DNA from: Clostridium phage slur17
Sequence record: LN881738.1
Reading direction: 5' to 3' (one strand)
Length of the DNA: 41,318 nt
Part shown: piece by piece, positions 1 to 41,318 of the stretch
How the letters are laid out: each line of letters opens with the position of its first letter
Position numbering within the stretch: the stretch's first letter is position 1
Position numbers and translations under genes: made by a program
Notes under the pieces: generated by a model
Seen by the model: the letters and a program-made list of their open reading frames with translations, nothing else
Database searches by the model: none
Told to the model about the DNA's origin: nothing

Positions 1-595
1 TGTCTGTAACTTCTTTAGTTAGAGTATCTTTAGTAGTATTAACATCACTAATCATGCTGTTTTTAGCGTCTGTAACTTCTGTAACTTTAGAGTCGAAAGT
101 TTCTTTTATACTATTAAATTCTTCGACTCTTTTAATTTCTGCTTCTTTTCTTGCTTCTTCTGTTTCTTTTATTTCTTCTATGCCTTCGACGACTTCTTTT
201 ACTTGATTTATTGTAACGCTGATATAATCCCATTTCGGTTCTTCTGTAATACTGTTTTTATCTATACTTTTCTCTATATTAATCTTTAAAGAAAAAGTAG
301 TAACAACTAAATCATCTTTGTAGAAAGTAAACTCTACTATTACATCCCCCGCAACTTCTGTTATGTTATTTTCTATTATAGTTGTTGCAATAGAATTTTC
401 TATAGTACAGCTCTGATAAACTATTTTCCCGTCTGGTCTTTGAAAATTTGCTATAGCTGTATATCCTGTCAAATCTTTTTCTATATTATTTTCTAATAAA
501 TTAATCTTAAATTCTATTGCATTATCATATTGCTTATATTTTGCAACTTGGTAACTTTTAGTGTTAATATCTACTGTATAAATTCTATCTCTCAA
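1..595 (-). CDS. Tail fibre / baseplate upper protein (BppU-like N-terminal domain); 5' part only, ORF runs off the left edge
   Basis: Absent from the ORF track because there is no stop in the window. TTG at 595-593 follows AAAGGAGTG (601-609), and the frame stays open to base 1. Translation is LRDRIYTVDINTKSYQVAKYKQYDNAIEFKINLLENNIEKDLTGYTAIANFQRPDGKIVYQ..., followed by a coiled-coil-like stretch ...EEFNSIKETFDSKVTEVTDAKNSMISDVNTTKDTLTKEVTD. Confidence 0.75.
   Translation of the reverse strand, partial: MRDRIYTVDINTKSYQVAKYKQYDNAIEFKINLLENNIEKDLTGYTAIANFQRPDGKIVYQSCTIENSIATTIIENNITEVAGDVIVEFTFYKDDLVVTTFSLKINIEKSIDKNSITEEPKWDYISVTINQVKEVVEGIEEIKETEEARKEAEIKRVEEFNSIKETFDSKVTEVTDAKNSMISDVNTTKDTLTKEVTD
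29..127. repeat. 99-bp perfect direct repeat, copy 1 (partner at 41192-41290)
   Basis: Base-by-base comparison shows identity from tttagtagtattaacatcac... to ...attcttcgac. The flanks are only partly similar. Confidence 0.9.
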
Positions 596-609
596 ATTTA
601 TCACTCCTT

Positions 610-852
610 TTACTCTACCATTTTTGGAGTAAATTCTTTTATTATTTCTTTTTCCTTTAATACAAATTTTCCGTTTTCAATTTTATAATCACGAGGATTT
701 AAAATTTCTGGAATATCCTCGACAACTATTTTATCTAATATTTGCCTATAATCCTCTTCCCTATCTGCAAAGCAGGTATAATCCTGCTCCATCTCTGATT
801 TTATGCAATTATATATTTCTCCAGTTCTCTTGCTGTAAAAAATAGTAACCAT
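610..852 (-). CDS. Hypothetical small protein in the tail module
   Basis: 80-aa ORF tightly packed between the Tal gene and the fibre gene on the same strand. No motif recognised. Confidence 0.6.
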   Translation of the reverse strand: MVTIFYSKRTGEIYNCIKSEMEQDYTCFADREEDYRQILDKIVVEDIPEILNPRDYKIENGKFVLKEKEIIKEFTPKMVE

Positions 853-878
853 ACTTCTTCTCCTTTTTTTTGAAAATT

Positions 879-2975
879 TTAAGCATAAACATAGTATTGT
901 ACTGTAATAAATCCTTCTGAAAAAAAATTCATTCCGAGCCAGTAGCCTATTGTTTGGCTTCCTGACATTTCGTAAGACACACCTCGCACAGATGCAGAAA
1001 GTTCCAATTGTGGATTTGTATCACTTTTTTTTGCTGTCGCTGATGTGCTGAAATAACTTAAACAGCTACCATTTGTTGATGTAGACCTTATTGCACAAGT
1101 TGCTTTAAAATTTTTACCTGCAAATTTTTTTGGTAAGTCTATTATGATTTTTGAATCTTTATAATCAAAGTATGTGTATCCACTTTCTTGAAGATAATAT
1201 GACTCTGTTACATCTGAACCGGTGTAGAATTTTGTATATAGCCCCGAGTCGGTCATTTTTGTAAATCCCTTCCCGCTTATAAGTTTCAATCCTTCATCAT
1301 CAATAAGAACATAAGGACTTACACTATTAAAAGCAATTTTAAAAGTATTTGGGTTAAAATGAACATCTCCAAAACTATCAATTTCCATTGTTTTGACTCC
1401 ATTATCATTTACGACTACCATTTCTCTAGCATTTATATACATGCCTTTTAGCTGTCCAAACCAACCTCTATCTAGCTTCAACTCCCCAATTAATGCATCT
1501 GCTATTGCTCCTTTTTCTATCCACATAGTTCCATCGTCGATTTTTGTAGTCTGTGCTTCTACTTGATTAGAGAACTCTGTAACATTTCCATGCGAGTTTA
1601 CTGCTCTTACTCTGAAATACCAAGTTTGAAAAGGTTCAGCTTGATGAACGTAAGCACTTGCTTGCCCTACAAAAATTCGATTTGTAAAATTAATTGTATC
1701 TGGTACAAAGTCTTTAATTTGAGACGCATAAACTTCATATTTGTAATAAGACTTATTTGTAAATGTCCATGTTAGATTGATAAAAGCGAATAACCCCTCT
1801 GCTGTCAAAGCTGGTGTATTCGGTAAAGTGTCTGGAAACTCTGAATCATCTACTTTGACATTATCAATAGCTTTTTTTACTGTTTCTATTTTATTTTCTA
1901 TATTATTAAACTTGTTATTTAAAAAGTCTAAATGATTTATTAAATCGCCAACTTCAATACTATAGTATTTTCGATTTATTGGGCTATAGTCTGTTTTAAC
2001 TACTCTAGCAGTTGCGTTAATGTTTAAATTAAAATCTCGTATTATCACTTCATCACCTAGATTGACTGTTTCTAGCATTTTGTAATCTTTATAATTTATA
2101 GTTGTAGATAAATCTACGAAGTTGACTTTGTATAAAACTTTTGGTAAATCAACTTGATTGTATTTAAAATAGTCTTTGCATTTTTCTCTTAATTCTTCTT
2201 CAACACTGACCTCATCAGAACTAAAATCTATAGCAACAATCTTTTGGGTAGCATATTTATTCATATTAGGACTAACAATGTATTTTTCTGTCAATGTAAT
2301 CATTTCATCTTCGTAGACCGCATAAGGATATATTTTTGTTACAATATCTTGTGTATCATACTCCGCTTCAAGCCCTGTTATATTTTTTTTATATGCAAGT
2401 AGCACATTTTTACTCTCACCTCTTTGATAATTTAAGAAAACATTAAAATTATCAAAGAAAAGTTTCGCAGTTGGTTCAAATTTTTGAATTAGAGAATTTT
2501 CGCCCTCGCAGATTGCGCTGTAAGGGCTTTGCATTTCAATATTAATAGTATTCCTTGCCTTGATGTCTGAATGTCCTCTAAATCTGTTCTGTTCCTCACA
2601 AGCACGAAAGACTCTTTCTAAAGCTTCTTCGCAAGTAATATCGTTCAATTCCAAACTTTCTATGAAATTATTAAGCAAATCATACTTAATGTGTTGCGCT
2701 TTTACATTAATATACCCACCTAGATTTTTTGATATATAATAAATTCTAAAAAGCTGGTCTTTGTAGTCGGGCGAAGTATCAGCTTTAATTAATCTATCTA
2801 CTTTTATTTCTTTAAATAAAAAAGAGTCTTCGTAGATAGTAAATTCTAACTCGAAAACTCCGCTTTCTTCCTCTCTAACATGGTCATTTATTACATTCGT
2901 AAGAACACCTAAACCTAAATGCCTAAAATCTGTTTCTTTTTCTTCATATAAAACTAATTTTCCTTTTTGAATAAT
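879..2975 (-). CDS. Tail-associated lysin / prophage tail endopeptidase-type protein (Tal) with an FN3-like central domain
   Basis: The track ORF 879..2678 continues in frame for 99 more codons (IIQKGKLVLYEEKETDFRHLGLGVLTNVINDHVREEESGVFELEFTIYEDS...), which is a typical Tal N-terminus. Strong SD GGAGGGAGGG at 2980-2989. There is no ATG/GTG/TTG in that stretch, so the start is probably ATT at 2975 or 2972. Confidence 0.8.
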   Translation of the reverse strand: MIQKGKLVLYEEKETDFRHLGLGVLTNVINDHVREEESGVFELEFTIYEDSFLFKEIKVDRLIKADTSPDYKDQLFRIYYISKNLGGYINVKAQHIKYDLLNNFIESLELNDITCEEALERVFRACEEQNRFRGHSDIKARNTINIEMQSPYSAICEGENSLIQKFEPTAKLFFDNFNVFLNYQRGESKNVLLAYKKNITGLEAEYDTQDIVTKIYPYAVYEDEMITLTEKYIVSPNMNKYATQKIVAIDFSSDEVSVEEELREKCKDYFKYNQVDLPKVLYKVNFVDLSTTINYKDYKMLETVNLGDEVIIRDFNLNINATARVVKTDYSPINRKYYSIEVGDLINHLDFLNNKFNNIENKIETVKKAIDNVKVDDSEFPDTLPNTPALTAEGLFAFINLTWTFTNKSYYKYEVYASQIKDFVPDTINFTNRIFVGQASAYVHQAEPFQTWYFRVRAVNSHGNVTEFSNQVEAQTTKIDDGTMWIEKGAIADALIGELKLDRGWFGQLKGMYINAREMVVVNDNGVKTMEIDSFGDVHFNPNTFKIAFNSVSPYVLIDDEGLKLISGKGFTKMTDSGLYTKFYTGSDVTESYYLQESGYTYFDYKDSKIIIDLPKKFAGKNFKATCAIRSTSTNGSCLSYFSTSATAKKSDTNPQLELSASVRGVSYEMSGSQTIGYWLGMNFFSEGFITVQYYVYA

Positions 2976-3007
2976 TAATCCCTCCCTCCAAATTTTAATT
3001 TAAAACT

Positions 3008-3742
3008 TTATAAAATATTCCATCTAGGATTTATTTTTATGCTTTTTATATCCCCTTCCCAGCTAATCTGATTTTCTCCTTCTTCAAGTATGGGAAAGTC
3101 ACTAAAAAGCTTATTATTTTCATTTACAATAATGTTATTTTCTTTGTTTATTCTATATACATTCATCTGTTCGCTATCTATTATTAAGTCGCTTAAAATT
3201 CCATTTTCTGCCACCCCTCTTAGCACTATGCTTTGAGTATTTATTTTTATACTTATGTCCCCTGCTCCTTCTATATAGAGAACAGGTTTTGACTCTCTAT
3301 AGAAATTTGTTATAGTAGCACTCTTTAGATTTAATACATTTAAACTTATAATTTCTTCTTCTGCGTATCTAAAAGGGTAGCAGTCGAATGTTAAAAGACA
3401 TGATGCAAAGTTTTTAAAATTTCTAGTTATATCTAGTTTATTGTTACAGCTTGCTAGATAATAAAAGTCACTATTACTTAAAAAAAGTTTTTTATATGAT
3501 ATATCGCCCTGTAGCCATTTTTTTATTTCTGTTGCAACTTCTTCTATATTACTTTGTCTTGCATCTATATCGCATTCTATTGTAAGCGTAAAATTTTCAA
3601 AACCTTTTTTTAGTAGTAAATCTCCATCTTTGCCTGGCACACTCACTCTTTCAACTTCCATCTGTGGAGCTGATAAGTCGTTTATATTGTATATTTTTAA
3701 ACCAAATTCTCTGCTGTCTCGACCGTTATAAACGAAAAACAT
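3008..3742 (-). CDS. Distal tail protein (Dit, siphovirus tail component family)
   Basis: MFFVYNGRDSREFGLKIYNINDLSAPQMEVERVSVPGKDGDLL is a typical Dit N-terminus, and the gene lies between TMP and Tal. ATG at 3742 follows GAGAGGAGGG; the track start at 3763 is probably too long. Confidence 0.8.
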   Translation of the reverse strand: MFFVYNGRDSREFGLKIYNINDLSAPQMEVERVSVPGKDGDLLLKKGFENFTLTIECDIDARQSNIEEVATEIKKWLQGDISYKKLFLSNSDFYYLASCNNKLDITRNFKNFASCLLTFDCYPFRYAEEEIISLNVLNLKSATITNFYRESKPVLYIEGAGDISIKINTQSIVLRGVAENGILSDLIIDSEQMNVYRINKENNIIVNENNKLFSDFPILEEGENQISWEGDIKSIKINPRWNIL

Positions 3743-3862
3743 AGCTTTATGCCCTCCTCTCATTTATTATTTTTTAGACATAACTCCGTTTTTGTAGTTA
3801 TATTTTTTACTATAGTCTTTTCAAAAAAGATAAAAGGAAATATAAAAAAGAAAAGGAACATT

Positions 3863-6800
3863 TTATAAAGCTCCTTTTCTTTTTGCTAAGAACAATATTT
3901 CATCAAAAAGATTTTCTATATCTTGTTGTCTATTATTTACAAAGTTTTCTATATTAAGTTTAATACCTGCTTGATTTTCATTAGCTTCATCAGCCTTATT
4001 ATTACTCATTATAGCTGTTTCTTTTCCAGCTTTAAAATCTGTACTTGCAACTATATTAGCTTGTATTTTAGACGTTTCAAAATTAACTGTAGCTTTTAAT
4101 TTACCTGTAAGTTCAGATATATTTTTCTCTATTTTTTCTTTCAAGCCTGGCGTTTCTACATCTATTCCAACGCCGACCCCTTTTACAAGATTTCTACCAA
4201 TTAAATCTCGCATGATTATGGAAGGTGAATGCACTCCAAAGCCGTCTCTAAATCCATCTATAACATTACTAGCAAAATCAAGGACTTGGTCTTTTAACCA
4301 GCCACCCATGCCCGTTATACCTTCCCATAAGCCTCTTACAACATCTTTCCCGATACTCATAATTTTACTAGGCAAATCTTTCAAAGCATCCTTAACAGCA
4401 TTTGCCATATTTTTTCCAGCTTCTCCAGCTTGTTTGACTAAGTTAGTCCCCCAGCTTATGACATTTGAAATGATATTGTCTAGCCATTCTCTAAATTTTC
4501 CTGGAAGCTGGCTAACAGTATTGTATATATTGTTAAAAAAGTTTTTCGCTGTTTCTAAAGCTTTTTTAGATAAATTAACTTCCCACTCCATGACTTTTTG
4601 CATTATATTAGTTAATTTTTCCCATATTTTGCCCGGAAGTTCTGAAAAGAATTTCATTATATTTTCTAAGAATTTGCTTCCTGTTTCTAATGCTTTTTGA
4701 ATTAGATTAGAACCCCATTCCGAAACTTTTCCCATGATATCTGTAAACTTTTCCCATAATTTTCCCGGAAGCTCCGAAATTGGAATTAATACATTGTCAA
4801 CAAATTGATTAAAAATATCTGTTGCCAATTGCTTTAAATTTTCGCCCCAGCCACTTATTGTTTCTACTACTGTATTAAACCATTCCGAAATTCTTTCGGG
4901 TAGCTCTGTAAAAAACTGTGTTATATTTTCCCAAATTGCACCAAAAAACTCTGAAACAGAAACCTTGAAATTTTCGCCCCAAGTTTGAATATTTTGCAAT
5001 ATGATACTAAAAAATTCCGAAATTTTTTCCGGAAGGCTTACAAACCATTCGACAATGCTATTTATTATTTCTGGTAATGTTTCTGTTGCCCAGGCGTACA
5101 GATTAGCTCCTAAATCAACGAAAAAACCAGCAATAGACCCGATTACAAAACCAATATTATATGGAATTTGTTTAAACCATTCGACAATATTATTTATTAT
5201 AGCTGGCATTGTCTCATTAAAGAAACTTGATATTTTTTCTCCTATTTTCCCACATTCTTCTTTTATCTTGTCGCCAATACCCGCAAACCATTTTGGTACT
5301 GTGCTAGTAAAAAAGTCTAAACCACTTTTTAATCCGCTTCCAATTGCATCTCCAATTTTTGACCCAGTCTCTTTGAACCAATTGCTAAGACCGCCGAAAA
5401 TCTCTACAGCTTTATCTTTTATACTTGAAAAACCTTGCTGTGCCTTATCTCCAAACTCTGTAAAAAAGTCTCCAGCTCCTGCAAATCCTTCACTTATTTT
5501 ATTTCCAAGACCACCAAAAAATCCACCTATATTTTCAATTCCTTCTTTGAATTTATCTTTTACTTTAGAGAAGAAATCACCAATAGAATTTTTTGCACTA
5601 GCTAGCCACTCATTTATATTTTTGTCTGTATCTCTTAGCCATTTTTCTATTCCACCAAAAAAACCACCAATGCCATTGAACCCTTTTTTTATACTTTCAG
5701 ATAATTTACTAGCTGAATCCCCAACTTTAGGGACTGTTCCTGTTACGAGTTCATCACTGACAAGTTCTAAGCCTTCAACAGAAGTTTTAACATCATCTAT
5801 GCCATCAGCATATTCTTCTAGTTCTCCAGCGTCCAGTTTGGCAGAACCAGAATCCAAAGAGGAACTTTTAGCAGATGAGTCTACATCCCCTCCACTTGCG
5901 CTAGAAGTATTAGCTTTTTCTTTTAGTTTCTCATATTCTTCTAACTTTTTCTTCAATCTATCAAGCTCTTTTTCTTGTGCTGGTATAATCTCTTTTAAGT
6001 TAATAGCTTCCTTTACAGCTTCCTGGATAGATTGCTTTTTAGAGTTAACTCCATTTAACAAACTATCTGCTAAACTCTGCCCTGCATCCTGCCAATGCGG
6101 GTTATATTCACTTAAAAGTTTTATAATTTCTTCTGAATTTTTTTGTAAAAGTAGCCTTCTCGCTTCATTTTGAATATTTGTCTCTTCTAAAAGTTCACTA
6201 AAATATTTTTCAATTTCTTCTTTTTGACTAGCATTAGACTCTTTTATCAATTCAAGTTTTTTACTTTCTGCTTCTTTTTGATTGTCGTACTCTTCTTTGT
6301 ACTGCTCTTTTTTGTTACTAGCTTCTGTTTTTATATTTTCAATCTGTTCTTTTAATCTGTTTTTTTCTTGTTGCCTTTGTTCATCTAATAATTTCTTCTG
6401 TCTATCTGATTGTGCTTCTGATATTTCTTTTTGTATTTTTTCTCGTTCTTTTTGATTTTTAGCTGTTGCTAGTTTCCTGTCAAGGTCGCTTATTTTTTCA
6501 TTGTACGCTTTCTCTTCTTCTGCTTTTTGTTCTTCTTCAATTTGCTTGTCTATGGCGTCAATTTGTTCTTGTATAGCATTAGTTTTCTCATTTGTTTCTG
6601 TATCTAAATACTTTAATTTCTCATTGTATTCTTTTTCATAGACCTTTAATCTATCATTTGATGCCTTTTCCTCAACTTTTAGTCTTTCATCAAGCGCTTT
6701 TATTTGTATATCTTTTTGACTTTCATATTGATTTTTTAATGCTGTAGTTATAGCCTCGCAAATTTTTTCAAATTTACTCTTGTTGGTCTCAAGATTTTTT

Positions 6801-9166
6801 TCCATAGCACTTATTAATTCTTTTGTTGCCTCTACTACATCTTTGCTTGTATTTTTTATACCATTAGCAAATCCAATGCCTGCAAATTCTCCAAGTTCTG
6901 TTGTAACTTTAGACGGTGAATGTATTCTTAGTACTTTTTTAAATGTATTAACTACAGTTAAACCGATATTTTTTACAGTATCTACAACCAAACCGATACC
7001 GCTCGAAAGCCCATTTATTATCCCAGCTATTATGTTTTTTCCAAAGGTAACAAAGCCTTTTACAACACTAGAAAAGAAACTAAAAACCTTATTTTTAAAA
7101 CTTACACAACTATTATAAATAGCTTTAAATCCATTTACAAAAGGGCTTAATAACATACTTCCTATACTTTTCCAGTTATTTTTAATAAAACTTAAAACAT
7201 TTTTAAAGATGCCTACAATTTTGTTAAATATAGAATTTACAGTGTTTCTAAAACCTTCACAATTATCGTAAATTAATTTAAATGCTCCAATGAACGGATT
7301 TACTAAAATTAATAATAAGCCTTGCCAGTTACTCTTAATAAAAGACATTGTTTTGCTTAAAGCATCTTTAATGCTGTTAAATAATTTATTTATAGTATTT
7401 CTAAAACCTTCGCAATTATCATAGATTAATTTAAAACCACCAATGAAGGGATTAACAAGTAATAGAGCCAATCCTTGCCAATTTTCTTTTGCAAAGTCTA
7501 TAAATTTACTCATAGCTTGCGGTATTGTTTCAGTAAAGAATTTAGCAATTTGACCGAATATTTTCTCCCCAACTTCTTTAATATTATTCCAAATATTTAT
7601 AACGGCATCTCTGAAACCCTCATTGTTTTTCCAGAGCGATACGAATCCCGCAATCAAAGCCCCTACTGCTACTATAGTTAAACCAATCGGACCACCAAGC
7701 GCCGTTAATGCACCCTTCCACAAATTAGTTGCTACTTGCGCTAAACTTATTTTTTTTGTAACTAATCCAACTATAGTTTCATACAGCGTTAACGTAGTTC
7801 CTGATTCTGCCATCCCTGTGACGAACAGCCTTACAGCAAGTTGCGCATCTGTAAAGCTTTTTTGTATACCCCTTACAATTCCAGCAATTTTTAATCCAGC
7901 GAAAGCAACTCCAATCCCTGTTATCAAAGGAGCTACAAGGCTACCATGCTGAATCAAGAAGGTTATAACATTGATTAAAGGGGTTAATGCTAAAGATATT
8001 AACTTTACAACTGTTCCAATTAACGCACCAATGCTTTCTGCTGTACTTCTTATAGCATTTTTTGTATTTTCGTTTTGAAAAGCCTTAGCAAATTTATTTG
8101 CCAAATCATTTAAAACAGGAAGCAATCCCTCTGCAATTGGAAGAAGTAAATTAACCTGCATTTGCCTTCCAATTCCTGTTATCGCTTCTCCGAAACTATT
8201 GTATTTTATCTTATTAATTTCTTCTAATTTATCTTTTGAACTGCTTATACTTCCTTCGATATTTGTTAGCGCTGTTACTGCATCCGCTTCCAAATCCTCA
8301 AACTTAGTACCAAAGAGTTGTACACCTATCTGATTTTTTAATACATTATCATCTAAATTATTTAAAGCCGTTGTAACCTCAACAAAAGCCTCTTTTGCAC
8401 TACTTCCACCATTTGCAAATTTCTTAGTTAGTTCGTCAGCATTAAAACCGAGCGCCTCAAAAGCTTCCTTAGTTCCATTCGAACCGTCTTTAGCCCTAAT
8501 ATTAAATTCTTTCAAAGCGTCATTTAGATAGTCTATTTGATAGACTCCACTCTCTGCCCCGTTTTTCATCATATTAAACATTTCTTCTGCTGAAAAACCC
8601 ATCTGTGCGTAATATGTCGAATATTCTGCTAACTGGTCTCCGAGGTCATCATTCTGATTTAATCCTTGTTGTGCTCCCTGTGCAATCAAGTTGTACGACT
8701 CTTTTGCGCTAATACCAAATTGGCGCATCATGGAGTTTACGCCATTTAAACTTTCCCCAACATCCATGTCGAAAGTATCCCGCATCATAATCGCACTTTC
8801 AGTAACTTCTTGAATATTGCTAGCGTCTATCCCATCAAGCTTTTGAGATATTAAACTCATAACTTCGCTTATATCGCCCATGTCCTCGCCAAAATTATTT
8901 GCATAGACCTGCTGTAGCGCTTCTCCAAAGCCTTTTGCCTTAGCTTCCGCATTTCCCGTTGCTGACTCGAAACCATTCATTGCCTTTTGGTATTCATCCC
9001 CAAAGTCAATAGCCTGTTTTCCTATAGCTCCCAGACTTGCGCCAATTCCAGCTATCGCAAGAGCGCTTTTTGCTTTCTTCTTCATAGTATCAGCTAAGTT
9101 ATTAAGTTGTTTCTCTGCATCTTCGGTATTTAAAAGGGTATCTATAATAATAGAACCATCTGCCAT
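3863..9166 (-). CDS. Tape measure protein (1767 aa)
   Basis: Very long ORF downstream of the tail chaperones. It has hydrophobic and Gly-rich segments, a long E/K coiled coil, and many W/F-spaced helical repeats in the C-terminal third. Confidence 0.9.
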   Translation of the reverse strand: MADGSIIIDTLLNTEDAEKQLNNLADTMKKKAKSALAIAGIGASLGAIGKQAIDFGDEYQKAMNGFESATGNAEAKAKGFGEALQQVYANNFGEDMGDISEVMSLISQKLDGIDASNIQEVTESAIMMRDTFDMDVGESLNGVNSMMRQFGISAKESYNLIAQGAQQGLNQNDDLGDQLAEYSTYYAQMGFSAEEMFNMMKNGAESGVYQIDYLNDALKEFNIRAKDGSNGTKEAFEALGFNADELTKKFANGGSSAKEAFVEVTTALNNLDDNVLKNQIGVQLFGTKFEDLEADAVTALTNIEGSISSSKDKLEEINKIKYNSFGEAITGIGRQMQVNLLLPIAEGLLPVLNDLANKFAKAFQNENTKNAIRSTAESIGALIGTVVKLISLALTPLINVITFLIQHGSLVAPLITGIGVAFAGLKIAGIVRGIQKSFTDAQLAVRLFVTGMAESGTTLTLYETIVGLVTKKISLAQVATNLWKGALTALGGPIGLTIVAVGALIAGFVSLWKNNEGFRDAVINIWNNIKEVGEKIFGQIAKFFTETIPQAMSKFIDFAKENWQGLALLLVNPFIGGFKLIYDNCEGFRNTINKLFNSIKDALSKTMSFIKSNWQGLLLILVNPFIGAFKLIYDNCEGFRNTVNSIFNKIVGIFKNVLSFIKNNWKSIGSMLLSPFVNGFKAIYNSCVSFKNKVFSFFSSVVKGFVTFGKNIIAGIINGLSSGIGLVVDTVKNIGLTVVNTFKKVLRIHSPSKVTTELGEFAGIGFANGIKNTSKDVVEATKELISAMEKNLETNKSKFEKICEAITTALKNQYESQKDIQIKALDERLKVEEKASNDRLKVYEKEYNEKLKYLDTETNEKTNAIQEQIDAIDKQIEEEQKAEEEKAYNEKISDLDRKLATAKNQKEREKIQKEISEAQSDRQKKLLDEQRQQEKNRLKEQIENIKTEASNKKEQYKEEYDNQKEAESKKLELIKESNASQKEEIEKYFSELLEETNIQNEARRLLLQKNSEEIIKLLSEYNPHWQDAGQSLADSLLNGVNSKKQSIQEAVKEAINLKEIIPAQEKELDRLKKKLEEYEKLKEKANTSSASGGDVDSSAKSSSLDSGSAKLDAGELEEYADGIDDVKTSVEGLELVSDELVTGTVPKVGDSASKLSESIKKGFNGIGGFFGGIEKWLRDTDKNINEWLASAKNSIGDFFSKVKDKFKEGIENIGGFFGGLGNKISEGFAGAGDFFTEFGDKAQQGFSSIKDKAVEIFGGLSNWFKETGSKIGDAIGSGLKSGLDFFTSTVPKWFAGIGDKIKEECGKIGEKISSFFNETMPAIINNIVEWFKQIPYNIGFVIGSIAGFFVDLGANLYAWATETLPEIINSIVEWFVSLPEKISEFFSIILQNIQTWGENFKVSVSEFFGAIWENITQFFTELPERISEWFNTVVETISGWGENLKQLATDIFNQFVDNVLIPISELPGKLWEKFTDIMGKVSEWGSNLIQKALETGSKFLENIMKFFSELPGKIWEKLTNIMQKVMEWEVNLSKKALETAKNFFNNIYNTVSQLPGKFREWLDNIISNVISWGTNLVKQAGEAGKNMANAVKDALKDLPSKIMSIGKDVVRGLWEGITGMGGWLKDQVLDFASNVIDGFRDGFGVHSPSIIMRDLIGRNLVKGVGVGIDVETPGLKEKIEKNISELTGKLKATVNFETSKIQANIVASTDFKAGKETAIMSNNKADEANENQAGIKLNIENFVNNRQQDIENLFDEILFLAKRKGAL
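7025..7483. repeat. 3 x 153-bp tandem repeat inside the tape measure gene
   Basis: CCAGTT/CCAATT landmarks at 7478-7483, 7325-7330 and 7172-7177 give a 153-bp period. The protein units are NWQGLALLLVNPFIGGFKLIYDNCEGFRNT.., NWQGLLLILVNPFIGAFKLIYDNCEGFRNT.. and NWKSIGSMLLSPFVNGFKAIYNSCVSFKNK... Confidence 0.8.
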
Positions 9167-9196
9167 TTATTCACCCCCTTTTTATAAATTTGCATT

Positions 9197-9236
9197 AAAA
9201 AAGCACCTACTTTTTAAAAAAGTAAGTGCTTTTTAT
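9197..9236 (-). terminator. Hairpin with flanking A/T runs between the DUF4236 gene and the TMP start
   Basis: agcacctact (9202-9211) pairs with agtaagtgct (9221-9230) with one mismatch. A T-run follows on the minus strand. Confidence 0.55.
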
Positions 9237-9271
9237 TTAAATCTTCTACTATATTTTTCTCTTTACAAATA

Positions 9272-9913
9272 TTAATCTTGTTTTTTAACATCATTTAATA
9301 GTTGTTTATATAGCCTATTAAGCTTAGTTTTATTATCATTATTTAAATGCTCTTTATAATCTATTGCTAAACTAGAGAATTTATAAGCATTGTTCATGCG
9401 AGCCTTTTCAGTTTTTAGTTCTTTCAATTTACTAGACATTTCATTGTAGTATCTAGTCAAAAAGTCATTTATAGTATCAGTCTTTTTTGCTATTATGCTG
9501 TCTAGCATCTGGCTAGGAGATTGACCAGAAAAGTTTAAGTTATCCTCTATGGCAACTAAGGCATATGATTTATCTAACAACATATTATATCTATAAAAAA
9601 ATGTTTTAGGGTCTTTTGTAGTATTAACTATATTAGCACAATCGTTTATTATTTTTAATAGCTGTTGAGCCTGCCTACTACTCTCCGAGCCTCCTGCACT
9701 CTTACCATTTTTCTTTTTACCTCCACCTAGTTGAGTTGTTTCTTGATAATATAAGCCACTTCCAGGAACTCCCAAAGTCGTCGTAGCTTTCCCTTTAGAA
9801 TTAACTGAAACTCTAGCACCTTTAACGCCACCGCTAACACTAACACTATTTTTATTAATATTTAACTTCAATCCACCGCCTAGATTTATGCTTTTTCTAA
9901 ATTTAAATCCCAT
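9272..9913 (-). CDS. DUF4236-like protein (moron inside the tail module)
   Basis: The N-terminus MGFKFRKSINLGGGLKLNINKNSVSVSGGVKGARVSVNSKGK matches my memory of the DUF4236 repeat pattern. It is followed by a Gly/Lys linker and a helical C-terminal domain. Confidence 0.7.
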   Translation of the reverse strand: MGFKFRKSINLGGGLKLNINKNSVSVSGGVKGARVSVNSKGKATTTLGVPGSGLYYQETTQLGGGKKKNGKSAGGSESSRQAQQLLKIINDCANIVNTTKDPKTFFYRYNMLLDKSYALVAIEDNLNFSGQSPSQMLDSIIAKKTDTINDFLTRYYNEMSSKLKELKTEKARMNNAYKFSSLAIDYKEHLNNDNKTKLNRLYKQLLNDVKKQD

Positions 9914-9984
9914 AACAATCCCCCCAAATTAAAATATTTATATAATAATTATATATTAATTCGGAAGGTGTAGAGTATATTATT

Positions 9985-10593
9985 TTATAATAAATTACTA
10001 ATATCTCCACCATTTAGCAAAGCTCTTTCAATTTCATTTATTTTCTCAACCTCATTTTTAGGAAGTGGTATAGCATGTATTTTTTTCATTTTCCTATAAA
10101 AATCTTTTTGCGCTTTTGGCATATCTCCACTTATATCCATTGCCCTGTAACCCATAATTTTAACTATCTCAGTATCTTCTTTCAAGGATTTAAATAGCGC
10201 TTTAAATTTCCACCAGTGTAATTTTTCTATGTCTTGCAAGTCAATCCCATATTGCCCTAGAAAAGCGGAATATATATACTCGTCGTCATGGTCATACGAA
10301 TATATTTGCCCCTTACTAGAACCACCCGCACCACTTTGACAACTATCATTAATATCATTTTCTTTTTTCCCGCACGAATAAAACCATATAATTTTATCTA
10401 TAGCCACCGTAGTATTTATAGGTATTACAGGGTAATATAAAGAAAGTGCATTTTTCCCTTTTTCCTCGTCACTTATAGAATCATCTTGTATCAACATTTC
10501 AAACAGAATTGATATTCTAAAATCTGTATTAATTTTATATTCTTCCCCATCAATTTCAACGTTTTCGGGAAGTACATCTATTAACATATTCAT
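9985..10593 (-). CDS. Tail assembly protein (Gp15-like; T-type partner of the chaperone pair)
   Basis: Lies immediately upstream of the TMP region. It is in the -1 frame relative to the preceding ORF, with a TAATG overlap, and has no convincing SD of its own. Confidence 0.6.
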   Translation of the reverse strand: MNMLIDVLPENVEIDGEEYKINTDFRISILFEMLIQDDSISDEEKGKNALSLYYPVIPINTTVAIDKIIWFYSCGKKENDINDSCQSGAGGSSKGQIYSYDHDDEYIYSAFLGQYGIDLQDIEKLHWWKFKALFKSLKEDTEIVKIMGYRAMDISGDMPKAQKDFYRKMKKIHAIPLPKNEVEKINEIERALLNGGDISNLL

Positions 10594-10955
10594 TATTTTT
10601 TAGCTCTACGTTGCGCTCGGTTTGGCGTATACTTTGATACAGCTGAGGCGAAAAATTCTTCCCCCTCTTGTTTCTGTCTATTAACTTCTTCTATTAATTC
10701 AAAAAAAGCATTTGAGCATACCTTTAAATTTCTCTTATCTCCAAACATTTTATTTGATGTGCCTTCCCCGAAAATATCGTCAAAGCATTTAAAAATTAAA
10801 TTACATATATCTCTAATCATTTCATAACCTTTGGTTGCCTCTTTCTCAACTTTTCCCGTTTCAGTAATAGTCAAGCCTATTGTTTTTTCAATGTTTTCAT
10901 ATTCATCAGCATCATATATATCAAAATCTTTTAATTCTATATTATTAATTAACAT
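10593..10955 (-). CDS. Tail assembly chaperone (G-type)
   Basis: 120-aa acidic ORF between the major tail protein and the Gp15-like ORF. It ends in AAA AAA TAA. Confidence 0.55.
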   Translation of the reverse strand: MLINNIELKDFDIYDADEYENIEKTIGLTITETGKVEKEATKGYEMIRDICNLIFKCFDDIFGEGTSNKMFGDKRNLKVCSNAFFELIEEVNRQKQEGEEFFASAVSKYTPNRAQRRAKK

Positions 10956-11012
10956 CTTTTGAATCTCCTTATTTTTAATTATTTATATAAATATTTTAAT
11001 TCAATTATATAG

Positions 11013-11813
11013 CTACTCTTTTACTGTAACAGTAGCTATTCCTGCCTTTTTCGCTTTATTGCCCGAATTAACCTCTACTATCAATATTTTATCCCCTTCA
11101 TTTGCTGTTATATCCTCAGTACCATCCCAAGTAGTATATCCAACTGAACAATCAGCATCTAATGCTGGAACTGAAACACTTGCCCCAGTCTTATATTTAT
11201 AACTATTTCCACTTTCAAGACCTGGAGTAACGGTTACTTTTGTATCCCCTGTGTTAGTACCCGCAATTGAATTTACAGTTAAAATCTTTAAACTTTCAGC
11301 TGGTGGTGCTTCTTCCCCAACCTCCGTGAAAATCTTTGTCTGAGTGTTAAATTCTCCATCTACAAAATTACCAACGCTATTTAAGTTCCCGCTGACAATA
11401 ATTGTTTCTCCTCCTGCTCCTGCAAGCCCAGAGACTTCAACTGACACTCTAAATTTTCTAGCCTTAAAAGTATTATCTTTTCCTTCAACTGGTAAAAATA
11501 ATTCTACTCTTAAATAATCTCTTTCAGCATCTGCGCCAGTTGCCTGGTCTCTACCTATCTTATAAAGTTCCATTATAGCCTTTTCGCTTTTAATTAAATC
11601 CGACTCAAACGGGAATTGTGTTTGGTAAGATTTTATAGCACTAGTACTGTTTCTATCGTTTATATATGTTTTAGAGTCACTTTGCGCGGATGGGTTCTCG
11701 TCTAATGTATTAAATCCTGCCCCCATCAACTCCCAAGAATTTTGTCCATCGTCTCCTAAAATTCCTAAATAATCCGCAATTTTATATCTTTGTATCGTTT
11801 CTATTCCTGCCAT
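11013..11813 (-). CDS. Major tail (tube) protein with a C-terminal Ig-like domain
   Basis: Its position follows the head-tail connectors. The C-terminus LKILTVNSIAGTNTGDTKVTVTPG...ATVTVKE resembles a Big_2-type Ig decoration. Confidence 0.75.
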   Translation of the reverse strand: MAGIETIQRYKIADYLGILGDDGQNSWELMGAGFNTLDENPSAQSDSKTYINDRNSTSAIKSYQTQFPFESDLIKSEKAIMELYKIGRDQATGADAERDYLRVELFLPVEGKDNTFKARKFRVSVEVSGLAGAGGETIIVSGNLNSVGNFVDGEFNTQTKIFTEVGEEAPPAESLKILTVNSIAGTNTGDTKVTVTPGLESGNSYKYKTGASVSVPALDADCSVGYTTWDGTEDITANEGDKILIVEVNSGNKAKKAGIATVTVKE

Positions 11814-11815
11814 TT

Positions 11816-12247
11816 TTATATTTCTCCTTTTTCAAAATATTTTAGTTTTAATTGTATTTGATATTGTGCTGTGTCTATACTTGTTTGAACTGGATAACCT
11901 GTAGTACTTACCTCTAGTGACATAGACTCTTTATTTCCATCTAAAACAGGTAAATTGCCATTTAAATTTTCTCTATATATCCAGTCCGCAAATTGTTCGT
12001 AAAACTGGCTATTTTCTATATTCTGCATAACATCAGACCCATAAGACTCTCTACTTGCAAATATAAAAACAAATTGTTTTATAGAGTCGCCATTTACAAA
12101 TTTTTTTACAATCGTTTCAGCTGGAACAGTCTCAATTGTATAAGAAGTAAATTCCTCCGCTAAAAATTCAACATTTATACTTTTTGCAAATTCATCTAAG
12201 TAGGGGCATTTTTTTATAAACTCTCTAACGCTTTCAACTATAGTCAC
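11816..12247 (-). CDS. Head-tail joining / tail terminator-type protein
   Basis: 143-aa ORF in the connector block, overlapping the upstream gene by 4 nt. Confidence 0.5.
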   Translation of the reverse strand: MTIVESVREFIKKCPYLDEFAKSINVEFLAEEFTSYTIETVPAETIVKKFVNGDSIKQFVFIFASRESYGSDVMQNIENSQFYEQFADWIYRENLNGNLPVLDGNKESMSLEVSTTGYPVQTSIDTAQYQIQLKLKYFEKGEI

Positions 12248-12591
12248 TCTCTACTACCTCCAATAAACCTAGCAACAGACCCTATCAGCTCATCTTTATT
12301 GTCTGCTAACATTCTTTTATCCCAATACTTGCCTCTTTTGCCTCCTGCCCCCATACCTTCTGAACCACGCCCAGAATTATTATAGTAATGTATTTTAGCG
12401 TAAGGCTGTATATACTTTATCTTGTCAACTTCTTCTCTAGCTGTATTTTTCAACGTTCCACTTTGTTTAGGGACATAAGAGTCTGAAAGCCTTCTAACTT
12501 CATGGGTAAAAAATTTTTGTGCCTTCCCGCCTCTTTCAAGACCCCGCTCTCTCATTATTCTAGCAACGTCAATATCTACGTGTACATTCAT
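12244..12591 (-). CDS. HK97 gp10-like minor capsid / neck protein
   Basis: SYVPKQSGTLKNTA...IKYIQPYAKIHYYN resembles the conserved gp10-family pattern. Confidence 0.6.
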   Translation of the reverse strand: MNVHVDIDVARIMRERGLERGGKAQKFFTHEVRRLSDSYVPKQSGTLKNTAREEVDKIKYIQPYAKIHYYNNSGRGSEGMGAGGKRGKYWDKRMLADNKDELIGSVARFIGGSRE

Positions 12592-12597
12592 CCCATA

Positions 12598-13041
12598 TCA
12601 TTCTGCCTCCAACTCTATATGTCGCATTCTTATGCTCCCAAAATCACATTTAATGACTGATTTTATAATACTGACATCATCAAATTTACTTTGTAATTCT
12701 CTTAATGTATAAGGCTTAACGCTAGTTATTTCAAAGTCTACGACCTCTTTTACAATAATATCGCCAACCTTGAAAGTATAAAATTTTTCCTTTTCGATTT
12801 CATCTAATTCATAATATTTGAAAGGGTCTATATATTTCTTCCCTCTTGCATTTGCAGAAAAGGGAACTATAACCTTAACACTATCAGCACTTAACAACCC
12901 CTTATCTGTAACAGCTATATTTTTAGAACCTTGATAATCTACTCCAATTAAATAAGCCCTCTTGTATAAAGTTTTGTCAGAGTACTTATCATAATATTTA
13001 TTATATAAAGTTATATTATCTTTAAAAAACACGCTAAACAC
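12598..13041 (-). CDS. Head closure / connector protein
   Basis: 147-aa ORF in the connector block, overlapping its neighbour. Confidence 0.5.
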   Translation of the reverse strand: MFSVFFKDNITLYNKYYDKYSDKTLYKRAYLIGVDYQGSKNIAVTDKGLLSADSVKVIVPFSANARGKKYIDPFKYYELDEIEKEKFYTFKVGDIIVKEVVDFEITSVKPYTLRELQSKFDDVSIIKSVIKCDFGSIRMRHIELEAE

Positions 13042-13366
13042 CTCGATACAACAAATCTGAATCTAAATACATTTTTAAAATATCATATGCCTTTTGCTCT
13101 ATCGTTTTATTGTTAGCTGAATAAGTCACTGAATGACTTCCAATACTTTCAGACTGAATTTCTTTGTCGCCTTCCAGGTTACTTTTATATATGAGGTCAG
13201 CAATCTCACAAGTGGCTATTTTTATTTCTTCTGTAACTTCTTCTATTCTATTAAAAGTATTATAATCTATATACTTAGTTGCTCTTATTGCATATTTATT
13301 AAATTTGTCCTGTGGGATTTCTCCCCCAAGAGTGCTATAAAATTCATAGTCTATATACATATTCAT
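13034..13366 (-). CDS. gp6-like head-tail connector (DNA packaging, QLRG-type family)
   Basis: 110-aa ORF directly after the major capsid gene, with typical size and position. Confidence 0.6.
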   Translation of the reverse strand: MNMYIDYEFYSTLGGEIPQDKFNKYAIRATKYIDYNTFNRIEEVTEEIKIATCEIADLIYKSNLEGDKEIQSESIGSHSVTYSANNKTIEQKAYDILKMYLDSDLLYRGV

Positions 13367-13369
13367 AGC

Positions 13370-14443
13370 CTACCCTCTCGAAATAATTCTAGCGATAGGT
13401 ATAGCCTTATGGTTTATATAAGTTTTAGACCCATTCGAACTATCATTCACAAGCTCCCAATTTGCTCCGTTTTTCAGTTCTGCATCAGTTGGAGATGCTG
13501 TTGCAACTGCTTTTTTAGTAAAGCTAATACCATATGGCGCAAATACTTTTCTTTGTCTACTATATAAGTAATCTTCTCCACCATTTTTACCTGGAGCCCT
13601 ATCCATTTCATATGGGACTTTTGCACCAACATCCTCGAAGTCAATAGAATTTTCCCCAAGCACATATGTTGTATACTCTGTGTATCCATCATTTGAACCC
13701 TCTGAACTTTCAGCGACCTCTCTAGTTGGCATATTGTCATCAATTAAGACTAATTTGCCACCCCAAGTTCCTAACTTCATCTCCCTTTGAATACCTTGTG
13801 GGTCAGTATATTTTAACCTAGCAACAAGATTTAAATTTTCTAAGTTAGTTGATATAACACTGTGCATTATAACAAGTGCAAATTTTTCTTTATTATCTCC
13901 ACAAGCTTTTTGAGTTGCACTATTAAGAGTTTCGGCTTTAACCTTTTGATTTTCTGTTTCTGCTTCTTTCGTTATATCAAAAGTATGATTGTCAACAAAT
14001 TCTAAATTTTTCGCCCCTGTCATTGCGAAAATACCTTCCAGAACAGCTAACAAAGTTTTTTGGTCTATATTATCCCAATATTTAGCAACTTGATTTCCTA
14101 CATTCTCCATAAAAGGAACTCCGCCGGTTACGTCCTGGCTAAAGTCTTTTTCCACCCACGATTTAGCTCTACCAACAACAATTACAGACTGCGAAAAGGT
14201 CTTTGTTGTAGTTGCTACTATATCCGTTTGTCCGTCGTAATTGACTGGGTCGCCATCAATCAAGCCAAGCATTGGAATAGTTGCATAATTTGCTCCCGAT
14301 TGGGCTGAAAACATAGCCTTTAAATCGTCCCTTCTTCTTATTGCTCCAGACTTTATTAATTCGTCCCTATTTAGATTAGGTACAGTCTCAACGTATTTTC
14401 CAAACACTTCTCCATTAAAAATTTTTGAATCAAATAAACTCAT
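13370..14443 (-). CDS. Major capsid protein
   Basis: 357-aa ORF directly downstream of the scaffold gene, with a strong SD. Assigned mainly on position and size. Confidence 0.8.
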   Translation of the reverse strand: MSLFDSKIFNGEVFGKYVETVPNLNRDELIKSGAIRRRDDLKAMFSAQSGANYATIPMLGLIDGDPVNYDGQTDIVATTTKTFSQSVIVVGRAKSWVEKDFSQDVTGGVPFMENVGNQVAKYWDNIDQKTLLAVLEGIFAMTGAKNLEFVDNHTFDITKEAETENQKVKAETLNSATQKACGDNKEKFALVIMHSVISTNLENLNLVARLKYTDPQGIQREMKLGTWGGKLVLIDDNMPTREVAESSEGSNDGYTEYTTYVLGENSIDFEDVGAKVPYEMDRAPGKNGGEDYLYSRQRKVFAPYGISFTKKAVATASPTDAELKNGANWELVNDSSNGSKTYINHKAIPIARIISRG

Positions 14444-14453
14444 TTTCTACCTC

Positions 14454-15026
14454 CTATATGTTCAACATTTCTCTATTTTTTGCTATCATTTGTTCCATTA
14501 AACTTACTTTAGACTCTCCAGCATCTCCACCGCTAGAACTAACAACCTTTGGAACACTATTGCCATTTATAAAAGCCCCTGGGTCATTTGCCTGCAATTC
14601 TTTTATATAATCATCTGCTCCCTCAAAAGCCCCGTTCTTATATTCAAGTCCCTTCTCTTTCATTTTTATTTTTACAGCCTCTTTTGAGAGATTGCTAGAA
14701 AACTTAAAATTACTTAAATAATTATCTAAATTTAAGTTATAAGTTTGCTCTGACATTTGATTTTCAATCAATTCCTTATCTTTTTGAGCCTGTTCGGCTT
14801 TACTCTTCCAGTCATCAACCTCTTTTTTTATACTCTCAACATCTATTTTTTCTAAGTCTTTAATTTTATTATTAGCTGTTTCGAGTTCAGTATTTTTACT
14901 TTCCAATTCTTCTTTTTTCTTTTCTACTTCTTTTTTATACTTTTCTATATCCCTCCCATTTTCGGACATGATTTTTTCTATAACCTCATCCTCTAAATTT
15001 AAATCTTTCAAAAACTCTCTTTTCAT
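14454..15026 (-). CDS. Scaffolding protein (phage GP20-like)
   Basis: MKREFLKDLNLEDEVIEKIMSENGRDIEKYK followed by an E/K coiled coil. Located upstream of the capsid gene. Confidence 0.75.
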   Translation of the reverse strand: MKREFLKDLNLEDEVIEKIMSENGRDIEKYKKEVEKKKEELESKNTELETANNKIKDLEKIDVESIKKEVDDWKSKAEQAQKDKELIENQMSEQTYNLNLDNYLSNFKFSSNLSKEAVKIKMKEKGLEYKNGAFEGADDYIKELQANDPGAFINGNSVPKVVSSSGGDAGESKVSLMEQMIAKNREMLNI

Positions 15027-15149
15027 AAAAACCTCCTGTTTTCATTTACAATTACGCTTTTTTACGTGGTAGCATCACATATTGTCTAACTTTTTACGTC
15101 GCTTAGTAGACATCTATATAAATGAATTAAGTATTTTAAGCATAAAAAT

Positions 15150-15171
15150 AAGTCTTATTAATATAAGACTT
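15150..15171 (-). terminator. Intrinsic terminator-like hairpin at the end of the 93-aa gene
   Basis: aagtcttat (15150-15158) pairs with ataagactt (15163-15171). On the minus strand it is followed by ATTTTTA. Confidence 0.5.
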
Positions 15172-15439
15172 CCTCATATGTTTCTCTAAATATATCAGCC
15201 TTGCATGGATATAGTTCTCCTTTTATCCCTTGAATAATGTAATCACCTACATTAGCCTCGTGTATACCTTCAAGCGTCTTTATATACATGCGTGGAGATA
15301 ATTCCCCTAGACTCTGTTCAATCCAAACATTGCCACTCTCAATAGCCTTAACTATCCATATTGGTTCTTCCTTTTGTTCTATACTTCCTAGCCATTTAAA
15401 AGCTTCAACAGTAACTGGCTTCTTTCTATATTTCCCCAT
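15158..15439 (-). CDS. Hypothetical protein (93 aa)
   Basis: Compact ORF with an SD. The pattern KKPVTVEAFKW...GDYIIQGIKGELYPCKADIFRETYE looks conserved, but I know of no function for it. Confidence 0.6.
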   Translation of the reverse strand: MGKYRKKPVTVEAFKWLGSIEQKEEPIWIVKAIESGNVWIEQSLGELSPRMYIKTLEGIHEANVGDYIIQGIKGELYPCKADIFRETYEEVLY

Positions 15440-15454
15440 TTAAAGCACTCCTTT

Positions 15455-15781
15455 TTATAAAGCATCTAATTCCATAAATACTTTTAGCATTTTAGGAAAC
15501 TGTATCGCAAAATAGTCAACCATTTCCTCGTTTCTAGCCCAATCGCTATTACTCTTTAACCCGCTTTCAGATAAAAAAGCATGTATAACTTCATGTCTAA
15601 GAACTTGTTTTTCATAAAAGTTCAAATCCTCTAAACTTTCATCTGAATGCTCCATTTTAGCGATTATAATCTTGTTTACAGTATCATCCATAAAACCATC
15701 AAATTTAACCATTAAAGGCTCTTTTTCTTTGGTACAATTTTTCAATATAGTATATTTAGTCCCTAATATTTCAACATCCAT
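15455..15781 (-). CDS. Putative zinc metallopeptidase (HExxH)
   Basis: Contains the VLRHEVIHAF motif. ATG at 15781 follows AAGGAG and overlaps the upstream stop; the track start at 15805 is probably too long. Confidence 0.6.
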   Translation of the reverse strand: MDVEILGTKYTILKNCTKEKEPLMVKFDGFMDDTVNKIIIAKMEHSDESLEDLNFYEKQVLRHEVIHAFLSESGLKSNSDWARNEEMVDYFAIQFPKMLKVFMELDAL

Positions 15782-15782
15782 T

Positions 15783-17006
15783 TTATTTCTCCTTTTTGCC
15801 AGCATAAACAGCCTTTTGGCTGATGCTCTTATTATATCCTAACACCTGGTGTCTATCATTCTGCAACCTCAATTTAGCAACCTTACTAAACTCTCTATAT
15901 TCTTGCTTCTGTCTTTGCAACTTTATACTTGCATTTGTAAACTCATCTTTAAGACCAGCAGACTCATAAGCAATTAGTTGTCTCTTAGTCTGCCTCATAG
16001 CTGTTTCAATTTTGCGCTGATACTGCAACGCTTGATAATGCGTATAAGTTCGCCCCTTATATCCAATATCGGGAGGGTCTATATTTTTTAATTGCTCTTT
16101 AGTGTAAGCAGGAACAGAGATACCAGGTACAACTGCATGAAATTGATGCGAACAGTTCCAACCTCCTAATCCATCACCCTGTCCCCAGCCTGTAACAGCC
16201 CTTAAAGAAGGGTATTTCGTACTTTTACCACTTAAACTATACCATTTGCCCTGCCATTTCTTATGATTTTTAATGCCTGCACCCTCGCACCTTGCCCCCG
16301 AGTGAGCTGTAACTTCTACTATATCAGTATCCAAATCCTCTATAACTTTATTATTAATATTCTGTGACATCTGATTAACACCAGTAAGCACAGCCCTTCT
16401 AGTTGCAACATCTATCCTATTAGCCCAGCCAGTTTCATAATCTATAAACCTTAAACCACTATCTGCAAGCCTCTTGACTGCTTTTTTAACTGCTGTCTTA
16501 TAATCCAAGACTCCTGTACTGACTTGAAATTGCGCTAAGTCTAAAGACTCTATATATATGTCTGTAAGTTTCTTACTAATAACTTTACCTTTTTTAATAG
16601 TACAAAATCCTAATGTACCTGTCATATTCTTCAGTTTACCCTTAGTTTGCTCTTTAGCTGAAGAAACATAGTTCTTAAGTTCTTCAGAACTATTCAAGTG
16701 TATTGGTGTTAATTTAGCATGTTCATATAAAGCACTATCACTTTCAATAGATTTTATAGCACTTTCTTCAAATAACTTGTCAACTGCCTCAAAAGAGATA
16801 CCAAGTATTTCAGCAATTTTCATTTTAATTACTTTATCAGCCATCCCAATCTCTTCTGCTCTTATTAACTGCCATTCTGCCATATCTGTAATATTCCCAG
16901 CCTTTGCAATACGTCTTGCAATATCTGCTATTACAAAGTCCTCTAAAGTTTGAAATAAGCCAATAAAATACTTAGGAATTTCTTGTAACTCATTAGGTGT
17001 TAACAT
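15783..17006 (-). CDS. Head morphogenesis protein (SPP1 gp7 / Mu F family minor capsid protein)
   Basis: Lies immediately downstream of the portal gene. The N-terminus LTPNELQEIPKYFIGLFQTLEDFVIADIARRIAK is typical of the family. Confidence 0.8.
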   Translation of the reverse strand: MLTPNELQEIPKYFIGLFQTLEDFVIADIARRIAKAGNITDMAEWQLIRAEEIGMADKVIKMKIAEILGISFEAVDKLFEESAIKSIESDSALYEHAKLTPIHLNSSEELKNYVSSAKEQTKGKLKNMTGTLGFCTIKKGKVISKKLTDIYIESLDLAQFQVSTGVLDYKTAVKKAVKRLADSGLRFIDYETGWANRIDVATRRAVLTGVNQMSQNINNKVIEDLDTDIVEVTAHSGARCEGAGIKNHKKWQGKWYSLSGKSTKYPSLRAVTGWGQGDGLGGWNCSHQFHAVVPGISVPAYTKEQLKNIDPPDIGYKGRTYTHYQALQYQRKIETAMRQTKRQLIAYESAGLKDEFTNASIKLQRQKQEYREFSKVAKLRLQNDRHQVLGYNKSISQKAVYAGKKEK

Positions 17007-18419
17007 CTATATACCATCCTTGTCAAAAGGATTATCCTCTACTAATTCCCCCGTGTCGGGCATCATTTTCAAAGCCTCTTCCTCTGTGACTCCATATTTT
17101 TTCATAATATACAATTCGGGTCTAATTAATCCAGATGCGACATCCTGTTGCATTGCTAAGAGTTCAGAATCTTTGTCTATTATTACGCTATCGTCCCAAT
17201 TAAAAGTCGTTTCATACTTCAAACTAGGAGTAAATCCTGCCAAAATAGACCACTTATCTATAGAATAAATTAATCCCTCTAGGGCATCCTCTAAAGACTT
17301 TTGTATATCCTTAACAGTAGAGTATAAACGTTGCTTACTAGTTTTTATTTCTGTTGCTGTTTTTTCAATCTCTTGTGCATCTGATATAATCCCGTATGAC
17401 AATCCACAATTGAACTCTATTTTTCTTAGTAATTGATTAAGCCCAGCGTAAAGACTCGAATCCCTTATGGCTGGTGAAAACACATTCCATTTATTGTCTC
17501 CATCCTCCATTTCTAACATCCTGTACAGTCGTTTCTTGCCATGCGGAACTTCATATTCTCCATTTGCGTTTCTTCTGAACATACTAGAATCTGCATCAAT
17601 TGCTATCTCTGTAGCCTCATACTCCCACAAAATCCTCGAATATTGTTTATCAGCCTCTTTTATTAAGTCAACTGCTCTTGAAAAAACAGAAACGCCCAGA
17701 GCTGATGAGTTTTCTAAACTATTAGCCTGCGGGATTTTAAAGTATGCAAATAAAGGTCTTTCAATTCCTTCTAATACTAACTCTTCTGAAAGCTCTGCCC
17801 ATTCGGGAACATCACTTAATCTAATTCTCTTCCCTAAGTCATTTGAATAACCAATTAATCTTGCTGTATTACTCTTATATGCGTAATTAGAGATAGTATA
17901 AGAAGTAGAAGTCCAATTATGATATTCTAATCTGGTATATTTAATATCACCTTTAACTTTTATTTCAGAAAAAATAGCTGATGTAATATCACCTGTAGAA
18001 CTATATTCAACAGGGAAAAAATTACTTGCCTGGACATAATCAACTTCTATTTTATTCCTGCCTATATACGGTTTAAATACTAATCCACCAGCCACACACG
18101 CATATTCACAATACTTTCTTATGTCTTTCAATACCTCTTGATATTGTTCATTTAAAAAGTCATTTCCAACTATTTCACTTTCAAGTTCTAGTGTAACAAG
18201 GCGTGCAACTTCACTTGATATTGCACTTGGCAAATTCAAACTCTTAGTTGTTTCATTTAACCACGGGGCTTTGTTTTTGTACATAGCCATCCACGAGTCA
18301 ATTGCTCTTGACATCTTATCACTAACAGCTATATCTACCTTTAATTCATTTTGTATAGAACTCTTATTAAACAACTTGTTAATCACCCCCCTTATAGCAT
18401 TTTTCAATCCTTCAAACAT
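17007..18419 (-). CDS. Portal protein (SPP1 Gp6-like)
   Basis: 470 aa, located between terL and the gp7-like gene. Confidence 0.85.
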   Translation of the reverse strand: MFEGLKNAIRGVINKLFNKSSIQNELKVDIAVSDKMSRAIDSWMAMYKNKAPWLNETTKSLNLPSAISSEVARLVTLELESEIVGNDFLNEQYQEVLKDIRKYCEYACVAGGLVFKPYIGRNKIEVDYVQASNFFPVEYSSTGDITSAIFSEIKVKGDIKYTRLEYHNWTSTSYTISNYAYKSNTARLIGYSNDLGKRIRLSDVPEWAELSEELVLEGIERPLFAYFKIPQANSLENSSALGVSVFSRAVDLIKEADKQYSRILWEYEATEIAIDADSSMFRRNANGEYEVPHGKKRLYRMLEMEDGDNKWNVFSPAIRDSSLYAGLNQLLRKIEFNCGLSYGIISDAQEIEKTATEIKTSKQRLYSTVKDIQKSLEDALEGLIYSIDKWSILAGFTPSLKYETTFNWDDSVIIDKDSELLAMQQDVASGLIRPELYIMKKYGVTEEEALKMMPDTGELVEDNPFDKDGI

Positions 18420-19742
18420 TTAGTCACCTCTTATAAATCTTTTTAAATATCTCTCTATTGTATATTCAAAAGCATCTAAACTATCTATATCACTTGACCC
18501 ATCATCAAGTCTTACATCCTCATTAGTTTCTTTACTATCCCAAACAGCACTACATAAAGCATTAACAAGAGTTTCACTATGCTTTGTATACTCAAACCTA
18601 CCTTGACTAATTAATAAGTCTGTAAGTCTTATCCTATCGTTAATAGCACTCTTCAAAGCATTTCTAACACTAACATTTAATTTTTCTTTTTCTACTGCAT
18701 TTTTAATGCCTCGTATTAATACCTGTTCAGCACTATCGCAATAAACATAATCAACTTTACCATACAGATTTATTACCCTTTTTATAAAGTTTATAAGTAA
18801 AGCATTCAACTCGTCTGGACTGGTATCTGCACTAGGTCTTTCACTTGCAAGAGCTATTACTTTTTTATAGTTATAAGTAATTCCAGTTGCGACAAAGGCA
18901 TGATATGATTTGTTACCCCCAAAATCCACTCCAATAATAACGTCCATAAGTGGGTCAACTGTTTCAGTCTTAAATTGCTCTTTATTATTAGCAAAGTATT
19001 CATATATAAGCCCCTCGGCTACACAGCGCTGACCTAGTATATCTCTCTTGTACCAAATACTGCCCTCGTCATATTGAGATATAATTGCCCGTTTTCTCTC
19101 GTCCGAGACTGTTATATTGTCGTGGATGGTAAAGTGCTGATAGTTATACCCACCTAGTAAAGTGCCTTCCCTATCTTTTTTCATATAAGCATCAATATAT
19201 TCTTTGTAAATTGACGAGTTGGGATTATCGGGGTTTAAATCCCAAAAAATTTTACGATTAGTTGATGCTATAATTCTATTAAAAGCCTCTTTGATAGTAT
19301 TGTCATGGTGCAGATTTATCTCTGTTGCTATCCACATGCCATATGAGTTACCCCTTATTTTCTTATAACTATCAGCCTTAGCCCCTCCGGCAAAAATAAC
19401 AATCTTTTGCTTATGCTTAGTTGAAATACCTTTTACATACAAACATTCATTGCCCTTAAATTTACCCCAATGACATTGCCCTCTGAAAATATATTCAAGT
19501 CCAAAACCATTAGCATCTCCAATGTTCAATTTTGCATTTGCACTTGTAGACCCTGTTGCTAGATGTATCTTATCTTTAGATGTCTTTATCTCATGCGCAA
19601 AGGCAAATACATTGTCAACCGTCTTACCCGCTCTTACAGCGCCTTCGGCTATATTGTATGTATTGATAGCGCACTTTTTAATATATTCTTTGTGCTTATC
19701 TCCAAATCGAAAAGGTATAGTTTTCTTCTTAGTTACTGCCAT
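18420..19742 (-). CDS. terL: Terminase large subunit (PBSX-type)
   Basis: Walker A-like EGAVRAGKT, a 440-aa length, and a C-terminal nuclease-like DSAE/D..D pattern. Overlaps terS. Confidence 0.9.
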   Translation of the reverse strand: MAVTKKKTIPFRFGDKHKEYIKKCAINTYNIAEGAVRAGKTVDNVFAFAHEIKTSKDKIHLATGSTSANAKLNIGDANGFGLEYIFRGQCHWGKFKGNECLYVKGISTKHKQKIVIFAGGAKADSYKKIRGNSYGMWIATEINLHHDNTIKEAFNRIIASTNRKIFWDLNPDNPNSSIYKEYIDAYMKKDREGTLLGGYNYQHFTIHDNITVSDERKRAIISQYDEGSIWYKRDILGQRCVAEGLIYEYFANNKEQFKTETVDPLMDVIIGVDFGGNKSYHAFVATGITYNYKKVIALASERPSADTSPDELNALLINFIKRVINLYGKVDYVYCDSAEQVLIRGIKNAVEKEKLNVSVRNALKSAINDRIRLTDLLISQGRFEYTKHSETLVNALCSAVWDSKETNEDVRLDDGSSDIDSLDAFEYTIERYLKRFIRGD

Positions 19743-20436
19743 AGATTTCTGCCTCTATCTCTTCTATATCCTCTATTTCTAAGTCATTACCAGTCAACTT
19801 ATTTGTTCTCGCTTTTATGTTTTCTATTCTGCTTTTTTGTTCTTCTGTTGCTAAATCCCAATTTTTATGAAGTAGTTCCTCATAGTCTTTTATCATTTTG
19901 GACAAAGCTTTAAATGCTGTCGCCTCTGCCTTCATAGCATTTGTAACTTTATCCCAAGAGTGTTGAATTTCATACTCTTTAATTTTATTACCATTTTTCT
20001 TAATGTCAGTTGTATGGTCTTTTTTATTTTTGACATGGGTAATCTTAAAAGAATCTAATATTTTCGCATACTGAACTACTATACTGTTCCAAAGAATGTC
20101 TAAAGAATTGCCACCATCCTTCTCGATATATTTAACAATCTCGTAAGTTCTAGCAGGCAAAAGCTTAGAGAAAAATCCATGAGTTCTAGCATTTTGATTA
20201 TTCGCTGGTGCGCCTCCTTCATGCCCTAAAGCATTTTGGTTGCCGGCTGGTGCGCCAACTTTCTTATTTATTCCAAGTCTATAATCCCATCTATCAATTT
20301 TTTTCCAACGACTAATATTGCAACTTTTTTCTTCTAACATTTTAGAGATATCAATTAATTTTATTCTCCCATTTTTCTCCTTGTAAATCTCAAACGCTTT
20401 TTCTCGATTGGAATTTTTTATTGAAATACAAATCAA
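19729..20436 (-). CDS. terS: Terminase small subunit (YjcR-like HTH type)
   Basis: NREKAFEIYKEKNGRIKLIDISKMLE..ISRWKKIDRWD together with the duplicated GAPAGNQNA / GAPANNQNA motif. The start codon is uncertain because the TTG at 20436 abuts the SD. Confidence 0.75.
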   Translation of the reverse strand: MICISIKNSNREKAFEIYKEKNGRIKLIDISKMLEEKSCNISRWKKIDRWDYRLGINKKVGAPAGNQNALGHEGGAPANNQNARTHGFFSKLLPARTYEIVKYIEKDGGNSLDILWNSIVVQYAKILDSFKITHVKNKKDHTTDIKKNGNKIKEYEIQHSWDKVTNAMKAEATAFKALSKMIKDYEELLHKNWDLATEEQKSRIENIKARTNKLTGNDLEIEDIEEIEAEIYGSN

Positions 20437-20445
20437 CTCCTTTCA

Positions 20446-20472
20446 ATAAAAAAAGACTAAGTACCTAGTCTT
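20446..20472 (-). terminator. Hairpin plus T-run between the serine recombinase gene and terS
   Basis: aagacta (20453-20459) pairs with tagtctt (20466-20472). On the minus strand it is followed by TTTTTTTATT. Confidence 0.5.
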
Positions 20473-21034
20473 CTTGTTTTCGCTTTGCTCTTTGTAATGT
20501 ACTCTTACTAATCCCTGTCATTCTCTCTACTTGCGTATAAGAATTAGTTTTTAATAACTCTAAAGCATGTTCCATTTGCATCTTAGTATATTTTTTAGGT
20601 CTACCTTCCCGGAAATTAGGATTTTGCTTTGCTATCTCCTTACCTGCAAAAGTTCGTTCTAAAATTAGATTCCTTTCCATTTCTGCAACTGCAAGCAAGG
20701 TTGTTATAAAAAACTTGCCAAGAGTAGTATTTTCTAAAAGCCCAACATTAAGCACATGAACAGAAATACCACTATCAAATAAATTTTGTATAAGATTAAT
20801 ACCTTCTGTTGCATTTCTTGCAAGTCTATCCAATTTAGTTACAACTAATTTATCACCATCACGCATTTGCTTAACCATTTCCTCAAAAATAGGTCTGTGC
20901 GTGGTTGACCCTGTATGTTGTTCCCTAAATATTTTAGCATCACTATAATGTCTTTTTATTTCCTGCTCCTGCTGTTCTAAACTATTATTATCAATTTGTA
21001 CTTTACTACTTACCCGACAATACCCAAATATCAT
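20465..21034 (-). CDS. Small serine recombinase (resolvase/invertase family)
   Basis: [13 protein letters not shown] catalytic N-terminus, [10 protein letters not shown], and a C-terminal HTH ([13 protein letters not shown]). ATG at 21034 follows AAGGGG. Confidence 0.85.
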
Positions 21035-21498
21035 AAAAATACACCCCTTACTTTTGACCATTAGTTATGACTACCTTCTATATGTTCATTTTACTACATA
21101 ATCAAATCGTAGTCAATACCGTACAGTTATGAATACGAGTGAATTTTTTTAAATGAATCAAAAGTACTTATAAGTATTGTCATTACTCTTGCAAAAGGGC
21201 GTAATTGAATTGTTTGCCTGTGAATTTTGTAGTTTTTATTGCATCAAACTCATTCTCTATTTTTCCATGTCCTTTAAGTTTTGTCCGTATGTCCTTAAGC
21301 TTCGTCATGGCCATTTTAATGTTAAATAGCTTCTATCCCAGTATTTATAATGGCTAACGCCTATTTTAACGAATATGGGGTTTTCTTAGAGAATCAGACA
21401 TTCACTTTTTACTTTTCCTACTTTATATATAGCGAAAAAAATACATTGAATATATAAGCCTTTATTTTTCCCACATTCAAAAAGACAAAATAAAAAAA

Positions 21499-22107
21499 TC
21501 ACCCTATTAGGTCATTTAAAAACATGCTATATTCTTGATATTGTTCTTCATTAAGACCTAGATATACCTTAGTTTCTTCTATACTAGAATGTCCAAGCAT
21601 TTCCTTAACTCTTATAATATCAAATCCACTTTCTTCGTATATGGTGTAAGCGTATGTTTTACGCATGCTATGCGCTGTTATATGCTTAAGTCCAAAGTAT
21701 CTACCTGCTTCTTTCAGTATCACTGTTACTCTCTCAACGCCTATATGCGGAGTAACAGATTTTTGCCTGGATGGGAACATATATTCATAGTCCTTTTTAT
21801 CTCGTATGTAGCTTTTGAGTACTCTTTCTAAATTAGGAACTATTGGAGCTTTTCTAGGCTTTTTATTTTTCTTTCTTATGTTCTTAGTCTTTTCTTTTTT
21901 ACTCTCCATTATTAAGAAATAACCTTCGTCTATTGCATTTCTAACGTCCCTTACCTGTAGTTTAACTAAATCCCCTGCCCTGTAGCCCGTAGCCACCCCT
22001 AAGACAAATAAAACATAATTTCTAACACTCTTTTCTTTTAAGTATTCTTGTATATTTAAGACCATACGTTTGTCTTTGACTGGGTTAGCTGGTTTCTTAC
22101 TACCCAC
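21499..22107 (-). CDS. Small tyrosine recombinase (Xer-like, no arm-binding domain)
   Basis: HSMRKTYAYTIYEESGFDIIRVKEMLGHSSIEETKVYL carries the R..H..Y-type C-terminal catalytic pattern. Only 202 aa. Confidence 0.8.
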   Translation of the reverse strand: MGSKKPANPVKDKRMVLNIQEYLKEKSVRNYVLFVLGVATGYRAGDLVKLQVRDVRNAIDEGYFLIMESKKEKTKNIRKKNKKPRKAPIVPNLERVLKSYIRDKKDYEYMFPSRQKSVTPHIGVERVTVILKEAGRYFGLKHITAHSMRKTYAYTIYEESGFDIIRVKEMLGHSSIEETKVYLGLNEEQYQEYSMFLNDLIG

Positions 22108-22284
22108 TTCTATTCACCTTCTCAACCCCCTTAAAATATTAATTTGCATTATAAAAAGCCCAACATTCCTGCCAGGCTTCAAATCTATATCTATTTAATT
22201 TTAAACTTCTTGATATTAATATTATACACTATATAAACGTAAAAGAGTGTTCTAACTTTGTCTTAAAAACCGTCTTTTTTTGTT

Positions 22285-22857
22285 CTATAAAAGACTTCCA
22301 CTTTCAAAAAGCATTTCGGCAAGTTCTTTCAATGCTTCCTTGTGTTTATAATGAACATTACTGCGACTACATTTAATCTTTGAGGCAATTTCTTCATTAG
22401 AAAGTTTACTTGCGCCATCATAAAAATACATAAATTTTATAATTTGTTGCTTCTCTTCTGTAAGTTCACTTATGTAAATATCCATTAGTCTCAATCTATA
22501 TTCTATAAAATCAATTTCACTTTCTTTAAATGATATTTTATCCTCATTATTCATAATCATTTCATCTATGCCCTTCGGGCTAGAATGTATTTTAAACCCT
22601 AGTTCATTGAAATTTATCTCTCTATAAAATTCTTTATCTTTTAAAAAATCTATCTCTTTTCTTAGAATATCTACTCTTCTTTTCTTATTTCCAAGTTCAA
22701 TTAAATATTCTTTGGTTTCTTCAACTAAGCAAGAACTTACGTTTTTTTCTTTGTCTTTTTTATACTTTCTTTCGCATGATTTACAGCAAAATCCGTTTTT
22801 TGACTCTGTAAAAAATGACTTACCGCACCATGAACAAATCCTTTTCTTTTTTGCCAT
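22285..22857 (-). CDS. Putative late-gene transcriptional activator (N-terminal zinc ribbon plus sigma-70 region-4-like HTH)
   Basis: CSWCGKSF...CCKSCERKY at the N-terminus. The C-terminal LSNEEIASKIKCSRSNVHYKHKEALKELAEML resembles ArpU/RinA/sigma r4. Confidence 0.55.
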   Translation of the reverse strand: MAKKKRICSWCGKSFFTESKNGFCCKSCERKYKKDKEKNVSSCLVEETKEYLIELGNKKRRVDILRKEIDFLKDKEFYREINFNELGFKIHSSPKGIDEMIMNNEDKISFKESEIDFIEYRLRLMDIYISELTEEKQQIIKFMYFYDGASKLSNEEIASKIKCSRSNVHYKHKEALKELAEMLFESGSLL

Positions 22858-22868
22858 AAATTCACTTC

Positions 22869-23051
22869 CTATACCATCAATTTTTCTATAATTGTCTTTT
22901 TAATAATTTCAACATTTTCATATTCTTTTATCTTTTCATTTTTGCAAACTCTAGCATCTATTAAAGTGCTAAAACTTTCTTTATCCATTCTTAAAGTTCT
23001 TGAATTAAAATATATAACATTGTATTTAATATCTTTCTTCATTGCTAACAT
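22869..23051 (-). CDS. Hypothetical small protein
   Basis: 60-aa ORF in the early operon, with no recognised motif. Confidence 0.4.
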   Translation of the reverse strand: MLAMKKDIKYNVIYFNSRTLRMDKESFSTLIDARVCKNEKIKEYENVEIIKKTIIEKLMV

Positions 23052-23391
23052 CCTTTACATACCAGCCAGTTCTTGTAGGTCTTCCTCTCCGAATTACAGG
23101 GTACAAATCTTTAACATTTAAAAAATTTTCTGCTTCATCTATAGCCATTTCTTTTATTTCACCTGTTTTTGCATTTACAAGTCTTACCTTTTTACGTTCT
23201 TTTTTCTGATGCTCTCTAATTTTCAATGCACTACATGCCTTAGTAGAACTAGCCAAAACCTTTTTATTTCCATGAACTTTAACCGGTTTTATGCAACAAT
23301 ATAACGCTAAATAATTTTTAAAAGTTAGGTCATCTTCCATAAAATTCAGATTAACTGAACCACTAAAAATTTTTTCTACTTTTTTAATCAT
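23026..23391 (-). CDS. Hypothetical protein
   Basis: 121-aa basic ORF starting 12 nt after the out-of-frame SSB tail stop. Confidence 0.5.
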   Translation of the reverse strand: MIKKVEKIFSGSVNLNFMEDDLTFKNYLALYCCIKPVKVHGNKKVLASSTKACSALKIREHQKKERKKVRLVNAKTGEIKEMAIDEAENFLNVKDLYPVIRRGRPTRTGWYVKDVSNEERY

Positions 23392-23403
23392 TTAATCACC
23401 TAC

Positions 23404-23490
23404 TTAAAAAGGTATATCGTCGTCTATAGCCTGGAAACCTTGCGGGTCTAAGCCTCCCGGCTCGAACTTACATTCTTTTTCATTATCCTC
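23404..23490 (-). other. Out-of-frame SSB C-terminal tail (28 codons ending DDDIPF*)
   Basis: The +1 frame after the A7 run (T7 at 23491-23497 on the plus strand) reads EDNEKECKFEPGGLDPQGFQAIDDDIPF*. This is the canonical acidic SSB tip. Confidence 0.7.
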
Positions 23491-23809
23491 TTTTTTTATA
23501 ATCTAAAAATTTAATTTTATTAGTATGAACTTTTGTATAAGTTCTTTTCTCGCCATCTTTTTCATAAAGATTAACCCTTATAGACCCTTCAACCGCTACT
23601 AACCTACCTTTATCTAAATTATTAGCACATACTTCTGCTAACTTCCCCATCACCTCAATAGGTATGAAATCAGTTTCCTTAGTTCCATCTTTTTTAACAT
23701 AATCTCTATCTACTGCTATTGTAAAAGTAGATACAGCTGTTCCAGAACCTGGTATATATTTCAATTCGGGGTCTCTTGTTAGTCTACCAATTAGTGTAGT
23801 GTTATTCAT
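23483..23809 (-). CDS. ssb: Single-stranded DNA-binding protein, OB-fold part (ends prematurely after a poly-A tract)
   Basis: MNNTTLIGRLTRDPELKYIPGSGTAVSTFTIAVDR is a classic SSB N-terminus. ATG at 23809 follows GGGAGGT; the track TTG at 23815 is less likely. Confidence 0.85.
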   Translation of the reverse strand: MNNTTLIGRLTRDPELKYIPGSGTAVSTFTIAVDRDYVKKDGTKETDFIPIEVMGKLAEVCANNLDKGRLVAVEGSIRVNLYEKDGEKRTYTKVHTNKIKFLDYKKRG

Positions 23810-23922
23810 TTCCAACCTCCCCCCTTACAATTCTCACATTCTCTTAAATTAACTCTATATTCATATATACGACCAATAAAAAATGCAAATATAATCAAAA
23901 TTATCATTCCTAAAAAAATCAT
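23806..23922 (-). CDS. Small membrane peptide (38 aa)
   Basis: Below the track size threshold. Translation MIFLGMIILIIFAFFIGRIYEYRVNLRECENCKGGGWK. TAATG coupling upstream and ATGA coupling to ssb. Confidence 0.4.
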   Translation of the reverse strand: MIFLGMIILIIFAFFIGRIYEYRVNLRECENCKGGGWK

Positions 23923-24095
23923 TATATTTCGTCATTCCTTTCATCTACTATAATGTCAAATCCACATTTACACTTTCTATGAAATGTATACTCATCAACG
24001 ATTAAACTTCCTTCACCTTCTCCAAGTTCATCACTTCCACATTTTGGACAAAAGCAATACATTGCCGATAGTTTTAAAACATTTTTCATTTTCAT
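23922..24095 (-). CDS. Small zinc-ribbon protein (57 aa)
   Basis: GGAGGT SD 8 nt upstream. Translation MKMKNVLKLSAMYCFCPKCGSDELGEGEGSLIVDEYTFHRKCKCGFDIIVDERNDEI carries CxxC...CxC. Confidence 0.5.
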   Translation of the reverse strand: MKMKNVLKLSAMYCFCPKCGSDELGEGEGSLIVDEYTFHRKCKCGFDIIVDERNDEI

Positions 24096-24125
24096 ATTTA
24101 TATACCTCCATTCGTCATTTAAAAA

Positions 24126-24275
24126 TTATTCCATTTCGCTTAATTCATCTACGCAATTTAAGCAGAAATACAGTGTAAAAACTAAACCTAGAGCCTCTTT
24201 TTCATACTGTACATGGTTATTTTCTTCTATATTTATTGTTCTTTCACAGCAACAACACTGCACAAATTCACTCAT
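24126..24275 (-). CDS. Small Cys-rich protein (49 aa)
   Basis: GAGGTG SD. Translation MSEFVQCCCCERTINIEENNHVQYEKEALGLVFTLYFCLNCVDELSEME. Confidence 0.45.
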   Translation of the reverse strand: MSEFVQCCCCERTINIEENNHVQYEKEALGLVFTLYFCLNCVDELSEME

Positions 24276-24320
24276 ATTTAAGCACCTCATTTATTCCTAC
24301 AAGGAAATTATTCATTCAAC

Positions 24321-24632
24321 TTAACCCTTTTTTATAGGTATAGAATTAAGACATTTTTGCTTAATTCTAATGCTTTTAGTTCTGTTATAAATCGCTATCG
24401 CTTTCCTTGTTTCTTTATTTAAAATACAATCTATAAACAAGCTATATACATCTAATTCACTTTTATACTCTTTCAACTGTTCTTCTAAAATTTGAATCAA
24501 TTCTTCATTGTTACTCATAATACGCTCATAATACCTTATCTTATCGTCCCTTACTTTGTTTTCTTCTTTCAAACATTCAATATTTCTATCCACCTGCTCC
24601 TGGGAAACGATTAAGTATTTACCTATTTTCAT
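24321..24632 (-). CDS. Hypothetical coiled-coil protein
   Basis: 103-aa ORF with an ATGA overlap to the upstream small ORF. Confidence 0.55.
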   Translation of the reverse strand: MKIGKYLIVSQEQVDRNIECLKEENKVRDDKIRYYERIMSNNEELIQILEEQLKEYKSELDVYSLFIDCILNKETRKAIAIYNRTKSIRIKQKCLNSIPIKKG

Positions 24633-24793
24633 TGCCCAGCCTCCTGTTCCTTTTCCTCTCTTATTTTCTTAAGAGCTAACTCAATTAAATCTATTTTACT
24701 AAGATGAGGATTTTCTTCTTTTAATTCAAGAGCAACATTACCAACATATTCCCCACGTTCAATTGCTCCCATTTTCGTTATATCTTTATACAA
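24629..24793 (-). CDS. Hypothetical small protein (54 aa, TTG start)
   Basis: AAAGGAGTG SD 6 nt before the TTG. Translation LYKDITKMGAIERGEYVGNVALELKEENPHLSKIDLIELALKKIREEKEQEAGQ. Confidence 0.45.
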   Translation of the reverse strand: MYKDITKMGAIERGEYVGNVALELKEENPHLSKIDLIELALKKIREEKEQEAGQ

Positions 24794-24848
24794 AATAAAC
24801 ACTCCTTTTTAAAAGAGGCTGGTTATTTAGTCCAGCCTCTTCAATTTT

Positions 24849-25571
24849 TTATGCTATTATATCTATATTTTTAATACCTTCTAATTTCTTCTCTAAGTAC
24901 TCTTTTATATTTTTTATTGCTTCAAGTCTCCATGCTCCACCATCTGCTTCGATTAACTTAAATGCAATGCCCTCTTTTACTCTAAAGATAAATTCACTTT
25001 CGGGCTGGTCTACTTCCGCAAAAGTTCTGTAAGGTTTTAACTTAACTCTGTTAGGCAGGATTACATCCTCTACACTTGCTACACCTGTAGACATTGTGAC
25101 TACTTGTGATACTCCATCATCTTGCACAGTTTTTACACTTGTTTCTTTTACATTTCCGCTTACTTTTAAAAGCAGTTTCTTATCTTCTGTATCTACGAAA
25201 GAGGATTGCAACATAACGTTAAATTGCTCTGCATCAAGCGAACAATCGAAATTAACATGAGGTAATAAAGCTCTACTTTCAATGTAAATATCCCTCTTGC
25301 CACTTTCAAGTAGTTCAGAACACAATATAACACTTTTAGGGCTTTCAACTTGAACCATAAGTTTTCCACTTTTAAGCTTACTATCAATACTTGATTTTAT
25401 ATATCCTATTAAACCATCTAAAGTGCTTAGCCTAACTATTTCAGCTGGTCTAGGATGAACCTCAATCAAGGGGTCAGTCGTATACGTAACCCCATTGATT
25501 TCTCTTGTTTCTATTTTTCTTGCTCCAACTTCCATTACCCTGTTAAATAAATCTGTTAACATATTAAACAC
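24849..25571 (-). CDS. Hypothetical early protein (240 aa)
   Basis: Clean ORF in the early operon. No catalytic motif recognised. Confidence 0.6.
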   Translation of the reverse strand: MFNMLTDLFNRVMEVGARKIETREINGVTYTTDPLIEVHPRPAEIVRLSTLDGLIGYIKSSIDSKLKSGKLMVQVESPKSVILCSELLESGKRDIYIESRALLPHVNFDCSLDAEQFNVMLQSSFVDTEDKKLLLKVSGNVKETSVKTVQDDGVSQVVTMSTGVASVEDVILPNRVKLKPYRTFAEVDQPESEFIFRVKEGIAFKLIEADGGAWRLEAIKNIKEYLEKKLEGIKNIDIIA

Positions 25572-25584
25572 TCCTTTTTAGTTT

Positions 25585-25989
25585 TTATAAGTCTTTTAAA
25601 CTCTTAAATTTACGAACATTATCTTCTTCACTTTCTTTTACTTCTGTTTCTTCTGTTACACTTGTTTCTTTACTCTCCAAGTCGCCTAATTTTACTTGCC
25701 CCGGCAACTGGTTTCCATACTCATTTGCATTAACTTCTCCAGTTCTAAAATCCTTTTCAACTATAATGTCCGTTTCAGATGGTAAGACACTTGCGAGTTT
25801 TGGAATAACTTGTATTTGCGTATTAACATGAGAACGATTTTTACCTGGCTTTAGTGTAACCTTTACAGTCAAAGACCTTGTAGATGTCGCTGGTGTATTA
25901 GGGTCTTGTATGTTTTTAAATATCTCCATGAATCCATTTTCAATCTTTTCTTTTGTTTCTCCATTACACAATGTTTCTAAATTAATCAT
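25585..25989 (-). CDS. Hypothetical early protein (134 aa)
   Basis: Clean ORF with an acidic C-terminus. Confidence 0.6.
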   Translation of the reverse strand: MINLETLCNGETKEKIENGFMEIFKNIQDPNTPATSTRSLTVKVTLKPGKNRSHVNTQIQVIPKLASVLPSETDIIVEKDFRTGEVNANEYGNQLPGQVKLGDLESKETSVTEETEVKESEEDNVRKFKSLKDL

Positions 25990-26063
25990 CTTTTTAAACC
26001 CCCCTTCTTTTTATTGACGGCTTACGCTGTTACTTTTTGTTTCTTTTCAACTAAAACAGGGAA

Positions 26064-26489
26064 TTACAGTAAGTCTGTTATTTCTAGCAAACAATTTGGG
26101 CATACATCTATACTTCCTAGTTGGTCAGAAACGGATTGATTGTTGTTATAATTTTCTAAAACTGGCATTGAGGTCAATTCTTCCGAACTGTCTACGATTG
26201 CCCCGCAATTATCACAATGTATCCTCCTTTTTAGTTTTGAACCCTCTTTTGTACCTTGTTCTATCGCCTTTGAAATTTGATTACCAATACCAAATTTTAA
26301 ACAAGTTTTTTCTGCTTCTGATACAATTCTCGCTTTACTATTTTTTAAAATTTCTAAAGTTTCTATAGCATCAATTTCTGAACATTCGCCACCTATGATA
26401 ACATCCATTAAATAGCTGTCTTTTGCTCCTATTACATCTTCATATTCAATGTACTCGTCGATAGTACTACATAAAATAACTTTTATCAT
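26064..26489 (-). CDS. Hypothetical protein with a C-terminal zinc ribbon
   Basis: HCDNCG ... CPNC pair in the last 50 aa. Confidence 0.6.
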   Translation of the reverse strand: MIKVILCSTIDEYIEYEDVIGAKDSYLMDVIIGGECSEIDAIETLEILKNSKARIVSEAEKTCLKFGIGNQISKAIEQGTKEGSKLKRRIHCDNCGAIVDSSEELTSMPVLENYNNNQSVSDQLGSIDVCPNCLLEITDLL

Positions 26490-26555
26490 TTTCCAGCCTC
26501 CTTATTTATTTTTTACTTTTTTTAATTGGTTTAGCGTAGCCGTCAAAGTACGCTT

Positions 26556-26738
26556 TTAACAAATAATTTGTTCTATTTCTTTTACTGCTTCATTTAGTTT
26601 ATTAACATCTAAAATATCATTCTCAACAATGTTTTCTATTGTCTTTGCATTTAAAATACAGTCAACTATTCTTTGCTTTTCCTCACTCATATCTAAGTAC
26701 AAAATTGCATTTCTTAAAATTCTTTCTTCTCTAGTCAT
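26556..26738 (-). CDS. First gene of the early operon (hypothetical, 60 aa)
   Basis: Divergent from the repressor gene. No obvious HTH. Confidence 0.5.
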   Translation of the reverse strand: MTREERILRNAILYLDMSEEKQRIVDCILNAKTIENIVENDILDVNKLNEAVKEIEQIIC

Positions 26739-26776
26739 AGAAACAACCTCCTGACTCCTATTGCGAATATATTTAT

Positions 26777-26805
26777 ATTATAGTGCGTAATAAGGGGCAA
26801 GTCAA
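26777..26805 (-). promoter_or_regulatory. Early (lytic) promoter, TTGACT-17-TATAAT
   Basis: On the minus strand the -35 is the reverse complement of 26800-26805 and the -10 is the reverse complement of 26777-26782, with an exact 17-nt spacer. Confidence 0.6.
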
Positions 26806-26858
26806 TAACTTTTACTAATTTATTTTCGCAAGACTACGCCCCAATGCGTTTTTTTGCG

Positions 26859-26887
26859 TTGACTTACGGGCAACTTTACTGTAAAAT
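26859..26887 (+). promoter_or_regulatory. Repressor promoter, TTGACT-17-TAAAAT
   Basis: -35 at 26859-26864 and -10 at 26882-26887. It is back-to-back with the early promoter. TTGCGAA (26761-26767) and TTCGCAA (26825-26831) form an inverted repeat nearby. Confidence 0.6.
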
Positions 26888-26910
26888 TAAGCTATGAAAG
26901 GAGTTTTAAA

Positions 26911-27264
26911 ATGAATACTAGAATTAGAGACTTGCGAATTGCAGAGGGGCTATCTCAAATCGAATTTGGGAACAAGCTAGGAATGACTAGACACGAAATT
27001 TACAATCTTGAAAGTGGAAGAACACGAATAAAAGAAAGTGATTTAAAATTAATAACTTCAACATTTAAGGTAAACGAAAAATGGCTAAAAACAGGCGAAG
27101 GCGATATGTATACTTTTTCAAACAATAACTTAATAACAGCAGAAGTCTTATGCGCAATAGATAAGAATGAACGTCTTGCTAAAGCAATGTTAAAATTTAG
27201 CAAGTTAAATGACAAAGAATTAGAGGCAATGGAAAAGCTACTAGAATTATTTCAAAAAGAATAA
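26911..27264 (+). CDS. cI-like XRE-family repressor
   Basis: IRDLRIAEGLSQIEFGNKLGMTRHEIYNLESGRTRI is a classic XRE HTH, and the gene is divergent from the early operon. Confidence 0.85.
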   Translation: MNTRIRDLRIAEGLSQIEFGNKLGMTRHEIYNLESGRTRIKESDLKLITSTFKVNEKWLKTGEGDMYTFSNNNLITAEVLCAIDKNERLAKAMLKFSKLNDKELEAMEKLLELFQKE

Positions 27265-27308
27265 AAGGCTATCATCTTAAATTTGATAGTCTTTTCATAT
27301 GTACATAT

Positions 27309-27413
27309 TTATTTTTTAGTTTTTTGCTTTAAATACAGATAAATAATCTCTAATATATCCTTATCCCCTACTTTGTCCAACATTTCTTTTATTTCTTCTT
27401 TCAACCAAATCAT
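27309..27413 (-). CDS. Possible 34-aa protein
   Basis: MIWLKEEIKEMLDKVGDKDILEIIYLYLKQKTKK lies downstream of a consensus promoter. The SD-like AGGGGG directly abuts the ATG, so translation is uncertain. Confidence 0.35.
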   Translation of the reverse strand: MIWLKEEIKEMLDKVGDKDILEIIYLYLKQKTKK

Positions 27414-27476
27414 CCCCCTATATGCAAGTAGAATAATACATTCTTAAAATTTGTAAAAAAATAACTTACAATTTTA

Positions 27477-27505
27477 ATTATACCCCCTTTTGTTCGATAT
27501 TACAA
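27477..27505 (-). promoter_or_regulatory. Consensus-like promoter, TTGTAA-17-TATAAT
   Basis: The -10 is the reverse complement of 27477-27482 and the -35 is the reverse complement of 27500-27505, with a 17-nt spacer. Confidence 0.55.
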
Positions 27506-27694
27506 GAGCACATGTACGATTTTTTGTCGCAATTAAACATTTATACTACAATAATAGTACCTTTTATCAAATTTTGCTAGTGGAAAATAATTCCAATTCA
27601 AAATACATTGAATTTTCTTACATTAGGAAAGTTCAGGGTCAATTTTTTTAACCTTGCGATTTTCCATTTGGTATAAGTTTTATATTTTCACATC

Positions 27695-27760
27695 AAAAAG
27701 TCACGCAAGTAGGAATATATATATATATATATATATTAAATCCTACTTGCGTGACTTTTT
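27695..27760. terminator. Palindrome A: 15-bp stem around an (AT)n loop with A/T-run flanks (probable bidirectional terminator)
   Basis: gtcacgcaagtagga (27700-27714) pairs with tcctacttgcgtgac (27741-27755). The loop is (AT)11 followed by taaa. Confidence 0.6.
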
Positions 27761-27764
27761 GTTC

Positions 27765-27908
27765 TTAGATGCAAATTTCTAGTTGCTCTACTAACTCTAT
27801 TTCTTTTTCAATTTTAAATCCTATGTCAAATTCATTGTTTAAAAATGCCTTTTCAATTTCATCTAATTTACTCAATAACCTCTGTTTTCTAGTTTTTATA
27901 GCATTTCT
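27765..27908 (-). pseudogene. ORF remnant ending ...EIELVEQLEICI* with no canonical start
   Basis: 47-codon open frame with no ATG or GTG; the only TTG has an SD just 3 nt away. Its 3' end is homologous to the 21-codon mini-ORF at 28020-28085. Confidence 0.3.
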
Positions 27909-27957
27909 TTAAATATTGTATGCTAATTATGTTTATTTTAATTGATGACTCATTATC

Positions 27958-28015
27958 AAAAAGTCAGTCGACCTGGAATATATATATATATATATTCCAG
28001 GTCGACTGACTTTTT
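27958..28015. terminator. Palindrome B: 16-bp stem around a (TA)8 loop. Same flanks as palindrome A but a different stem sequence
   Basis: gtcagtcgacctggaa pairs with ttccaggtcgactgac in a perfect palindrome. Left flank atcaaaaagtca and right flank tgactttttgtt.ttagatgcaaatttcta are shared with A. Confidence 0.6.
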
Positions 28016-28077
28016 GTTTTTAGATGCAAATTTCTAATTGTTCTTTTGATTCTGTTTCTTTTTGATTAAATACAATT

Positions 28078-28425
28078 TTAATCAACTACAATTAATTCTG
28101 CCCCAGCTGGTAAATTAATTTTTATAAGTTCTAGTAAAAGTTGTTTTGAAAGCTCCTCCCTTAAATCCTGTTCTTGATATTGAAGTTCAAAAAAGTACTT
28201 ATCAACTTCTTCATCATAATAAAAATTATACTCATGATATGCCGAATTTTCTTCTAACAATTCTCTGTATCCAAGATTAATGCCTATAGGTATAAATTTA
28301 TCTTTATTTTTTATATCTTTTATGAAATTATCATAGTCATTAAAAGCTCGTATTAAAAGCTCTGAAAACTCATAACTCACACTCACTATATATTTATTTT
28401 TAACTTTAATATCTAATTCAAACAT
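28078..28425 (-). CDS. Hypothetical acidic protein (115 aa), co-operonic with the helicase
   Basis: AAGGAG SD. Lies 46 nt downstream of the helicase stop. No motif recognised. Confidence 0.6.
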   Translation of the reverse strand: MFELDIKVKNKYIVSVSYEFSELLIRAFNDYDNFIKDIKNKDKFIPIGINLGYRELLEENSAYHEYNFYYDEEVDKYFFELQYQEQDLREELSKQLLLELIKINLPAGAELIVVD

Positions 28426-28471
28426 CCTTTTTATCTCCTTATGTAAATATTTTTGAAATTTATTTTTGTCT

Positions 28472-30637
28472 CTACATAAAACCTTTTAATAACAATAGTT
28501 TTTCATCTTCATCTAAAGAGTTCAACATCCTGTCTTTTGTATATTTTATAGCATTTTCTAAACTCTTATCTTTTTCGTCTAATTCTAAATCTTTTTTTAT
28601 GTCATCTACAGTTATATATCTTTTTATATTATTAAGTTGTATTCGTTTTTTTTCAAACTGGCATGATATAGGATTTATATTTTTATAAAAAAACATAGTT
28701 TCTATATCATGCCAGTTACTATATTTTTTCTTTTCTATAATAAAAATTCCATTCAGTGTAACGCTTAGCTTTTTAGTTGTTAAATCCCAGTTTTCCCCTA
28801 AAATTGTTCTTAAGTCGTTACTTAACTCTTGTAAATGCAATTCTTTATAAGATGTTCCAATTCCAAACAATTTATCTATATAATTAAATACTGTAACTTG
28901 AATAAGTTCATCATTTAAAAACTCTGGATATTCCTCTTTTAATTCTCTATATATTAAAGTATTTATTTTATTAAATATTACCCCACGTCTTTTGTTTGCT
29001 GTATTCGCTAGTTTCCAAGCAAGGTCTAAGTCGAACTTATTATCTAGTACATAATTAGAATATAGTTCTAACATGCTATTACTTTTACTTTTCTTTACCA
29101 AATTATGTATGTCATACGCTCTGTAAGCCTCTAAGCACCCTTTTGAACTTAGTTTCATATCATTATGATACTGCATTAGTGAAAAGCTCTTAGAATCGCT
29201 TTTAATCTGTCTATAACCTACTAGAATTTCTTTATGTTCTTTTAAAATTTCTCTTGTTGCATCTTTAATTTCTTTTACAACTTTCTTGTACTCTTTTAAC
29301 TCTTTTTCATTTGTGCCAACTTCTTTAGCATCAGTTATATTAACATTTTCAAAATATTCTTCTAATAACACTTTAAAACTTTGAATTGTTCTTGTATTGT
29401 AATAGTTGCTGTAAACTTGACTTTTTATATATAATTTATCTACTTTATAGCAATTATCTTTTGTACAGTAGTACACATTTGAGTCTATGCGAATTGGCGT
29501 TGCATTTATTCCAACTGTTTCAAACTGTAACATGTGTTTAGATACTTTGTTATAAGCATCTTTTAAGATAGTTGCTTTTTCTATATTTTTGTTAACTAGC
29601 CATTCAATTTTGTATACATTGCACTCTTCTTCATATTTATTGAATATGTGTACATTTACTTTTTTTAAGTTTCTAAACCTTGCAACATACTGTTTTATAG
29701 CTCCAACATCTTTTATATTAACAATAATTATATCTGTGATATCTTTGTTGTTTATATTTACACCAGCTAGGATTGTTGTTGTATTTAAAAGCGTTTCATA
29801 GTCTTTCATGTCTGAATTTTTAACTATTCTATTGTACAATTCATTCTCTTCTTTTCCATCTGCATATACAACTCCAACTTTTTTGTTCACTGAATCTCTT
29901 ATAAATTCTAATGTTGATATATCATTCATCAACATGGCGCTGTTTTTAGATTTATTTATTATGTTAATCATTTCAGTAAAATTTTTATTGTCAAAGTCGT
30001 TGTACAATTTAACTTTATATTCTGTTTTTTGCTTTTGAGTGTACTCTATTATGTAGTCATATATTTCAAATTCAAGTTTTGTTGGTGTTGCTGTAATGTC
30101 TATTCTTCCTTTGCACTTAGACATTATATTATTTAGATTTTTTATTGCTTTTCCTCGATATGCATCTGTATAAGTTTGATGTATTTCATCAACTACAATT
30201 ATGTATTCACTTAAGTCTGTGTTTATAAGTTTTTCAGTTTTATCCCAAGTCATTACAACTAAGTTACCATTTTTAAATGCTTCGCTAACAGGTATTTTGT
30301 CATATGCTCCTGGTATATCATACTCGTGCATTGCCTGCTCCACATTTGAAGCATTTGGAAGTATGAATAACGCTTTTGTTTTTAATTTTTTTAATGTATT
30401 TATAAAGCTATAACTTTTTCCTGCTCCTGTCGGTGCAATAAACAGGGTTTTCCCGCCATTTATCGCGTTGGCTATAGCCGTTTTAATTCCTAGTTTTTTT
30501 TCGTTTATATATTTTTTTATTTCATATGTTTCATGTCTATTGAAATTTGAATAATTTTCTTTTTCATGCTCTGCTCTTTCAGCGCTACATTCTTCTAAAA
30601 ACATCTTATCTATATTATTTTTATTAACATTCTTCAT
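28472..30637 (-). CDS. Superfamily-2 DExH helicase (721 aa) with an uncharacterised ~370-aa C-terminal region
   Basis: Motif I APTGAGKS, Ia FILPNASNVEQ, II VVDEIHQ, III TATP, V TTILAGVNI, VI QYVARFRN. ATG at 30637 follows GGAGGG; the track start at 30658 is probably too long. Confidence 0.85.
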   Translation of the reverse strand: MKNVNKNNIDKMFLEECSAERAEHEKENYSNFNRHETYEIKKYINEKKLGIKTAIANAINGGKTLFIAPTGAGKSYSFINTLKKLKTKALFILPNASNVEQAMHEYDIPGAYDKIPVSEAFKNGNLVVMTWDKTEKLINTDLSEYIIVVDEIHQTYTDAYRGKAIKNLNNIMSKCKGRIDITATPTKLEFEIYDYIIEYTQKQKTEYKVKLYNDFDNKNFTEMINIINKSKNSAMLMNDISTLEFIRDSVNKKVGVVYADGKEENELYNRIVKNSDMKDYETLLNTTTILAGVNINNKDITDIIIVNIKDVGAIKQYVARFRNLKKVNVHIFNKYEEECNVYKIEWLVNKNIEKATILKDAYNKVSKHMLQFETVGINATPIRIDSNVYYCTKDNCYKVDKLYIKSQVYSNYYNTRTIQSFKVLLEEYFENVNITDAKEVGTNEKELKEYKKVVKEIKDATREILKEHKEILVGYRQIKSDSKSFSLMQYHNDMKLSSKGCLEAYRAYDIHNLVKKSKSNSMLELYSNYVLDNKFDLDLAWKLANTANKRRGVIFNKINTLIYRELKEEYPEFLNDELIQVTVFNYIDKLFGIGTSYKELHLQELSNDLRTILGENWDLTTKKLSVTLNGIFIIEKKKYSNWHDIETMFFYKNINPISCQFEKKRIQLNNIKRYITVDDIKKDLELDEKDKSLENAIKYTKDRMLNSLDEDEKLLLLKGFM

Positions 30638-30776
30638 CTTTATCCCTCCAATTTCCACCTGGAGGCTGACGCTCTTTTTTTGATTTTTTGTAATAATTTT
30701 ACTATTAAAATTACCTTAAAACCATTGTGTTTTTCTACACTTTGTCTTATAATATAAATATAAGTATAGAAAAACA

Positions 30777-30866
30777 AGGATATATTATCCTTAAGAGAGG
30801 TCTAACCTCCGGTGTAAGGAACATGGTTTGTTTGACGGCAAGTACATGTTCCTTGTTTATTTTTTT
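30777..30866 (+). ncRNA. Candidate ~90-nt structured RNA, antisense to the predicted helicase leader
   Basis: TTGTCT-17-TATAGA at 30742-30770. Hairpin aaggata/tatcctt at 30776-30792. Terminator aaggaacatg (30816-30825) pairs with catgttcctt (30845-30854), followed by GTTTATTTTTTT. Confidence 0.4.
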
Positions 30867-31006
30867 GTAGATTTTTTTAAACCAATTAAAAAAAAGTTTT
30901 CTGTTCGTTGTGATTATAATTATAGCACATTTAAATTATAAAAAAATATACTCTTTTTGAAAATAAATTATATTTTAAAAATATATTTTCTAAAATACTG
31001 CATTTT

Positions 31007-31040
31007 AAAAGACTTAGTATATAAACTAAGTCTTTTTTTA
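31007..31040 (+). terminator. 12-bp hairpin plus T-run
   Basis: aaaagacttagt pairs with actaagtctttt around the loop atataa, followed by TTTTA. Confidence 0.45.
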
Positions 31041-31156
31041 TGTAAATATATGTTATAATAATTTTAGCAAGAGAAAGCAATCTATATTCTAAAAAAAGAG
31101 TGGAGTCTATACACAAAAGATTATCCTCCCAACGCTACAAAGGGAGGTGATGAAGT

Positions 31157-31309
31157 ATGGATAATTTTTTACTTAATGTATTAGCTGGTGTTATAGCTAG
31201 TTTAATATTCTATATAATTAGCAAATTATTTAGACAAGTAAAAAACCACTCTGCGCAAAAGAGTGGTTGGGAATTTGATTTGAGAATCAAATTCAAAAAG
31301 TTTAAATAA
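31157..31309 (+). CDS. Type I toxin-like membrane peptide (50 aa)
   Basis: Below the track threshold. SD AAGGGAGGTG. Translation MDNFLLNVLAGVIASLIFYIISKLFRQVKNHSAQKSGWEFDLRIKFKKFK has a hydrophobic N-terminus and a Lys-rich tail. CCTCCC (31125-31130) can sequester the SD GGGAGG (31142-31147). Confidence 0.7.
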   Translation: MDNFLLNVLAGVIASLIFYIISKLFRQVKNHSAQKSGWEFDLRIKFKKFK

Positions 31310-31361
31310 TTTTTTATTTTAGACTAAAACTCTACTCTTATGACTAGAATACAGTTCTCTT
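31240..31361 (-). ncRNA. Candidate antitoxin sRNA, antisense to the toxin 3' end
   Basis: Minus-strand promoter TTGTAT-18-TGaTATAAT (reverse complement of 31368-31397). Terminator aaccactct/agagtggtt (31244-31268) plus a T-run on the minus strand. Confidence 0.55.
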
Positions 31362-31461
31362 GCTTTTATTATATCACATTTTCTTTAAAAGATACAACTT
31401 TACATCATTTTCAGTATTCTATTTTTTTTATTTTTATCAAAGTTTATTTTAAGAACGATAA

Positions 31462-31567
31462 AATTAAAAAACCACTCAAACGCCAATAAGAGTGGTTTAA
31501 GAAAATAAGTTATTTTTCAAAACATTGGAAATAGCTACTCTTGTGTAAAGTAAATCATTATTTCCTT
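31462..31567 (-). ncRNA. Second copy of the sRNA unit (same promoter and terminator architecture, no cognate toxin ORF seen)
   Basis: TTGTAT-19-TGaTATAAT (reverse complement of 31574-31604). Terminator aaaccactc/gagtggttt (31469-31498) plus a T-run. Confidence 0.45.
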
Positions 31568-31761
31568 GCTTTTATTATATCACATTTTTTAAAAAAAGAT
31601 ACAATTTTACATCATTTCTAATATACTAAAATCTTTACTTTTTACCAAAATTTGTTTAAAAAATAGGAGAAAACTATTGTTTTTGACGACCCGTCATGGT
31701 ATAATATATTTATAGAGAAGGAGGTGAGAAAGCAAAAAAATAAAAGAAAGGAGGAACGGGA

Positions 31762-31890
31762 ATGGGGAGATTAGAAAGAAGTAAAAAGAAAAGAGAAAAC
31801 AAATTTAACATAGTTAAAAAAGTTTTCTCCTTCATCCTATTATTACTTAACATAATCCTCGCAGTTCTAAGAATTTTGAAAGAACTGTAA
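31762..31890 (+). CDS. Small membrane peptide (42 aa)
   Basis: SD AAAGGAGG. Translation MGRLERSKKKRENKFNIVKKVFSFILLLLNIILAVLRILKEL. Upstream extended -10 TGgTATAAT at 31696-31704. An ~11-bp hairpin at 31898-31925 follows directly. Confidence 0.5.
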   Translation: MGRLERSKKKRENKFNIVKKVFSFILLLLNIILAVLRILKEL

Positions 31891-31964
31891 GGATAAGCCT
31901 AGAGGGAATAGCCCTTCTCTCTAGGTGACTTCTTTCTAATATTATAACACATTTCTAAAAAAAC

Positions 31965-32126
31965 ATGAGTGATAAATTTTATAAGATTTGCATTGTTTTA
32001 GTTTTGATAACTATAGTCTTAAATATAGTATCTATAGTATTAAACTCTAGTACAAGCAACATGCTCGGTTTAGTTTTTAGTGTTGTATTATTGCTTTTCT
32101 TTGTAATACAGCAAAAAAGGAGCTAA
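31965..32126 (+). CDS. Possible two-TM small protein (53 aa)
   Basis: MSDKFYKICIVLVLITIVLNIVSIVLNSSTSNMLGLVFSVVLLLFFVIQQKRS. There is no clear SD. It ends 3 nt before the AbrB-like gene. Confidence 0.35.
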   Translation: MSDKFYKICIVLVLITIVLNIVSIVLNSSTSNMLGLVFSVVLLLFFVIQQKRS

Positions 32127-32129
32127 TGA

Positions 32130-32312
32130 ATGGAAAAAGAAAAAAGAGATTTAAAGTTTAACTTTCACAAAGGTGGGAGTGGGTCGTTTACTCCTAGAAT
32201 GAGTGTTCCTAAAAAATGGGCTGATGAAATGGGCATAACAAGAGAAAACCCTAATGTTACGGCAACATTCGAGGGCGACAGGATAATAATTGAAAAGGCT
32301 AAGAATGAATGA
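32130..32312 (+). CDS. AbrB/MazE/SpoVT-type DNA-binding protein
   Basis: SFTPRMSVPKKWADEMGITRENPNVTATFEGDRIIIEK is a typical swapped-hairpin AbrB-like domain. Preceded by an AAGGAG SD. Confidence 0.75.
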   Translation: MEKEKRDLKFNFHKGGSGSFTPRMSVPKKWADEMGITRENPNVTATFEGDRIIIEKAKNE

Positions 32313-32322
32313 CTTTTTCTAT

Positions 32323-32360
32323 AAAAGAAGGTTGCTTTTTTTCTTAGCCTTCTTTTTTTT
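32323..32360 (+). terminator. Terminator after the AbrB-like gene
   Basis: agaagg (32326-32331) pairs with ccttct (32348-32353), followed by a T8 run. Confidence 0.5.
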
Positions 32361-32369
32361 AAATTTTAC

Positions 32370-32585
32370 TATAATATAAAAATATTACTGTAATATTATA
32401 AAAATATTATTTTAGTATTGTATATACAATATTTTAGTATTTTTAATATAATATATTGGTATTGTAAAAGCAATATGTAAATATTGTATTTATATTATTT
32501 GAATATTGTAATTAACAATATTAATATATTGTTGCAATATTATAAAAACAATACTACAATATTATTATAATATTATAAATATAAT
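32370..32585. repeat. Centromere-like cluster of ATATTG/CAATAT palindromes upstream of parA
   Basis: Examples: aatattacTgtaatatt, agtattgtataTacaatatt, aatattgtaattaacaatatt, atattgttgcaatat. Confidence 0.55.
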
Positions 32586-32600
32586 AATGAGGTGGAGAAA

Positions 32601-33410
32601 ATGGCTAATACAAAGCTACTTACGTACTTTAACATAAAAGGAGGTATCTATAAGACAACAACGTCTATAATGACAGCGTATGAACTTGCGAAAGATAAAG
32701 ATAAAAAAATACTCTTATGGGACTTAGATGTGCAAGCAAATCTAACACAATATGTTTATGAAATAAATCATAATGATAATACTACATTAGATATTTTAAA
32801 AGGGATTAGTGCTAATGATGCAATAGTCAAGTCACCTAATGAAAATTACATTAATGTAGACTTAATTCCTTCTGACATACAAATGGCTAGATTTGAACAA
32901 GAGCTATCACCTTTACCAGCCAGAGAAAAATTTTTAGCTCGCTGGTACATGCAAAACTTTAATACTTTGAGTGAGTATGATTATATTATCTGTGATTTAT
33001 CTCCACGCTACGATTTGACAGCTAAAAATGTGCTTTTCTTAGCAGATAGTATAATTATTCCAATTCAAGATAAAAACATTTCTTCTTTAAGAGGAGCAGA
33101 ATTATTTAAACAACTCTGGGATGTTGATAGAACCTATTTTGATAAGGAGGATAATATAAAAAGTACTATTTTAGTTGGATTTGAGAAGAAGAAAACTCAA
33201 ATTAGCGATACTTTCGATTCTTATCTGGAAGGGTTTAACGATATGAGAGATATTATGTTAGATACATACATTAGAAAAAATGAGTTTATAGAGAAGGCAC
33301 TATTAAAAAAACTATCTCTAACAGATTATACAAAAATAACTAAAGAGCATTTCAGCAGACAGGAATTTACTAATATGTTAGAAGAATTGAAAAGAAAAGG
33401 AGTGTTATAG
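32601..33410 (+). CDS. parA: ParA-family partition ATPase (deviant Walker A)
   Basis: KGGIYKTT Walker A, LLWDLDVQANLT, and the CDLSP motif. ATG at 32601 follows GAGGTGG. Confidence 0.85.
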   Translation: MANTKLLTYFNIKGGIYKTTTSIMTAYELAKDKDKKILLWDLDVQANLTQYVYEINHNDNTTLDILKGISANDAIVKSPNENYINVDLIPSDIQMARFEQELSPLPAREKFLARWYMQNFNTLSEYDYIICDLSPRYDLTAKNVLFLADSIIIPIQDKNISSLRGAELFKQLWDVDRTYFDKEDNIKSTILVGFEKKKTQISDTFDSYLEGFNDMRDIMLDTYIRKNEFIEKALLKKLSLTDYTKITKEHFSRQEFTNMLEELKRKGVL

Positions 33411-33743
33411 ATGCCAAGTTTCAACAGAGACCTTTTAGTTGATAAAGAAAAACCGATTTTGAAAAATGGAACAATCGTACAAAATGATTCTACAACTACA
33501 GACAATAAGACATTAAACATATATAATCTAGTTAATAAGAAAAGTAAAAAAGTGACTATGAGTGCAACGCTTGATGAGGAGCTTGTAAACAAATTAAAAT
33601 CTTTTTCTATTGATATGAACAGCGACGTTAGTAAATTATTAAGTGATATACTAACTCAAATTTTATCTGATGTCACTATAAAAGAAGAGAATTTAAATAT
33701 ATACAATGAGAGAAATAGAAGAAATAAGACTAAGAAAAAGTAA
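33411..33743 (+). CDS. Partition adaptor, probable ribbon-helix-helix centromere-binding protein (ParG/ParR-like role)
   Basis: TAGATG junction with parA. KKVTMSATLDEELVNKLKSFSIDMNSDVSKLLSDIL fits a beta-alpha-alpha RHH pattern. Confidence 0.6.
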   Translation: MPSFNRDLLVDKEKPILKNGTIVQNDSTTTDNKTLNIYNLVNKKSKKVTMSATLDEELVNKLKSFSIDMNSDVSKLLSDILTQILSDVTIKEENLNIYNERNRRNKTKKK

Positions 33744-33744
33744 A

Positions 33745-33860
33745 TAATATTATATTTATATTGTTTAGATATTACTTAAATATTGTATATATAATATTTA
33801 AGTAATATTTTAATATTATTATTACAATATATTAATATTGTTTAAATAATATGTTTTAAC
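33745..33860. repeat. Second centromere-like palindrome cluster downstream of the par genes
   Basis: 40-bp palindrome atattacttaaatattgtatatataatatttaagtaatat at about 33770-33809, plus acaatatattaatattgt. Confidence 0.5.
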
Positions 33861-33886
33861 TATAATCTAAAAAGGGGTTGGAAAAG

Positions 33887-34168
33887 ATGAACGTTTATCT
33901 GCAAATTGGAAAAGAGTTATCTGAAAAAATGACTAAATCGGAGTTGAATAAGTTTTCGCAAGAAGTAACGAATTATCTACGATTCGCTGGACATGATAAT
34001 GATATGAAAATTAAACTATTTCAAACAATTATAGAAGCAATTGCTAGAAAAAGAGTAACATTGCCAGCTGACAATGAATTTACACAAGGAATAATGTTAA
34101 GTAACGAATTAGAGATGACAACGAATGTAGGATTTATAATCGAAGGATTAAGTTATCATAATAACTAA
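33887..34168 (+). CDS. Hypothetical protein (93 aa)
   Basis: ATG at 33887 lies 9 nt after AAGGGG; the track TTG at 33878 is less likely. No motif recognised. Confidence 0.55.
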   Translation: MNVYLQIGKELSEKMTKSELNKFSQEVTNYLRFAGHDNDMKIKLFQTIIEAIARKRVTLPADNEFTQGIMLSNELEMTTNVGFIIEGLSYHNN

Positions 34169-34173
34169 ACATT

Positions 34174-34208
34174 AAAAAACAGTGTATTTATTGAATACAC
34201 TGTTTTTA
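34174..34208. terminator. Bidirectional terminator
   Basis: acagtgtatt (34179-34188) pairs with aatacactgt (34194-34203), flanked by A5 and T5. Confidence 0.6.
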
Positions 34209-34364
34209 TTTCCGCATAGTTAATCTAAAATTGGATATTATATTATTTCTATATAAATTAAATTGACATTTAAATCCCTCATAGTTAATCTTAAAATTCT
34301 TATTACAATATTATTTCTAAATAAATTAAAAAATATTTTAAATCCCTCGTAGTTAATCTTAAAA
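34203..34364 (-). CRISPR. CRISPR-like mini-array: three 28-29-nt repeats and two spacers (37 and 39 nt), with no cas genes in the window
   Basis: Repeats at 34336-34364, 34268-34296 and a degenerate one at 34203-34230. The minus-strand repeat TTTTAAGATTAACTATGAGGGATTTAAAT resembles clostridial type I-B repeats. The degenerate repeat lies at the terminator-proximal end. Confidence 0.5.
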
Positions 34365-34400
34365 GCGATACTATATACATTAATAATAATACTCTTCTAC

Positions 34401-34871
34401 TTAATTTTCAATTACATTTTGCAATTCTTGTTTACAACTTTCAATGCCTTTTTGTAATTCTTCTAAAAAAACTGATGTGCTATCGTCTATATTTCTTTCA
34501 GCAATTTCTTCGAAATTTTCTTTATTGAATTTTTTATAACTATCCCAATCCAAATTTTCCCACTCATTTTCACACCAATTTTCAAATTCTTCATAATCGT
34601 TTACGTAACAAATTTCTCCAAGCATATCGTTTAAATGAGTTGGCGCTTGATTTAATGTGAAAATATTAATTTCTTTGTCATCACCTAAAAGTTTAGCCCA
34701 AGTTTGAACTGCTATCGCTTCAACTTTTCCTTGTATATCGATATAAATTTTTATATTATTAGTCTCTTTGATTAAACAACTTTCTTTAAAAGCTTTTATA
34801 GCTTCTTCCTCTATTTTATCTATATTCATATCTATAACTCTTAAAAATCTTCTAGCTTTTTGTTTATTCAT
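34401..34871 (-). CDS. Hypothetical strongly acidic protein (156 aa)
   Basis: The C-terminal half is rich in D/E and W (YVNDYEEFENWCENEWENLDWDSYKKF). It is the last gene of a three-gene operon, immediately upstream of the CRISPR-like repeats. Confidence 0.6.
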   Translation of the reverse strand: MNKQKARRFLRVIDMNIDKIEEEAIKAFKESCLIKETNNIKIYIDIQGKVEAIAVQTWAKLLGDDKEINIFTLNQAPTHLNDMLGEICYVNDYEEFENWCENEWENLDWDSYKKFNKENFEEIAERNIDDSTSVFLEELQKGIESCKQELQNVIEN

Positions 34872-34890
34872 TTTTTATATCCTCCATTTT

Positions 34891-35397
34891 TTAGTTGTTT
34901 TTATACATAACAGTTCTTTCGCTCTTTTCAATTTCTGTAAGATACTCTAAAAATTCTTTAATTTCTTGTTTGTTTATGCCTGTAAATTCGTGTCTAATTT
35001 CGCATTTTTCAACGCGTGTAGAATATTTCTCTTCTAATTTATAAAATCCAGGTCTTACACTAGCTATAAGGTCACTTTCTACATTTTTGCTGCATAAGCT
35101 ATTTACATATATTAAAATGTTTTCTATATTTTCTATGTCTACTTTGTCGCCTTTTGAATAATAAAAATTAAATCTCAATCTTATTCCTATGCTACTGTTA
35201 ATTTCACCATGCCCCCACGTTTCAATGTTTAAACTTTTTCCAACTGTTTCTTTAACGATTCCCACGTGACTGTTTGCACAATCTTTAAGACTTATATCAA
35301 ATATATCATTGTTGATTTTATTAATCTCTTTTTCTATCATTTCAACATTCTCTTTATTAACTTTTAAATTTAATATTGTACTAAAATCTATATTCAT
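34891..35397 (-). CDS. Hypothetical protein (168 aa)
   Basis: Clean ORF and the middle gene of the operon. Confidence 0.6.
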   Translation of the reverse strand: MNIDFSTILNLKVNKENVEMIEKEINKINNDIFDISLKDCANSHVGIVKETVGKSLNIETWGHGEINSSIGIRLRFNFYYSKGDKVDIENIENILIYVNSLCSKNVESDLIASVRPGFYKLEEKYSTRVEKCEIRHEFTGINKQEIKEFLEYLTEIEKSERTVMYKNN

Positions 35398-35475
35398 ACT
35401 TCAATCCTCCATTTATTTTATATATTAAAATTATAGCATTCGACGGTGAACTATATTTGTACCAATCCAAAATTT

Positions 35476-36306
35476 TTAACACTCTACACCATCTCTAAAT
35501 ATTTGGTATGCAATTTCTATTTTTCTTTCAGCACTTTCTATTTTTCTATAGTTTTCAATCTGCTTCTTTTTAATGTCTGCAAATCCATTTTTATAAAATT
35601 GTGCATTTTTTTGTATTAATGTTTCTATTATGTATTTTTTAGCTTTCTCTATATATTCTGTGCTAGTAGCTTGTTTTACTGCGTCGTCAAATATTTCAAC
35701 TATTTCAAGTACATTTTCTTTTATTTCATTAGACCAATTATCATTAAAATTTATTTCTTTAGCTATTTTTTTAGCTTCTTCATAGCTTATACTACCTTCA
35801 ACTTTTCTAAGTTTATGAGACGCTTGAGTTTCTCCTTTTAAAAATTTTAAATTTCCAATTTCTTCTGTAAATTGAGACTCTCGAAAAATCTGGTTTATTT
35901 GAAACGCTTTTTGATTTAAAGAATTATATTTTAAAACATTTCTAAAATTATCTATAAAGAACTTAGCATCCTCTATGTTGCTTATTGCTTCTCTTATTCT
36001 TTCAAATTTTCTTTTACATCTTTCTGTCATTTCTTCTATACTCATATCTTTGATTTTGTAGTCTTCATTTTTTATTCTTTCTATTTTACTTTTTTCTAGT
36101 TCGTTAGTTAAATTTAAAATGTCTGTTCTTATATCATTAGCCCAAATAATTTGTTTTTCTGACCCTTTTAATTCTTTCATTTTTATATCCCCCTTTTTAT
36201 TTAAGAAGGATAAGCAAAGACTAAATTGTACTTTATAATCTACATCATTATATTTTTCTTTAATTTCTCTTGCTATTTTATGTGCTTCTTTAAATAAAGT
36301 TTTCAT
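35476..36306 (-). CDS. Hypothetical protein (276 aa)
   Basis: The first gene after the strong promoter. MKTLFKEAHKIAREIKEKYNDVDYKVQFSLCLSFL and GSEKQIIWANDIR look like conserved mobile-element motifs of unknown function. Confidence 0.6.
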   Translation of the reverse strand: MKTLFKEAHKIAREIKEKYNDVDYKVQFSLCLSFLNKKGDIKMKELKGSEKQIIWANDIRTDILNLTNELEKSKIERIKNEDYKIKDMSIEEMTERCKRKFERIREAISNIEDAKFFIDNFRNVLKYNSLNQKAFQINQIFRESQFTEEIGNLKFLKGETQASHKLRKVEGSISYEEAKKIAKEINFNDNWSNEIKENVLEIVEIFDDAVKQATSTEYIEKAKKYIIETLIQKNAQFYKNGFADIKKKQIENYRKIESAERKIEIAYQIFRDGVEC

Positions 36307-36341
36307 TCTTTGCTTACCCCCTTGTTTTATTTGTTAATTAT

Positions 36342-36370
36342 ATTATAATCTATATGAATATCTAAGTCAA
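36342..36370 (-). promoter_or_regulatory. Consensus promoter TTGACT-17-TATAAT for the three-gene operon
   Basis: The -35 is the reverse complement of 36365-36370 and the -10 is the reverse complement of 36342-36347. Confidence 0.6.
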
Positions 36371-36484
36371 CACTTTTTCAAAGTTTTTTCTTTGATTTCC
36401 AAAAATATAACTTTGATTAACATAGATTATTCTTTTACTTTTAATTTTTTTATGTTATTATATAAATAAGAGAGGTGTGAAAAA

Positions 36485-36697
36485 ATGACATGGAAAAATG
36501 AAATCAAAAGTATTCTTGTGAAAGAAAATATCAGCATGAATGAGTTAAATAATTTAATGAATGAATATAATAATAAGAATAATACAGTAGAGAATTTAAG
36601 ACAAAAAATAAATAATGAGACTATGAAGTATAGTGAAATCTTGACTATTGCTAATCTGATAGGATACGAAGTTGTTTGGAAGAAGAAAGAAAAGTAG
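36485..36697 (+). CDS. Small HTH-type regulator (XRE-like), divergent from the three-gene operon
   Basis: SD AGAGAGGTG. LVKENISMNELNNLM...KYSEILTIANLIGYEVVW is a pattern typical of small phage HTH proteins. Confidence 0.55.
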   Translation: MTWKNEIKSILVKENISMNELNNLMNEYNNKNNTVENLRQKINNETMKYSEILTIANLIGYEVVWKKKEK

Positions 36698-36745
36698 ACA
36701 TAAAAAAAAGAAGGTAACAACTAACTCTAGTTGCTACCTTCTAAT

Positions 36746-37552
36746 CTATCTATCAATAAAATCTAGTGCCTTGTAAAGTGTATCAAACCTATCATTACCC
36801 TTTATCATAGTAAATTTTTCTTTAGTCATAGAACCAATCTTTTCACATGCTCCACCCCCAACAACATAAAGATTTTGTGTCTGACCTGGTACATAATCTT
36901 TTATATCACATATTAATATTTTACCATCATTATAGCCCCAGCCAACTACAGTTGCGGGGATTTTGTCAACTTCTCCATCATAAACGATTGTATGTTTATA
37001 CATTTTCTTATCCTCACTATTTTCTTTATTATCTATTGTCTTATTTAAAATACCTTCTGCTATTAACTTAGCGACTATGTCTTTATGTCTAATATAATAG
37101 TCTGTATCTGCTTTACTATCTACGAAACACACTTCTATTAATATCGCTGGAGCTTTTGTATGACTAAGCCAGTAAAGACCTCTTGCGTCCGATTTTGCGC
37201 CTCTATTTTTAAATATTGTTGCTAGTTTCTCGTTGACTCTTTCGGCATATACCTTACCATTATTAGTTTTATATATCGTCTCTGTACCCATGACATTTAA
37301 TGTCGTATGGTCAGCGTTAAAATGTATTTGTACAGCTACATCTACATTTTGCTTATTGGCTATTTGACATTGCTCTGCTAAGTAGTTATTAGACTTATCT
37401 ACCTTACCACTATACACAGTAGCCCCACCCTTTTTAAGCCATTTAACAACCAAATCCATCAATATCCTATTTTCTGTTCCTTCATTTATATACCCTGTTG
37501 CTCCTGTTCCTTTTCCTGTTAGCGTATGCCCTGCTGTTAGTGCTACTCTCAT
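36746..37552 (-). CDS. Endolysin: N-acetylmuramoyl-L-alanine amidase (Amidase_3) with a CD27L-type C-terminal domain
   Basis: N-terminus MRVALTAGHT...QIHFNA. The C-terminus MYKHTIVYDGEVDKIPATVVGWGYNDGKILICDIKDYVPGQTQNLYVVGGGACEK...NDRFDTLYKALDFIDR is near-identical to my recollection of the C. difficile phage endolysin CD27L. Confidence 0.9.
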   Translation of the reverse strand: MRVALTAGHTLTGKGTGATGYINEGTENRILMDLVVKWLKKGGATVYSGKVDKSNNYLAEQCQIANKQNVDVAVQIHFNADHTTLNVMGTETIYKTNNGKVYAERVNEKLATIFKNRGAKSDARGLYWLSHTKAPAILIEVCFVDSKADTDYYIRHKDIVAKLIAEGILNKTIDNKENSEDKKMYKHTIVYDGEVDKIPATVVGWGYNDGKILICDIKDYVPGQTQNLYVVGGGACEKIGSMTKEKFTMIKGNDRFDTLYKALDFIDR

Positions 37553-37816
37553 TTAAAGACCTTCTTTCTGTAACATGTCTTTTATGTCTGTTACATCTTC
37601 TTTGATTTCTTCTACGTCCGTTTTCATTGCTCCCATTTCAACAAGTATATTCTTATTTATCTCTTGTTGCTGTGTAGATAGTTCTATGAAATTTTCTACT
37701 GTTTTTTTATACATATCTCTATCTTCTTTTTTCTCCTGCATAGTGTTTTTGAACAGCAAAGCGCATAATATCCCTACTGCTCCTAGTCCACTTAGTTGTG
37801 TTATTAATTCTTCCAT
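37553..37816 (-). CDS. BhlA/UviB-family holin-like protein
   Basis: One N-terminal TM segment (LGAVGILCALLF) followed by a charged coiled coil. Lies directly upstream of the endolysin and abuts it. Confidence 0.75.
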   Translation of the reverse strand: MEELITQLSGLGAVGILCALLFKNTMQEKKEDRDMYKKTVENFIELSTQQQEINKNILVEMGAMKTDVEEIKEDVTDIKDMLQKEGL

Positions 37817-37901
37817 AACTTTCCTCCTAATTTTGATTATTTATTTTTTATATAAAAAAAGATTAGACTATTAATCTAATCTTTTAGATGACTTATAAAC
37901 A

Positions 37902-39752
37902 TTAAATTGCTTGATACATTGCGTAAGTAAAATAACCGTCTCCGCTTTGGTCATATCTAGCCCCGCCTAATGTTATAAACTTTTTGGTTTCATCTTTATA
38001 GCCATTTCCTCTGCCTGCTTCTATACTTGTATTGTAGCCATGATACACAATTCCATAATAACTATTACCTTTATATCCATAACAATAAGTTATGCCTACA
38101 TAAGTACTATTAATAGTTTGCGGTGGGTTATCATCAGCATCCGCAAAGCCTGTGATAGTTCTAAAATAAGCAGTACTTCCTTGTATTGTGTTCTGTATAT
38201 TATTTTTGTAAGTTTGTAAAGTTGAATTTTTGCTAATTAATATGCTTTTAGCTGTATTACTTTTAACCATTCTGTTAAGTGCAAGTCCTGTAAGTGTTAT
38301 TTTGGTCATAGCCGTTGAGCTATTTGCAATTATGCCCATTGCTGTTGTATTATTTACAAAAACACTTATAGACGTATCGTTATTTGCAACTGTCGACATA
38401 GCTTGTGCGTTATTTGCAATTATGCCCATTGCTGTTGTATTATTTGCAATAGTAACGTTATTTTCTGAAATAGTGAGCATAGCATTGAAAGCAGTAGAGT
38501 TATTTGCTATCTTAGTAAAAGCAGTAGTTTTATTTACTAAAATATTTATAGCTGTTGTACTTTTCATAAAAGCATTTAATGACACTGTTTTACTGAAAAT
38601 ACTTTCTATAATTCCCACTCGGTCACCAACTTTATTTACTATAATAGAATTATTTGCAAAAGTTGCCATTGCGATTGAACTTTCTAAAATTGCATCCGAA
38701 ATTTTTATTTTTTCCTCAATATCTCGTTGTGATATATTACGTGTGGTTTCCATACCATCATAATTTTTTACTGCATTTTTTAAAATCGGGAATATTTCTT
38801 CATTATAAGTTATTGCCATAATTTGACCTTTACCAGAAGCAATATTTGATTTTATTGTATTTATATAATTTAAAGAAGTTTGTAAATTATACTTCATTTC
38901 TAATAAATTAGGGATTATTTTTTCAACAGTAACATTATTAGTTAATATTTTATTTATGCTATTTTGGTTTTGCACTAATACTTTTGTAGCTTCTAAGTCA
39001 TTAAATATTTCCATTACGGAGTTTTCGTTACTTGAAATTTGTGTCATAGCTTCATCACTATTTATAATCGCATCCCTAATCACATTATTTTTTAAAATTG
39101 CTCTAATGACTGGTGACTCTGTTGTAACTCTTAAAATATATTGACCTAATAAATCCATAGCATTTGAACTTGCTACAACTGCGTCCATGCTTGATTTACA
39201 CATAGTTAAAGCTACTATTGCATTACTATTATTAAGTATTGCATTAGTAGCTTCCACATTTGCTAATATTTCTTCTATAGTTGTAAGATTTTCTAAATCA
39301 GTATTATCTAAGCTAAAAGTAGAATTAAACCATGCTCCTATAGTTGACTTTTCTTGTTCTCTTGTAACATATCTATCATACCCTGCTTTAAATTTTTCCT
39401 CTAATGAATTATAATGCTCTATAGTCATTTCTTTTACTACATTATCAGCATTTCCTAAGCTAAATATATCTGTTCTATAAAAGGCATTTAATTGTTCCCC
39501 TAGCTTAGTGCTTTTATTAAATAAATTATCAATATCAGTTTCTGAAAAAGCTGTGTAAACTGTTTCTCTTATTCCTCTATCAGAAAATAAATATAAACTA
39601 TTTAAATATAATTCTTCCCATATCCTAGCATTTCCAATAAACAGCACATAACTATCTAATCCATTTAGTTTTATGTCTTGCAAATAACTTAAAAAATTTA
39701 GTGGCTCGCCTTGCAAGTCACTATTCACTTTGTATGTCTCCGCCCAACTCAT
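37902..39752 (-). CDS. Tail fibre-associated / receptor-binding candidate (616 aa) with degenerate NxTA(M)..IAN repeats
   Basis: Start overlaps the fibre stop codon by 1 nt (39752). Repeats include TTAMGIIANNAQAMSTVANNDTSISVFVNNTTAMGIIANSSTAMTKI. A 33-bp DNA segment is duplicated at about 38326 and about 38415. Confidence 0.65.
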   Translation of the reverse strand: MSWAETYKVNSDLQGEPLNFLSYLQDIKLNGLDSYVLFIGNARIWEELYLNSLYLFSDRGIRETVYTAFSETDIDNLFNKSTKLGEQLNAFYRTDIFSLGNADNVVKEMTIEHYNSLEEKFKAGYDRYVTREQEKSTIGAWFNSTFSLDNTDLENLTTIEEILANVEATNAILNNSNAIVALTMCKSSMDAVVASSNAMDLLGQYILRVTTESPVIRAILKNNVIRDAIINSDEAMTQISSNENSVMEIFNDLEATKVLVQNQNSINKILTNNVTVEKIIPNLLEMKYNLQTSLNYINTIKSNIASGKGQIMAITYNEEIFPILKNAVKNYDGMETTRNISQRDIEEKIKISDAILESSIAMATFANNSIIVNKVGDRVGIIESIFSKTVSLNAFMKSTTAINILVNKTTAFTKIANNSTAFNAMLTISENNVTIANNTTAMGIIANNAQAMSTVANNDTSISVFVNNTTAMGIIANSSTAMTKITLTGLALNRMVKSNTAKSILISKNSTLQTYKNNIQNTIQGSTAYFRTITGFADADDNPPQTINSTYVGITYCYGYKGNSYYGIVYHGYNTSIEAGRGNGYKDETKKFITLGGARYDQSGDGYFTYAMYQAI

Positions 39753-41318
39753 TAACTCACCTCTTCTTTTATTTCTTCTATTTGATTACCTTTAAAAGTC
39801 GTTTTTACTTTACTTACTAATACATTATCTATATATTTTTCGTCTACTATAGTCCCATCTGCATTAAATTTAGTTATAGTTTTACTAACCGAGTCTAAAA
39901 TATCTGTTATAGAGCCGTCTGAATTAAAAGTCGTGCTTTTTTTAATGTAATCTAACTCTTTCGGTTTTTCTAATAACTCATTCCATGTAACTTTTCCTTT
40001 TGACGCTTTCCCCGTGTCTTCTCCATTTATAAACCAATTACCGTTTTCGCCGATTGCTGGAGTATAACCTTGTTCCCCTCTAAGCTCTGTATATATATAT
40101 TCCGTTTGTCCTTCTTCTCTAATACCTAGCTGACTTCCATTCCAATTAAATTCTAATTTATTTCCTGTCGCTCCTTTTAGATTTGTATAGCTATAGTCCT
40201 CTTGACCTTCTATTCTAACGCCTAGCTCCGTACCATCCCAACTAAATTCAATGCTATCGCCTTTTTGACCTTTCAAATCTGTATAAGTATAATTCTCCTG
40301 TCCTTCTATCCTTACACCTAGTCGTGTGCCATCCCATGCAAATTCGATATTGTCACCTTTGAGGTCTATATACTTATAATCTAATTCGTATTGTTGCCTA
40401 ACGCCTAACTGTGTGCCATCCCAATTAAATTCTAGGTTCTTGCCGTCCACGCCCGCTAGAGAACCTAAGTCTTCCCATTTAGTTTGATATATATAAATAT
40501 TTCTCCCTATAATCCAGCAATCTCCGATAGTAGGGTCTAATGGTAAGTTATCTATAGAATCTAATTTTCCTAAAATCCTCAAAGATGCCCCTCTAGCTGG
40601 TTTTTGGGTATCTATATTATTAATCCACCAGTTTCCATTTTCTCCTATTGTTGGAGTATAACCCTGCTCCCCTTTCAATTCTGTATAACTATAATTTTCT
40701 TGACCTTCTATCTTTATACCTAATCGTGTGCCATTCCAATTAAATTCAATACTATCACCTTTATCGCCTTTTTGACCTTTTAAATCTGTATAAGTATAAT
40801 TCTCCTGTCCTTCTATCCTTATACCTAGTCGCGTGCCATCCCAATTAAATTCTAAGCCATCTCCATTTTCACCCTTTATTTTTATGTCAGGAACTTTGAC
40901 CCAATTAGTGTTGTCCCAAACATATAAATCAATTTGGTTTTCTATTGTTGCGCTTTTTACAAAGTAAGCATCACTTAAAGTTGGATTGACTGGAAGTGCT
41001 GATATATTATCTAAACTTCCTTTTATTTCTATTCCTACCCCTTTTAACTCTTCTTTTGTGGGGATTGCATTAATAGCGTCTGTAACTTCTGTCTGCATAG
41101 TTTCTTTAGCTGTAGTTACTTCGCTAATCATAGTATTTTTAGCTGTTGTAACTTCCGCTTTAACTGTGTTAACTTCGTCTATTAATGTTGTTTTAGTAGT
41201 ATTAACATCACTAATCATGCTGTTTTTAGCGTCTGTAACTTCTGTAACTTTAGAGTCGAAAGTTTCTTTTATACTATTAAATTCTTCGACCCTTTTACCT
41301 TCTGCGATTTCTAATTCT
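39752..41318 (-). CDS. Tail fibre, 3' part (frame open to the right edge; the track start at 41218 is an internal Met)
   Basis: Upstream of the track Met the frame reads ELEIAEGKRVEEFNSIKETFDSKVTEVTDAKNS. About 7 modules of (L/I)EFNW(D/N)GTxLGxRxEGQxxYxYTxLKG, plus two GYTPxIGENGNW(W/F)IN motifs typical of Gram-positive phage fibres. Confidence 0.75.
   Translation of the reverse strand, partial: ELEIAEGKRVEEFNSIKETFDSKVTEVTDAKNSMISDVNTTKTTLIDEVNTVKAEVTTAKNTMISEVTTAKETMQTEVTDAINAIPTKEELKGVGIEIKGSLDNISALPVNPTLSDAYFVKSATIENQIDLYVWDNTNWVKVPDIKIKGENGDGLEFNWDGTRLGIRIEGQENYTYTDLKGQKGDKGDSIEFNWNGTRLGIKIEGQENYSYTELKGEQGYTPTIGENGNWWINNIDTQKPARGASLRILGKLDSIDNLPLDPTIGDCWIIGRNIYIYQTKWEDLGSLAGVDGKNLEFNWDGTQLGVRQQYELDYKYIDLKGDNIEFAWDGTRLGVRIEGQENYTYTDLKGQKGDSIEFSWDGTELGVRIEGQEDYSYTNLKGATGNKLEFNWNGSQLGIREEGQTEYIYTELRGEQGYTPAIGENGNWFINGEDTGKASKGKVTWNELLEKPKELDYIKKSTTFNSDGSITDILDSVSKTITKFNADGTIVDEKYIDNVLVSKVKTTFKGNQIEEIKEEVS
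41192..41290. repeat. 99-bp perfect direct repeat, copy 2 (partner at 29-127)
   Basis: Identical to 29-127. Exactly 28 nt separate each copy from its window edge. Confidence 0.9.

What the first reader, a model, noticed from the sequence alone, without database searches (positions are those of the whole stretch)
32340..33870. Partition cassette bracketed by two clusters of ATATTG/CAATAT palindromes: signature of a phage-plasmid lifestyle
A type Ib-like ParA with the KGGIYKTT Walker A motif is translationally juxtaposed to a 110-aa protein with a C-terminal RHH-like segment. Dense arrays of short palindromes built on AATATTGT/ACAATATT lie both upstream (32370-32585, at least six units) and downstream (33745-33860, including a 40-bp perfect palindrome).

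The element also carries a type I TA module and two small recombinases, and lacks a large integrase. Together these argue that the prophage is maintained as an episome, as reported for phiCD38-2-like C. difficile siphophages. Having two flanking centromere-like clusters rather than one is less usual.
Basis: partly seen in the sequence, partly recalled or inferred. Interest (0 to 1): 0.55.

Follow-up and report, generated by a model that had tools for sequence, protein, structure and literature searches.

The report
Phage-plasmid partition cassette with flanking centromeres
This is the plasmid-partition module of a Clostridioides difficile phage (phiCD38-2 family) already known to live as a plasmid; the ATPase and its adaptor class were already listed in the literature, and what appears undescribed is that the adaptor's probable binding sites form two 11-bp-phased repeat arrays, one on each side of the two genes.

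Summary
A 269-aa ParA (32601-33410) abuts a 110-aa gene (33411-33743). Two very AT-rich arrays flank the pair: 32370-32590 (about 20 registers) and 33744-33857 (about 10).

The arrays are AATATT(GT) units in both orientations with a strict 11-bp phase, far beyond shuffles and unique in the window. The "40-bp perfect palindrome" is 38/40.

Across 14 related cassettes, every one has a lineage-specific repeat or palindrome on both sides. A conserved promoter lies inside the upstream array.

This is a type Ib-like partition system with a split centromere. Precedents are pB171 par2 (parC1/parC2) and pCF10 prgP-prgO, the latter checked here.

- phiCD38-2 was shown to be an extrachromosomal plasmid.
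- Its "ParA-Ib; ParB-III", its two small recombinases and its type I TA are in the literature.
- Only the centromere architecture seems undescribed.

A conserved Tyr-for-Gly change in the ParA P-loop is unexplained. Interest is modest.

The parts
32370..32590 (.). Upstream centromere-like array (about 20 registers of 11 bp; AATATT(GT) core in both orientations), which also carries the par promoter
   Evidence: Tiling and autocorrelation; motif excess, phase statistics and uniqueness in the window; conserved in 6 other Clostridioides elements
32532..32560 (+). Predicted sigma-A-type par promoter inside the array: -35 TTGCAA (32532-32537), 17-nt spacer, -10 TACAAT (32555-32560). Both hexamers overlap CAATATT units.
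   Evidence: Consensus scan. The -35/-10 positions are kept in the 7-sequence alignment A5; -35 is TTGCAA in 5 of 7. Function is inferred.
32601..33410 (+). parA: 269-aa type Ib-like Walker ATPase; Walker A KGGIYKTT encoded at 32637-32660
   Evidence: Pfam AAA_31 4e-33. PDB sequence hits to PF-32, Soj, delta and P1 ParA, the last aligning only from its residue 113. dN/dS 0.10-0.15. The Tyr P-loop variant is clade-specific.
33411..33743 (+). Gene for the 110-aa centromere-binding adaptor (phiCD38-2 gp29 homolog). It has a conserved N-terminal MPxF(D/N)..LL..KEKP peptide, a disordered linker, an RHH domain at about residues 46-84 (nt 33546-33662), an extra helix at 92-108 and a basic tail.
33744..33857 (.). 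Downstream centromere-like array (about 10 registers of 11 bp, same motif)
   Evidence: Shares 29 10-mers with the upstream array, against 0-6 shared with downstream flanks of other lineages. It is kept in relatives whose downstream neighbour gene differs.
33769..33808 (.). Central dyad of the downstream array: two perfect 16-nt arms and an 8-nt spacer (38/40 self-complementary). It is the most conserved part of that array.
   Evidence: alignment A6
33887..34168 (+). 93-aa ORF (phiCD38-2 gp28 homolog) of unknown function, downstream of the second array and followed by a bidirectional terminator (34175-34207). It may be co-regulated but is not a conserved part of the cassette.
   Evidence: It has no family hit. 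It is absent from this position in L008, L020-L023 and in other genera.
31157..31309 (+). Type I toxin (50 aa) of an accessory post-segregational killing module. An antisense terminator-like hairpin lies at 31268-31244.
   Evidence: NCBIfam CD_typeI_toxin 94.3 bits, cutoff 60; terminator scan; noted for phiCD38-2 gp33 in PMC7699646
20465..21061 (-). 198-aa serine resolvase (candidate multimer-resolution enzyme)
   Evidence: Pfam Resolvase 1.7e-31 plus HTH
21499..22107 (-). 202-aa tyrosine recombinase with the catalytic domain only (Xer-like; annotated 'integrase' in phiCD38-2)
   Evidence: Pfam Phage_integrase 3.8e-21; PMC8026635 Table 1

Best explanation
This is a type Ib-like ParA/RHH-adaptor partition system that keeps the phiCD38-2-family prophage as a low-copy circular plasmid.

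Proposed mechanism, all inferred:
- Dimers of the 110-aa ribbon-helix-helix protein bind cooperatively to AATATT(GT) units. The units are spaced one helical turn apart (11 bp) in two arrays that flank the parA-adaptor operon.
- The two nucleoprotein complexes are the plasmid's centromeres.
- The adaptor's conserved N-terminal peptide contacts nucleoid-bound ParA-ATP and stimulates its ATPase. Plasmid copies then follow ParA gradients and are spaced apart before division.
- The par promoter lies inside the upstream array, so adaptor binding also autorepresses the operon.

Shown here: the genes and their family or fold, the repeats and their statistics, their conservation and lineage-specific co-variation with the adaptor, and the episomal state of the element. 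Inferred: DNA binding, ATPase stimulation, autoregulation and centromere activity of each array.
For: 1. ParA is a small Walker ATPase without the type Ia N-terminal domain.
3. The arrays are highly non-random and unique in the replicon.
4. In all 14 related cassettes examined, parA plus a small gene is flanked on both sides by a repeat or palindrome. This covers 9 plasmid or phage loci, 4 contigs and pCF10. The motif is lineage-specific: ATATTGT at 11 bp in Clostridioides, CCAATTGT at about 12 bp in Terrisporobacter, a roughly 30-bp palindrome in Paraclostridium, and AAATTATTTA in a P. bifermentans plasmid. For the Clostridioides and Terrisporobacter lineages, upstream-by-downstream 10-mer sharing is 15-36 for cognate pairs against 0-6 for non-cognate pairs; the other lineages separate less cleanly.
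5. The arrays stay with the cassette when the neighbouring genes change.
6. A -35/-10 pair inside the array is conserved, as expected for type Ib autoregulation (PMC3074162).
7. Both genes are under purifying selection.
8. The element is episomal (PMC6127314).
Against: No binding, stability or ATPase data exist for this system.

The ParA P-loop has Tyr where nearly all P-loop NTPases have Gly (KGGIYKT), so its nucleotide cycle may be atypical.

Motif and adaptor co-variation is not perfect. L020 uses AATAATGT although its beta-strand is identical to the window's.

In several lineages (Paraclostridium L003/L004, L007) the flanking elements are single palindromes followed by T-runs. These could equally be terminators.
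Confidence: 0.8

Rival explanations
1. The arrays are only transcriptional operators. The RHH protein represses the par promoter (upstream array) and a promoter for the 93-aa gene (downstream array). Centromere activity is absent or resides in just one array.
For: A promoter-like -35/-10 lies in each array (32532-32560 and 33766-33795). RHH proteins are classic repressors (PMC3074162). In pSM19035 one of several omega-binding sites is the main centromere (PMC5016525).
Against: In type Ib systems operator and centromere are the same DNA (PMC3074162, PMC5016525). The downstream array persists in relatives where the 93-aa gene is replaced by convergent, unrelated genes, so there is no promoter to regulate there. 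About 20 and about 10 units are far more than an operator needs.
Confidence: 0.12
2. The AT-rich phased repeats are replication-origin iterons or a DNA-unwinding element of the plasmid prophage, and the small protein is an initiator accessory factor.
For: Iteron arrays are AT-rich and helically phased. No canonical Rep gene is annotated near the cassette. In pCF10 the upstream repeats lie between prgP and the replication initiator gene.
Against: The same array-gene-gene-array unit occurs in replicons with unrelated backbones, and the motif tracks the small protein rather than the backbone. These include 21-kb Terrisporobacter plasmids with a CHC2 primase-type gene, 55-146-kb Paraclostridium plasmids, and siphophages. 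The partner is a ParA, not a Rep, and the small protein has a partition-adaptor architecture.
Confidence: 0.05
3. The repeats are chance low-complexity sequence, or intrinsically curved AT-rich intergenic DNA with no specific protein partner.
For: The arrays are 87-93% A+T in a 31% G+C replicon. AT-rich intergenic DNA often shows roughly 10-11-bp phasing.
Against: Motif counts and phase exceed all 2000 dinucleotide shuffles. The two arrays are the top 25 of 4120 windows. The periodic element is a specific hexamer, not an A-tract. The motif is conserved where spacers drift and differs between lineages while staying identical on the two sides.
Confidence: 0.03

Closest known systems
Type Ib partition systems with RHH adaptors (TP228 ParF/ParG-parH, pSM19035 delta/omega-parS, pCXC100 ParA/ParB-parS)
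   Same: Small Walker ParA without an N-terminal HTH. A small adaptor is encoded immediately downstream, with a flexible N-terminal tail and a dimeric RHH DNA-binding domain. The centromere is made of short direct and inverted repeats that overlap the promoter (PMC3074162, PMC5016525).
pB171 par2 (type Ib ParA/ParB with parC1 upstream and parC2 downstream)
   Same: Two centromere-like repeat clusters bracket the parA-parB operon. The construct order parC1-parA-parB-parC2 is given in PMC4270457. From my own recollection of Ebersbach & Gerdes 2001 and Ringgaard et al. 2007, the clusters hold 17 and 18 short repeats bound by ParB.
   Different: The host is a Gram-negative bacterium and, as I recall, the repeats are 6 bp. 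Protein homology could not be tested because pB171 is not in the collections.
Enterococcal pheromone-plasmid partition cassettes: pCF10 PrgP/PrgO (= pAD1 RepB/RepC)
   Same: This is the best-scoring NCBIfam model for this ParA (PrgP, E 1.6e-15). The adaptor is small, with a similar ...E-E-x-N-I-Y-N-R-R... C-terminal tail. In pCF10 I found the same (A/G)AATATAT unit both upstream of prgP and downstream of prgO, with the 8-mer AAATATAT present 8 and 3 times. The host is a Firmicute.
   Different: Scores are far below the equivalog cutoffs: PrgP 57 bits against 400. PrgO gives no hit for the window protein and 15 bits against 100 for a Paraclostridium ortholog. hhalign of the adaptor family against PrgO gives a probability of only 4.5%. 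ParA is 24% identical to PrgP over 172 residues. pCF10 is a conjugative plasmid, not a phage.
Phage-plasmid partition modules (P1 ParAB-parS, N15 SopAB, C. botulinum c-st TubZR, Bacillus IEBH/B83 ParM + RHH)
   Same: A temperate phage is maintained as a plasmid by an NTPase, an adaptor and a centromere. It is backed up by recombinases and an addiction module (PMC8026635).
   Different: P1 and N15 use type Ia ParA with HTH ParB. c-st uses a tubulin-like system. IEBH and B83 use actin-like ParM. This element uses a type Ib Walker ATPase with an RHH adaptor.

Membership tests
Type Ib ParA partition system | Walker-type ParA that lacks the N-terminal HTH domain of type Ia | tested here: met
   The protein is 269 aa and its Walker A starts at residue 13. 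Pfam AAA_31 covers residues 5-178. P1 ParA (398 aa) aligns only from its residue 113.
Type Ib ParA partition system | Deviant Walker A with signature lysine (KGGxxK[ST]) | tested here: met
   The motif is KGGIYKTT, and K13, G14, G15, K18 and T19 are invariant in alignment A3. One caveat applies: Tyr17 replaces the usual Gly in the Clostridioides/Paraclostridium subclade.
Type Ib ParA partition system | [quoted passage not shown] | tested here: met
Type Ib ParA partition system | Centromere of direct and inverted repeats upstream of the operon, overlapping the promoter | tested here: met
   About 20 phased units lie at 32370-32590. A conserved -35/-10 pair sits inside the array.
Type Ib ParA partition system | The adaptor binds the repeats, represses the operon and stimulates the ParA ATPase, and the cassette stabilises a plasmid | not testable with these tools
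   This needs EMSA or footprinting, reporter fusions, ATPase assays and stability assays.
PrgP/PrgO (pCF10) - RepB/RepC (pAD1) partition family | ParA reaches the NCBIfam PrgP equivalog cutoff | tested here: not met
   57.2 bits against a cutoff of 400
PrgP/PrgO (pCF10) - RepB/RepC (pAD1) partition family | Adaptor homologous to PrgO | tested here: not met
   The window protein has no PrgO hit. Paraclostridium orthologs score 15 bits against a cutoff of 100. hhalign probability is 4.5%.
PrgP/PrgO (pCF10) - RepB/RepC (pAD1) partition family | The same short repeat on both sides of the two-gene cassette | tested here: met
   Seen in pCF10 and in the window
Type Ia ParABS (P1, F) | Large ParA with an N-terminal HTH domain, and an HTH/ParB-CTPase-type adaptor | tested here: not met
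   ParA has no N-terminal extension. The adaptor has no ParB-type Pfam hit and has an RHH fold.
Phage-plasmid (temperate phage maintained as a plasmid) | Complete phage gene set together with plasmid maintenance genes on one replicon | tested here: met
   The region is 98.5-100% identical to phages phiCD38-2, phiCD111, phiCD146 and CDSH1, and to circular C. difficile plasmid records. Annotation shows capsid, tail, lysis and CI repressor genes alongside parA.
Phage-plasmid (temperate phage maintained as a plasmid) | Extrachromosomal in lysogens, with no chromosomal att junctions | tested here: met
   The window ends are contiguous in circular records. Of 1488 collection blocks carrying the exact adaptor, 752 have a longest contig of 20-50 kb, 2 of 50-200 kb, and none above 200 kb. 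The experimental demonstration for phiCD38-2 is cited in PMC6127314. This particular isolate was not tested.

The most novel reading that the evidence does not exclude
The most novel reading not excluded is that this clade's defining features, two centromere arrays bracketing the operon and a ParA whose P-loop glycine is replaced by tyrosine, reflect a mechanistically distinct segrosome. For example, adaptor filaments on the two arrays could pair to loop out and silence the par operon, working with an ATPase that has an altered, perhaps slow or adaptor-gated, nucleotide cycle. On this reading it would not be a routine type Ib system.
Probability: 0.1. Interest if true: 0.5.

Novelty: new member of a known kind. 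Interest (0 to 1): 0.27.

Why it matters
phiCD38-2-like phage-plasmids are common in epidemic C. difficile lineages, and the phiCD38-2 prophage raises toxin production in ribotype 027 lysogens (PMC3714127, PMC6127314, PMC6807378).

Knowing the exact cis-acting centromere and the adaptor gene gives practical handles:
- curing these prophages by incompatibility
- building stable low-copy C. difficile vectors
- recognising related partition cassettes that current annotation labels 'hypothetical protein'

Conceptually it adds little. The lifestyle, the ParA, the adaptor class, the recombinases and the TA module are already published, and flanking centromeres have precedents.

Tried and rejected
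1. Direct family and PDB sequence searches with the 110-aa protein alone gave nothing significant. Orthologs and profiles were needed.

2. The first AF2 run used only Clostridioides sequences and was poor: pLDDT 62 with one long helix. I discarded it in favour of the 24-sequence run.

3. Homology of the adaptor to PrgO looked plausible from the shared ...NIYN.R... tail. hhalign gave only 4.5% probability, so I do not claim it.

4. The pB171 record was not in the collections, and the original phiCD38-2 paper (PMC3133130) is not held. Details of those rest on secondary sources and memory.

5. The inverted similarity of the two arrays (83 nt at 77%) might suggest terminal inverted repeats of a mobile cassette. 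Two arrays built from the same near-palindromic 11-bp unit will align at 60-80% in either orientation (direct families score 61-75%). I do not treat this as evidence of transposition.

6. Rfam found nothing in or near the cassette, so I did not pursue an RNA explanation for the arrays.

7. The simple terminator scan did not flag the hairpin upstream of the array at about 32325-32355, probably because of its large loop. I read it as a probable terminator from the sequence only.
Full report
**Identity of the window**

Region 31500-35500 is 100% identical to Clostridium phage CDSH1 (KU057941) and to a circular C. difficile plasmid record (NZ_CP021446). It is 99.9% identical to NZ_CP037803 (41,319 bp; the window is 41,318 bp). 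It is 98.5-98.9% identical to phages phiCD38-2, phiCD111 and phiCD146.

A junction made from the last 400 and first 400 bases of the window maps across position 400 in those circular records. It falls inside a repeat-rich tail-fibre gene. The window is therefore a complete circular replicon opened at an arbitrary point, with no host flanks.

The phiCD38-2 annotation shows a full siphophage gene set, a CI repressor, a 'putative para' (gp30) and, directly after it, a 'hypothetical protein' (gp29).

**The observation**

The ORFs are as described.
- ParA most likely starts at the ATG at 32601, behind the RBS GAGGTGGAG, and ends at 33410.
- The 110-aa ORF begins at 33411, the base after the parA stop codon.
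- ParA hits Pfam AAA_31 (4e-33) and has KGGIYKTT at residues 13-20.
- The two flanks are 87-93% A+T.

Tiling them in 11-mers puts an rrTATT or AATAyy core in the same register almost throughout: about 20 registers at 32370-32590 and about 10 at 33744-33857.

The statistics against dinucleotide-preserving shuffles are clear.
- AATATT occurs 10 and 6 times, against 1.9 and 1.1 expected.
- ATATTG/CAATAT occurs 9 and 4 times, against 1.0 and 0.4 expected.
- The 11-nt phase concentration was never reached in 2000 shuffles.
- Self-match peaks at lags 11, 22 and 33 (z up to 6.6).
- Among 4120 sliding 120-nt windows, the 25 highest values for 11-nt periodic excess all lie in these two arrays, about 8 SD above the mean.

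The '40-bp perfect palindrome' is 38/40: two perfect 16-nt arms around GTATATAT.

- The type I toxin is above its NCBIfam cutoff.
- One recombinase is a 198-aa serine resolvase and the other a 202-aa tyrosine recombinase with only the catalytic domain.
- There is no full-length integrase among the 27 ORFs of at least 150 aa.

**What the 110-aa protein is**

Alone it matches no Pfam, NCBIfam or PDB sequence. Its close homologs are confined to Clostridioides: 18 clusters among 5.8 billion sequences. An exhaustive profile search found only 11 representatives among 1.84 billion.

tblastn with ParA found graded relatives on plasmids of Paraclostridium (64-66%), Sarcina (42%), Terrisporobacter (about 39%) and other C. 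difficile plasmids (37-40%). In every one, parA is followed directly by a gene of 102-134 aa.

These small proteins align end to end and share one architecture:
- an N-terminal MPxF(D/N)..LL peptide
- a variable linker
- an I-Y-D-L-V motif and a lysine-rich stretch
- a strand-helix-helix segment
- a further helix ending in ..Y-N-x-R/K, then a basic tail

Four lines of evidence point to a ribbon-helix-helix fold.
1. The Sarcina member scores 29.0 bits on Pfam RHH_1 (cutoff 20.5), exactly over the segment aligned to window residues 47-83.
2. The family profile's four best PDB hits are all RHH proteins: SvtR, a CopG-family protein, ORF56 and E73 (E 0.003-0.4).
3. AF2 with a shallow alignment failed. 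With 24 sequences it gives pLDDT 85-90 for residues 50-100, with an extended segment at 46-55, helix 56-68, a turn, helix 73-84 and helix 92-108.

Each line is modest for a 45-residue domain, but they agree. Both genes are under purifying selection: dN/dS is 0.10-0.15 for ParA and 0.11-0.27 for the adaptor.

**Are the arrays the adaptor's sites?**

This cannot be shown without experiments, but the comparative pattern is what a cognate centromere predicts.

In six further Clostridioides elements the adaptor is 66-92% identical and the recognition strand KKVTMSATLD is invariant. Both flanks again carry ATATTG-type units with 11-nt periodicity. This holds although the spacer sequence has drifted. 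It also holds although the downstream neighbour changes from the 93-aa gene to unrelated genes, some of them convergent.

Other lineages have other motifs, and each has its own motif on both sides:
- Terrisporobacter: CCAATTGT/ACAATTGG at about 12 bp
- P. sordellii and P. bifermentans: a roughly 30-bp palindrome, AACTATAAAATAACT|TAGTTATTTTATAGTT
- a 35-kb P. bifermentans plasmid: AAATTATTTA at 11 bp
- another C. difficile plasmid: GATTAATA-type units

A matrix of 10-mers shared between each upstream and each downstream flank gives these values. All flanks are AT-rich, so non-cognate pairs act as composition controls.

| Comparison | Shared 10-mers |
|---|---|
| Within the Clostridioides group | 18-36 |
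| Terrisporobacter, cognate | 15 |
| The L009/L010 group | 10-12 |
| Most non-cognate pairs | 0-6 |

The other lineages separate less cleanly. For rows L003-L005 and L007, some non-cognate values (up to 12) equal or exceed the cognate ones.

The most promoter-proximal part of the upstream array contains a -35 TTGCAA / 17 nt / -10 TACAAT pair. Both hexamers overlap CAATATT units, and the pair is conserved across the seven Clostridioides loci. The most conserved part of the downstream array is its central dyad.

**Mechanism (inferred)**

RHH dimers insert a two-stranded sheet into the major groove, and adjacent dimers bind tandem sub-sites cooperatively (PMC3074162). A near-palindromic AATATT core repeated every helical turn would place successive dimers on one face of the DNA.

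The resulting complexes on the two arrays would act as centromeres. The conserved N-terminal peptide on a disordered tether (pLDDT below 50 for residues 16-35) would engage ParA, as the tails of ParG and omega do (PMC3074162, PMC5016525). Occupancy of the promoter-containing array would autorepress the operon.

The resolvase and the Xer-like recombinase would resolve multimers. The type I TA would kill segregants (PMC7699646).

**Comparison with known systems**

All sequence-testable defining features of type Ib systems are met; see the membership table.

The second, downstream array departs from the textbook layout but has precedents. pB171 par2 is ordered parC1-parA-parB-parC2 (PMC4270457). 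In pCF10 I found the same (A/G)AATATAT unit upstream of prgP and downstream of prgO.

PrgP is the best NCBIfam model for this ParA, but at 57 bits against a cutoff of 400. Homology of the adaptor to PrgO is not demonstrable. The cassette therefore works like these systems but is not a member of that equivalog family.

**Novelty**

The following is already published.
- phiCD38-2 was the first C. difficile prophage shown to be an extrachromosomal plasmid (PMC6127314).
- Its parA and the neighbouring type I TA were discussed as maintenance functions acquired with a 1.9-kb pCD630-like segment (PMC7699646).
- PMC8026635 Table 1 lists 'ParA-Ib-type ATPase; ParB-III', a Xer-like tyrosine recombinase and a small serine recombinase.

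In the searchable library, only one paper combined phiCD38-2 with centromere or ParB terms, and it does not describe the arrays. GenBank and RefSeq records call the adaptor 'hypothetical protein'.

The undescribed parts are:
- the location, unit, 11-bp phasing and double-flank layout of the centromere
- its conservation across a small Peptostreptococcaceae/Clostridia clade
- the odd ParA P-loop

**Episomal state**

The exact 110-aa protein occurs in 1488 blocks of the assembly collection. The longest contig carrying it is 20-50 kb in 752 blocks, 50-200 kb in 2, and never above 200 kb. It is also found on 27 circular PLSDB plasmid records. I found no sign of chromosomal integration. The two longer contigs were not inspected.

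**Verdict**

This is a correct and well-observed finding whose interpretation is already established for this phage family. The added value is a precise, testable map of the centromere and adaptor, and one unexplained P-loop substitution.

Noticed in passing
window 32649-32651 (ParA residue 17): The ParA P-loop reads KGGIYKTT. Tyr replaces the glycine that precedes the catalytic lysine in almost all Walker A motifs. The Tyr is conserved in all Clostridioides and Paraclostridium members (65-100% identity), while the 37-43% relatives have the canonical KGG(I/V)GKTT. The gene is under purifying selection (dN/dS 0.10-0.15).
   Followed up: partly
L020:451-690 and 1846-1960 (Clostridioides sp. ZZV14-5902 contig): In this relative the repeat core is AATAATGT/ACATTATT instead of AATATTGT, a one-base change carried through most units of both arrays. 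The adaptor's predicted recognition strand is identical to the window's. This suggests concerted evolution of the units, or specificity determinants outside the strand.
   Followed up: no
window 15053-15112 (- strand): Rfam GP20-b RNA motif (55 bits, gathering score 36.2) in the phage structural region. It was the only Rfam hit in the window.
   Followed up: no
window 41318/1 junction; ORFs 39752-41218 (-) and 879-2678 (-): The window is opened inside a tail-fibre gene that contains near-identical internal repeats. Related records differ in repeat number there (542 query bases map to 637 record bases). This probably explains why the assembly broke at that point.
   Followed up: partly
window 32130-32312 (+): A 60-aa ORF just upstream of the array has weak AbrB/MazE/SpoVT-type hits (Pfam MazE_antitoxin E 0.006). 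It is annotated AbrB-family or PemI in some plasmid records. No toxin partner is evident next to it. A probable terminator hairpin (about 32325-32355) separates it from the array.
   Followed up: no
window 31762-31890 (+) and 31965-32126 (+): Two further small hydrophobic ORFs (42 and 53 aa, annotated 'putative membrane protein' in phiCD38-2) lie between the type I toxin and the par cassette. They could be additional small toxins or superinfection-exclusion peptides.
   Followed up: no
loci L002-L010, L020-L023: The unit of array, parA, adaptor gene and array sits next to unrelated neighbours in siphophages, 21-kb Terrisporobacter plasmids and 55-146-kb Paraclostridium plasmids. It therefore behaves as a portable module, in line with the published idea that phiCD38-2 acquired it from a plasmid.
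   Followed up: partly
collection look-up for window 33411-33743: Two of 1488 blocks carry the exact adaptor on contigs of 50-200 kb, longer than the roughly 41-kb element. They could be concatemers, co-integrates or rare integrations.
   Followed up: no

Follow-up and report, generated by a model that had tools for sequence, protein, structure and literature searches.

The window analysed here, a stretch of 41,318 nucleotides, corresponds to the C. difficile phage CDSH1/phiCD38-2 and contains a CRISPR-like array on its minus strand (positions 34203 to 34364), in which three 29-nt repeats alternate with two spacers (39 nt and 37 nt) and a terminator follows. As judged from its sequence, this array is probably a viral crRNA-like regulatory ("Cracr"-type) array, which would imitate several alleles of a CreA/CreR-like RNA of the host and work alongside the anti-CRISPR protein AcrIB2; most likely, it would reprogram the host CRISPR machinery rather than attack other phages. 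The seeds of its spacers copy the regulatory guides found next to host cas genes, which argues for guide mimicry of the Cracr type.

Reading along the minus strand, repeat 1 (psi-R1, 34364-34336, TTTTAAGATTAACTACGAGGGATTTAAAA) is followed by spacer a (psi-S a, 34335-34297, 39 nt, TATTTTTTAATTTATTTAGAAATAATATTGTAATAAGAA), repeat 2 (psi-R2, 34296-34268, TTTTAAGATTAACTATGAGGGATTTAAAT), spacer b (psi-S b, 34267-34231, 37 nt, GTCAATTTAATTTATATAGAAATAATATAATATCCAA) and a degenerate terminal repeat, R3 (34230-34203), in which the 5' arm of the terminator replaces the 3' half. This bidirectional intrinsic terminator (34207-34175, both strands) has a 14-bp stem with T runs on each strand, overlaps R3 and ends both the acrIB2/array transcript and the convergent one. 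A terminal repeat fused to a terminator is likewise found in bona fide C. difficile arrays. Upstream, the acrIB2 stop codon is separated from the first repeat by a 36-nt lead (34400-34365, minus strand) that is conserved in 10 phages and contains no CRISPR leader; the canonical C. difficile leader motif, common to host arrays, is absent upstream of the phage array (acrIB2 coding region and 36-nt lead). Besides sense co-transcription with acrIB2, the array may have a weak promoter of its own: a promoter-like match, TTGAAA-17-TATTAT, is located at 34411-34383 on the minus strand, with 10/12 positions matching the consensus, which is near the background frequency in AT-rich DNA.

The geometry of the array is that of type I-B, the spacers of host arrays measuring 35-40 nt. 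The canonical repeat GTTTTATATTAACTAAGTGGTATGTAAAT, which is that of bona fide C. difficile arrays, is identical to R2 at 22/29 positions and to R1 at 21/29. The 5' handle is ATTTAAAT in the phage array as compared with ATGTAAAT in the canonical repeat, the match to Rfam CRISPR-DR14 is sub-threshold (23.8 bits for a gathering score of 45) and the hairpins that the repeats could form are of marginal stability (0 to -2 kcal/mol). Among the features of a canonical I-B array, we thus find the geometry and none of the others, namely a near-canonical repeat, a leader and unique PAM-flanked acquired spacers. No cas gene is present in the CDSH1/phiCD38-2 genome, and the array lies outside any CRISPR-cas locus.

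Many of the claims made in an earlier note on this DNA are upheld. The three repeats with their 39- and 37-nt spacers are confirmed by the TRF score of the 68-nt unit (196) and by the two occurrences of the 29-mer at up to 3 mismatches in the window, compared with 0 in 100 shuffles. The C. difficile repeat had been given correctly and its likeness, put at about 21/29, is as measured; the CRISPR derivation with type I-B geometry, the lack of cas genes and the position of the degenerate repeat by the terminator, in a sense orientation permitting co-transcription with the upstream operon, also agree with the layout and the 14-bp stem. The near-duplicate spacers, which are paralogous, had rightly been flagged as the key oddity; of the 24-nt core with one mismatch ascribed to them, the mismatch count is right and the length is to be corrected to 23 nt.

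The gene upstream of the array is acrIB2 (34401-34871, minus strand, 156 aa), a type I-B anti-CRISPR gene, and the array sits in its 3' untranslated region. Its translation matches AcrIB2 in the supplement of PMC10732046 (471 bp, 156 aa), is 100% identical to phiCD38-2 gp27 in a tblastn search and contains the conserved residues D92, E94 and E95. AcrIB2 is a validated type I-B anti-CRISPR and a putative DNA mimic, for which the published pull-down points to Cas3 (PMC10732046). The earlier note had seen an operon of unknown proteins alone and overlooked this last gene; the link to anti-CRISPR biology that it had drawn is upheld. The other genes of the operon, homologues of gp25 and gp26 (276 and 168 aa; 34891-36306, minus strand), belong only to PHROG families without an assigned function, and searches of the operon proteins against Pfam, PHROGs, NCBIfam and PADLOC families were uninformative. 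The best promoter-like site of the acr operon, TTGACT-17-TATAAT (36342-36370, minus strand), matches the consensus at 11/12 positions. In a phiCD38-2 lysogen, acrIB2 and the upstream genes are highly transcribed, as stated in a passage of PMC10732046 that cites Sekulovic & Fortier 2015. On the other side of the terminator, a conserved gp28 homologue (33878-34168, plus strand, 96 aa) is convergent with the array; it co-occurs with the array and acrIB2 even in phages without par genes.

In certain C. difficile strains, the partial type I-B operon, which according to the literature is the operon essential for interference and is inhibited by AcrIB2, has an accessory cassette ahead of cas6. The cassette comprises a degenerate mini-array, a 12-nt target that is flanked by a PAM and overlaps a predicted promoter, and a 58-aa hydrophobic ORF. 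Two alleles were found: allele 1 is composed of psi-R1 (L194:7235), psi-S (L194:7264) and psi-R2, upstream of cas6, and allele 2 occurs in contigs L198 and L208, with psi-R1 at L198:1809 and psi-S after it. Phage R2 is identical to the host cas-proximal psi-R1 at 25/29 positions. Spacer a is identical to the psi-S of allele 1 over its first 15 nt and at positions 20-29 (31/39 overall), and spacer b to that of allele 2 over its first 16 nt (30/37 overall). Host and phage segments are reciprocal best matches, allele 1 with window positions 34364-34271 (78.7%, E = 2e-17) and allele 2 with 34296-34203 (80.2%, E = 2e-18). For a viral regulatory crRNA-like array, at least 9 PAM-proximal nucleotides in common with a guide of the cas locus are expected; spacers a and b have 15 and 16, respectively.

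The targets of these guides lie in the cassette itself. For allele 1, the best seed match in the locus is CCA/TATTTATTAATT at L194:7378, and it is the same for spacer a; the target of allele 2 and spacer b is CCG/GTCAAATTAATT at L198:1987. Both have a 12-nt seed, with position 6 as the sole mismatch, and are located between the mini-array and cas6. When the spacers were shuffled, matches of at least 12 nt anywhere in the locus were obtained in 27/2000 trials (L194) and 12/2000 trials (L198). Guide and target co-vary between the alleles at seed positions 1-5, TATTT in one and GTCAA in the other. In both alleles an 11/12 promoter begins inside the protospacer footprint, which includes the −35 box; the cassette promoters are defined as consensus matches only. 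The best-predicted one precedes the 58-aa ORF, whose product would be basic, hydrophobic and TM-like, and for which no family match was found in Pfam, PHROGs, NCBIfam or PADLOC. With a mini-array, a PAM and seed at a promoter and a small ORF of this kind as a candidate toxin gene, the layout of the host cassette would suit a CreTA-type guard module.

A host target with a PAM and a seed at a promoter was found for spacers a and b, and not for spacer c (a third type, found in 4-repeat arrays of other phages) or in cassette-free hosts. The target of spacer c would have the form CCN/ATCAANTTAAT(C/T); a third host allele to go with this spacer was not detected in metagenome_contigs, where the psi-R1 pattern returned alleles 1 and 2 only, or in other Cas7-bearing loci. 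The cassette is missing from most C. difficile loci sampled: in long contigs of three Cas7 variants, it was present in 0/26, 3/24 and 20/24. Cassette-free loci contain no target, the longest seed match being 6 nt. Where the cassette is present, its hairpin and T-run precede the shared cas6 promoter region, which makes direct cas silencing doubtful. As to the full 8-gene cas operon, a search with Cas1 gave no recognisable C. difficile match, and a scan of genome_contigs with the canonical repeat gave C. difficile arrays, with no cas operon among the matches listed. Contig L197, considered as a source of the 8-gene operon, was rejected because it comes from another organism.

Homologues of AcrIB2 are encoded by 21 distinct phages (30 phage records). 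In 19 of the 21, the gene is immediately followed by the repeat block, which the other two lack. The number of repeats varies from 1 to 4 among phages, and the order of spacers a, b and c is fixed across 54 arrays. The 5' parts of the spacers are invariant over 23 nt for a (45 copies), 16 nt for b (38 copies) and 11 nt for c, while the 3' ends differ from copy to copy, in length as well as in sequence. The last 11 nt of the repeat, GGGATTTAAA(T/A), are invariant in 107/107 phage repeats and are also common to the host cas-proximal psi-R1. A single-spacer version of the block is present in the chromosomal prophage of strain CD160 (L174), and its spacer is identical to host allele 1 at 33/37 positions. 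The fixed order, the invariant 5' parts and repeat end, and the lack of a leader and of protospacers (see below) make these spacers look unlike adaptive acquisitions.

Such conservation makes it very unlikely that the block is a remnant in decay, left by a tandem duplication or by the captured end of an array and no longer functional. This could be thought of in view of the range of repeat numbers, the two AcrIB2-encoding phages without an array and a transcript fold that, apart from the terminator, is no more stable than those of shuffled sequences (z = -1.2). However, the block retains about 90% nucleotide identity even beside an AcrIB2 gene whose product has diverged to 50% amino acid identity (phiCD211), and the 54 arrays show no variation at all in the seeds or in the nucleotides of the 5' handle, while other positions vary. 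The same invariance speaks against the meaningless 67-bp tandem duplication envisaged in the earlier note. A site acting at the DNA level, such as partition or replication iterons of a phage-plasmid, is almost certainly not the explanation. It is true that parA is only about 1 kb away and that spacer a contains the centromere-like motif AATATTGTAAT, but this match to the par-region repeats is short (11-12 nt, AT-rich, E ~0.06), is polymorphic between phages and falls in the variable 3' part of the spacer, and is therefore probably coincidental. Moreover, the block is also found in the integrase-carrying phiCD418 and in phiCD211, without a parA neighbourhood, as well as in the CD160 chromosomal prophage.

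We also considered a conventional phage mini-array, through which host Cas proteins would cut the DNA of rival phages or plasmids and so bring about superinfection exclusion, a role that has been proposed for the array of phiCD211. The type I-B geometry (29-nt repeats, 37-40-nt spacers) would suit this, the phiCD211 record annotates the homologous block as CRISPR, and a passage of PMC10732046 citing Garneau 2018 says that the phiCD211 array targets known C. difficile phages. When the 271-nt region was used to look for protospacers in 50,697 phage records, however, only homologous arrays were found, together with 3 spurious records. In IMG/VR, a degenerate core pattern picked out 25 homologous arrays as well as 37 AT-rich sequences that are unrelated and have neither a PAM nor an extended match. 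The matches in homologous arrays are flanked by repeats, not by PAMs. Extra repeat copies seen 1.7-2.9 kb away in IMG/VR loci were discarded as artefacts of a loose 22-mer search. Within the window, self-targets sought by BLAST of the spacers and by a PAM and seed scan did not exceed 13-nt AT-rich matches, with seeds of at most 9 nt. Since unrelated phages have orthologous spacers, which are moreover paralogues of one another, and since the same phage encodes an inhibitor of that very interference pathway, we hold this reading to be extremely unlikely. The mini-array directed against rival phage-plasmids that had been suggested for this locus is not supported, the protospacer check proposed along with it having yielded, in these phage records and IMG/VR, only repeat-flanked homologous arrays as true matches to either spacer.

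Another possibility is a pure RNA decoy of the Racr kind, whose repeats would soak up Cas6, Cas5 and Cas7 whatever the spacers contain. The array does sit in an acr locus, as many Racrs do according to PMC10651486, most host strains sampled are without any target, and phiCD481-1 and phiCD506 retain just a solitary hybrid repeat fused to the terminator and nothing more. Yet the 5' seeds of the spacers are invariant where the 3' ends drift, these seeds are those of two host guide alleles that co-vary with PAM-flanked targets, which a decoy would not need, and Racrs as defined are solitary repeat units without spacers. We thus regard a pure decoy as rather unlikely. From the repeat decoy already raised in the earlier note we keep the plausible competition for Cas proteins, but not the view of the spacers as filler, each of them copying the seed of a host cas-proximal guide.

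The preferred reading, a regulatory array mimicking host guides, can be set out as follows. Judged from its orientation and from the terminator, the array would be transcribed in sense with acrIB2. Host Cas6 would cut the repeats to give two guides with the 5' handle AUUUAAA(U/A), their predicted start being 8 nt ahead of the spacer in each case (AUUUAAAA/AUUUAAAU); the regulatory mini-array near the host cas genes has this same predicted handle, and canonical crRNAs have a different one. Each guide sequence has its PAM-proximal 15-16 nt in common with one allele of the cassette guide next to cas6, that is, in the partial operon needed for interference. The host guide would pair with its PAM-flanked target through the 12-nt seed, the full footprint reaching the −35 box before the 58-aa ORF. 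With this 12-nt pairing only, Cascade would presumably bind and repress the promoter without recruiting Cas3. The phage guides would then fill Cascade with non-immune RNAs, in competition with antiviral crRNAs, and would keep the Cascade-controlled promoter shut for either host allele; read-through into the cas genes may also drop. In cassette-free strains, the array would act only as a competitor for Cas proteins. An AcrIB2 that blocked DNA binding by Cascade would also block the phage guides; the pull-down points to Cas3 instead. Eight cas genes of type I-B are down-regulated on infection by JD032 (PMC7205517), a phage whose own array is of the a+b form (L006), which is circumstantial support for a regulatory role. 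The JD032 data concern the 8-gene operon amid a general host shut-off, which counts against using them as support.

If the 58-aa ORF encodes a CreT-like guard toxin, AcrIB2 and the sequestration of Cas proteins could disable immunity without tripping this guard. We tentatively propose, as a possibility, a "guard-proof" anti-CRISPR RNA: the Cascade-repressed cassette, with its crRNA-like guide and 58-aa membrane toxin, might guard the interference operon, and acrIB2 phages might stack one mimic per allele (a for allele 1, b for allele 2, c for an allele still unsampled), so that Cascade is sequestered and Cas3 blocked without release of the toxin. Should this hold, the cassette would be the first CreTA-like system of a bacterial type I-B locus to rely on a protein toxin, the phage array would be the first Cracr array of type I-B that serves several alleles, and the host range of C. 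difficile phages could be predicted.

The kind of element is already known, while the C. difficile case, the linkage to acrIB2 and the host cassette appear to be undescribed in the literature searched. Viral Cracr RNAs, some of them acr-linked, have been tested experimentally, and the main text of that study describes them as phage-borne, often beside acr genes, with degenerate repeats flanking a pseudo-spacer whose PAM-proximal part is that of the host CreA/CreR guide (Liu et al., 10.1101/2024.10.29.618823). Cracr arrays are also described there as stackable, each spacer serving for a different variant of one CRISPR-Cas type, the multi-spacer arrays it reports being I-C, I-E and I-F and not I-B; the main text makes no reference to C. 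difficile. The phage array described here differs in that its spacers are of full length (37-40 nt) and not shortened, that the partner Acr is AcrIB2 and that it is known from sequence alone. The full length of the window spacers, where the reported viral guides are shortened, speaks against the regulatory reading.

In C. perfringens, regulatory mini-arrays of type I-B loci have counterparts copied by the phages c-st and phiSM101 (Shmakov et al. 2023, 10.1101/2023.03.03.530964). There too, the host mini-array precedes cas6, the interval between the two contains the target with an adjacent type I-B PAM, and the first 15 spacer nucleotides are identical in host and phage. The C. difficile case differs in species and sequences, in its 2-3 stacked spacers for distinct alleles, in the linkage of the array to a validated Acr and in a host module that is a presence/absence cassette with a small ORF. 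As in CreTA/CreR systems, in which Cascade with a crRNA-like antitoxin represses a toxin or degenerate mini-CRISPRs serve the autoregulation of cas genes (10.1101/2023.03.10.532045; 10.1101/2024.01.05.574328), the cassette combines a degenerate mini-array, seed-only complementarity at a PAM-flanked promoter site and a small gene by the cas genes. However, haloarchaeal CreT is an RNA, whereas the cassette candidate is a small membrane-type protein with a putative toxin role, and a hairpin apparently insulates the cassette from the cas6 promoter. Racrs (Camara-Wilpert et al. 2023, PMC10651486) are likewise phage-encoded repeat mimics, often in acr loci, that sequester Cas proteins. They have no spacers, while the window array has three repeats and two conserved spacers with guide seeds, and only the phiCD481-1 and phiCD506 variants resemble solitary repeat units; the examined portions of the text and supplements of PMC10651486 contain no entry for C. 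difficile. The window array also shares the repeat family, the geometry and the terminal repeat fused to a terminator with the prophage arrays of C. difficile (phiCD630-1/2, phi027), but it is without their canonical repeat, their conserved 170-200-nt leader with promoter and their diverse phage-targeting spacers. These prophage-borne CRISPR arrays are said to have been described by Hargreaves in 2014 and by Boudry in 2015.

On the phage side, what has been annotated as a "CRISPR array" or ignored in phiCD211, phiCD38-2, the phiCDHM phages and JD032 would become an RNA that partners AcrIB2, the only anti-CRISPR validated in C. difficile. The AcrIB2 assays used the bare ORF, and the weaker protection in the lysogen deserves a fresh look with the array included. 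The same is true of the host-range puzzle of R20291, which has spacers against phiCD38-2 yet is sensitive. On the host side, the polymorphic guide, target and small-ORF cassette directly upstream of the interference operon is a candidate guard module, and the co-variation of guide and target between host alleles, together with the stacking of a mimic of each in one phage, would make a clear natural example for the study of evolution. Phage therapy and CRISPR-Cas3 antimicrobials in C. difficile depend on the endogenous type I-B system, so that a phage RNA that may reprogram or titrate Cascade would be relevant to their design, as would a host guard that may react to such an RNA. As a minor observation, a 49-aa "Cas3-HD" ORF is annotated in phiCD211; it matched itself alone in a protein search, and this annotation looks unfounded.

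The block downstream of acrIB2 is made of three direct repeats on the minus strand (34203-34364), R1 (34364-34336), R2 (34296-34268) and the degenerate R3 (34230-34203), separated by spacers a and b of 39 and 37 nt, just as the earlier note had described. Its 68-nt unit scored 196 with Tandem Repeats Finder, and the 29-mer was found twice in the window at ≤3 mismatches (compare with 0 in 100 shuffles). The C. difficile repeat given in that note is exactly the one of real C. difficile arrays, and its estimate of about 21 identical positions was close to the measured 21/29 for R1 and 22/29 for R2; as for repeat families, Rfam CRISPR-DR14 matched the array repeats, but below threshold only. The near-duplicate core of the two spacers does carry a single mismatch; it is, however, 23 and not 24 nt long. 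The degenerate repeat is indeed terminator-proximal, R3 merging into a bidirectional terminator with a 14-bp stem (34207-34175). Genuine C. difficile arrays have a conserved leader and a terminal repeat fused to a terminator. The phage array shows the same fusion but no CRISPR leader, and it thus looks like the distal end of a genuine CRISPR array.

We located the partial type I-B cas operon of C. difficile via a Cas7 homologue. Upstream of cas6, a degenerate mini-array (allele 1, L194:7235) is composed of a repeat psi-R1 (TTTTTAGATTAACAATATGGGATTTAAAT), a guide psi-S (TATTTTTTAATTTATAATGAAATAATATTATATTAGTAG) and a second repeat psi-R2 (TTTTGGTTAACAATGAGGAGTTTATAAAT). The first 15 nt of spacer a are identical to those of this guide (31/39 overall), and the phage repeats share 25-27 of 29 positions with psi-R1, compared with 21-22 for the canonical repeat, the derived end GGGATTTAAAT being common to psi-R1 and the phage repeats. 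A second allele, whose psi-S begins GTCAATTTAATTTATAAGG, belongs to another C. difficile lineage. It was found in L198 (97.1% identity with L194 across 9.6 kb) and, independently, in L208; the first 16 nt of its guide are those of spacer b. By reciprocal BLAST, phage unit 1 is the partner of host allele 1 (E = 2e-17) and phage unit 2 that of host allele 2 (E = 2e-18); no unrelated match in the window was better than E = 7e-5. Phage array and host guide genes are homologous, and their spacers have common seeds.

We then looked at the host targets. In both L194 and L198, the longest PAM-adjacent seed match of the host guide lies between the mini-array and cas6, with CCA followed by TATTTATTAATT at L194:7378 for allele 1, and CCG followed by GTCAAATTAATT at L198:1987 for allele 2. 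Both are 12-nt seeds whose sole mismatch is at position 6; in type I Cascade, every sixth base is flipped out and unpaired. Shuffled spacers gave a seed of at least 12 nt anywhere in the locus in 27/2000 (L194) and 12/2000 (L198) cases. Guide and target co-vary between alleles at seed positions 1-5 (TATTT versus GTCAA), and past position 12 they are one base out of register, meaning that pairing is confined to the seed. In both alleles, the −35 box of the best promoter match (TTGACT, 17-18 nt, TATAAT; 11/12) falls within the protospacer footprint of 37-39 nt. Downstream of this promoter match is a 58-aa ORF whose N-terminus is basic and which has a TM-like segment. At the sequence level, each host target has both a PAM and a seed match, located at a predicted promoter.

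This host module is a 544-bp accessory cassette (L194:7164-7707) that comprises the mini-array, its target, the 58-aa ORF and an AT-rich hairpin. It exists in at least two highly diverged alleles, the 58-aa ORFs being identical at 23 of 58 residues in flanks otherwise 97% identical. The commonest arrangement has 91 bp of unrelated sequence instead of the cassette (L246:1007-1263), and no target was found in cassette-less strains, where the longest seed match is 6 nt. Among long contigs, the cassette was present in none of the 26 with the commonest Cas7 variant (P0186), in 3 of 24 with P0187 and in 20 of 24 with P0188. Since the AT-rich hairpin, together with a T-run, closes the cassette immediately ahead of the cas6 promoter region common to all strains, the module seems to resemble a CreTA-type unit, in which Cascade represses a small protein, more than a CreR autoregulator acting on the cas genes, and the cassette is a candidate CreTA-like guard module. 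Spacer c, the third type present in four-repeat arrays, has a seed (ATCAATTTAATC) that differs from the allele-2 target at position 1 alone when flipped positions 6 and 12 are ignored, which suggests that it addresses a host allele not yet sampled.

The operon upstream of the phage array had been taken as one of unknown proteins; its last gene, however, is known. The ORF at 34871-34401, which ends 36 nt upstream of the array, is AcrIB2: its translation is the published 156-aa protein, encoded by the 471-bp clone, and the cited residues D92, E94 and E95 are present. AcrIB2, assayed as the bare ORF only, has been validated as inhibiting the type I-B system of C. difficile (PMC10732046). The same paper states that the partial cas operon is needed for interference and is the target of AcrIB2 inhibition, and that acrIB2 and the genes upstream of it are highly transcribed in the lysogen. 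The window is 100% identical to Clostridium phage CDSH1 and 99.3% identical to phiCD38-2, whose records have no repeat annotation.

Thirty phage records, which stand for 21 distinct phages, contain an AcrIB2 homologue, and a repeat block lies directly downstream in 19 of these phages (exceptions, ES-S-0107-01 and LIBA6276). The order is constant: stop codon, conserved 36-nt lead, one to four repeats, terminal repeat/terminator fusion and a convergent conserved gene. In phiCD211, where the block is annotated rpt_family=CRISPR, it shares about 90% nucleotide identity with that of the window, whereas the two AcrIB2 proteins share only 50% of their amino acids. The 54 arrays that we parsed came from GenBank phages, from IMG/VR contigs and, in one case, from a chromosomal prophage. 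Spacers followed the order a, b, c without exception, with invariant 5' parts (23, 16 and 11 nt, respectively) and 3' ends differing both in sequence and in length. All 107 repeats finish with the same 11 nt, GGGATTTAAA(T/A), within which lies the 8-nt 5' handle predicted for the crRNA. The CD160 prophage has a one-spacer array 3' of an acrIB2-like gene, its spacer being 33/37 identical to host allele 1. In phiCD481-1 (L010:2519-2623) and phiCD506 (L011:2519-2624), a single hybrid repeat, GTTTTTGATTAACTATACGGAAATAAAAG, is fused to the terminator downstream of acrIB2; it probably arose by recombination between first and terminal repeats, and this solitary unit may act like an RNA anti-CRISPR (Racr).

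The earlier note had also proposed a mini-array aimed at related phage-plasmids. Spacers a and b have no match in the phage's own genome, and in 50,697 phage records and IMG/VR the spacers matched homologous arrays only, all repeat-flanked and without PAMs, which argues against that proposal. PMC10732046, citing Garneau 2018, credits the phiCD211 array with targets in known C. difficile phages; given these matches, the reported targets are most simply the homologous array loci themselves. AT-rich tandem repeats with periods of 11, 22 and 33 (32371-32588 and 33745-33852) lie on either side of parA (32592-33410) and a small Arc-like gene (33411-33743), and are likely the centromere sites of the phage-plasmid. 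The spacer motif traced to these repeats does exist as a short match of spacer a, but it appears coincidental.

The array is linked to acrIB2, in sense orientation and terminator-ended. We propose that it would be co-transcribed with acrIB2 and processed by host Cas6, and that its guides would enter Cascade, displacing antiviral crRNAs and keeping the cassette promoter shut whichever allele the host has. AcrIB2 seems to engage Cas3, in which case Cascade should still bind and repress in its presence, and the pair would shut off interference while leaving a possible guard toxin untriggered. The proposed partnership parallels the acrIF24-Cracr pairing (10.1101/2024.10.29.618823). In cassette-less hosts, the competition effect alone would remain. 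Infection by JD032, whose array is of the a+b type, lowers the expression of eight type I-B cas genes (PMC7205517), an effect compatible with this model but not specific to it.

Such elements are already known as viral regulatory mini-arrays (Shmakov et al. 2023) and Cracr RNAs or arrays (Liu et al., preprint). The C. perfringens type I-B mini-arrays upstream of cas6 and their phage copies have the same architecture as the C. difficile case (Shmakov et al. 2023, 10.1101/2023.03.03.530964), and CreA/CreR modules also match the host locus; Racrs are related but form a distinct class. The main texts and accessible supplements on viral mini-arrays, Cracrs and Racrs, Cracr tables aside, mention neither C. 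difficile, its phages nor AcrIB2. What appears to be new is the C. difficile instance with its tight acrIB2 linkage, a type I-B array in which each host allele has its own spacer, and a polymorphic host cassette with a small ORF.

Several additional observations were made. In phiCDHM13 (L004:3735-4370), CD1801 (L005:3307-3951) and JD032 (L006:3309-3944), genes just upstream of the acrIB2 homologues code for AP2-domain or "regulatory" proteins, such a gene being absent from the window. CapR+AP2 proteins (CasPRs) are described as silencing type I-B cas transcription (2026 preprint), and by analogy these proteins may be a third anti-CRISPR layer. A 49-aa ORF beside the phiCD211 array (L003:2357-2506), annotated "CRISPR-associated endonuclease Cas3-HD", matched only itself among 5.8 billion proteins, and this annotation looks unfounded. 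Immediately 3' of cas3, the partial operon is followed by a degenerate three-repeat array with two spacers (L194:14406-14566, GTTTAAGATTAACTAAGTGG...), whose repeats are unlike both the canonical and the cassette ones. The cas7 gene of this operon is fragmented in several C. difficile genomes (L198:4603-5618, L199:4603-5618, L200:2678-3693, L201:1563-2578), an identical 205-aa Cas7 fragment being found on 11 contigs; in L199, cas6, cas8b and cas3 are split too, and the interference operon is thus pseudogenised in some lineages. Two C. difficile cryptic-lineage genomes carry single-spacer mini-arrays with near-canonical repeats and a normal leader (L104:241-334 and L088:1883-1976), their spacers differing by one mismatch. 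Other clostridial type I-B operons have their own mini-array upstream of cas6 (L143:7140-7300 with L078; L196:138-330; L244:3430-3560); in two of them (L143, L244), a terminator closely follows, or is fused to, a degenerate last repeat, and the L196 guide has a 17/18 match at a CCC-flanked (PAM) site just before a 38-aa ORF. Finally, the 9-nt tandem TCTGTAACT (2.1 copies) occurs near both window ends (69-87 and 41232-41250), which points to overlapping ends of the window or to terminal redundancy of the phage genome.

What the first reader, a model, noticed from the sequence alone, without database searches (positions are those of the whole stretch)
34401..36720. Strongly promoted three-gene operon of unknown proteins, guarded by a divergent small HTH and reading into the CRISPR-like repeats
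A perfect TTGACT-17-TATAAT promoter (36342-36370, minus strand) drives three ORFs of 276, 168 and 156 aa. None has a recognisable catalytic motif.

The last protein is strongly acidic and Trp-rich in its C-terminal half (…DYEEFENWCENEWENLDWDSYKKF…). That composition is reminiscent of DNA-mimic anti-restriction and anti-CRISPR proteins.

A 70-aa XRE-like HTH gene (36485-36697) is divergently transcribed from the same intergenic region. This resembles the layout of Aca-type regulators of anti-defence operons.

The locus sits in the lysogeny and accessory arm between the lysis genes and the par genes, where morons, defence cargo and anti-defence cargo typically accumulate. It is physically contiguous with the CRISPR-like repeats.
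Basis: inference. Interest (0 to 1): 0.6.

Follow-up and report, generated by a model that had tools for sequence, protein, structure and literature searches.

The report
Known acrIB2 anti-CRISPR operon of phiCD38-2

Summary
The window is a phiCD38-2/CDSH1-type C. difficile siphophage (100% and 99.9% identity).

**Observation.** All described features exist at the stated coordinates.

**Third ORF.** The 156-aa ORF (34401-34871, minus strand) is 100% identical to phiCD38-2 gp27. [quoted passage not shown] 2023). The core of the finding is therefore already known.

**What remains open:**
- **gp25 (276 aa).** It carries a roughly 80-residue module, GSEKQxxWAxDIR…SAKFFIDN. This module is homologous to the N-terminal ssDNA-binding part of the anti-CRISPR AcrIE7 (hhalign 94%; HMM E = 7e-5). 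It belongs to a large phage family of 3,489 clusters.
- **gp24 (70 aa).** It could not be shown to be an HTH. Two conserved palindromes (TCAAAG-N6-CTTTGA) lie between the divergent promoters.
- **Operon end.** The first terminator lies after three degenerate CRISPR repeats. These are more conserved than the flanking genes, and their "spacers" match no phage genome outside the same array in related C. difficile phages. This suggests an RNA anti-CRISPR-like element.

The parts
36342..36370 (-). Promoter of the acr operon, TTGACT-17-TATAAT
   Evidence: Best sigma-70-like site of the region, 11/12. The -35 box and spacer are conserved in divergent relatives L013 and L015. Transcription in the lysogen is reported in PMC10732046, citing Sekulovic & Fortier 2015.
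36378..36416 (.). Two tandem palindromic operator candidates. O1 is TCAAAG-N6-CTTTGA (36378-36395). O2 is CCAAAA-N6-CTTTGA (36399-36416). Their centres are 21 bp apart, and they lie between the two divergent -35 boxes.
   Evidence: Inverted repeats found. The only perfect copy in the 41-kb window is O1. Both are conserved in L015 and L013/L014. L013 shows a symmetric change, TCAAAT…ATTTGA, that keeps the palindrome. Protein binding is inferred, not shown.
36434..36461 (+). Candidate promoter of gp24 (TTTACT-16-TATTAT with an upstream TG)
   Evidence: The -10 region is invariant in all five aligned relatives.
36485..36697 (+). gp24, a 70-aa basic protein (pI 8.9) and candidate local regulator
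   Evidence: Equals phiCD38-2 gp24. Homologues occur only in Clostridioides. It pairs with the same promoter/operator region but with different cargo operons in L013. HTH not confirmed.
36709..36742 (.). Hairpin terminator shared by the endolysin (minus strand) and gp24 (plus strand). It insulates the acr operon from late transcription.
   Evidence: 15-bp stem followed by a T-run.
35476..36306 (-). gp25, a 276-aa basic (pI 8.8), all-helical protein
   Evidence: Equals phiCD38-2 gp25. AF2 mean pLDDT 87, all-helical. 108 homologues; the N-terminal 1-127 module is widespread in phage proteins of about 150 aa.
35932..36171 (-). AcrIE7-like module of gp25 (aa 46-125): GSEKQIIWANDIR … DAKFFIDNFRN
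   Evidence: Profile against PDB: AcrIE7 chains are the top four hits, E = 0.003. A short homologue against PDB gives E = 0.011 with both motifs aligned. hhalign 94.1%, E = 1.3e-7. An independent HMM of 48 stand-alone members scores AcrIE7 residues 1-51 at 26.4 bits (E = 7e-5), against a maximum of 13.7 bits in 5,000 shuffles.
34891..35397 (-). gp26, 168 aa, alpha/beta (ferredoxin-like) protein, always adjacent to gp25
34401..34871 (-). acrIB2, a validated type I-B anti-CRISPR
   Evidence: 156/156 identical to phiCD38-2 gp27. Table S4 lists 'phiCD38-2_gp27 (AcrIB2)' and Table S5 gives the sequence in PMC10732046. It matches the split PHROGs 27416 and 30435.
34383..34411 (-). Candidate internal promoter (TTGAAA-17-TATTAT) just upstream of the first repeat
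   Evidence: 10/12. The 35 nt between the acrIB2 stop codon and the first repeat are 100% identical in five phages. Function is inferred.
34203..34365 (-). Three degenerate CRISPR repeats (34336-34365, 34268-34297, 34203-34232) separated by 38- and 35-nt spacer-like segments that resemble each other
   Evidence: Rfam CRISPR-DR14 scores 18-24 bits, below the gathering score of 45. There are 6-8 mismatches out of 29 to the consensus, and no other copy in the window. The same element is annotated 'CRISPR' in phiCD211. It is 94-97% conserved, against 81-85% for gp28.
34175..34207 (.). Bidirectional hairpin terminator ending the acr transcription unit (minus strand) and gp28 (plus strand)
   Evidence: 14-bp stem, T-run on the minus strand. 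Perfect inverted repeat I22.

Best explanation
Identity. The locus is the acrIB2 anti-CRISPR operon of a phiCD38-2-type, episomal temperate C. difficile phage.

Shown:
- The last gene encodes AcrIB2. This protein blocks interference by the host type I-B system, both from a plasmid and, more mildly, from the prophage. These results are published experiments.
- The gene is preceded by two co-oriented genes with 78- and 19-nt gaps.
- A near-consensus sigmaA promoter precedes the three genes.
- The transcription unit is insulated from the late genes by a terminator.
- The first downstream terminator lies after three degenerate CRISPR repeats.

Inferred:
1. The operon is a multi-component anti-CRISPR island expressed both in the lysogen and early in infection.
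2. gp25 is a second nucleic-acid-binding anti-CRISPR-type protein. Its aa 46-125 are homologous to the N-terminal part of AcrIE7. That part contains K6, one of the two residues needed for ssDNA (R-loop) binding. gp26 is its obligate partner.
3. The degenerate repeat array is transcribed as the 3' end of the operon, and possibly also from its own promoter. It acts as an RNA decoy or regulator for Cas6/Cascade (Racr- or Cracr-like).
4. gp24 binds the two TCAAAG-N6-CTTTGA palindromes between the divergent promoters and tunes expression of the operon.
For: Identity:
- The region is 100% identical to CDSH1 and phiCD146, and 99.9% to phiCD38-2.
- The 156-aa protein matches phiCD38-2 gp27 at 156/156 residues.
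- AcrIB2 activity, its enrichment of Cas3, the DNA-mimic model, the description 'two unknown-function genes upstream', and high transcription in the lysogen are all reported in PMC10732046.

Operon anatomy: promoter and terminators; ribosome-binding sites and gaps.

gp25 and AcrIE7:
- The family has 3,489 clusters. Many are stand-alone proteins of 90-120 aa beginning M.ELKGSEKQ, as AcrIE7 does.
- Members sit in phage accessory regions.
- AcrIE7 K6 and R49 are required for ssDNA binding (PMC12002350). gp25 is basic.

gp25-gp26 linkage: the two are adjacent in every context seen, namely the window, AR1074-1, AR1086-1, L015 and Clostridioides sp. GD02377.

Repeat array:
- It resembles CRISPR repeats and has the same orientation as the operon.
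- It lies downstream of acrIB2 homologues in at least 24 phage records.
- It is more conserved than the neighbouring coding sequences.
- Its spacer-like parts match nothing in 50,697 phage records except the same array.
- Viral crRNA-like RNAs next to acr genes have precedent (PMC10651486; bioRxiv 10.1101/2024.10.29.618823).

Operators.

Other phages carry different acr-locus genes in the slot upstream of acrIB2, namely AP2/CasPR-like or HTH proteins.
Against: - Only AcrIB2 has experimental support. No function is shown for gp25, gp26, gp24 or the repeats.
- The gp25/gp26 pair also occurs without acrIB2 (L015). Its function therefore need not be anti-CRISPR.
- gp24 is not detectably an HTH.
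- The palindromes lie upstream of both -35 boxes, unlike typical Aca operators.
- The repeats are predicted to be unstructured. Their high conservation could reflect recent spread of the block.
- phiCD506 and phiCD481-1 keep acrIB2 without the repeats.
Confidence: 0.8

Rival explanations
1. Only acrIB2 is anti-CRISPR. gp25 and gp26 are unrelated passenger genes, for example counter-measures against another defence, or lysogenic-conversion or replication-accessory proteins. They merely share the promoter.
For: The gp24-gp25-gp26 module occurs without acrIB2 in L015. acrIB2 occurs without gp25/gp26 in phiCD506, CD1801 and the phiCDHM phages. The gp25-type module is found in phages near early or replication genes, such as ParB_N/PAPS-reductase and SNF2. 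No family-level annotation exists.
Against: The gp25 module is homologous to AcrIE7, including the K6 position. In other phages the same slot holds acr-locus genes. acr genes typically cluster together.
Confidence: 0.3
2. The CRISPR-like repeats are an inert, decaying remnant of a prophage CRISPR array. The operon simply terminates behind them.
For: There are 6-8 mismatches out of 29 to the CRISPR-DR14 consensus, and scores fall below the Rfam gathering score. The terminal repeat is the most degenerate. phiCD506 and phiCD481-1 lack them. No RNA structure signal was found.
Against: The non-coding array is 94-97% identical across phages. In the same phages the flanking gp28 gene is 81-85% identical, and acrIB2 is as low as 79%. 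The 35-nt stretch upstream of the first repeat is 100% conserved. Unit number varies (3 or 4), but unit sequences are kept.
Confidence: 0.35
3. The repeats are a working mini-CRISPR array that uses host Cas proteins against competing phages, as proposed for other C. difficile prophage arrays and as annotated in phiCD211.
For: The homologous element is annotated rpt_family=CRISPR in phiCD211. PMC10732046 describes it as a 4-spacer array targeting known phages. Prophage arrays are expressed in C. difficile (PMC4556805).
Against: The spacer-like segments are conserved between phages and resemble each other, which fits tandem duplication rather than acquisition. In 50,697 phage records they match only the same arrays. 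The repeats are degenerate. The array is co-encoded with an inhibitor of the very interference machinery it would need.
Confidence: 0.1
4. The operon is defence cargo, such as superinfection exclusion or abortive infection, rather than anti-defence.
For: It lies in the accessory arm and is expressed in the lysogen. A gp24 homologue controls a membrane-protein operon in L013 that could be an exclusion system.
Against: No PADLOC hit for any of the proteins. The third gene is a proven anti-CRISPR.
Confidence: 0.05
5. gp24 is not the regulator of the operon. The palindromes are bound by another phage or host factor, or by nothing.
For: No detectable HTH. AR1086-1 carries gp25/gp26/acrIB2 without gp24. 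Counting copies with up to 2 mismatches, the palindrome is not above chance in the window.
Against: gp24 and the promoter/palindrome block move together even when the cargo changes (L013). The perfect palindrome occurs only here. Both half-sites changed symmetrically in L013. Ten of 13 homologues give the same near-full-length sub-threshold DUF6471 match.
Confidence: 0.3

Closest known systems
AcrIB2 locus of phage phiCD38-2 (Muzyukina et al., mSphere 2023, PMC10732046)
   Same: It is the same locus. The DNA is 99.9-100% identical and AcrIB2 is 156/156 identical. Gene order is the same: gp24 / gp25-gp26-gp27(acrIB2) / gp28, between the endolysin and ParA.
   Different: Nothing differs in sequence. 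The paper leaves gp25, gp26 and gp24 as 'unknown function / possible novel Aca'. It does not describe the repeats downstream of acrIB2 in phiCD38-2, only in phiCD211.
AcrIE7 (Pseudomonas type I-E/I-C anti-CRISPR that binds R-loop ssDNA; PDB 9KJB, 9L2Q, 9LA6, 9N3X)
   Same: gp25 aa 46-125 share the two N-terminal motifs, GSEKQ.xWA and DA+xxIDN, in the same order. The lysine equivalent to K6, which is needed for ssDNA binding, is included. Both proteins are basic and helical.
Aca (anti-CRISPR-associated) repressors
   Same: gp24 is a small protein encoded at an acr locus, and inverted repeats lie in the acr promoter region.
   Different: gp24 is divergently transcribed rather than co-transcribed downstream of the acr genes. 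No HTH could be demonstrated. The palindromes lie upstream of the -35 box instead of overlapping the core promoter. gp24 homologues also accompany non-acr cargo.
RNA anti-CRISPRs (Racr; Camara-Wilpert et al. 2023) and Cas/CreT-repressing crRNA-like RNAs (Cracr; bioRxiv 10.1101/2024.10.29.618823)
   Same: The element consists of degenerate CRISPR-repeat-like sequences on a phage, immediately next to an acr gene and in the transcribed orientation. Its spacer-like segments target no known invader. It is organised as a small multiplexed array ending in a terminator.
   Different: No RNA, Cas binding or phenotype has been shown. Complementarity of the spacer-like parts to a cas or toxin promoter could not be tested. 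No type I-B or Clostridioides example is described in those papers.
Cas-subunit mimics AcrIB3 (Cas5-like) and AcrIB4 (Cas8b C-terminal-domain-like) of Listeria phages

Membership tests
AcrIB2 | Sequence identity to the experimentally validated protein (phiCD38-2 gp27, 156 aa) | tested here: met
   156/156 identical. The sequence and the name gp27 are given in Tables S4 and S5 of PMC10732046.
AcrIB2 | Inhibition of C. difficile type I-B CRISPR interference | not testable with these tools
   Shown experimentally in PMC10732046 for the identical protein.
AcrIB2 | Acidic and aromatic-rich composition, with the conserved position between lysis genes and the gp28-like gene | tested here: met
   pI 4.5; C-terminal half has 22 D+E against 6 K+R. 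Same position in 56 phage records.
AcrIE7-like (gp25) | Homology to the AcrIE7 sequence | tested here: inconclusive
   Significant, but only over AcrIE7 residues 2-52: E = 0.003 and 0.011, hhalign 94%, HMM E = 7e-5 against shuffles of at most 13.7 bits. The C-terminal half of AcrIE7 is not matched.
AcrIE7-like (gp25) | Conservation of the ssDNA-binding residues K6 and R49 | tested here: inconclusive
   The K6 equivalent (K51 in GSEKQ) is nearly invariant in the family. The position aligned with R49 is F121 in gp25, with R122 adjacent. Some relatives have IDNR.
AcrIE7-like (gp25) | Seven-helix bundle fold of AcrIE7 | tested here: not met
AcrIE7-like (gp25) | Anti-CRISPR activity or ssDNA binding | not testable with these tools
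   Requires an interference assay or EMSA.
Aca regulator (gp24) | Helix-turn-helix DNA-binding domain | tested here: inconclusive
   Only a sub-threshold DUF6471 match: 21 bits against a cut-off of 26.8, in 10 of 13 homologues. PDB profile search negative. hhalign against three XRE domains gives probability below 2%.
Aca regulator (gp24) | Encoded in or next to an acr operon | tested here: met
   Divergent from the acrIB2 operon across a 178-bp intergenic region. However, it also sits next to non-acr cargo in L013.
Aca regulator (gp24) | Inverted-repeat operator in the acr promoter, bound by the protein to repress transcription | tested here: inconclusive
   Two conserved palindromes are present, but upstream of the -35 box. 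Binding and repression are not testable here.
Racr / Cracr RNA anti-CRISPR (repeat array) | Sequence resembling the host CRISPR repeat, encoded on a mobile element outside a cas locus | tested here: met
   21-23 of 29 positions match CRISPR-DR14, the C. difficile-type repeat. Three units with a 65-68 bp period, and none elsewhere in the window.
Racr / Cracr RNA anti-CRISPR (repeat array) | No conventional invader-derived spacers | tested here: met
   Spacer-like parts are conserved between phages and resemble each other. There are no matches in 50,697 phage records apart from the homologous arrays, and none elsewhere in the window.
Racr / Cracr RNA anti-CRISPR (repeat array) | Transcribed, with the RNA bound or processed by Cas6/Cascade | not testable with these tools
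   Orientation and terminator position make transcription likely, but no RNA data could be read. Sekulovic & Fortier 2015 is not in the library.
Racr / Cracr RNA anti-CRISPR (repeat array) | For Cracr: partial complementarity of the spacer-like part to a cas or toxin promoter next to a PAM | not tested
An exact 14-mer scan of 596 Gb would be swamped by chance AT-rich hits.
Cas7 / RAMP mimic (gp26) | RAMP (modified RRM) fold similar to Cas7 | tested here: inconclusive
Cas7 / RAMP mimic (gp26) | Sequence similarity to a Cas protein, as in AcrIB3 and AcrIB4 | tested here: not met
   No Cas family in Pfam, NCBIfam, PADLOC or the PDB profile search.

The most novel reading that the evidence does not exclude
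The operon is a layered protein-plus-RNA anti-CRISPR island in which three components act together.
- AcrIB2 is a DNA mimic that targets Cas3.
- gp25 is the first Gram-positive, type I-B representative of a very large AcrIE7-related family of R-loop/ssDNA binders. It works with its obligate partner gp26, which is possibly a RAMP-like Cascade decoy.
- The conserved degenerate repeat array is transcribed as the operon's 3' end. It gives crRNA-like RNAs that sequester Cas6/Cascade or reprogram it to silence cas genes (a type I-B Racr/Cracr).
The whole island is tuned by gp24 through the TCAAAG-N6-CTTTGA operators.
Probability: 0.2. Interest if true: 0.75.

Novelty: already known. Interest (0 to 1): 0.38.

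Why it matters
AcrIB2 is the first inhibitor found for the C. difficile type I-B system. It matters for phage therapy and for CRISPR-based antimicrobials against this pathogen, but that is published work.

What would matter if confirmed:
- **The AcrIE7 link.** AcrIE7 is described as a unique fold and mechanism. Its N-terminal ssDNA-binding motif would belong to a family of several thousand phage protein clusters, including gp25. This would make R-loop or ssDNA sequestration a widespread counter-defence strategy.
- **The "CRISPR array" next to acrIB2 homologues.** In C. difficile phages, including the one annotated in phiCD211, it may be a conserved RNA anti-CRISPR rather than an immune array. 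That would change how prophage "arrays" in this species are read.
- **The regulatory cassette.** gp24 plus its palindromes would be a portable unit for accessory operons.

Tried and rejected
- **Family searches.** Pfam, PHROGs, NCBIfam and PADLOC scans of all proteins gave no informative family. PHROG matches were all 'unknown function'.
- **AFDB50 fold search.** The library was not available.
- **gp24 as XRE HTH.** The PDB profile search and hhalign against a phiCD211 XRE regulator, 434 Cro and SinR were all negative.
- **gp24 and gp28 as paralogues.** No similarity was found.
- **gp28.** No PDB match.
- **Self-targets.** Spacer-like segments searched against the window gave none. Against all phage records they matched only the homologous arrays plus chance AT-rich hits.
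- **RNA folding.** The repeats and the whole 3' region showed no structure signal (z = -1.2).
- **Literature.** The transcriptome paper (Sekulovic & Fortier 2015), the phiCD38-2 genome paper and the phiCD211 paper are not in the library. A text search for the GSEKQ motif and for DUF6471 found nothing.

**Caveat.** Only residues 2-52, which one search printed, take part in the alignment.

**Caveat on orientation.** The functional orientation of the C. difficile repeat (GTTTTA…GTAAAT) rests on my own knowledge of the published consensus.


Full report
**What the window is**

Region 33700-37000 is 100% identical to Clostridium phages CDSH1 and phiCD146 and 99.9% identical to phiCD38-2, in reverse orientation. 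In phiCD38-2 numbering:
- the 70-aa plus-strand ORF is gp24;
- the three minus-strand ORFs are gp25 (276 aa), gp26 (168 aa) and gp27 (156 aa);
- the convergent 96-aa ORF is gp28;
- ParA is gp30, and the endolysin and holin are gp23 and gp22.

**Check of the observation**

All ORFs are present at the stated coordinates. Each has an ATG start and a strong ribosome-binding site. The intercistronic gaps are 78 and 19 nt.

TTGACT-17-TATAAT at 36370->36342 scores 11/12 and is the best promoter-like site in the region.

Three terminator-like hairpins were found where 0.2 are expected by chance.
- One lies at 36742->36709, directly after the endolysin. The operon is therefore not simply read from the late promoter.
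- One lies at 34207->34175. It is also a perfect 14-bp inverted repeat with T-runs on both strands.
- No terminator lies between the acrIB2 stop codon (34401) and the three repeat units at 34203-34365.

The 156-aa protein has pI 4.5. Its C-terminal half carries 22 acidic against 6 basic residues and 3 of its 4 tryptophans.

**The third gene is AcrIB2**

The 156-aa protein is 156/156 identical to phiCD38-2 gp27. Muzyukina et al. (mSphere 2023, PMC10732046) identified this gene as acrIB2. Their Table S4 lists 'phiCD38-2_gp27 (AcrIB2)… Functional', and Table S5 gives the 156-aa sequence starting MNKQKARRF.

They report the following:
- It restores conjugation of a targeted plasmid and viability in a self-targeting assay.
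- The prophage itself lowers interference about 10-fold.
- It acts on the partial cas operon.
- It co-purifies with Cas3 and many DNA-binding proteins.
[quoted passage not shown] On this basis they propose a DNA-mimic mechanism.
- Some adjacent genes may encode novel Aca proteins.

My PHROG scan matches this protein to two half-length families (aa 1-102 and 103-156). This fits the split gp28/gp29 variants of phiCDHM13 that the paper describes.

**gp25**

Standard libraries gave nothing. A homologue search found 108 proteins.
- Full-length relatives occur only in Clostridioides.
- Residues 1-127 recur in many metagenomic phage proteins of about 150 aa.
- The alignment shows three conserved motifs: LFKEAHKMTxEIxxKYxDVDYKxQFxLCLSFL, ELKGSEKQIKWAxDIR and SAKFFIDNF.

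A profile of this alignment searched against all PDB sequences gave four AcrIE7 entries as the top hits, at E about 0.003. A relative lacking the insertion aligned to AcrIE7 residues 3-52 with both motifs in register, at E = 0.011. Further tests agree:
- hhalign of a domain alignment against AcrIE7 gives 94.1% probability, E = 1.3e-7.
- An HMM built only from 48 stand-alone family members scores AcrIE7 residues 1-51 at 26.4 bits, E = 7e-5 for a PDB-sized database.
- The best of 5,000 shuffled versions of that AcrIE7 segment scores 13.7 bits.

An exhaustive HMMER search with the domain profile found 3,489 clusters at E <= 1e-3. Many are 90-120-aa proteins that begin M.ELKGSEKQ.KWA, as AcrIE7 does. 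Three sampled members all lie in phage accessory regions.

AcrIE7 blocks type I-E/I-C interference by binding the displaced ssDNA of the R-loop, and K6 and R49 are required (PMC12002350).
- K6 is the lysine of GSEKQ and is nearly invariant in the gp25 family.
- R49 follows IDN, where gp25 has F121-R122.
- gp25 is basic, with pI 8.8.

Limits on this link:
- The homology covers about 50 aligned residues.
- The rest of gp25 (aa 150-276) is specific to Clostridioides phages.

I conclude that gp25 contains an AcrIE7-N-like nucleic-acid-binding module. It is a reasonable candidate for a second anti-CRISPR, but this is unproven.

**gp26**

Only seven homologues were found, all in Clostridioides. Each is encoded next to a full-length gp25 homologue.

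One of five AF2 models is confident (pLDDT 81, pTM 0.80). It shows a β-α-β-β-β-α-β-β-α sandwich.
- Foldseek finds nothing significant and no Cas7. Its best hits are SerRS, a phage SAM lyase and ribosomal protein S6, with TM <= 0.36.
- There is no sequence signal.

The fold is ferredoxin-like and its affiliation stays open. Cas-subunit mimics exist among type I-B Acrs: AcrIB3 mimics Cas5 and AcrIB4 mimics the Cas8b C-terminal domain. Those share about 38% identity with Cas proteins, whereas gp26 shares none.

**gp24 and the intergenic region**

gp24 has 12 homologues, all in Clostridioides. The only family signal is a near-full-length but sub-threshold match to DUF6471 (21 bits; cut-off 26.8), seen in 10 of 13 homologues. 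The PDB profile search and hhalign against XRE domains were negative.

The DNA is more informative.
- Two 18-bp palindromes lie between the -35 box of the operon promoter (36365-36370) and a candidate gp24 promoter (36434-36461). They are TCAAAG-N6-CTTTGA (36378-36395, perfect) and CCAAAA-N6-CTTTGA (36399-36416), 21 bp apart.
- The perfect palindrome occurs nowhere else in the 41-kb genome.
- In a Clostridioides sp. prophage (L013), the gp24 homologue is 79% identical and the divergent cargo is a set of membrane proteins. The promoter and both palindromes are kept there.
- In L013 the first palindrome reads TCAAAT-N6-ATTTGA, a symmetric double change.

gp24 plus this control region thus behaves as a portable cassette in front of variable cargo. 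That is the best available argument that gp24 is the local regulator.

The sites lie upstream of both -35 boxes. The mode of action (repression, activation or looping) cannot be inferred, and this differs from typical Aca operators.

**The repeats at the 3' end**

The three units match Rfam CRISPR-DR14, the C. difficile-type repeat, at 18-24 bits against a gathering score of 45. This is 21-23 of 29 positions. Read on the minus strand, which is the strand of the operon, they have the orientation GTTTTA…TAAAT of the functional repeat. That orientation comes from my own knowledge of the published consensus.

The 38- and 35-nt 'spacers' resemble each other: D3 shows 86% identity over 57 nt including the repeat. 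They are conserved across phages.

The same element, with 3 or 4 units, lies directly downstream of acrIB2 homologues in the phiCD38-2 group, AR1074-1, CD1801, JD032/033, phiCD418, phiCDHM11/13/14 and the large phiCD211-like phages. It is absent in phiCD506 and phiCD481-1. In phiCD211 it is the feature annotated rpt_family=CRISPR.

Against four other phages that carry the array (AR1074-1, AR1086-1, CD1801, phiCD211), the conservation pattern is unusual for non-coding DNA:

| Segment | Identity to the window |
|---|---|
| Repeat array | 94-97% |
| gp28 | 81-85% |
| acrIB2 | 79-98% |
| 35 nt between the acrIB2 stop and the first repeat | 100% |

The 35-nt stretch is also 100% identical in phiCD506, which lacks the array. 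Part of a TTGAAA-17-TATTAT promoter-like site (34411->34383) lies within it.

The spacer-like segments match nothing else in the window. In 50,697 phage records they match only the homologous arrays.

This does not fit an adaptive mini-array, and it fits poorly with an inert relic. It resembles the phage-encoded crRNA-like RNAs described as Racrs and Cracrs. Those are enriched next to acr genes and can be arranged as small arrays ending in a terminator. Neither paper describes a type I-B or Clostridioides case.

No RNA data could be read, and complementarity to host cas promoters could not be tested. RNA folding gave no signal, and the genuine repeat is also essentially unstructured.

**Context in other phages**

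acrIB2 is the constant element and the genes upstream of it vary.
- phiCD506 has a divergent HTH_17-like gene and a 98-aa gene.
- CD1801 has a 99-aa gene and a Cys-rich AP2 protein.
- phiCD211 has XRE regulators.

AP2/CapR proteins of this kind were recently reported to be DNA-binding anti-CRISPRs (CasPRs) that silence cas genes. The slot upstream of acrIB2 is thus an anti-CRISPR island in several phages. This raises the prior that gp25/gp26 are anti-defence genes. However, the gp24-gp25-gp26 module also occurs without acrIB2 (L015).

**Verdict**

- The remaining value lies in four unpublished, testable leads:
  - gp25 as a member of a very large AcrIE7-related family;
  - the obligate gp25-gp26 pairing;
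  - the gp24/palindrome control cassette;
  - the conserved degenerate repeat array as a possible RNA anti-CRISPR.

Noticed in passing
window 33744-33870: AT-rich direct repeats with an 11-bp period (six copies), plus a large imperfect palindrome. They lie between the 110-aa Arc/RHH-like gene (33411-33743) that follows ParA and gp28. This is a candidate centromere (parS) for the partition module of this episomal prophage.
   Followed up: no
L016 5001-5207 and L017 (C. difficile prophages): A 68-aa hybrid protein made of the gp28 N-terminus and the gp24 C-terminus. In these prophages the whole gp25-gp26-acrIB2-repeat block is missing, and two unrelated genes (188 and 163 aa) sit before the endolysin. 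This looks like a deletion or replacement of the acr cassette between its two flanking plus-strand genes.
   Followed up: partly
L013 3782-5213 (Clostridioides sp. ES-S-0145-01): A gp24 homologue (79% identity) with the same promoter and palindromes. It faces a different operon of predicted membrane proteins (265, 190, 82 and 58 aa), followed by two BlaI/Penicillinase_R-type regulators.
   Followed up: partly
L012 2920-3211 (phiCD211, NC_029048.2 119021-119312): The feature annotated as a CRISPR array in phiCD211 is the same conserved degenerate array found downstream of acrIB2 in the window. Its 'spacers' are shared with other phages' arrays. Reported 'targets' in other phages may therefore be the homologous arrays themselves.
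   Followed up: partly
L005 2552-3196 (phage CD1801): The AP2-domain protein upstream of acrIB2 has two Cys-rich CxCxC…CGC motifs ahead of the AP2 domain. This resembles the CapR+AP2 'CasPR' DNA-binding anti-CRISPRs described in a 2026 preprint.
   Followed up: no
L015 2859-3392: In a prophage carrying gp24-gp25-gp26 homologues, the place of acrIB2 is taken by an unrelated 177-aa protein with no family match, and no repeat array follows. This protein is a candidate alternative anti-defence gene.
   Followed up: no
window 35476-35900 (gp25 aa 191-272): The C-terminal domain of gp25 shows weak similarity (E about 2e-4, 27% identity) to the C-terminal part of the 151-aa relatives. gp25 may therefore contain a second, diverged copy of the helical module.
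   Followed up: no
L011 1182-1486: An unrelated metagenomic phage contig encoding a gp25-like 168-aa protein also carries a genuine five-repeat CRISPR array (4 mismatches to CRISPR-DR14) next to a TnpB/Cas12f-like gene.
   Followed up: no

What the first reader, a model, noticed from the sequence alone, without database searches (positions are those of the whole stretch)
41164..41318. 99-bp perfect direct repeat placed exactly 28 nt inside both window edges, within tail-fibre coding sequence
Positions 29-127 and 41192-41290 are identical. The immediately adjacent sequence is only partly similar on each side. Both copies lie on the same strand, inside open fibre reading frames, and encode …EEFNSIKETFDSKVTEVTDAKNSMISDVNTTK….

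The left copy belongs to an ORF with a BppU-like N-terminus (start at 595) that leaves the window. The right copy belongs to an ORF that enters the window and ends at 39752.

There are two possible interpretations. These may be two ends of one circularly permuted fibre gene containing an internal repeat on which the assembly broke. Or there may be two paralogous fibre genes sharing a recombination cassette that could swap receptor-binding C-termini. Joining base 1 directly to base 41318 leaves the frames out of register (1 + 1 leftover bases) and creates a stop codon, so 3n+1 nt would have to be missing.
Basis: seen in the sequence. Interest (0 to 1): 0.55.

Follow-up and report, generated by a model that had tools for sequence, protein, structure and literature searches.

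The report
Assembly break inside fibre-gene tandem repeat
The 99-base repeat near both window edges is what remains of a real 228-base tandem repeat inside one tail-fibre gene of the known C. difficile phage CDHS1, where a short-read assembler cut the circular genome and dropped 301 bases; it is ordinary.

Summary
Window 29-127 and 41192-41290 are identical, and this is the only exact repeat of 99 nt or more in the window (chance about 3e-44).

The window is the reverse complement of Clostridium phage CDSH1/CDHS1 (KU057941.1, 41,619 bp), rotated. It is 100% identical over all 41,318 bases and lacks 301 nt (record 20437-20737). Those bases lie inside one gene, CDHS1_21 (Gp21, 823 aa). Gp21 is a BppU-type baseplate/fibre protein whose alpha-helical stalk contains 2.43 perfect copies of a 228-nt (76-aa) tandem unit.

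The window equals exactly the longest unitig of a k=127 de Bruijn graph of the circularised CDSH1 genome. This explains both numbers: 99 = 555 - 2x228 and 28 = 127 - 99.

The second option, two paralogous fibres with a swap cassette, is wrong.

Copy number of the unit varies from 1 to 4 among close relatives. Many other public assemblies also break or carry a gap at this array. Nothing here is new, and interest is low.

The parts
1..604 (-). 5' part (201 codons + 1 base) of the tail-fibre/upper-baseplate gene, equal to CDHS1_21 (Gp21) and phiCD38-2 gp20. It has a BppU_N beta-sandwich followed by the start of the helical stalk, and runs off base 1.
   Evidence: 100% identical to KU057941 19833-20436. 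Translation. Pfam BppU_N. The AF2 model has strands at 15-127 and a helix at 139-197.
29..127 (-). First copy (R1) of the 99-nt segment of the 228-nt tandem unit. This 99-nt segment is the part of the unit that occurs three times in the reference gene.
1..127 (-). Terminal 127-mer of the contig (R plus the next 28 nt of the unit). It is a branching vertex of the k=127 graph, because it occurs in array copies 1 and 2 of the reference.
39752..41318 (-). 3' part (1 base + 521 codons + stop) of the same fibre gene. It holds the end of the helical stalk and then roughly 35-aa beta-type repeats in two blocks.
   Evidence: 100% identical to KU057941 20738-22304. Translation. The AF2 model has a helix at 2-83.
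41192..41290 (-). Last copy (R3 in the reference) of the 99-nt segment.
41192..41318 (-). Terminal 127-mer of the contig (the last 28 nt of a unit plus R). It is a branching vertex, because it occurs in array copies 2 and 3 of the reference.
   Evidence: It matches L002 2011-2137 and 2239-2365 at 100%.
37902..39752 (-). Gp22, the experimentally shown receptor-binding protein of CDHS-1 (616 aa). It lies immediately downstream of the fibre gene and does not carry the repeat.
   Evidence: Annotation. Literature.
610..852 (-). 80-aa hypothetical protein (CDHS1_20) immediately upstream of the fibre gene.
   Evidence: No Pfam hit.
20436..20437 (.). The point where the two ends of GenBank record KU057941 (bases 1 and 41619) are joined without gap or overlap. 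The contig runs through the deposited genome's ends, so the assembled molecule is circular or circularly permuted.

Best explanation
The window is a short-read, de Bruijn-graph contig (k = 127, as in SPAdes) of a circular or circularly permuted genome identical to C. difficile siphophage CDHS1 (Leicestervirus CD382, the phiCD38-2 group). These phages persist as plasmid prophages.

The single gene for the BppU-type baseplate fibre (Gp21) contains a perfect tandem array of 2.43 copies of a 228-nt unit (555 nt), encoding 76-aa modules of a long alpha-helical stalk. Because the array's exact self-similarity (327 nt) exceeds k, the graph branches. The one long unique path therefore stops at the first and last fully repeated 127-mers.

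The contig keeps 127 nt of the array at each end. These ends share only the 99 nt that are present in every copy, leaving 28 nt outside at each edge. The inner 301 nt are lost into two short loop edges (327 and 155 nt).

Shown: the sequence identity, the exact unitig reconstruction, and the frame restoration. Inferred: the assembler that was used, and that the source carried exactly 3 copies rather than 4 or more.

Biologically, the repeat is a modular spacer of the fibre stalk. Its copy number changes by unequal recombination or slippage between the 228-nt units.
For: - Identity: rc(KU057941 1-20436) + rc(KU057941 20738-41619) equals the window, with 0 differences in 41,318 nt.
- Unitig: the k=127 unitigs of circularised KU057941 are 155, 327 and 41,318 nt, and the longest equals the window. 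k = 77, 99, 119 and 141 give other lengths.
- Copy number needed: the window is reproduced only when the source has 3 or more R copies, not 1 or 2.
- Array: TRF finds period 228, 2.5 copies, 99% matches in the reference gene. R copies sit at gene positions 478, 706 and 934.
- Frame: inserting the 301 nt restores CDHS1_21 exactly (823 aa).
- Independent records carry the same three-copy array: phiCD38-2, AR1075-1 (a circular record) and plasmid CP021446.
- Other assemblies fail at the same place. 5 of 8 IMG/VR contigs end inside the array. An ENA scaffold has 100 N in it. An NCBI contig starts at the first base of R, with 15 similar places not shown.
- Structure: the repeat region is predicted as one continuous helix, with pLDDT 83-94. 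Its hydrophobic period is 3.6-3.65 and it has an 11-residue sub-repeat.
- Literature: phiCD38-2 replicates as a circular plasmid (PMC4009436).
Against: - The reads and the assembly graph of the source are not available, so k = 127 and the assembler are inferred only from the exact fit.
- The true copy number in the source could be 3, 4 or more. All of these give the same contig.
- Nothing observed contradicts this explanation.
Confidence: 0.96

Rival explanations
1. Two separate paralogous fibre genes, or two prophages, share a 99-nt recombination cassette that allows receptor-binding C-termini to be exchanged.
For: - The two copies are at opposite ends of the window with divergent flanks.
- Fibre genes are often mosaic (general knowledge).
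- A second gene annotated 'tail fiber protein' lies next door.
Against: - In seven complete or annotated records of near-identical phages and plasmids, the N-terminal and C-terminal parts belong to one ORF, with the R copies 228 nt apart in tandem.
- The window matches one of them at 100%, with only 301 in-array bases absent.
- The neighbouring gene (Gp22) has no R copy (one search finds R only in the array).
Confidence: 0.01
2. The source genome has a single R copy (as in the phiCD146 record). The contig ends overlap on R, and the outer 28 nt at each end are assembly noise or come from a strain variant. The true circle would then be 41,163 bp.
For: - Collapsing the ends on R gives an in-frame 671-aa ORF.
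- phiCD146 has exactly this single-copy form.
Against: - The outer 28 nt at both ends are not noise. They match at 100% the sequence that follows R1 and precedes R3 in CDSH1 and phiCD38-2.
- A genome with 1 or 2 R copies gives no branch at k=127, so it would not produce a contig ending like this.
Confidence: 0.02
3. The repeat marks a physical terminal redundancy (a direct terminal repeat) of the packaged phage DNA.
For: Repeats near both ends of a viral contig are commonly used as a sign of a complete genome (general practice).
Against: - The contig termini themselves are not identical.
- The repeat lies in the middle of a structural gene.
- The deposited genomes start at the small terminase gene, 20 kb away, and the window runs seamlessly through that point.
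Confidence: 0.01

Closest known systems
Clostridium phage CDSH1/CDHS-1 (KU057941.1), gene CDHS1_21 / Gp21 (ALY06964.1)
   Same: The window is 100% identical over all 41,318 nt. Gene order is the same. The fibre gene is restored exactly by the record's bases 20437-20737.
   Different: The window is reverse-complemented, starts and ends inside the fibre gene instead of at terS, and lacks 301 nt of the tandem array.
phiCD38-2 gp20 (AEF56895.1) and other Leicestervirus fibre genes (phiCD146, phiCD111, AR1075-1; plasmids CP021446, pB12_1, pCd23_2)
   Same: They share the architecture: a BppU_N domain, a helical stalk with 76-aa modules, and a beta-repeat C-terminal half, followed by the RBP gene.
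   Different: The number of R copies differs: 1 in phiCD146, 2 in phiCD111, 3 in phiCD38-2, AR1075-1, CP021446 and pB12_1, and 4 in pCd23_2. In phiCD111 and pB12_1 the copies have diverged from R by 4-9 mismatches. AR1075-1 has one extra 35-aa beta repeat.
BppU (upper baseplate protein, ORF48) of lactococcal phage TP901-1
   Same: Both have the N-terminal BppU_N domain (Pfam; HHpred match to PDB 3UH8 reported in bioRxiv 10.1101/2021.07.05.451159). Both are located at the baseplate, upstream of the RBP gene.
   Different: Gp21 is much longer (823 aa), with a roughly 240-aa repeated helical stalk and a large beta-repeat C-terminal half. No PDB sequence relative was found, and the Foldseek comparison of the N-terminal model was inconclusive.
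Repeat-induced contig breaks in de Bruijn-graph assemblies
   Same: The contig ends are k-mers that occur more than once in the genome. The contig equals a unitig, and the repeat interior goes into short separate edges.
   Different: Nothing differs. This is a textbook case. The only twist is that a 2.43-copy array leaves a 99-nt shared core set 28 nt in from the ends, instead of a clean terminal overlap.

Membership tests
Leicestervirus CD382 (phiCD38-2 / CDHS1) genome | Near-identical nucleotide sequence over the whole genome | tested here: met
   100% identity over 41,318 nt to KU057941.1, in two blocks that join across the record ends. 99.9-100% identity to phiCD38-2 at the ends.
Leicestervirus CD382 (phiCD38-2 / CDHS1) genome | Plasmid-prophage gene set (ParA partition gene, resolvase, no chromosomal flanks) and circular topology | tested here: met
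   - ParA at window 32592-33410 and a recombinase family protein are annotated in identical records.
- The window contains no host DNA.
- Related records are deposited as circular plasmids.
- Plasmid replication of phiCD38-2 is reported in the literature.
De Bruijn-graph repeat break (assembly artefact) | Both contig termini are k-mers that occur two or more times in the true genome, and the contig equals a maximal non-branching path | tested here: met
   The k=127 unitig of circular KU057941 equals the window exactly. Other k values do not reproduce it. Three or more R copies are required.
Direct terminal repeat of a complete circular viral contig | Identical sequence at the very start and very end of the contig | tested here: not met
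   No terminal overlap of 10-400 nt exists. The shared 99 nt sit 28 nt inside each end.
BppU-type upper baseplate / fibre protein | N-terminal BppU_N domain | tested here: met
   PF10651, E = 4.9e-9, 36.5 bits against a cut-off of 23.1, residues 19-137. The AF2 model shows a beta sandwich at residues 15-127.
BppU-type upper baseplate / fibre protein | Structural similarity of the N-terminal domain to solved BppU or baseplate proteins | tested here: inconclusive
   Foldseek against the PDB gave no hit with E <= 0.001. The best phage hit was a chain of the 80alpha baseplate, 6v8i_AN (E = 0.034, 71 columns). The model is single-sequence, with pLDDT about 72.
BppU-type upper baseplate / fibre protein | Trimeric assembly that links the RBP to the baseplate core | not testable with these tools
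   Immunogold labelling places Gp21 at the baseplate, and anti-Gp21 serum does not neutralise the phage (bioRxiv 10.1101/2021.07.05.451159). Oligomeric state was not examined here.
Paralogous fibre genes with a shared recombination cassette | Two separate genes, each with its own start and stop, each carrying one copy | tested here: not met
   In all complete relatives there is one ORF with the copies in tandem at 228-nt spacing.

The most novel reading that the evidence does not exclude
The copy number of the 76-aa helical module (1 to 4 among otherwise near-identical phages and plasmid prophages, with 100% identical copies in the CDHS1 lineage) may be a fast-switching length polymorphism of the Gp21 stalk. 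It would arise by unequal recombination or slippage. It could change how far the baseplate fibres or the RBP reach toward the C. difficile S-layer, and so tune adsorption or host range.
Probability: 0.15. Interest if true: 0.35.

Novelty: already known. Interest (0 to 1): 0.07.

Why it matters
It matters mainly as a caution. A repeat sitting just inside both ends of a phage-sized contig can come from a tandem array that is longer than the assembler's k-mer. It need not be a terminal repeat or a pair of paralogues. Here the contig is a complete genome minus 301 bases of one gene, and that gene would be annotated as two fragments.

The same array breaks or gaps many public assemblies of phiCD38-2-like plasmid prophages. 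Fibre-gene comparisons drawn from short-read data, including the single-copy phiCD146 form, should therefore be treated with care.

The real biological content is a copy-number-variable 76-aa stalk module in a BppU-type fibre. It is a modest, testable lead for work on C. difficile phage host range.

Tried and rejected
- A simple terminal overlap (circular contig signature): none found.
- Other k values for the unitig reconstruction (77, 99, 119, 141): none reproduces the window.
- Source genomes with 1 or 2 R copies: no graph branch, so they cannot give this contig.
- PDB sequence search with full-length Gp21: no hit.
- Foldseek of the N-terminal model against the PDB: only generic Ig-like sandwiches, plus a weak phage 80alpha baseplate hit. 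Inconclusive.
- AF2 single-sequence model of the C-terminal 521 aa: only the helix at residues 2-83 is confident. The beta-repeat half has pLDDT below 50 and was not interpreted.
- pCd23_2 (41,319 bp) looked like a possible source because of its length. It is a different relative with 4 R copies and other differences.
- Not run, because the conclusion does not depend on them: a census of fibre lengths with the large protein databases, and the metagenome contigs and genome-contig collection scans.
- The source sample of the window was not identified. No IMG/VR contig of 41,318 nt was returned.

Full report
**Observation.** Window 29-127 and 41192-41290 are identical (99 nt, same strand). It is the only exact repeat of 99 nt or more in the window, and no 100-mer is repeated. 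With the window's base composition, the expected number of such pairs is about 3e-44.

The 28 nt outside the repeat match at only 13/28 positions at one end and 17/28 at the other. The contig termini themselves do not overlap.

Both copies are read on the minus strand and encode VEEFNSIKETFDSKVTEVTDAKNSMISDVNTTK. The left reading frame starts at 604 (GTG) or 595 (TTG) and runs off base 1. The right frame enters at 41318 and stops at 39752-39754. Joining base 1 directly to base 41318 shifts the frame and gives a stop at codon 204.

**What the window is.** Both ends match Clostridium difficile siphophages of the genus Leicestervirus at 97-100%.

A whole-window comparison with Clostridium phage CDSH1/CDHS1 (KU057941.1, 41,619 bp) gives two blocks at 100% identity. 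Window 1-20436 equals record 20436-1, and window 20437-41318 equals record 41619-20738. Rebuilding rc(record 1-20436) + rc(record 20738-41619) reproduces the window with zero differences.

So the window is this phage, reverse-complemented and rotated. The ends of the GenBank record are joined seamlessly at window 20436/20437, and exactly 301 nt (record 20437-20737) are absent.

Those 301 nt lie inside one gene, CDHS1_21 (record 19833-22304, 823 aa, annotated as tail fibre protein). Putting them between window base 1 and base 41318 restores that gene exactly.

**Why 99 and why 28.** In the reference gene, Tandem Repeats Finder reports a 228-nt period with 2.5 copies at 99% matches. The 99-nt segment R occurs at gene positions 478, 706 and 934 with no mismatches. 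The perfect array is therefore 2 x 228 + 99 = 555 nt, and it is self-identical over 327 nt at an offset of 228.

- The last 127 nt of the window occur twice in the reference, in array copies 2 and 3.
- I built de Bruijn graphs of the circularised CDSH1 genome. At k = 127 there are two branching vertices and three unitigs of 155, 327 and 41,318 nt, and the longest is exactly the window. At k = 77, 99, 119 and 141 the lengths differ.
- The contig therefore stops at the first and last 127-mers that lie wholly inside the array.
- The two terminal 127-mers share only R (99 nt), which leaves 127 - 99 = 28 nt outside it at each end.
- The missing part is 555 - 2 x 127 = 301 nt.
- Simulated genomes with 1 or 2 copies of R give no branch at all. 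Genomes with 3, 4 or 5 copies all give the same 41,318-nt contig.

The source must therefore have had at least 3 copies. The exact number cannot be read from the window. The use of a k = 127 assembler is an inference from this exact fit.

**The gene and the repeat.** Full-length Gp21 has an N-terminal BppU_N domain (PF10651, 36.5 bits against a cut-off of 23.1).

- A single-sequence AlphaFold2 model of the window's N-terminal part shows a beta sandwich at residues 15-127. A continuous helix follows at residues 139-197, with pLDDT above 90 over the R-encoded residues.
- The model of the C-terminal part starts with a helix at residues 2-83 (pLDDT 83-90). The beta-rich remainder has low confidence.
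- The stalk region has a hydrophobic period of 3.6-3.65 residues and an 11-residue sub-repeat: self-identity is 0.25 at lag 11 and 0.71 at lag 76. This fits an amphipathic helical coiled-coil-type stalk built from 11-residue repeats. It also explains why the flanks of R are 'partly similar'.
- No PDB sequence relative was found, and the Foldseek search was inconclusive.

Published work on CDHS-1 describes Gp21 as BppU-like. It locates Gp21 at the baseplate by immunogold labelling and finds that anti-Gp21 serum does not neutralise the phage. The next gene, Gp22 (window 37902-39752), is the receptor-binding protein, shown by neutralisation, binding assays and a crystal structure (bioRxiv 10.1101/2021.07.05.451159). 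phiCD38-2 replicates as a circular plasmid in lysogens (PMC4009436). That fits the circular assembly and the ParA gene in the window.

**Relatives.** The number of R copies differs among close relatives:

| R copies | Records |
|---|---|
| 1 | phiCD146 |
| 2 | phiCD111, IMG/VR locus L010, NCBI contig L018 |
| 3 | phiCD38-2, CDSH1, AR1075-1 (circular record), plasmid CP021446, pB12_1, L009, L013, L022 |
| 4 | pCd23_2 |

Royer et al. noted that gp20/21 differs among phiCD38-2, phiCD146 and phiCD111 (PMC10100898). The differences between these forms are whole 76-aa modules.

The phiCD146 single-copy form is exactly what a collapsed assembly would give. That record alone does not prove a one-copy phage.

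The mechanism I infer for the variation is unequal homologous recombination or replication slippage between the 228-nt units. The 100% identity of the copies in the CDHS1 lineage suggests recent expansion or homogenisation. This is inference, not shown.

**The break is recurrent.**
- Five of the eight IMG/VR contigs that encode this N-terminus end inside the array, at gene positions 492, 582, 797, 919 and 938.
- An ENA metagenome scaffold has a 100-N gap in the array.
- An NCBI WGS contig of 41,440 nt begins at the first base of R, with 15 similar places not shown.
- The identical Gp22 protein is found mostly on contigs of 20-50 kb (96 of 109 blocks). This shows the element is usually assembled as its own contig of roughly 41 kb.

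**Rivals.**
- Two paralogous fibre genes or two prophages: excluded by the single ORF in all complete relatives and by the 100% match.
- A single-copy genome with noisy ends: excluded because the outer 28 nt match the array interior exactly, and because genomes with 1 or 2 copies would not break.
- A physical terminal repeat: excluded because the termini are not identical and the deposited genome ends lie 20 kb away, where the window is continuous.

**Verdict.** The repeat is real, but its placement 28 nt inside both edges is an assembly artefact in an already deposited and studied phage. Novelty: already known. Interest: low. The one lead worth keeping is that the stalk-module copy number varies from 1 to 4 among near-identical phages and might affect adsorption. 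This is untested.

Noticed in passing
window 32373-32586 and 33747-33859: AT-rich arrays of iteron-like repeats with 11/22-nt spacing, in inverted orientation (83-nt arms, 77% complementary). They bracket the plus-strand ParA gene (32592-33410) and a 110-aa ORF (33411-33743). They are probably the partition (centromere-like) sites of the plasmid prophage.
   Followed up: no
window 27692-28063: Two large palindromes with (AT)n centres: 27694-27761 (34+34 nt, 91% complementary) and 27957-28016 (30+30 nt, 100%). An 86-nt direct repeat (27723-27808 / 27978-28063, 80% identity) lies in the same region, which has few listed ORFs. This could be an origin, a terminator pair or a regulatory site.
   Followed up: no
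window 15053-15112 (-): An Rfam GP20-b RNA motif (RF03003, 55 bits against a gathering score of 36.2) lies just upstream of the scaffolding-protein gene (14454-15026, minus strand).
   Followed up: no
window 40063-40432 and 40657-40852 (-): The C-terminal half of the same fibre gene holds a second repeat system: units of about 35 aa, 'EFNWDGTxLGIRIEGQENYTYTDLKG', in two blocks. One pair is 93% identical over 91 nt at 507-nt spacing. Phage AR1075-1 has one extra unit. There is no Pfam match, and the AF2 single-sequence model was not confident.
   Followed up: partly
window 38307-38569 (-): A 30-nt (10-aa) periodic repeat inside the receptor-binding protein gene gp22. The preprint on Gp22 describes a superhelix built of short alpha-helices, which such a repeat would suit.
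   Followed up: no
L004 (phiCD146, LN681536.1) 839-2863: The phiCD146 fibre gene has a single R copy, joined exactly as a collapse of the array on R would produce. The deposited 674-aa form may be an assembly collapse rather than a natural allele.
   Followed up: partly
L020 1418-1517; L021 1; L007, L008, L011, L012, L014 contig ends: Many public assemblies of this phage group break or carry an N gap inside the same 228-nt array. Fibre genes from those records are truncated or split.
   Followed up: yes
L015 (pCd23_2, NZ_CP037803.1) 38227-40917: This complete circular C. difficile plasmid carries four perfect R copies (896-aa fibre). At 41,319 bp it is only 1 bp longer than the window despite other differences, such as a shorter tape measure gene.
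   Followed up: partly
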